Virus record (IMG/VR): IMGVR_UViG_3300009034_001352
Location: 45,213-65,212 of that record
DNA length: 20,000 bases
Strand: one strand, 5' to 3'
DNA from: an uncultured virus (IMG/VR IMGVR_UViG_3300009034_001352)
Taxonomy: Duplodnaviria > Heunggongvirae > Uroviricota > Caudoviricetes
The position numbers and the translations under genes were made by a program. Under the pieces are notes generated by a model that was given only the letters and a program-made list of their open reading frames with translations, searched no databases and was not told the origin of the DNA. Position 1 is the stretch's first letter, and every line of letters starts with the position of its first letter. This document shows positions 1 to 20,000 of the stretch, in pieces.

Positions 1-462
1 CATGTTATGGAAGTTGAGAGAATATTTTGGGAAGATAAATTTCCTGTATATGCTGAATGGAAAAAGAAAACTATAAAAGAATATGAAAAAAAAGAATATG
101 TGGAATTATTTACAGGTTTTCGATGTAAAGGGCCTATGAAAAGAAATGAAATTATAAATTATAGAATTCAGGGATCTGCTTTTCATATCCTTTTATGGAC
201 ATTTAATCAAGTAATGAAAGAAAGTAGAAAATTTAATAAAAGTTTTTTGATTGGACAAATACACGATTCCATGTTAGCTGATATTTATCCAGATGATGAA
301 GAAGAGTTTGATTATTTAGTTTGGTATTATGGAACACAAAAAATACCAGAATGTTGGGATTGGATTATTGTTCCATTAAAAATAGAAAAAGAAAGATCAG
401 CTATAAATGGAAATTGGGCTGAAATGGAAGATCAAGGATATTTAAAAGGAGAAAAAGAATGA
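1..462 (+). CDS. polA: DNA polymerase family A, C-terminal part (5'-truncated by window)
   Basis: Frame is open from base 1. Contains NYRIQGSA (PolA N.PIQG.A) and motif C GQIHDS, then VPLKIE...G.NWAE, typical of the PolA C-terminus. Confidence 0.9.
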   Translation, partial: HVMEVERIFWEDKFPVYAEWKKKTIKEYEKKEYVELFTGFRCKGPMKRNEIINYRIQGSAFHILLWTFNQVMKESRKFNKSFLIGQIHDSMLADIYPDDEEEFDYLVWYYGTQKIPECWDWIIVPLKIEKERSAINGNWAEMEDQGYLKGEKE

Positions 463-1199
463 AAGCAAGTAAATTGTATATTAATGATTTTGGTAAAGAA
501 AAGTGCGTATTCTGTAATTCTGATTGTTCTAAAAAGATTTTGGTTTCTTCTTTTATTAAAAAAACATTTACTAATTATGATTTATTACAAAATCCAGATG
601 GGTTATATATGTGTAAAGGATGTTATTTTAGTATGACAGATAAAAGTATAGAGGAATTGATAATGCCTGATGGAGAAATTAAAACTAATCAATCAGCTCG
701 TACCTATTCTTGGGTTCTTACTAAGAAGAAAAAAAGAGCTTTTTCAAAAAGACATATTAAAGAGATAAAAGAAATAGTTTTAAATCCTCCTAAACCTCCT
801 TTTGCTATTGTTATTTCTGATAAAGGAAAAAAACATTTAATATTCAGGTCATTAGTATCTTATTCAAGAGATGATTATGTATTACAATTTGAAGAAGAAT
901 CAGTATTTGTTAATGTAAAAAAATTAAAAGATAGAATAGAATTATGTGAGAGAATAATAGCTTTTTGTGGAAAAATTAACATTTTGAAATATTCAAAATT
1001 CAAAATTTCTAAACATAGTTTACCAAATGTTTCGGAATCTTTATTAAATCAATTTTTTTCTATTAAAGAAGAAAAGCTAATGGAGTTAGCTATATTTTTA
1101 TCAAAAAATAAAAAGGAGTGTTATAATGAGTATTATTTTATTGAAAAGTCAAAAAGAATTCAGACAGAAAATAGCGGGTTTATTTTGTTTGATGAATGA
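459..1199 (+). CDS. csf1: Type IV CRISPR-associated large subunit Csf1 (Cas8-like)
   Basis: N-terminal CxxC...CxxC (CVFC, CKGC), 'FTNYDLL', 'PPKPPF' and 'KKHLIFR' match the Csf1 pattern. ATGA overlap with the polA stop. First gene of the csf cluster. Confidence 0.85.
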   Translation: MKASKLYINDFGKEKCVFCNSDCSKKILVSSFIKKTFTNYDLLQNPDGLYMCKGCYFSMTDKSIEELIMPDGEIKTNQSARTYSWVLTKKKKRAFSKRHIKEIKEIVLNPPKPPFAIVISDKGKKHLIFRSLVSYSRDDYVLQFEEESVFVNVKKLKDRIELCERIIAFCGKINILKYSKFKISKHSLPNVSESLLNQFFSIKEEKLMELAIFLSKNKKECYNEYYFIEKSKRIQTENSGFILFDE

Positions 1200-1581
1200 A
1201 GAAAATGAAGAAGTAGAGGAAAAAATTAAAAATGAATGTATTAAATTTATTTCATTATTACCTGTTTTTTTCTCCGATTCCTTAGATAGGAAAACATTAT
1301 GGGATCGTATATCCCATGGAATTTATTCTGCTTCCACAAAGTGTGATAATGATTTTGAATCTTTTCTTAATTTTGTATTAGAGTATATTAAAGCAGAAGG
1401 AAATAAAGTCGCTAGTAATTCTGAATTTAGTTCTTTTTTATCTTTTGTAATTGAAAAATCAGATGGGTGGAAAATAAAATTTATTACTTTATGTCAAAAT
1501 AAATATTATATTTTAGTTGCATATGCTAGACAAAAATGGGAGGAGAGAAAAAAAGAAAAAAAGAAAGGAGAATTAAAATGA
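1126..1581 (+). CDS. csf4: Type IV-B small subunit Cas11/Csf4-like helical protein
   Basis: 151 aa, helical-looking ('LWDRISHGIYSAS', C-terminal 'YARQKWEERK'). Lies between csf1 and csf2 as in type IV-B loci. AAGGAG at 1113-1118. Alternative start at 1192. Confidence 0.7.
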   Translation: MSIILLKSQKEFRQKIAGLFCLMNEENEEVEEKIKNECIKFISLLPVFFSDSLDRKTLWDRISHGIYSASTKCDNDFESFLNFVLEYIKAEGNKVASNSEFSSFLSFVIEKSDGWKIKFITLCQNKYYILVAYARQKWEERKKEKKKGELK

Positions 1582-2507
1582 TAAAAACATATAAAATATA
1601 CTGTTTAATGGAATTGTTAAGTCCTCTTACTCATATGATGGAAACATCAGGTAATGAGTCTTTAATTAATAGAGAACCTATTTTTTATGATAAAAGAATT
1701 ATTCATATCCCTGTTATATCTGGTAATAGTATTAGGCACAGAATTTTAAGACATCCCGGATCTTTATATTTAATTGAACAGATGGAAATAGAAGGAAAAA
1801 TGGGATTTGATCAATTGAATTTTATGATGTATGGTGGAACTCTTTGTGAAACGAAAACAACTACTAATTTGAAGAAAATTGCACTTATGGAAGAGTTGTT
1901 TCCATTATATAGATTATTAGGAGGTTGTCTTAAAAATCAGATAATTTCTGGTAGTTTAGATGTATGGAGAGGTTTACTTATATGTGAAGAAAATAGGGAA
2001 ACAATTAATAAGTATTTACCGGAAGAATATTATATTAATAAAAAATTATTTCCTGCTGATATGTTTGTTGGTAAATATCAATATACTCGTGGTGATATGA
2101 AAAATATAAAAAGTGTTGGTAAATTGATTAAAAATTTTAATGTAATAGAAAATAGAGAAAAATCTAATCTTATGATATATAATGGACAACAAGTTAATCG
2201 TAATAGTTTCTTTTTTCATGGTTTTGCTACAAAATATGTATCTGAAATTGAAATAGGATGTATTTTTCATTGTTTACAATTATGGTCTGAAAATTACAGT
2301 ACATTGGGGGGTATGATTGCTAAAGGACATGGAAAAGTAAATTTATCCTGTTTTTTAGAAAATAAGGAAATTGATATATCTAATTGTGTTCAAATGTATA
2401 TTGATCATGTTCAAAAATATAAAAATGAAATGATAAATTGGTTGGATGAAATATTTCCAAAAAAAGAAAATAAAAATAATATGACAGGAAGTTTATTTAG
2501 TGAGTGA
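1578..2507 (+). CDS. csf2: Type IV Cas7-family backbone protein Csf2
   Basis: RAMP motifs 'LLSPLTH', 'IPVISGNSIRHRILR', 'MYGGTL', 'FPLYRLLGG' and Gly-rich loop 'LGGMIAKGHGKV'. ATG 1578 follows an AAGGAG site and overlaps the upstream stop (ATGA). Confidence 0.92.
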   Translation: MIKTYKIYCLMELLSPLTHMMETSGNESLINREPIFYDKRIIHIPVISGNSIRHRILRHPGSLYLIEQMEIEGKMGFDQLNFMMYGGTLCETKTTTNLKKIALMEELFPLYRLLGGCLKNQIISGSLDVWRGLLICEENRETINKYLPEEYYINKKLFPADMFVGKYQYTRGDMKNIKSVGKLIKNFNVIENREKSNLMIYNGQQVNRNSFFFHGFATKYVSEIEIGCIFHCLQLWSENYSTLGGMIAKGHGKVNLSCFLENKEIDISNCVQMYIDHVQKYKNEMINWLDEIFPKKENKNNMTGSLFSE

Positions 2508-3177
2508 TAATTTTAAAGTAATATGTGAATTATGTTCTCCTTTATGTGAGGATGCTCCTCAATTAGATGCTTTACTTTGCAATGAACTTATATTTAAACA
2601 AAGATTATGTATATTTGGTAAGAAATTGAGTAGAGGAGATCCAATAAGTGAATTCAAAGAACCTAGAATACCATTGCGAAGTATTAGATATAATAATATG
2701 CCCATTTATTTTTCATCAAATCCTATTTATATATGTAATTATGAATTTAGGGAAGATTTTTGTTATCATTTTGAATCAGAATTATTTTTTTTATTATTAA
2801 ATATGGAAAGAAAATCTATTTCAGCAACATCTGGAATATATAAAGATAGACGTATTCCAATTAGATTAAAGTTAGTAAAAAAGATTGTATGGTTTTGTTG
2901 TGGAACAAAAAATAGTGTATTAGAAATATTACAAAATATATCATCAATAGGGACAAAGCGAAAACAGGGATTTGGAATTGTGTTAAAATGGGAAGTGGAA
3001 GATGTAGAAAAGGATTATTCTTTTTTTATTAAAAAAGATAATAAACGGATATTGATGAGAAATATGCCAAAAGATTTAATTGAAGACGATGTTATAGGTT
3101 ATACAATTAAATATGGAGCGGTATCTCCTCCTTATTGGCATCCAGGACGTTTTATGAATATAGCTTTTCCATTATAA
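2500..3177 (+). CDS. csf3: Type IV Cas5-family protein Csf3
   Basis: N-terminal 'LCSPL...LDALL', 'GIYK..R.P', 'WFCCG', G-loop 'IGTKRKQGFGIV..WEV', 'LMRNMP', C-terminal 'PPYWHP'. GTG start overlaps the csf2 end. Confidence 0.88.
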   Translation: MSDNFKVICELCSPLCEDAPQLDALLCNELIFKQRLCIFGKKLSRGDPISEFKEPRIPLRSIRYNNMPIYFSSNPIYICNYEFREDFCYHFESELFFLLLNMERKSISATSGIYKDRRIPIRLKLVKKIVWFCCGTKNSVLEILQNISSIGTKRKQGFGIVLKWEVEDVEKDYSFFIKKDNKRILMRNMPKDLIEDDVIGYTIKYGAVSPPYWHPGRFMNIAFPL

Positions 3178-3179
3178 TT

Positions 3180-3557
3180 ATGTTGATTTATTTATATCGA
3201 GTAAATAGAGGATTGAACAGATGCATACGTACTGCCTATAGTTTTGGATTTGAAAATATTTTTTTAGTTGATTGTGGTAAATATGATAATAGATTATTTT
3301 CTGCAAAAAGAATAAGAATTAATCGTACTTTAAATTTTTCATTTGGAAAAGGTTTATTATTAGAGAAAAATAAAGGTAAGGAAATTAGATCAGTTAATCT
3401 AAAAGAATATGATTTTATTATATTAGGAGGAGAATCAATAATTCTTACAAAAAAAATATATGATGGTAATTTTTGTTATATACAAACAAAAAATGATTTT
3501 TGTTTGACATCTCCTGTAGCTTTATCTATTTTTTGTTGGGAATATCAAAAATGTTAA
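3180..3557 (+). CDS. Minimal SPOUT (SpoU/TrmH/TrmL-like) RNA methyltransferase-like protein
   Basis: 125 aa. 'LNRCIRTAYSFGFENIFLV' resembles motif 1 (N.G...R...FG), 'IILGGES' motif 2 (G.E), and 'IQTKNDFCLTSPVALSIFCWE' motif 3 (IP.....SLN...A..I..YE). ATG is 2 nt after the csf3 stop. Confidence 0.65.
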   Translation: MLIYLYRVNRGLNRCIRTAYSFGFENIFLVDCGKYDNRLFSAKRIRINRTLNFSFGKGLLLEKNKGKEIRSVNLKEYDFIILGGESIILTKKIYDGNFCYIQTKNDFCLTSPVALSIFCWEYQKC

Positions 3558-4276
3558 TAGAATGTGATAGACATACAGAAAAAGATTTGAAATTATATGA
3601 TGAATTAAATGGAATGGATTTATGTAATTTTAATTTAAGAAAGATAGATAAAAAAGAAAAAAAAGCTATTGATACAATTAAAAATTTTGTTGTTAGAAAT
3701 AAATATTATTGTGCTGTATCTTGGGGAAAAGATAGTGTTGTAGTTATTAATTTATGTTTAAAATTATGTTTAAATATTCCGATTGTGTGGATTAAAGTAC
3801 ATCCTATTTATAATCCTTATTGTGAAAAAGTACGGGATATTTTTTTAAAAAAATACCCAGAAATTAATTATCATGAATATTATATTAATTGTAAAGTTGA
3901 TGACAATGGAATAATACATGCTAAAGGAACTTTAGAAAAGGGATTTGAATACGCTGTTCGGGATTTTGGTGAAAATTATATTACAGGGATTAGATCTGAA
4001 GAATCTGCTATTAGAACATTAAGAAGTAAAATGTACGGTGTGATGTCTAAAAAAACATGTGCCCCAATAAATTATTGGAAATATGAAGACGTATTTGCTT
4101 ATCTTGCTTATTATGATTTACCAATTCATCCAAATTATGCCATGTTAGGGGGAGGTAGATATAAAAGAAAATATTTACGAGTGGCTTCATTAGGAGGAAA
4201 AAGAGGAAGGGAAAGAGGTCGTTATGCATGGGAACAAGAATATTATTCGGATTATATAAGAAAATTTGAAAAATAA
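3551..4276 (+). CDS. cysH: CysH/PAPS-reductase-like PP-loop protein (type IV-B associated)
   Basis: PP-loop 'AVSWGKDS', 'ITGIRSEES..R', 'CAPINYWKYEDVFAYL...LPIHPNY'. Overlaps the upstream stop. cysH-like genes are the known companions of type IV-B loci. Confidence 0.88.
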   Translation: MLIECDRHTEKDLKLYDELNGMDLCNFNLRKIDKKEKKAIDTIKNFVVRNKYYCAVSWGKDSVVVINLCLKLCLNIPIVWIKVHPIYNPYCEKVRDIFLKKYPEINYHEYYINCKVDDNGIIHAKGTLEKGFEYAVRDFGENYITGIRSEESAIRTLRSKMYGVMSKKTCAPINYWKYEDVFAYLAYYDLPIHPNYAMLGGGRYKRKYLRVASLGGKRGRERGRYAWEQEYYSDYIRKFEK

Positions 4277-4289
4277 TAGGAGAAGTAGA

Positions 4290-5207
4290 ATGAATTTATA
4301 TTTGAAACATCGCCCTAAATCATTTCAAGAAATGATAGGAAATAAAGAAATTATTGAGAGTTTAGAAAAAATGATTAATAAGAAAGACAAACCGCATAGT
4401 TATCTTTTTACTGGCCCAAGTGGATGTGGAAAGACCACAGCTGCAAGAATTTGTTCTGATTTAATAGGAGCTAAAGATTTATCTGTTATGGAAATAAATT
4501 CTTCTAATAATCGAGGGATAGATACAGCAAGAAATATTATAGAACAAATGAGAATGAATCCTATTGATGGGAATATTTGGTCTTTTATTATGGATGAAGT
4601 TCATCTTATGACAACAGTTGCTCAAAATGCTATGTTGAAACCATTAGAAGATTATTCTGATATTGCTTATTTCTTTTTATGTACTACAGATCCACAGAAA
4701 TTAATAAAACCACTAAAAAATAGATGCACTGAATTTAATTTTTCTTCTTTATCCTATAAATATATTTGTAAATTATTAAGAATAATGAATAGAAAAGAAA
4801 AGATAGAAATAGATAAAGAAATTATTGAAGAGATAGCAGAATATTCGGGAGGAAGTCCAAGAAGGGCTTTAGTATTATTTGAAAAAATAATAGGAATGGA
4901 AAAAAAGAAAGCAATTAAATTAATTTCTCAAGGAATAGATGAAAATGAAAGTCAAGTGATAGATTTATGTAGAGCCTTATTAAAAGATAGTTGGGGGGAT
5001 ATTTCAGATATATTAAAAAATATGGAGATAACTGATCCTGAAAAAATAAGAAGAGTTGTTTTAGGGTATATGAATTCAGTGCTTTTAAATGGATTGAATT
5101 ATAAAGCTGGATTAGCTTTGGAATATTTTTCGGAACCGTTTTATAATTCTGGAATGCCTGGAATTACTTTGGCATGTTATCAAGTTATATCTTCAGGAGG
5201 AGAATAA
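4290..5207 (+). CDS. dnaX: DnaX (DNA Pol III gamma/tau)-like AAA+ clamp loader subunit
   Basis: 'LYLKHRPKSFQEMIGN', Walker A GPSGCGKT, 'EINSSNNRGID', Walker B 'IMDEVH', 'AQNAMLKPLED', NRC (SRC-like), 'GSPRRAL'. AGGAG upstream. Confidence 0.92.
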   Translation: MNLYLKHRPKSFQEMIGNKEIIESLEKMINKKDKPHSYLFTGPSGCGKTTAARICSDLIGAKDLSVMEINSSNNRGIDTARNIIEQMRMNPIDGNIWSFIMDEVHLMTTVAQNAMLKPLEDYSDIAYFFLCTTDPQKLIKPLKNRCTEFNFSSLSYKYICKLLRIMNRKEKIEIDKEIIEEIAEYSGGSPRRALVLFEKIIGMEKKKAIKLISQGIDENESQVIDLCRALLKDSWGDISDILKNMEITDPEKIRRVVLGYMNSVLLNGLNYKAGLALEYFSEPFYNSGMPGITLACYQVISSGGE

Positions 5208-5365
5208 TGAAAAAAGGTTTTCTTTTGATAATTATTTTTATTTTTTTAATTTTAAATATAATAGTTACTATTTTAGATAGACAAATATATAGAGGTATAA
5301 TGGATTTTATATTATTAAATATTTCATTTACTTGTTTATTACGTATTGAAAGAAAGGAGAAATAA
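5207..5365 (+). CDS. Small membrane protein
   Basis: TAATG overlap with dnaX, GGAGG upstream, two hydrophobic segments. Confidence 0.6.
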   Translation: MKKGFLLIIIFIFLILNIIVTILDRQIYRGIMDFILLNISFTCLLRIERKEK

Positions 5366-5366
5366 T

Positions 5367-5546
5367 ATGTGTAATGATTGCGAATGGCTTGATTATATTG
5401 ATTTGGCAGATGATATGTTACTTGATGAAGAATATGATTTTGCTTCTGATACGATTGAAGGAATAAAAGATTGGATTAAGGAAAATGAACATGTTACAGA
5501 CAATCAAAAAAATGCTCTACAAAATATTTATAAAAGTGCAGAATAA
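5367..5546 (+). CDS. Hypothetical acidic phage protein
   Basis: AAGGAG then ATG 5367. N-terminal CxxC, 'VTDNQKNALQNI'. Confidence 0.7.
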   Translation: MCNDCEWLDYIDLADDMLLDEEYDFASDTIEGIKDWIKENEHVTDNQKNALQNIYKSAE

Positions 5547-5597
5547 TTATAAATTTTGGGTTTAAATTATTATAATATAAGTATAGGAGAAAATAAA

Positions 5598-6065
5598 ATG
5601 GAAGAGAGAGATTTATCAAATGATTTAAAAATAAATAAATTTAAATTAGAAGATGCTTGTGAAATTCAGCCTTCTTTATATATGTATTATGCAGAAGAAT
5701 TAGCTACAACTAAAGTACAAAAAGATATTATTGATGATAAGTTAGATTTTGTTATGTCTGAAGTAGAATTAGCTATAAGAGAAAAACCACCAGAAGGAAT
5801 AAAGATTACTGAATCAACGATAAAATCTTTGCTGGTAAAAAATTCAGGAATACAAAGATATAAGGAAAAATTGAGAAAAGCAAAAGAAAAGGTATACTAC
5901 CTTGAAGCTGCTGTAAAAGCATTAGAACATCGTAAACATGAACTAAATAATTTAGTGACTTTATATGTTGCCGGATATTATTCTAAACCTGTTGGGAAAA
6001 GAGAAAATCCAAGGGATCAAGCAAGAAAAAAACTTAAAAGAAATTTAAATAAGAAAGGAGATTAA
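5598..6065 (+). CDS. UvsY-like recombination mediator protein
   Basis: Coiled-coil protein with 'DLKINKFKLE', 'KITESTIKS', 'ALEHRK..L'. Adjacent to SSB and RecA. AGGAG before ATG 5598. Confidence 0.6.
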   Translation: MEERDLSNDLKINKFKLEDACEIQPSLYMYYAEELATTKVQKDIIDDKLDFVMSEVELAIREKPPEGIKITESTIKSLLVKNSGIQRYKEKLRKAKEKVYYLEAAVKALEHRKHELNNLVTLYVAGYYSKPVGKRENPRDQARKKLKRNLNKKGD

Positions 6066-6068
6066 ATA

Positions 6069-7085
6069 ATGAAGAGAAAAAAGAAATCTTTATCAAGTCT
6101 TAATAGACGAATGGTACATAGTCATAAAACGAGAGGAGGTTCAACTACTGTTTTCTCATTATCAGGTGATGTTAAATGGTATAAACCAAAAGAAGGTAGA
6201 AATAAAATTGTAATTTTACCATTTGAAATTAAATCAGAAAAACATCCTCTTGTAGCGACTAATCAACAAGGATGGGAAATAGGAGAACAGGATTATGTGA
6301 TGGATATTTATATCCATAGAAGAATTGGGCCAATGGATAAAGATATAGTTTGTCCATTAAAGAGTTATAATAAAAAATGTCCTATTTGTGAATTAGAAGA
6401 AGAATACAAAGAACAAGGAAAAGATAAAGAAGCTGGTTTATTAAGATCATCAAGAAGAGCTTTTTATAATGTAATAAATGTGAATAAACCAGAGGCAGGA
6501 GTGTTAATATTTGGTGTGAGTCATAAACTTTTTGAAATTGAACTTATTGATGAATCCAGAGCATCTGCTGAAGATGACAGTTATATTAATTTTTCTGATT
6601 TGAATAATGGATGTGTTATTGAGTTTAGAGGAAAAACTGAATATTTTGGTAAAAATGAATATTTAGAGTTCCGATCGTTTAAATTTCGTGAAAGAAGTGA
6701 AGAGATAGATGAAGCTATAGAGGATTGTAAAGAAGATGTAGTTAGTTTTGATGAATGTCTTAATCTTTTGAATTATGAAGAGATTCGAGATATACTTTAT
6801 GGAGCTGATGAAAATGAAGAAGAAGAAAAATCGAAAAAAAGAAAAAGTAAGAAAAAGGAAAATGAAATTGATGACGAAGAAGTTTATGAAAATGATGAAG
6901 AAAATAATGACGAAGAGATTTCTAAAAAAAATAAAAAGAAAGATAAGAAGAAATCAACAAAAGAAAAAATGAAAAAGAAAAAAAGTAGATGTCCTCATGG
7001 TTATGAGTTTGGAATAGATGTAGATCAATATAAGGATTGTGATGATTGTGATGAATGGGAAGATTGTTCAGAGGAAGAGGAATGA
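6069..7085 (+). CDS. gp32-like phage single-stranded DNA-binding protein
   Basis: 'WYKPKEGRNKIVILPF', His plus 'VCP...CPICE' Zn motif, 'RAFYNVI', long acidic/lysine-rich C-terminal region. Replication context. Confidence 0.7.
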   Translation: MKRKKKSLSSLNRRMVHSHKTRGGSTTVFSLSGDVKWYKPKEGRNKIVILPFEIKSEKHPLVATNQQGWEIGEQDYVMDIYIHRRIGPMDKDIVCPLKSYNKKCPICELEEEYKEQGKDKEAGLLRSSRRAFYNVINVNKPEAGVLIFGVSHKLFEIELIDESRASAEDDSYINFSDLNNGCVIEFRGKTEYFGKNEYLEFRSFKFRERSEEIDEAIEDCKEDVVSFDECLNLLNYEEIRDILYGADENEEEEKSKKRKSKKKENEIDDEEVYENDEENNDEEISKKNKKKDKKKSTKEKMKKKKSRCPHGYEFGIDVDQYKDCDDCDEWEDCSEEEE

Positions 7086-7489
7086 AAAATTGGCTTACTA
7101 CCACAGAGGCTTTGAAATATTGTAAGAGTAGAGATCGGTCTTTAACAAAGACCGGTCTTAAATATCTTGGTCTTTTGCATAGATTTGTAAGAAAAAAAGA
7201 GAATGGACATCATCTTGAATATAATATTAGTGGATTGGATAGAATTACAAGATTATCTGAACCACCAGAAGGATACATTTCAGCAAAACATATTTCAAAT
7301 AAATTAGATATTAAATTAGAAAATATTTATAGAATTTTAAAAAAATATAAAATAAAAACTTATAAATATGGATTTAGAAATATTTATTATTTTTTAGAGG
7401 AGGAATTTGTTGATGCCTACAATGAAAACGAAGAACAAAGAGATAAAGAATGTAATAATGAAAAGGAATCAAAAATCAGAAAAGATTGA
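7082..7489 (+). CDS. Putative HTH (excisionase/MerR-like) DNA-binding protein
   Basis: 'WLTTTEAL' and 'YISAKHISNKLDIKLENIYRIL' are HTH-like segments. ATGA overlap with the SSB gene. Confidence 0.55.
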   Translation: MKNWLTTTEALKYCKSRDRSLTKTGLKYLGLLHRFVRKKENGHHLEYNISGLDRITRLSEPPEGYISAKHISNKLDIKLENIYRILKKYKIKTYKYGFRNIYYFLEEEFVDAYNENEEQRDKECNNEKESKIRKD

Positions 7490-8666
7490 AAAAAGATTTT
7501 TAACTGGAAGTGATCTTCTTGATATTGTTATTGGAGGAGGAATTGGAAAAGGATATCCTGCTGGACGCATAATTAATATTGTAGGGGATAAGTCAAGTGG
7601 CAAAACATTTCTTGCATGTGAATTGATAGCTAATGCATATTATAAATATGGAAAAAAGTTTAAATGGATTTACGATGATTGTGAAAGTGGTTTTACTTTT
7701 GATACATTAAAATTATATGGAATAGAGATTATACCAAAATCTGATGATAAAAAAATAAAAAGTAACACGGTTGAAGAATTGTATTGTAATTATAGAAGGT
7801 TTTTGGAAAGTATTAAAAAAGATGAAGTAGGTATTTATGTGATTGATTCTCTTGATGGATTGAGTAGTAATGAAATATTAAATAGAAGTAATGAAAGATA
7901 TAAAAAATGGGAGGATGATAAAGAATTTAAGAAAGGATCTTATCAGATGGGAGCAGCTAAATTTTTTAGTCAAGAATTTTTTAGAGGTTTAGCTGGAAGT
8001 TCACATGACAAGAATGTTTTGCTTTGTATTATAAGTCAGGTTAGATGTAATATTGATCCTATGAATTTTAAAAAGTTCACAAGATCAGGTGGAAAAGCAT
8101 TAGATCATTATTGTAATACTGTTTTGTGGTTAGCTAATATGAAAAAAATAAAAAGAAGAGATAGAATAATTGGTATAATAATAAAAGCAAAATTAGATAA
8201 AAGTAAAACACCAAGACCATATAGAGAATGTGTTTTTCCTGTTTTGTTTGATTATGGAATAGATAATATAGGAGCAAATATTGATTATCTTTTTGATTTG
8301 AGAACTAAAACAGGAGAACTGTCAACTGATGCAAATAAGATAGTTTGGAAAGGTGAAAAAATAACAGCTTCAATTTTAAAAGATTTTATTAAAGAAAAAA
8401 ATATTGGGGAAGAATGGAAAGAATATAAAAAAGAAAATGGAACTGGGAAAAAAGAGGATATGATTAATTTTTTGAAAACACATAAAAAATGTAATAAAGA
8501 CTTTGTGAAAAGATTTGGTGAATCTAAAACAAAAGAAGAACTTATAAATTGGATTGAATCAGAGAAAATGGAAAATGAACTTAAAAAAAGAGTGAGGATA
8601 AAATGGGAAGCAATAGAAGAAGATATAAAAATAAAAAGATTAAGAAAGTACAACAAAGTCTATTGA
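7413..8666 (+). CDS. recA: RecA/UvsX-like recombinase
   Basis: 'TGSDLLDIVIGGG...GYPAGRIINIVGDKSSGKT' (Walker A), 'VIDSLD' (Walker B), 'ISQVR', 'SGGKALDHY', 'YGID'. GAGGAGG at 7397-7403. Confidence 0.93.
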   Translation: MPTMKTKNKEIKNVIMKRNQKSEKIEKRFLTGSDLLDIVIGGGIGKGYPAGRIINIVGDKSSGKTFLACELIANAYYKYGKKFKWIYDDCESGFTFDTLKLYGIEIIPKSDDKKIKSNTVEELYCNYRRFLESIKKDEVGIYVIDSLDGLSSNEILNRSNERYKKWEDDKEFKKGSYQMGAAKFFSQEFFRGLAGSSHDKNVLLCIISQVRCNIDPMNFKKFTRSGGKALDHYCNTVLWLANMKKIKRRDRIIGIIIKAKLDKSKTPRPYRECVFPVLFDYGIDNIGANIDYLFDLRTKTGELSTDANKIVWKGEKITASILKDFIKEKNIGEEWKEYKKENGTGKKEDMINFLKTHKKCNKDFVKRFGESKTKEELINWIESEKMENELKKRVRIKWEAIEEDIKIKRLRKYNKVY

Positions 8667-8860
8667 AAGATTTTGATTTAACCAAAAAAGATTTATTCAG
8701 TGTTTGGTTGGCTTATATTCATAATATAGCAAAAGGAAAAAGTCAAAAAGAAACATTACAAAAGTTAAAAGTTTGTGAAGATATAATAGAAAATGAATTG
8801 GATTATTTTACAGCTTTTGGTTTAACTATGATTACACAAATATTAAGTGAGGAAATATAA
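8663..8860 (+). CDS. Hypothetical protein
   Basis: Fills the gap after recA. Probable TTG start overlapping the recA stop; start is uncertain. Confidence 0.5.
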   Translation: MKDFDLTKKDLFSVWLAYIHNIAKGKSQKETLQKLKVCEDIIENELDYFTAFGLTMITQILSEEI

Positions 8861-9036
8861 TGAAAAAAGTTAAAATATTTGAAAGTTATAATAAACATGA
8901 ATTAGAAATAGAAATGAATAATTGGATGAAAAAGAATGAATGTGAAATAGATATATTTTTTGTGAGACAATCAGTAAGTTCGGATTCTAAAGATTCTACA
9001 TATTTGATCATTTCTATTTGGTATGAGGAAATATAA
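8860..9036 (+). CDS. Small protein resembling the Cse60/DUF2758 family
   Basis: Not in the ORF track. MKKVKIFESYNKHELEIEMNNWMKK...YLIISIWYEEI (58 aa). GAGG site, TAATG overlaps at both ends. Confidence 0.65.
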   Translation: MKKVKIFESYNKHELEIEMNNWMKKNECEIDIFFVRQSVSSDSKDSTYLIISIWYEEI

Positions 9037-9245
9037 TGGAATATATTGAAATAGCTGCTAAAATGTTAGATTGTAAAGTTGAAGATATGGAAAAAGATTG
9101 TATAGGTTTAGTTAGATTATTAAATGATATGAATAAATTTTGTGAAAGTGTGGAAGGAAAATTAAAATCAAGACAAGAGATTGCTTTAATTATTTATTCT
9201 TATTATCAAGATGATAAAATATTAAAAGCATCTTTTGGATTTTAG
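9036..9245 (+). CDS. Hypothetical protein
   Basis: 69 aa ORF with GAGG site and TAATG coupling. Confidence 0.65.
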   Translation: MEYIEIAAKMLDCKVEDMEKDCIGLVRLLNDMNKFCESVEGKLKSRQEIALIIYSYYQDDKILKASFGF

Positions 9246-9254
9246 GAGATTGAA

Positions 9255-9782
9255 ATGAATTATATAAATTTTACAAGAGAAGAAATAGAATATTTGATAA
9301 ATTATTTTGAAAGTGAATGTAATGGGATGATTAAAAATTCTATGTTTTTTGAAGCAAAATTATATAAAAAATTAAAAAGATCTTTAATTCCAATAAAGAT
9401 ATCAAGTAGAAAGGAAAAGGGAAAAAATCTTCAAAAATGGATTTGTAATAAAATAGCTAATCTATTGGGAATTAAATATAATCAACAAGATGATCAATGT
9501 GAAATTCATTCAAGAGAGATGGGGCAATCAGGAGTGGATATAATATTGAGAGGAAAAGCTTTGAAGAGATTTCCATTTTCAATCGAATGTAAAAGTTCAG
9601 AACAATTCAATTTTAAGAATACTATAGAACAGATAAGAAATAATTCAACAGATGATACAGATTGGTTAATTGTTTATAAAAAGAAAGTTTTTAGAAATCC
9701 AGTAGTAATTATGGGATGGTATGCTTTTGAAAGACTTTTTGAAAAAGGAGTAAAAAATGGCAAAGGGAATATTGTGGACTGA
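9255..9782 (+). CDS. PD-(D/E)XK nuclease, putative Holliday junction resolvase
   Basis: 'SRKEKGKNLQ', 'SREMGQSGVDIIL', 'FPFSIECK', 'WLIVYKK' fit the phage Hjc-like pattern. Confidence 0.8.
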   Translation: MNYINFTREEIEYLINYFESECNGMIKNSMFFEAKLYKKLKRSLIPIKISSRKEKGKNLQKWICNKIANLLGIKYNQQDDQCEIHSREMGQSGVDIILRGKALKRFPFSIECKSSEQFNFKNTIEQIRNNSTDDTDWLIVYKKKVFRNPVVIMGWYAFERLFEKGVKNGKGNIVD

Positions 9783-9930
9783 TTATGAAAAAAATTATCT
9801 TATAAAGAATTATGGAAAGATTTCAGTTGTAAAAATAGCAAAACATTTGAAAAAAACAGAAAAACAAATATATGATTATGCTTCACTTTTAAGAACAAAA
9901 GGCGAATATCTTAAATATTTAAAAAGATGA
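9757..9930 (+). CDS. Small Myb/SANT-like HTH protein
   Basis: Not in the ORF track. MAKGILWTDYEKNYLIKNYGKISVVKIAKHLKKTEKQIYDYASLL (WT..E...L...Y.....IA..L..T pattern). AAGGAG site. Confidence 0.7.
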   Translation: MAKGILWTDYEKNYLIKNYGKISVVKIAKHLKKTEKQIYDYASLLRTKGEYLKYLKR

Positions 9931-9950
9931 TATTAAAAAGGAGATAAATT

Positions 9951-10358
9951 ATGAGATTGAAATATGGGGCTAAAAGAGCGAGATTGTTTGGTGTAAAAAT
10001 GGTAGTGTTTCTGTCATTTACTTTTGTTGCAATAATAAGTGTTCTTTATCTTGTTAATATTACTATGATTGATGAAAATGATATTCTACGATTGACTCGT
10101 CATCAAGTGATTTATTTAGCTTGTATGTTAATATTTATAGGGTCATCTGCCGGTTCTCTTTCTGTGATGTTTTTTCGGCGTGAAACTTTTTCTTCTTATT
10201 TGTTTGATAAATCAATAGAGGAGTTGAGTGTGGCAGCTGCTCAAATAGAAAAAATAAAGAAAGCGAGAATAGAGGATAAAGAAAAAACATTAGAACTTGA
10301 ACTTTTAAGAGAGAAAAAGAAGGAAGAAAAATTTAATAGAAAAAAGGAAAATAAATGA
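9951..10358 (+). CDS. Two-TM membrane protein with C-terminal coiled coil
   Basis: Two hydrophobic segments and a charged tail. AAGGAG site. Confidence 0.7.
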   Translation: MRLKYGAKRARLFGVKMVVFLSFTFVAIISVLYLVNITMIDENDILRLTRHQVIYLACMLIFIGSSAGSLSVMFFRRETFSSYLFDKSIEELSVAAAQIEKIKKARIEDKEKTLELELLREKKKEEKFNRKKENK

Positions 10359-10501
10359 TAATTGGACTTATCTTATTGTATTTTTTTGCTATGGCAGCAG
10401 GGAAATGTATGGATGATGATGGTGATGATAATGTATCTTTAGGTTTAACTATTATTTGTTGGATAATAATTATAATTATGTTATCTGTAGAAGGAATTTA
10501 A
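10355..10501 (+). CDS. Small membrane protein
   Basis: 48 aa with two hydrophobic stretches separated by an acidic loop. ATGA overlap. Confidence 0.5.
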   Translation: MIIGLILLYFFAMAAGKCMDDDGDDNVSLGLTIICWIIIIIMLSVEGI

Positions 10502-10612
10502 TAATGATACATATAATGAAATTGATATTACAAATGTTAATTTTATTAGTTATTAGTGTTTTTATGTTTGGAATTATTATTGTTATAGTAATGGTGATAT
10601 TTATTCTTGTAG

Positions 10613-10801
10613 ATGAGTTTAATAATGGATATTAAAGAAATTGAATCACTTGATAAATTGAAATCAGGAGATATAATAATTCATAAATGGTCTCATAAAC
10701 CTTATATAATAATAGGACTTAATCCTTTAATAGGAGTGAGATGTTATCGGATAACAAATGTTGTAGAATGGAAAAAAATTATTTTAAATAAGGGGAAATA
10801 A
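10613..10801 (+). CDS. Hypothetical protein
   Basis: 62 aa ORF containing 'LKSGDIIIHK'. Confidence 0.55.
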   Translation: MSLIMDIKEIESLDKLKSGDIIIHKWSHKPYIIIGLNPLIGVRCYRITNVVEWKKIILNKGK

Positions 10802-10802
10802 T

Positions 10803-11390
10803 ATGAATATTGATTTTTTATCTGTATATGGGTTTTCTTATGCAATAAAAGGTATGCGAAAATCATTTAATTCAGAAGAAAAATCAGATACTAATTTTTT
10901 GGTAGACGATAATTTAAATCCAGATATAGGAGAAAAAGATTTGTCTCTTCTTTTGAAACTTGTTAAATCTGGAGATGCTCACGCAAAATGTATGCGATTT
11001 GTAATTGCTTATTTGGAAATAAATGCTCCCAGATATTGGTGGCAGCAATTTGATACTTACAAAATAGGAGTGGAACAATTAAGTCAATCAACTATGCATA
11101 CTATGATGGAGATGCCATTAGAAATAAGTGATTTTGAAATTGATAAACATGATGAAGAAATGAAAGATCTTATAAAGATATTAAATTTTTATATAAGACA
11201 TAAAATGTTTAAAAAAGTTAAAATATTTCTTCCTGAATCATTTTTACAGACTCGTATGATATGTTGTAATTATCAATCGTTAAGGCATATATATTTACAA
11301 AGAAAAAATCATAGATTGGAAGAATGGCATTATTTTTGTGATTGGATTGATAACAATATGCCTCATAGTGAATTTATAACAGAGGAATAA
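10803..11390 (+). CDS. Divergent ThyX-like (flavin-dependent thymidylate synthase fold) protein
   Basis: 'GDAHAKCMR', 'INAPRYWWQQFDTYKIG', 'SQSTMH', 'LPESFLQTR...NYQSLRHIYLQRKNHRLEEWHYFC' match phage Thy1-like proteins. Confidence 0.75.
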   Translation: MNIDFLSVYGFSYAIKGMRKSFNSEEKSDTNFLVDDNLNPDIGEKDLSLLLKLVKSGDAHAKCMRFVIAYLEINAPRYWWQQFDTYKIGVEQLSQSTMHTMMEMPLEISDFEIDKHDEEMKDLIKILNFYIRHKMFKKVKIFLPESFLQTRMICCNYQSLRHIYLQRKNHRLEEWHYFCDWIDNNMPHSEFITEE

Positions 11391-11439
11391 TGTTGTGGAA
11401 TGGGAAAAAGTTATTTTAAAGAATGAAGAAGGATAATAA

Positions 11440-11793
11440 ATGTTTTATATGAGACATTATATTGATAAGCCAGAAAAATTAAAAATATTATTAACTTGTC
11501 CTATGTGTTTGAAAGATATGTATAATAATATTAAAAAATTACCTGATAAGAATATGAATTTAGTTGAAAGTAAAGAAATTATTGTGAAAGAGGAAATAAA
11601 AAGAAGTAAAGAATATGAGATTACTTGTCCACACTGCAAAAGATTTTCTATAACTTATATAAATCAATTAGAAAATGAAGAAAGAAACATAAATGAAACG
11701 GAAGCAAAACGGATAATAGATGAAAATATAGTTCATCCTATTGAATGGGATATGTCAGATGAAAATTTATTGGAGGAAAATGATAAATTATAA
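11440..11793 (+). CDS. Zinc-ribbon protein
   Basis: CPMC and CPHC pairs. Confidence 0.65.
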   Translation: MFYMRHYIDKPEKLKILLTCPMCLKDMYNNIKKLPDKNMNLVESKEIIVKEEIKRSKEYEITCPHCKRFSITYINQLENEERNINETEAKRIIDENIVHPIEWDMSDENLLEENDKL

Positions 11794-12030
11794 TGGGTGT
11801 GAAGGGAATATGTAGGATTGGCTATTTTTTAGTAATAATAATTACGGAAATTATGGAGGTGGACAAGGTATTGTATACCATAGTTTGATTGATTTTTTTG
11901 AGAAAGATAGATTGAAATTAAAGATTACAATAAAAAGAATAATAAAATATTTATTAAAAAAATAATAAATCAACAAAAGATTCTGTAAGAAATGGAGATT
12001 GGAGAGGATCAAGATGAAAAGGAGAAATAA

Positions 12031-12420
12031 ATGAATAAATTAATGCAATTACCAAAATCTTTTAAATATTTAAAAGATGATTCTTTGATAAAACGTTTAG
12101 TTTATGTTCGAGACACAATAAACAGAGTTCCTATAGGTGTTGTTCTTATTACTGTTGATGGATATGTTGGTTGGAGTATGTTGAATGTAAATTCAGAAGA
12201 TAAATGGGATAGAATTTTTGGAATAAGAAAGGCTTTATTCAGAGCACGTTCTAAAAAAAGTATTAAGAAAATTAGATCTTATATTTATGAGAGAATAGAT
12301 AATCAACCCGTTTCTAATAGGAAAAATAGATCACTTATAGTAAGATTTGGTTGGTTATATGCCATTTTAGGACAAATAGTAATAGGAAATAATGGAGGTG
12401 AAAAACAAAATGATAGATAA
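12031..12420 (+). CDS. Hypothetical phage protein
   Basis: 129 aa with AAGGAG site. 'VGWSML....DKWDRIFGIRKALFRA'. Confidence 0.7.
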   Translation: MNKLMQLPKSFKYLKDDSLIKRLVYVRDTINRVPIGVVLITVDGYVGWSMLNVNSEDKWDRIFGIRKALFRARSKKSIKKIRSYIYERIDNQPVSNRKNRSLIVRFGWLYAILGQIVIGNNGGEKQNDR

Positions 12421-12574
12421 TTATGAAGAATTAGCGGATATGGATTGTAAAAAATGTTATGGTAGAGGATATATTGGAATGAATCCTAAAACAAAAAAGA
12501 TTGGTAATTATTGTAAATGTGTAATAAGGAATTATAGAAAGAAAAAGAGAGAAAAAAATAATGAAAAATTGTAA
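12410..12574 (+). CDS. Small zinc-finger protein
   Basis: GGAGGTG site. 'CKKCYGRG...YCKC'. Confidence 0.65.
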   Translation: MIDNYEELADMDCKKCYGRGYIGMNPKTKKIGNYCKCVIRNYRKKKREKNNEKL

Positions 12575-12758
12575 TTATTGTAAAAGATATAATGAATGTT
12601 TATATCGAAAAAAATTAAAAGAAATTATTAGTTCATTTTTTTCAGTTCATAAATATATCCTCGAAGAAAAAAACAATAATACAAATAAGGCTATATCTAT
12701 TTCTAATCATTTAGCAGAATATTGTTTTTTTATGAAAATATCTGGAGAAATAAAATAA
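12561..12758 (+). CDS. Small Cys-rich hypothetical protein
   Basis: CxxC....C at the N-terminus plus a C-terminal Cys. Overlaps the upstream gene. Confidence 0.6.
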   Translation: MKNCNYCKRYNECLYRKKLKEIISSFFSVHKYILEEKNNNTNKAISISNHLAEYCFFMKISGEIK

Positions 12759-12802
12759 AATGAGATTGTAGTAAGGATGGGAAAAAATAATTATAGGAAA
12801 AA

Positions 12803-13027
12803 ATGATGGACTATAGTAAGTTAATTGATAAAAGAGAATCTTATGAGAATTTGGTTTGGAAAGTATTGTTGCAAGCAATTAAAGATTTGGGTGATAAATG
12901 GAAAAATAATAGAAAAAGCGCTATTTATTTTTTTGAATCAGGTGACTATAAATATTGGTGTAAATTAATAAATTTAGATGCTAAAAGTTTTTATGATTAT
13001 TATAAAAAAAATAATAGGAGAAAATAA
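12803..13027 (+). CDS. Hypothetical phage protein
   Basis: 'VLLQAIKDL...AIYFF...YWCKLINLD', a common small phage protein pattern. Confidence 0.65.
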   Translation: MMDYSKLIDKRESYENLVWKVLLQAIKDLGDKWKNNRKSAIYFFESGDYKYWCKLINLDAKSFYDYYKKNNRRK

Positions 13028-13212
13028 TGAGTTTAAAAAAAATAAACTTACAGATAAATAAATTGAAGAAAAAGATAAAAAATATAGAAGGGACAGAATG
13101 TGAAGTTTATAGTAGAATTGTTGGTTATTATAGATCTGTAAAGAATTGGAATCCTGGTAGAAAAGCAGAATATAAAAAACGTAAAGGATTTCAAATTAAA
13201 GAAGAAAAATGA
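13027..13212 (+). CDS. Stand-alone NrdD C-terminal (glycyl radical) domain peptide
   Basis: 'CEVYSRIVGYYRSVKNWNPGRKAEYKKRK' is the class III RNR C-terminal signature R.xGY. Own AGGAG site and TAATG coupling. Confidence 0.85.
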   Translation: MSLKKINLQINKLKKKIKNIEGTECEVYSRIVGYYRSVKNWNPGRKAEYKKRKGFQIKEEK

Positions 13213-13455
13213 AAATGATAATAAAATTATTTAACAATATTAAATGGAAATATAAAAAAATAAAAGAAAATTATAGATATTGGAAAAAAACAAAAATCAT
13301 TAACTTTAGATAGATACAGAATTATATATGAGAGAAAGAAGATGAATAATGATTATTGGCAAGCACAAGAGGACAGATTTCAAAAGCATATACAGCAACA
13401 GGAATTATTTACAAAACAAGAATTACAAAATATTATTTATAAAGAGGAAAAATAA

Positions 13456-13779
13456 ATGAAAATATACATATCAGGACAAATAACAGGAGATCCAAATTAT
13501 AAAGAAAAATTTCTTTTTTATAATGAAATATTGAGAAAAAAATTTCCATCTGTTGAAATATTTAATCCTGCTATTGAAATTGAAAAAGAAAAATATTGGA
13601 ATCAATGGATTTGGGAAACATATATTGTATGGGGAATTTTTATGTTAGATGGCTGTGATATGATATATATGATTCCAGATTGGAACCAATCACAAGGGGC
13701 TATCATAGAAAGAGAATATGCAAAAATAAAAGGAATAGCAATCGAGTATTTTAAAACTTTATATAGAAAGGAGAAGTAG
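13456..13779 (+). CDS. DUF4406 / nucleoside deoxyribosyltransferase-like protein
   Basis: 'KIYISGQITG', 'FNPA', 'CDMIYMIPDWNQSQGAIIEREYA'. Confidence 0.8.
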   Translation: MKIYISGQITGDPNYKEKFLFYNEILRKKFPSVEIFNPAIEIEKEKYWNQWIWETYIVWGIFMLDGCDMIYMIPDWNQSQGAIIEREYAKIKGIAIEYFKTLYRKEK

Positions 13780-13879
13780 ATGAGAAAGCCTAAAAATAAA
13801 TTTGAAAGAAAAGGATTAATAATTTTGATAATTTTGATAATATCATTCAATATCTTTATTTATAAAGGAGGAAAAATAA

Positions 13880-15577
13880 ATGATAACAAAATTAACAAAT
13901 GAACAAAAGTTAAAATTAAAAGAATATAAAGATAGATACATTAAAATTGGATTAAATACAGATCGAATTAATAAAAAAGAATGTAGAAAAGATGTAAATA
14001 ATTTATATAAACATATTTTAAAAAAGAAAATACCTAAAAAAATTATTATTTGCGACAGTCCATATCAATTATGGCATAATCTTTGTTTTTATATAATTAT
14101 TACGAAATCAATAAATAATAATGTAGTTTGGAATGAAGTTAGGAAGGAAGTTTGGAATGTAGTTAATGATAAAATTAGTGATAAAGTTTGGAATGAAGTT
14201 AGTGATAAAGTTAGGAATGAAGTTAGTAATGAAGTTTGGAATGAAGTTTGGAATGAAGTTAATGATAAAGTTTGGAATGAAGTTAGTGATAAAGTTTGGA
14301 ATGAAGTTAGGAAGGAAGTTTGGAATGTAGTTAATGATAAAATTAGTGATAAAGTTAGGAAGGCAGTTAATGATAAAATTAGTGATAAAGTTTGGAATGA
14401 AGTTAGGAATGAAGTTAGTAATGTAGTTAGTAATGTAGTTAGGAATGTAGTTTGGAATGAAGTTAGGAATGAAGTTAGTGATAAAGTTTGGAATGTAGTT
14501 TGGAATGTAGTTAGTAATGTAGTTAGTAATGAAGTTAGTAATGAAGTTAGTAATGAAGTTAGTAATGAAGTTAGTGATAAAGTTAGTAATGAAGTTAGTA
14601 ATGAAGTTAGTGATAAAGTTAGGAATGTAGTTTGGAATGAAGTTAGTGATAAAGTTAGTAATGAAGTTAGTAATGAAGTTAGGAATAAAGTTAGTGATAA
14701 AGTTAGTAATGAAGTTTGGAATGCAGTTAGGAATGAAGTTAGTGATAAAGTTTGGAATGAAGTTAGTAATGAAGTTAGTAATGAAGTTAGTAATGAAGTT
14801 AGTAATGAAGTTAGGAATGAAGTTTGGAATGTAGTTAGTGATAAAGTTTGGAATGTAGTTAGTGATAAAGTTTGGAATGTAGTTAGTAATGAGAAAAAAT
14901 ATTTAATTAATTTTATATATCCTTTTTTAGATGGCAATTTCAATTCATATTATTTTAGTTTTTATTCATTTTTTATTAATGAATGCAAAATTCAGATAAC
15001 AAATAAATATTTTATATATGAAAAATTGTGTGATTATAGTCTTATCTATCCATTTAATAAAATTTGTTTTATTTCTGAAAAACCAAATGAAATAAATTTA
15101 ATCAATAATAAATTACATGCTGATTTAAAGCCAGCATTAAAATATTCTGATGGTTTTAGTATATATTCTTTAAACGGCACAATTATGCCCAAATGGATTG
15201 TTATGACAAAAAAAGAAGATATGAAAATAGAAGATATATTTAAATTAAAAAATATAGAACAGAGATTGGAAGCAATAAAAAAAATGGGCGATTTATTTTT
15301 TGAGAAAATGAAATCTATGATTTATGATAAAAAAGAAATATATTTAGATGGCAATCAAAAAGTATATTTAAAAAATATAGGAAATTTAAAAAAAGTAAAT
15401 TATGAATTGTTAGGAATTAATATAAAAGATGTTGATAAAGAAATGAAAGTATTAAAAATGGAAAATCCATCAACAAATGAAATTCATTATGAAATGGTAA
15501 ATCCAGAATGTAAACAGATTTTAGATGCTTTTGAATTTAGAACAGGAATACGTAGTTTTCCTGCATATTTAAGTTAA
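13880..15577 (+). CDS. Tetrapeptide-repeat protein with DUF6745-like C-terminal domain
   Basis: N-terminal 'ITKLTNEQ...IGLNT', 'CDSP'; central V-[SWRN]-[NDK]-[EKVA] repeats; C-terminal 'ISEKP...LHADLKPALKYSDGFSIYSLNG', 'NIEQR', 'NPST'. Confidence 0.75.
   Translation: MITKLTNEQKLKLKEYKDRYIKIGLNTDRINKKECRKDVNNLYKHILKKKIPKKIIICDSPYQLWHNLCFYIIITKSINNNVVWNEVRKEVWNVVNDKISDKVWNEVSDKVRNEVSNEVWNEVWNEVNDKVWNEVSDKVWNEVRKEVWNVVNDKISDKVRKAVNDKISDKVWNEVRNEVSNVVSNVVRNVVWNEVRNEVSDKVWNVVWNVVSNVVSNEVSNEVSNEVSNEVSDKVSNEVSNEVSDKVRNVVWNEVSDKVSNEVSNEVRNKVSDKVSNEVWNAVRNEVSDKVWNEVSNEVSNEVSNEVSNEVRNEVWNVVSDKVWNVVSDKVWNVVSNEKKYLINFIYPFLDGNFNSYYFSFYSFFINECKIQITNKYFIYEKLCDYSLIYPFNKICFISEKPNEINLINNKLHADLKPALKYSDGFSIYSLNGTIMPKWIVMTKKEDMKIEDIFKLKNIEQRLEAIKKMGDLFFEKMKSMIYDKKEIYLDGNQKVYLKNIGNLKKVNYELLGINIKDVDKEMKVLKMENPSTNEIHYEMVNPECKQILDAFEFRTGIRSFPAYLS
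14126..14893 (+). repeat. Coding tandem repeat, 64 x 12 bp
   Basis: Unit GTT-(AGT/TGG/AGG/AAT)-(AAT/GAT/AAG)-(GAA/AAA/GTA/GCA), occasionally ATT in the first codon; 768 bp in unbroken register. Confidence 0.95.
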
Positions 15578-15597
15578 ATAATTTAGGAGGAACAAAT

Positions 15598-15924
15598 ATG
15601 AAAAGAAAAGAATATGTTCATCATGGGGATATTTTATTAGTACCTATTGATGAAATTCCAAAAGGAATAAAAAGAATAAAAGAAGAAAAATTAATTCTTG
15701 CAGAAGGAGAAATAACAGGACATATGCATGAGATTGTTAATAATAAAAAAGCTGAATTATATTTTGATGTTAAGAAAAATAAAATGTATTTAAATGTACT
15801 TGAGCCAACTTTTTTGAAACATCAACAACACTATAAAATACAAATAGAAACCGGTTATTATTATGTTAATAGAGTTAATGAATATGATTATTTTGAAAAA
15901 CAAAAAAGAAAAGTACAGGATTGA
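15598..15924 (+). CDS. His-rich conserved partner protein (QGD/'GE.TGH.H' family)
   Basis: 'HHGDILL', 'LAEGEITGHMH', 'LKHQQH', 'GYYYVNRVNEYD'. AGGAGG site. Confidence 0.75.
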   Translation: MKRKEYVHHGDILLVPIDEIPKGIKRIKEEKLILAEGEITGHMHEIVNNKKAELYFDVKKNKMYLNVLEPTFLKHQQHYKIQIETGYYYVNRVNEYDYFEKQKRKVQD

Positions 15925-15965
15925 AAATAAGGATATTGAAACAATAATAATTAAGGAGGAATAAA

Positions 15966-16316
15966 ATGAAAAAAATTATTATTTTAATGGTTATTATTTT
16001 AGGGATTGTAGGATGTAATTTACAAGAAAAACAGCAATTATATGATTTTACTGGATTTTGGAAAGTTACAAAATCAACTGATTCAGAGATAAATTATTAT
16101 GAAGTTGATAGAAATAATCGTTTTTATCAATATAATTTATCTTTACTGCCAATAAATAGAGGAGTGATTTTTTGCCATGATGATATTATTGTATTTGGAT
16201 ATGTTTCAAATTCTCATGTGAGATATGCAATACACAAAATAAATCAGATAGATGAAGATGGATTAGTTTTGTACAATAGAAATAATAATGAGAAATTATA
16301 TTTTACAAAAATGTAA
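15966..16316 (+). CDS. Lipoprotein (possible lipocalin-like beta fold)
   Basis: MKK, hydrophobic core, lipobox IVG-C; then 'FTGFWKV'. AAGGAGG site. Confidence 0.75.
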   Translation: MKKIIILMVIILGIVGCNLQEKQQLYDFTGFWKVTKSTDSEINYYEVDRNNRFYQYNLSLLPINRGVIFCHDDIIVFGYVSNSHVRYAIHKINQIDEDGLVLYNRNNNEKLYFTKM

Positions 16317-16383
16317 ATAATTTTTAACAATTTAAAAAAGTAAATCAAAAAGTATTAAAATTAAATAATAATAGGAGAAATAA

Positions 16384-16581
16384 ATGAAAAGATGTGATTA
16401 TTCAGGAATAGAATGTGAATATATTGATAAAGCAAATAGATATATAAAAATGTGGAGAATGTTAGAAACAAAAATAGATGATATATTATTCTTTGCAGAA
16501 AATAAGATAGAATGGGAAATTTATAATAATGTAGATATTGAAATGAAAAGAATAGAAAAAAAGGCTTTAAAAGATGAATAG
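16384..16581 (+). CDS. Hypothetical protein
   Basis: 65 aa with AGGAG site. Confidence 0.6.
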   Translation: MKRCDYSGIECEYIDKANRYIKMWRMLETKIDDILFFAENKIEWEIYNNVDIEMKRIEKKALKDE

Positions 16582-16738
16582 AAAAATAAAATTAAGGCGT
16601 ATGAAAGATTGGTCAAAAAAAGAAAAAATGGAATTAAAAGAATATTTTAATAAAGAAATATATAAAGCGCATCTTGATGATACTTGGTGGAGCGATAAAA
16701 TATTAGAAATGGAGGAAAAATATCAAAATGAAAAATAA
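16574..16738 (+). CDS. Hypothetical protein
   Basis: 54 aa ORF (MNRKIKLRRMKDWS...) overlapping both neighbours. Not in the ORF track. Confidence 0.5.
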   Translation: MNRKIKLRRMKDWSKKEKMELKEYFNKEIYKAHLDDTWWSDKILEMEEKYQNEK

Positions 16739-16940
16739 ATTATTTGATATAATAAGTGGAATTGTTTCAGGATTTTTTCATATAATAGGGATAATTATAA
16801 TTACGAGTGTATTTACTATCCTACTTATAATTGCAAAAACAATAGAGCAATATATAGTAATTGCTATAATAACACCTATTTTTATATTGATTATTTTTAT
16901 AATTATAATAAATTTATTTGAAATATTTAAAAAAATTTAA
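16728..16940 (+). CDS. Small two-TM membrane protein
   Basis: Two long hydrophobic segments. GGAGG upstream. Confidence 0.6.
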   Translation: MKNKLFDIISGIVSGFFHIIGIIIITSVFTILLIIAKTIEQYIVIAIITPIFILIIFIIIINLFEIFKKI

Positions 16941-17038
16941 AAATTCATACTATACAGAATTATTTTCATACTATAAGACAATTTTTTTATAAAAACTATT
17001 TACTTTTTCATATAGTATAGTATTATATATAATATACT
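16941..17038 (+). promoter_or_regulatory. Putative promoter/operator region for the packaging genes
   Basis: AT-rich intergenic gap with TATAAT at 17028-17033, TTCATACTATA direct repeats at 16944 and 16965, and inverted TATAGTAT copies at 17011 and 17016. Confidence 0.5.
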
Positions 17039-17563
17039 ATGGAAAAAAGTAGTAAGAAAAGAAAAAATAAAAGTACTTTAAAAGATAAAAAGAAAAAAAT
17101 AGGAAGACCTTCAAGATACAATCCAATTTATCATCCAAAAATAGTAGAATTACTTACTCGAATAGGAAAAACAGATAAAGAAGTATCCAAAGAAATAGGA
17201 ATAAGTGAAGTTACATTAAATGATTGGAAGAAAAAACATCCAGAGTTTCTTAAGTCGCTAAAAAAAGGTAAGAAATATCCAGATGATAAAGTAGTCGCAT
17301 CATTATTTCAAAGAGCAACCGGATATTCTCATCCAGAAGATAAGATTTTTTGCAATGCTCAAGGAAAAGTAACAATAGTAAAAACTATAAAACATTATCC
17401 TCCAGACACAGGAGCTATTTGTTTTTGGTTAAAAAATAGAAGACCTAAGGAATGGAAAGAAAGACAGGAGCTCGAAGTTAAAGGAGAAGTAGTTAATATA
17501 ATTAAAGGTGTTTTTTCTAAAAAAGATAAAAAGATTAAAGGAGAAGATAAAGATAAAGAATGA
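17039..17563 (+). CDS. terS: Terminase small subunit (HTH type)
   Basis: 'GRPSRY', HTH 'TDKEVSKEIGISEVTLNDWKKKHPEF', 'SLFQRATGY', 'PPDTGAICFWLKNRRPKEWKE'. Confidence 0.85.
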   Translation: MEKSSKKRKNKSTLKDKKKKIGRPSRYNPIYHPKIVELLTRIGKTDKEVSKEIGISEVTLNDWKKKHPEFLKSLKKGKKYPDDKVVASLFQRATGYSHPEDKIFCNAQGKVTIVKTIKHYPPDTGAICFWLKNRRPKEWKERQELEVKGEVVNIIKGVFSKKDKKIKGEDKDKE

Positions 17564-17748
17564 TAACAGAACTATAGCAAATACAACAAAATAAATTTCC
17601 AATACTTATTTATAATAAACGAAATGATGAGGAAATTTTTATAGTTTTTTAAAGGGAAGTGATTTGTATAAATTGCAAAAAAACGTATATTGATTTATGG
17701 CAATTATAGTTGGCATATGAATAAAATGTGTAAAAAAGAGATAAAAAA

Positions 17749-17919
17749 ATGAAAAGATTATTAGGAATTATTTGTATTGCAAAAACTTTTTATCATCTTT
17801 TTAAAACTCCTTTAGGTTTTGATTCAGAATTGGGGTTATTATATAAGGATGGGCATGATTATGAATTACAAAAAAATAATATTTTAAAATGCGTGTTATG
17901 CGGAAAAATAAGTAAATGA
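17749..17919 (+). CDS. Small hypothetical protein with H...CxxC
   Basis: 56 aa, MKRLLGIIC...GHDY...KCVLCGKISK. Not in the ORF track. Confidence 0.5.
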   Translation: MKRLLGIICIAKTFYHLFKTPLGFDSELGLLYKDGHDYELQKNNILKCVLCGKISK

Positions 17920-17988
17920 TAAATATGAAGAAAGAAGATTTGAATCCAATTTTTTTTGGAACTTGTAAAAATAAATAAGAGGAAAGAA

Positions 17989-18270
17989 ATGAATAGATAT
18001 GAAGAGTTAATAGAAGCGTTATGTGAATTGGTTCATAATATTTGGGCAAAATGGATGAAAGTTAATTTATTAGCAGAATGTGAGATTTGGGAAGATGGGA
18101 AAAGTTTTGAGCTTATTCATGAAATACCAGAAGAATGTTATGAGAAATGGCAAGAACAAATAATTATGAAATGTAAAGATTTACCTGAAAGAGAACAGGA
18201 AATAATAAGAGAGAATGTTTTTGAGATATTAGAAAAGGTAACAGAAAAATATTATTTACAGGAAAAATAA
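17989..18270 (+). CDS. RyR-repeat-like domain protein
   Basis: 'LIEALCELVHNIWAKW...KDLPEREQEIIRE' resembles the RyR domain pattern (L.E..H..W ... LPE.E+...R). GAGGA site before ATG 17989. Confidence 0.55.
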   Translation: MNRYEELIEALCELVHNIWAKWMKVNLLAECEIWEDGKSFELIHEIPEECYEKWQEQIIMKCKDLPEREQEIIRENVFEILEKVTEKYYLQEK

Positions 18271-18273
18271 TAA

Positions 18274-18453
18274 ATGGCTGAATTAAATGAGTTAAAATTT
18301 AAATTTGATACCTCTGAAATTGATAGAATAGTAAGGATAACTTGTCTCAATAAAGAATGTAAACATCATGTAGTAAATGAACAGTATGGAGTATGTAATT
18401 TGAAAGTTGTTAAAATAAATGAGAATGGAACTTATATGGGAGATGATAAGTGA
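18274..18453 (+). CDS. Small Cys-containing hypothetical protein
   Basis: 59 aa, 'ITCLNKECKHH...CNLKVVKINENG'. Not in the ORF track. Confidence 0.5.
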   Translation: MAELNELKFKFDTSEIDRIVRITCLNKECKHHVVNEQYGVCNLKVVKINENGTYMGDDK

Positions 18454-18583
18454 TAAATAAACTATTAGGAAGAATAAAAATATTTTTAAATGAAGAAGAA
18501 GTAAAGGATTTCAGATCTGTTAATAAAAAATTAAATATATTTTATAGAAATATTAAATACAAAATATAGGATGCATAGTTCTC

Positions 18584-19909
18584 ATGTCCAAGAAAAAGAA
18601 ATCTAAAGGTATAGTACTAACAGATAAACAGGAATTAGGTAGAAGGATATTGATGGAAGATAATAAGTATACTGATATTCTTTTTGATGGTGGTTCCAGA
18701 TCTGGAAAAACACTTATTATTATTATTGTTATTATTATTCTTTGTCAGTTGTTTGTTGGTCTCCGAGCATTAGTGGCAAGAATGAAATTTGCACATGCAA
18801 GAGCATCTGTATGGGATCAAACTTTGATCCCTCTAATTCAAAAAATGTATCCACAAGCAGGAATAGATAAATCGAGATTTATTGTTAGAACTGGTAAATC
18901 TGAAATATGGTTAGGTGGATTGGATAGTAAAGAAAATACAGAGAGAGTGCTTGGTCAAGAATTTGGAATAATATTTTTGAATGAATCAGTTGAGATTCCT
19001 CAAAGTATTAGAGATTTGGTTAAAACAAGATTAGCTCAAAATGTAAATAAGTTAGAAAGGATTATAGATGATTATAATAATTTAGGAAAATTAACTAAAT
19101 TGATTAAAAATTTTCATAATTTTATAGTATATGATTGTAATCCAAGACAACCTACTCATTATTTATATAAGGAATTTTATGTGGAGAATGATGAAAGTAG
19201 AAAGACATTAAAGTTTTATCCACAAGATAATATTGAACATTTACCGGAAGGTTATATTAAAAATATTTTAGAGAAATTACCAGAAGATAAAAAGGCCAGA
19301 TTTTTAAGAGGAGAATGGGCTTATTCTCCTGGAGCCGTTTATAGTAATGTTCATGAGAAAAATATAATAAATTGTGAAAAGAATATATATAAATTTTATG
19401 ATGATATTGTTGTTGGTATTGACTGGGGACTACATATGTGTGCTGTTATTTGGGGAATTAAAATAACTTCTGATAAAATAAAAGCATATTGTTTTCATGA
19501 AATAATAGTATTGGGAGGAGTTACTTCTGATTTGATAAATGAATTAGATAAAATTGTTGGATTAAAAGAAAAAGGAATTTTTTTATATTGTGATCATGAA
19601 CCGGATAGAATATTGGAATGTCAATCAGCTGGATATCAGGCAAAGAAAGCATATAAAGAAGTTGGCCCAGGAGATAGTAGTGTTAATGAATATGAATTGT
19701 ATTATGATTATAATTGCAAATATACTTTTCAATCTATGGTTAATTTAGTCAATCAGGAAAGTACTCTTGGGGATGGGTTTATTTATGGGAAACATGTTAA
19801 GGAGAATGACCACGAAGCAGATGGAAGCCGTTATGCATTACATGGTTGGAAGATAGATAACAGAGTGAAAGGACAAGGACATTATATTTTGGAAAAGGCA
19901 GTAATATAA
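18584..19909 (+). CDS. terL: Terminase large subunit
   Basis: 'LTDKQ' adenine-binding motif, Walker A GGSRSGKT, Walker B-like 'IIFLNES', 'DCNP', 'RFLRGEW', nuclease 'GIDWG' and 'NDHEADGSRYA'. Confidence 0.93.
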   Translation: MSKKKKSKGIVLTDKQELGRRILMEDNKYTDILFDGGSRSGKTLIIIIVIIILCQLFVGLRALVARMKFAHARASVWDQTLIPLIQKMYPQAGIDKSRFIVRTGKSEIWLGGLDSKENTERVLGQEFGIIFLNESVEIPQSIRDLVKTRLAQNVNKLERIIDDYNNLGKLTKLIKNFHNFIVYDCNPRQPTHYLYKEFYVENDESRKTLKFYPQDNIEHLPEGYIKNILEKLPEDKKARFLRGEWAYSPGAVYSNVHEKNIINCEKNIYKFYDDIVVGIDWGLHMCAVIWGIKITSDKIKAYCFHEIIVLGGVTSDLINELDKIVGLKEKGIFLYCDHEPDRILECQSAGYQAKKAYKEVGPGDSSVNEYELYYDYNCKYTFQSMVNLVNQESTLGDGFIYGKHVKENDHEADGSRYALHGWKIDNRVKGQGHYILEKAVI

Positions 19910-20000
19910 ATGAATTTATTAAATATACTTTTTAGAAAAAGAAAAAAGAAAATAAAAATACATGCATCTATTCCTGAAGGAGGATCAGTTGATATTACAA
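19910..20000 (+). CDS. Start of next gene, probably portal protein (3'-truncated)
   Basis: ATG immediately after the terL stop, open to the window end. Identity inferred from position only. Confidence 0.45.
   Translation, partial: MNLLNILFRKRKKKIKIHASIPEGGSVDIT

Follow-up and report, generated by a model that had tools for sequence, protein, structure and literature searches.

A complete, array-less subtype IV-B CRISPR-Cas module with SPOUT and cysH-like genes in the replication operon of an uncultured tailed phage

Positions 459-4276 of the window, i.e., the whole 20,000-nucleotide stretch of DNA that was analysed, hold a subtype IV-B CRISPR-Cas effector operon, complete and intact but without an array, together with the genes for two enzymes. 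The carrier is an uncultured tailed phage of the lytic type; joining two overlapping records closes its genome at about 83.7 kb. All six genes of the module (csf1, cas11, csf2, csf3, a SPOUT gene and a cysH-like gene) are intact and lie on the + strand, squeezed without gaps between polA on the 5' side and a gene for a DnaX-like clamp loader on the 3' side:

1-462, + strand: 3' end of the family A DNA polymerase gene, polA (Pfam DNA_pol_A, E 1.2e-6 on the fragment)
459-1199, + strand: csf1, type IV large subunit, 246 aa (PADLOC typeIV_Cas8, 1.1e-57; NCBIfam cas8u_csf1, 7.2e-17)
1134-1199, + strand: flexible C-terminal tail of Csf1, residues 226-246, ending GFILFDE (model and alignment)
1126-1581, + strand: cas11, type IV small subunit, 151 aa (PADLOC typeIV_Cas11, 6e-36)
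1578-2507, + strand: csf2, Cas7 backbone subunit, 309 aa (PADLOC typeIV_Cas7, 1e-84; phrog_22746, 2.4e-67)
2500-3177, + strand: csf3, Cas5 subunit, 225 aa, GTG start (PADLOC typeIV_Cas5, 1.4e-31; NCBIfam cas5_csf3, 4.8e-13; phrog_34599, 6.7e-33)
3180-3557, + strand: ORF5, minimal SpoU/TrmH-type SPOUT methyltransferase, 125 aa (AF2 fold, Foldseek, homologues)
3551-4276, + strand: cysH-like gene of the CasCysH type, 241 aa (Pfam PAPS_reduct, 5e-9, above cut-off; phrog_2302, 1.1e-21)
4290-5207, + strand: dnaX-like clamp-loader ATPase gene (NCBIfam dnaX_nterm, 2.2e-54; PHROG clamp loader, 1.5e-60)

Each junction of the module is an overlap or a gap of 2-13 nt. The csf1 ATG overlaps the polA stop codon as ATGA, csf2 overlaps cas11 in the same way, csf3 overlaps csf2 by 8 nt, ORF5 begins after a 2-nt gap behind csf3, and the cysH-like gene, which lies one gene after csf3, overlaps ORF5 by 7 nt; the first gene 3' of the module is the dnaX-like gene (ATG at 4290), whose 13-nt spacer includes AGGAG. 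The ATGA overlap at polA and the 13 nt to dnaX had both been reported in the preliminary description, which was made from the sequence by itself. Its account of six packed genes with overlapping or 2-nt junctions also stands, except for the start of cas11, which it had placed at 1192. This start is revised to the ATG at 1126, preceded by AGGAG and 7 nt, so that csf1 and cas11 overlap by 74 nt; an N-terminal EFRxK[IL]AGL behind a Shine-Dalgarno site recurs in 14 of 14 loci examined.

From the gapless packing it can fairly be deduced that the module is probably co-expressed with the replisome. A scan for consensus promoters gave 47 sites compared with 43.9 +/- 7.7 in shuffled sequences and is uninformative either way, so that the view of a module with no promoter of its own is based solely on gene packing. 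The operon that houses the module also encodes the phage DnaN in addition to the clamp loader, and the full phage polA (G000 43071-45674) encodes a protein of 867 aa with an N-terminal UDG-like domain (DNA_pol_A, 6.7e-46; UDG, 3.9e-21; 3'-5' exonuclease, 1.8e-10). Outside the module, the replication genes 10 kb upstream include one for an SNF2 helicase. Signs of DNA modification in this phage come from the UDG-like domain of PolA, from a nucleoside 2-deoxyribosyltransferase and from several methyltransferases.

The earlier observation of a phage-borne, array-less IV-B module with SPOUT and cysH-like genes is confirmed by profile searches (PADLOC E 1e-57, 6e-36, 1e-84 and 1.4e-31 for the four Csf subunits), and the Cas7, Cas5 and Csf1 folds, on which that description had staked its assignment, are borne out by fold and HMM matches. 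Csf1, csf2 and csf3, a Cas11-like subunit and an adjacent cysH-like gene, which together characterise subtype IV-B, are all present; the Cas11-like small subunit is absent from IV-A. Csf1 carries a CxxC...CxxC cysteine pattern close to its N-terminus, and its AF2 model (pLDDT 89) has its top three PDB matches in type IV-A Csf complexes (chains 7xg1_A, 8rc3_G and 8rc2_G; E 3e-5 to 2e-3). In sequence searches of the PDB, Csf2 matches type IV-C Cas7c (1.5e-7) and the Csf2 of 7JHY (1.6e-4). The NCBIfam matches of csf1, csf2 (2e-6) and csf3 all fall under NCBI's curated cut-offs, and the position of the csf2 and csf3 equivalogs below these cut-offs points to a divergent branch.

Exact-word as well as seed-and-extend repeat searches across the closed genome revealed no CRISPR array, however small, Rfam gave 0 matches across 120 kb, and PADLOC detected no Cas6, DinG, Cas1, Cas2 or Cas3 among 80 + 23 (103) further ORFs. 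A nuclease is likewise absent from the window and from the closed genome. Thus, the earlier statement that the window lacks an array, cas1/2, cas6, dinG and nuclease holds genome-wide, which is also true of csf5 and a recD helicase, and an array with cas6 or dinG elsewhere, which would have made this an ordinary split system, does not occur in the approximately 83.7 kb of the phage. In 48 related loci, too, no array, mini-array or repeat-like RNA was detected at a distance of up to about 10 kb from the module.

The module is conserved across many viruses. The order csf1-cas11-csf2-csf3 is colinear in 35 related IMG/VR viral loci spanning 25-65% GC, Csf2 has 223 homologues at E <= 1e-5, and an alignment of 26 Csf2 sequences contains 42 invariant columns, all of which suggests that the function of the Csf module is maintained. 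Genomic context was tallied for 33 loci, of which 32 are distinct viral relatives and one is the window. Replication genes are immediate neighbours in 4 of these, terminase or portal genes adjoin the module in about 10, and most related modules lie near packaging genes, so that the position in a replication operon is lineage-specific. The idea of a domesticated replication function is therefore too general. Nine viral loci are without a cysH match, and in five of them radical SAM genes stand beside csf3.

The description of ORF5 as SPOUT-like was borne out by its homologues and fold, although Pfam on the protein itself yields E 0.048 only. Its AF2 model (pLDDT 97, pTM 0.89) has the alpha/beta knot with the three SpoU motifs, aligned as NxxRxxRT, GGE and I-x-T...CLT, and consists of the knot domain alone, the RNA-binding extension being absent. 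The top Foldseek matches are the RNA 2'-O-methyltransferases RlmB, TrmH, TrmJ, TrmL and Nhr/Tsr (TMq 0.74-0.82, E from 7e-8); there are 122 PDB matches at E <= 0.001, and among those listed, all with a named function are SpoU/TrmH-family RNA methyltransferases and the rest are entries for putative methylases or for knotted proteins of the YibK/SPOUT type. Homologues in two related loci (L025 and L039) exceed Pfam's SpoU cut-off, and SpoU_methylase is matched by 31 of 60 family members. The family HMM finds this gene in 5 of the 33 distinct viral loci, where it invariably lies between csf3 and cysH, and family members occur as fusions with DSP/PTP-type phosphatases (at least 6/60), Cas6 (1/60) and HAD (1/60). 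ORF5 keeps 10 of 10 positions conserved at 90% or more in the family. Several motif positions depart from the family consensus (GL to IL, IPT to IQT, TVEA to TSPV), which makes SAM-binding and RNA-methylating activity uncertain; in view of these departures and of only 31% identity with the counterpart in the closest relative, where other module proteins reach 60-70%, ORF5 may be drifting.

The product of the cysH-like gene is the PP-loop ATP-pyrophosphatase-like protein that is the signature of IV-B, devoid of the reductase cysteine. Each residue of its PP-loop SWGKDS (S57-W58-G59-K60-D61-S62) is shared by 85% or more of 32 homologues from viruses or MAGs, as is the C-terminal WExEYY, and among the same homologues no conserved cysteine follows residue 170 (the last partly conserved one is C170, 81%). 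This agrees with the published account of CasCysH, in which an SGGxDS-like PP-loop motif is described rather than the reductase P-loop, and the catalytic C-terminal cysteine is absent (PMC8175902).

The tail of Csf1 is encoded in a second frame overprinted on the 5' end of cas11, and in the model it is a disordered coil (mean pLDDT 52-55). In an alignment of 32 Csf1 proteins, it pairs with the ends QVLFDLG, QLLFDFA, QPLLFDLG and QVSLFE of relatives. The consensus motif of beta-clamp clients is QL[SD]LF. Clamp-binding-like tails occur in 16 of the 32 proteins, 8 of which carry the Gln, as in QVSLF or QLLFD, and the other half have no tail at all. The hydrophobic part of GFILFDE fits the consensus and the Gln is missing; judged from the alignment, the tail is probably a clamp-binding-like peptide without the usual Gln, homologous to the QxLLFD tails of relatives. 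Among 120 + strand ORFs of the phage, none besides csf1 ends in this way.

Subtype IV-B is an already known kind of system, and type IV systems have been reported from phages and prophages (including PMC10848311). The module resembles that of Mycobacterium sp. JS623 (7JHY; PMC7937560, PMC8175902) in its csf1, cas11, csf2, csf3 and cysH-like genes, in the lack of an array, cas6, helicase and adaptation genes, in its location on a mobile element, and in a CasCysH with a PP-loop and no catalytic cysteine (PMC8175902). It differs in that the sequences are very distant (see the Csf2 match to 7JHY above), the JS623 system resides on a megaplasmid rather than inside an essential operon of a lytic-type tailed phage, and the phage module additionally has a SPOUT gene and a Csf1 tail encoded over the 5' end of cas11. 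An IV-B system of the archaeal 'Fuxiviridae' is also virus-borne, comprises Csf1, Cas7, Cas5 and a CysH-like protein and likewise lacks an adaptation module; however, it has an archaeal host and a mini-array of two repeats and one spacer, and a SPOUT gene receives no mention in the available text of that report (PMC10848311). The Csf1 fold is shared with Pseudomonas oleovorans IV-A1 (8RC3, 7XG1), which, unlike the phage module, possesses an array, Cas6 and the DinG helicase and, as described, has no Cas11, CysH or SPOUT (PMC11551745). IV-A1 interferes without a nuclease, its complexes localise near replication forks (crRNPs near DnaX foci), and it disturbs the replication of the plasmids that it targets; there the link to the fork is made through target binding, whereas here it would be made through a clamp-binding-like tail (PMC11551745).

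For ORF5, the closest parallel is TrmL, a 'minimalist' SPOUT tRNA 2'-O-methyltransferase that also consists of a knot domain without an RNA-binding extension (PMC3763551; 7E3S, 4JAL). ORF5 matches TrmL chains with TMq 0.73-0.76 and differs from them in being shorter (125 aa vs. 145-156 aa) and encoded inside a cas operon. Box C/D RNPs and the RNA repair pair Hen1/Pnkp carry out RNA-guided or end-directed 2'-O-methylation. By analogy, an RNA-protein scaffold may position a 2'-O-methyltransferase here, assisted by partners with adenylating or phosphatase activity. Since fibrillarin and Hen1 have a Rossmann fold, the SPOUT protein is not homologous to them and the likeness would be one of function only.

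This copy offers testable clues to the role of IV-B, namely, SPOUT beside cysH, the Csf1 tail, and the phage's own clamp and clamp loader nearby. We favour, with a probability of about 0.5, the explanation that the Csf proteins serve as a platform for enzymes. Bound to RNA, the four proteins would form a Cas7/Cas11 filament like that of the solved IV-B complex, and this filament would not act as a nuclease-type immune effector but would hand bound or base-paired RNA to both enzymes for ribose 2'-O-methylation and ATP-dependent adenylation, a step for which we consider the odds about even. Lacking an RNA-binding extension of its own, the SPOUT protein would need such a platform. Possibly, and here we are more tentative, the floppy GFILFDE tail docks on a beta sliding clamp, either the phage DnaN or that of the host; a particle working on replicating DNA would be in keeping with a gene position inside the replisome operon. 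The benefit may lie in conflict with other mobile elements, in counter-defence or in replication control. A protein that acts on RNA does not, however, go together in any obvious way with a tether to a DNA clamp. The rarity of the replication-gene context among relatives, the presence of SPOUT in only 5/33 loci, the possible drift of ORF5, the missing Gln of the tail, the lack of any tail in half of the Csf1 relatives and the restriction of this ending to one protein of the phage also count against this combination, as does the sole solved IV-B complex, in which the bound RNA was heterogeneous and CysH was not part of the study (PMC7937560).

The preliminary interpretation, which is partly supported as a whole, had offered such a platform as the alternative to sequestration of host RNAs. 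The filament might soak up host crRNAs or small guide RNAs and so disarm RNA-guided defences; the module is indeed array-less, nuclease-less and phage-borne, one solved IV-B complex binds RNA without sequence preference (PMC7937560), and IV-B is reported to correlate negatively with other CRISPR systems in hosts. Nonetheless, the authors of this published idea themselves rate it unlikely on grounds of complexity, and it leaves the near-universal CasCysH, the SPOUT protein, the radical SAM alternatives and the clamp-like tail unexplained, which makes it distinctly unlikely in our view. A platform for two modifying enzymes appears to suit the accessory genes better, given SPOUT, the phosphatase and Cas6 fusions of its family and the radical SAM genes of loci without cysH. 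The same fusions hint at RNA end processing, which would also agree with a complex that loads host crRNAs or fragments of abundant transcripts and, like IV-A, blocks transcription or replication of rivals without cutting, the enzymes merely maturing or protecting guides. Csf1, Cas5 and Cas7, the parts needed for a surveillance complex, are all present, type IV-A needs no nuclease to repress its targets and stall plasmid replication (including PMC11551745), and a viral IV-B system with a mini-array is in print (PMC10848311). Such interference is unlikely here: no guide source was found in the genome or around the 48 related loci, the module has no helicase to open duplex DNA, and the solved IV-B complex ignored type I-E crRNAs when these were expressed alongside it (PMC8175902, PMC7937560).

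A DNA-modifying machine at the fork, in which CasCysH or the radical SAM enzyme replacing it would mark new phage DNA against restriction and the Csf RNP and clamp tail would only deliver the enzyme, seems very unlikely. It would account for the place in the replisome operon beside the phage clamp and clamp loader and for the clamp-like tail, and it would sit well with the other DNA-modification signs of the phage and with the PAPS-reductase family, which includes DndC, a relative of CasCysH (including PMC8175902). However, CasCysH is without the cysteine required by DndC-type chemistry (PMC8175902), the structural relatives of its SPOUT partner, among those listed, are all RNA methyltransferases, and most related modules lie outside replication operons. 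That the module is a decaying remnant riding with the replication genes, with no present function, is hardly credible. ORF5 is off the family consensus and evolves faster than its neighbours; yet all six frames are open and tightly coupled in translation, Csf2 and CasCysH keep invariant residues across many distant viruses, and the gene order stays constant over the whole range of GC contents.

All long ORFs of the window lie on the plus strand (GC approx. 25%), and the six genes of the module are placed between polA and a dnaX-like clamp loader gene as follows:

1-462, plus strand, 3' end of polA, taken from the sequence
459-1199, plus strand, csf1, with an ATG overlapping the polA TGA
1126-1581, plus strand, cas11, with start ATG at 1126 and AGGAG 7 nt before it
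1578-2507, plus strand, csf2, with an ATGA overlap with cas11
2500-3177, plus strand, csf3, with a GTG start
3180-3557, plus strand, ORF5, after a 2-nt gap
3551-4276, plus strand, cysH-like gene, with a 7-nt overlap with ORF5
from ATG 4290, plus strand, dnaX-like clamp loader, 13 nt after the cysH-like gene, with AGGAG within this spacing

The PADLOC type IV models match Cas8/Csf1 (1.1e-57), Cas11 (6e-36), Cas7/Csf2 (1e-84), and Cas5/Csf3 (1.4e-31), and Pfam PAPS_reduct matches the cysH-like gene above its cut-off (5e-9). The NCBIfam equivalogs for csf1 (7e-17), csf2 (2e-6), and csf3 (5e-13) all score under their curated cut-offs, and the module therefore represents a divergent branch. The gene order and Cas identities given in the preliminary description hold, with one correction to the start of cas11: the N-terminal motif EFRxK[IL]AGL stands behind a Shine-Dalgarno site in all 14 related loci examined, which places cas11 at 1126-1581. 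The last 24 codons of csf1 are overprinted, in a different frame, on the 5' end of cas11. Families of phage Csf2 and Csf3 exist in PHROGs, where they are labelled "unknown function". The locus is a real, well-preserved member of subtype IV-B, i.e., a known kind in a variant form, whose variant features are the SPOUT accessory gene, the overprinted clamp-like Csf1 tail, and the place in a replisome operon. Three terminator-like hairpins were found (0.8 +/- 1.0 expected), two of which are one palindrome inside cas11, and they were taken as chance; a consensus promoter scan returned sites no different from those in shuffled sequences.

Virus-borne IV-B itself is not new in print, and the value of this locus lies in its variant features rather than in the discovery of the module. 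In passages of Pinilla-Redondo et al., IV-B systems are described as array-less, cysH-linked, and carried on plasmids and sometimes prophages, and Shmakov et al. located them on plasmids or predicted prophages. The Bathyarchaeia virus paper (PMC10848311) reports a viral IV-B system with a mini-array and states that type IV had been seen in prophages and also in several phages that are lytic; Al-Shayeb et al. 2022 (Cell) is the work cited for the latter. The function of IV-B was still called unknown in publications of December 2024 and September 2026, and IV-B stands alone among CRISPR-Cas subtypes in having a solved core structure but no known function.

The window makes up the final 20 kb of virus record G000 (65,213 bp), and a second record of 83,839 bp (G001) represents the same phage in a different circular permutation. 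Positions 1-59910 of G000 correspond to 23929-83838 of G001 (identity 99.997%), and 59792-65212 of G000 to 1-5421 of G001; the ends of each record are bridged by the other, and the genome therefore closes at approx. 83.7 kb, a closure that is inferred, since both records break within a 12-nt tandem repeat. The phage is tailed (terminase, portal-region, capsid, tape-measure, and Dit genes), and its replication/recombination arm comprises SNF2 helicase, primase, DnaB, DUF4942, DnaN (G000 41872-42978), PolA, the module, DnaX, UvsY-like, SSB, UvsX-like, and RusA. No tRNA was found in the phage genome, and exact 14-mer and 12-mer scans detected no CRISPR-like array. Over the full length of G001, seed-and-extend scanning turned up nothing beyond tandem repeats in coding sequence, chance families of two copies, and one iteron-like set; Rfam gave 0 matches in 120 kb, and PADLOC found no Cas6, DinG, Cas1, Cas2, or Cas3 (80 ORFs and 23 further ORFs). 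With Cas fold and HMM matches present and no array, Cas6, or DinG in the closed genome, the preliminary identification of a phage-encoded, array-less IV-B module therefore stands. The iteron-like set consists of four tandem intergenic units (G000:C1:38578-38830; L015:2506-2760; period 62-74 nt), each with two conserved boxes, TTACTTTYYG and AAAGTTCCTAWAAAT, and precedes the small ORF and dnaB gene with which the replication operon opens. Its RNA fold is not significant (z -0.45), the genome holds no further copy of the motif, and the flanks of other modules lack it, bar single chance matches in the loci L051 and L053. A mini-array or RNA was set aside as an explanation for these repeats, which were read as origin iterons or repeated promoters.

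A tblastn search with Csf2 against 50,697 GenBank phage records gave no match and the PolA search returned only relatives of at most 25% identity; the searches thus yielded neither a cultured relative nor a host. A look-up of sequencing runs for window 1-5300 gave none, from RNA or otherwise. Csf2 has 223 homologues at E <= 1e-5, the nearest of which are 68-74% identical, and an alignment of 26 Csf2 sequences contains 42 invariant columns. The IMG/VR scan yielded 35 loci (one being this phage), whose GC content ranges from 25 to 65%; in phmmer searches with the window proteins, Cas11 and Csf2 were found in 35/35, Csf1 and Csf3 in 34/35 each, and a CysH homologue in 26/35. Fourteen further loci lie on MAG contigs assigned to many phyla. 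No CRISPR-like array occurs within approx. 10 kb of the module in 48 related loci.

Neighbouring genes were compared in 32 distinct viral loci plus the window, with Pfam annotation of 131 ORFs out of 340 in the neighbourhood; these were the ORFs within the modules and, on either side, the two closest same-strand ORFs that reach 100 aa. Direct replication neighbours occur in four of the 33, namely the window, L021, where the module follows DnaB, L051, where DUF4942 and PolA flank it, and L037, where it precedes a helicase. Neighbours of the terminase or portal type were recognized by Pfam in eight loci (L018, L019, L025, L027, L039, L044, L048, and L049) and by phmmer in two more (L020 and L042), and radical SAM genes stand beside csf3 in five of the nine loci lacking a CysH match (L024, L036, L038, L046, and L047). 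In L051, whose replication proteins share 36-45% identity with those of this phage, PolA and DnaX are adjacent, and the module lies three genes upstream. The module therefore uses different slots in one conserved replication arm, and the polA-dnaX slot is specific to this phage.

ORF5 (125 aa) corresponds to the knot domain alone. By itself it matches Pfam SpoU weakly (E 0.048), and a word-based search for homologues of near length returned only ORF5; the family emerged only with a profile. In three related viral loci, the counterpart in the csf3-cysH gap matches SpoU_methylase (1.4e-6, 3e-8, and 1.8e-7; the Pfam gathering score is exceeded in two of these), and a four-protein profile retrieved 104 cluster representatives at E <= 0.001 (59 at E <= 1e-10) among 1.84 billion. 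Among 60 aligned members of this mini-SPOUT family, 31 match SpoU_methylase, at least six are fused to a DSP/PTP-type phosphatase, one to HAD, and one to Cas6 (Pfam 3.7e-12); fusions to Cas6 or phosphatase comprise P0175 (206 aa), P0144, P0151, P0152, P0156, P0164, P0167, P0171, P0173, and P0185. The AlphaFold model of ORF5 built from the family alignment (pLDDT 97) finds its best PDB matches in the RNA 2'-O-methyltransferases RlmB, TrmH, TrmJ, TrmL, and Nhr/Tsr (TMq 0.74-0.82). These fold matches, together with the SpoU matches of the homologues, indicate that the earlier label "SPOUT-like" was right. ORF5 retains 10/10 family positions conserved at 90% or more but deviates from the family consensus in a number of motif residues; with the SPOUT of the closest relative it shares just 31% identity, whereas the other module proteins reach 60-70%. 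The family HMM places a SPOUT gene in five distinct viral loci, invariably between csf3 and cysH. In two loci, a conserved ORF of approx. 181 aa lies between csf3 and SPOUT (L025:11517-12062 and L039:10109-10651); it has a C-terminal zinc-ribbon-like CxxC pair, matches no significant Pfam family, and does not occur in the window. Elsewhere, the phage has another SpoU methylase, which is full-length (148 aa; G000:C1:22887-23333; L003:7887-8330; Pfam 5e-18) and shares just 19% identity with ORF5.

In an alignment of 32 Csf1 proteins, 16 stop directly past the conserved LSRLAAWLA..KEE helix and the remaining 16 carry a tail with a terminal hydrophobic xLF(D) peptide. The consensus for binding the beta-clamp is QL[SD]LF. 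Gln is found in eight of the 16 tails (e.g., QVSLFE, QVLFDLG, QLLFDFA, and QPLLFDLG), and the eight without it include the tail of the window, KRIQTENSGFILFDE, and that of the closest relative, CLLF. The window tail, which aligns as a shortened version of the long tails, thus resembles the consensus but lacks the Gln, and may be considered a clamp-binding-like peptide. The csf1/cas11 overlap is 62-140 nt in tailed loci vs. 4-29 nt in tailless loci. The Csf1 model (pLDDT 89) shows a folded part, residues 1-225, that matches chains of the type IV-A Csf complex, and a coil formed by the last approx. 20 residues (pLDDT 52-55). Among 120 plus-strand ORFs of the phage, Csf1 is the sole one with such an ending. 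The 364-aa ORF before PolA in L051 was considered as a clamp and gave a BLASTP E of 1.2 against the phage DnaN and no Pfam match. Among the open-access papers searched, none was found linking Csf1 to the sliding clamp, or IV-B or Csf2 to SPOUT/SpoU/TrmH; the word "clamp" occurs in three type IV papers, in another sense.

In the CysH-like protein, the SWGKDS PP-loop and the C-terminal WExEYY are each at least 85% conserved among 32 viral and MAG homologues, and no cysteine near the C-terminus is conserved. In sequence comparison, these features are those of "CasCysH", described in the review by Taylor et al. (PMC8175902) as retaining the PP-motif, having lost the catalytic cysteine, and predicted to have ATP alpha-hydrolase or AMPylating activity. 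Since the protein lacks the reductase cysteine, a genuine PAPS reductase acting with the phage APS kinase, sulfotransferase, and TauE was rejected as the principal interpretation. The sulfation and sugar genes (G000:C1:12177-13025, in L002; G001:C1:20892-22235 and 16073-19641, in L012/L013) lie far from the cysH-like gene. Their products are an APS kinase (Pfam 1e-45) whose N-terminus is extended by 112 aa, a sulfite-exporter-like protein of the TauE/SafE type (3e-30), a sulfotransferase, NeuB (6.5e-49), a CMP-sugar cytidylyltransferase, and a glycosyltransferase, a set that suggests a sulfated nonulosonic-acid glycan. Four related viral loci carry a ParB-like gene and a PAPS_reduct-DUF3440 pair between csf3 and CasCysH (L019:2658-4535, L028:12491-14462, L030:11764-14020, and L049:12490-14276), and those four modules therefore hold two different PAPS-reductase-family genes.

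The observations show that all IV-B genes are present along with two genes for enzymes, in tight coupling with those of the replisome, that the closed genome offers the module no guide source of its own, and that the module is conserved across many viruses. Beyond gene identity, every mechanistic step is inferred. In the most likely mechanism, by analogy with the solved IV-B core, Csf2 and Cas11 would form a filament on RNA, with Csf3 and Csf1 as caps. The accessory genes, i.e., a SPOUT without a binding domain, a presumably adenylating CasCysH, SPOUT-family fusions to phosphatase or Cas6, and radical SAM alternatives, suggest that this filament might be the substrate-recognition part for RNA-acting enzymes. 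More tentatively, the Csf1 tail could place the particle on the sliding clamp; the phage provides both clamp and clamp loader from the same operon, and docking might allow a helicase-less complex to reach single-stranded DNA or nascent RNA at forks.

Taken jointly, IV-B complexes might be array-independent RNPs, docked on the clamp via the Csf1 tail, that use end and ribose chemistry to mature their bound RNA or to mark it, a reading to which we give a probability of only about 0.15. SPOUT would then perform 2'-O-methylation, CasCysH adenylation, and the fused phosphatase, where present, dephosphorylation, with the particle being made together with, and carried on, this phage's own replisome. 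The reading of the filament as a recognition part for RNA-acting enzymes has several rivals. The complex could scavenge guides for nuclease-free interference or serve as an RNA sponge, and it might also be a DNA-modifying machine; crRNA-sponge and epigenetic ideas for IV-B were both already raised by Pinilla-Redondo et al. An inert passenger is largely excluded. If RNA maturation or marking on the clamp were true, IV-B would parallel, in prokaryotes, guide protection of the Hen1/piRNA type or guided methylation of the box C/D type. Three clues occur together in 3.8 kb, namely a predicted RNA 2'-O-methylase whose small size would keep it from locating a substrate unaided, CasCysH, and a clamp-binding-like Csf1 tail; each can be tested at the bench, which makes the locus a compact candidate for learning the role of IV-B.

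Some further features of the phage genome should be noted. A 565-aa ORF at window 13880-15577 (G000 59092-60789) includes a tandem repeat with a 12-nt (4-residue) unit in approx. 60 copies, with GC skew up to 0.82, and both phage assemblies break there; it has a weak PADLOC match to a type I specificity subunit (7e-14) and also matches phrog_31813. PolA (G000:C1:43071-45674) bears an N-terminal uracil-DNA-glycosylase-like domain (3.9e-21), as does its L051 relative, and a nucleoside 2-deoxyribosyltransferase-like protein is encoded at window 13456-13779; both may point to non-canonical bases in the DNA of this phage. Pentapeptide-repeat proteins can mimic DNA, and the phage encodes one (4e-36) as well as a Lar-like restriction-alleviation protein and GIY-YIG and HNH homing endonucleases (G000:C1:14093-14947, 29383-29739, 8378-9091, and 28399-28923).
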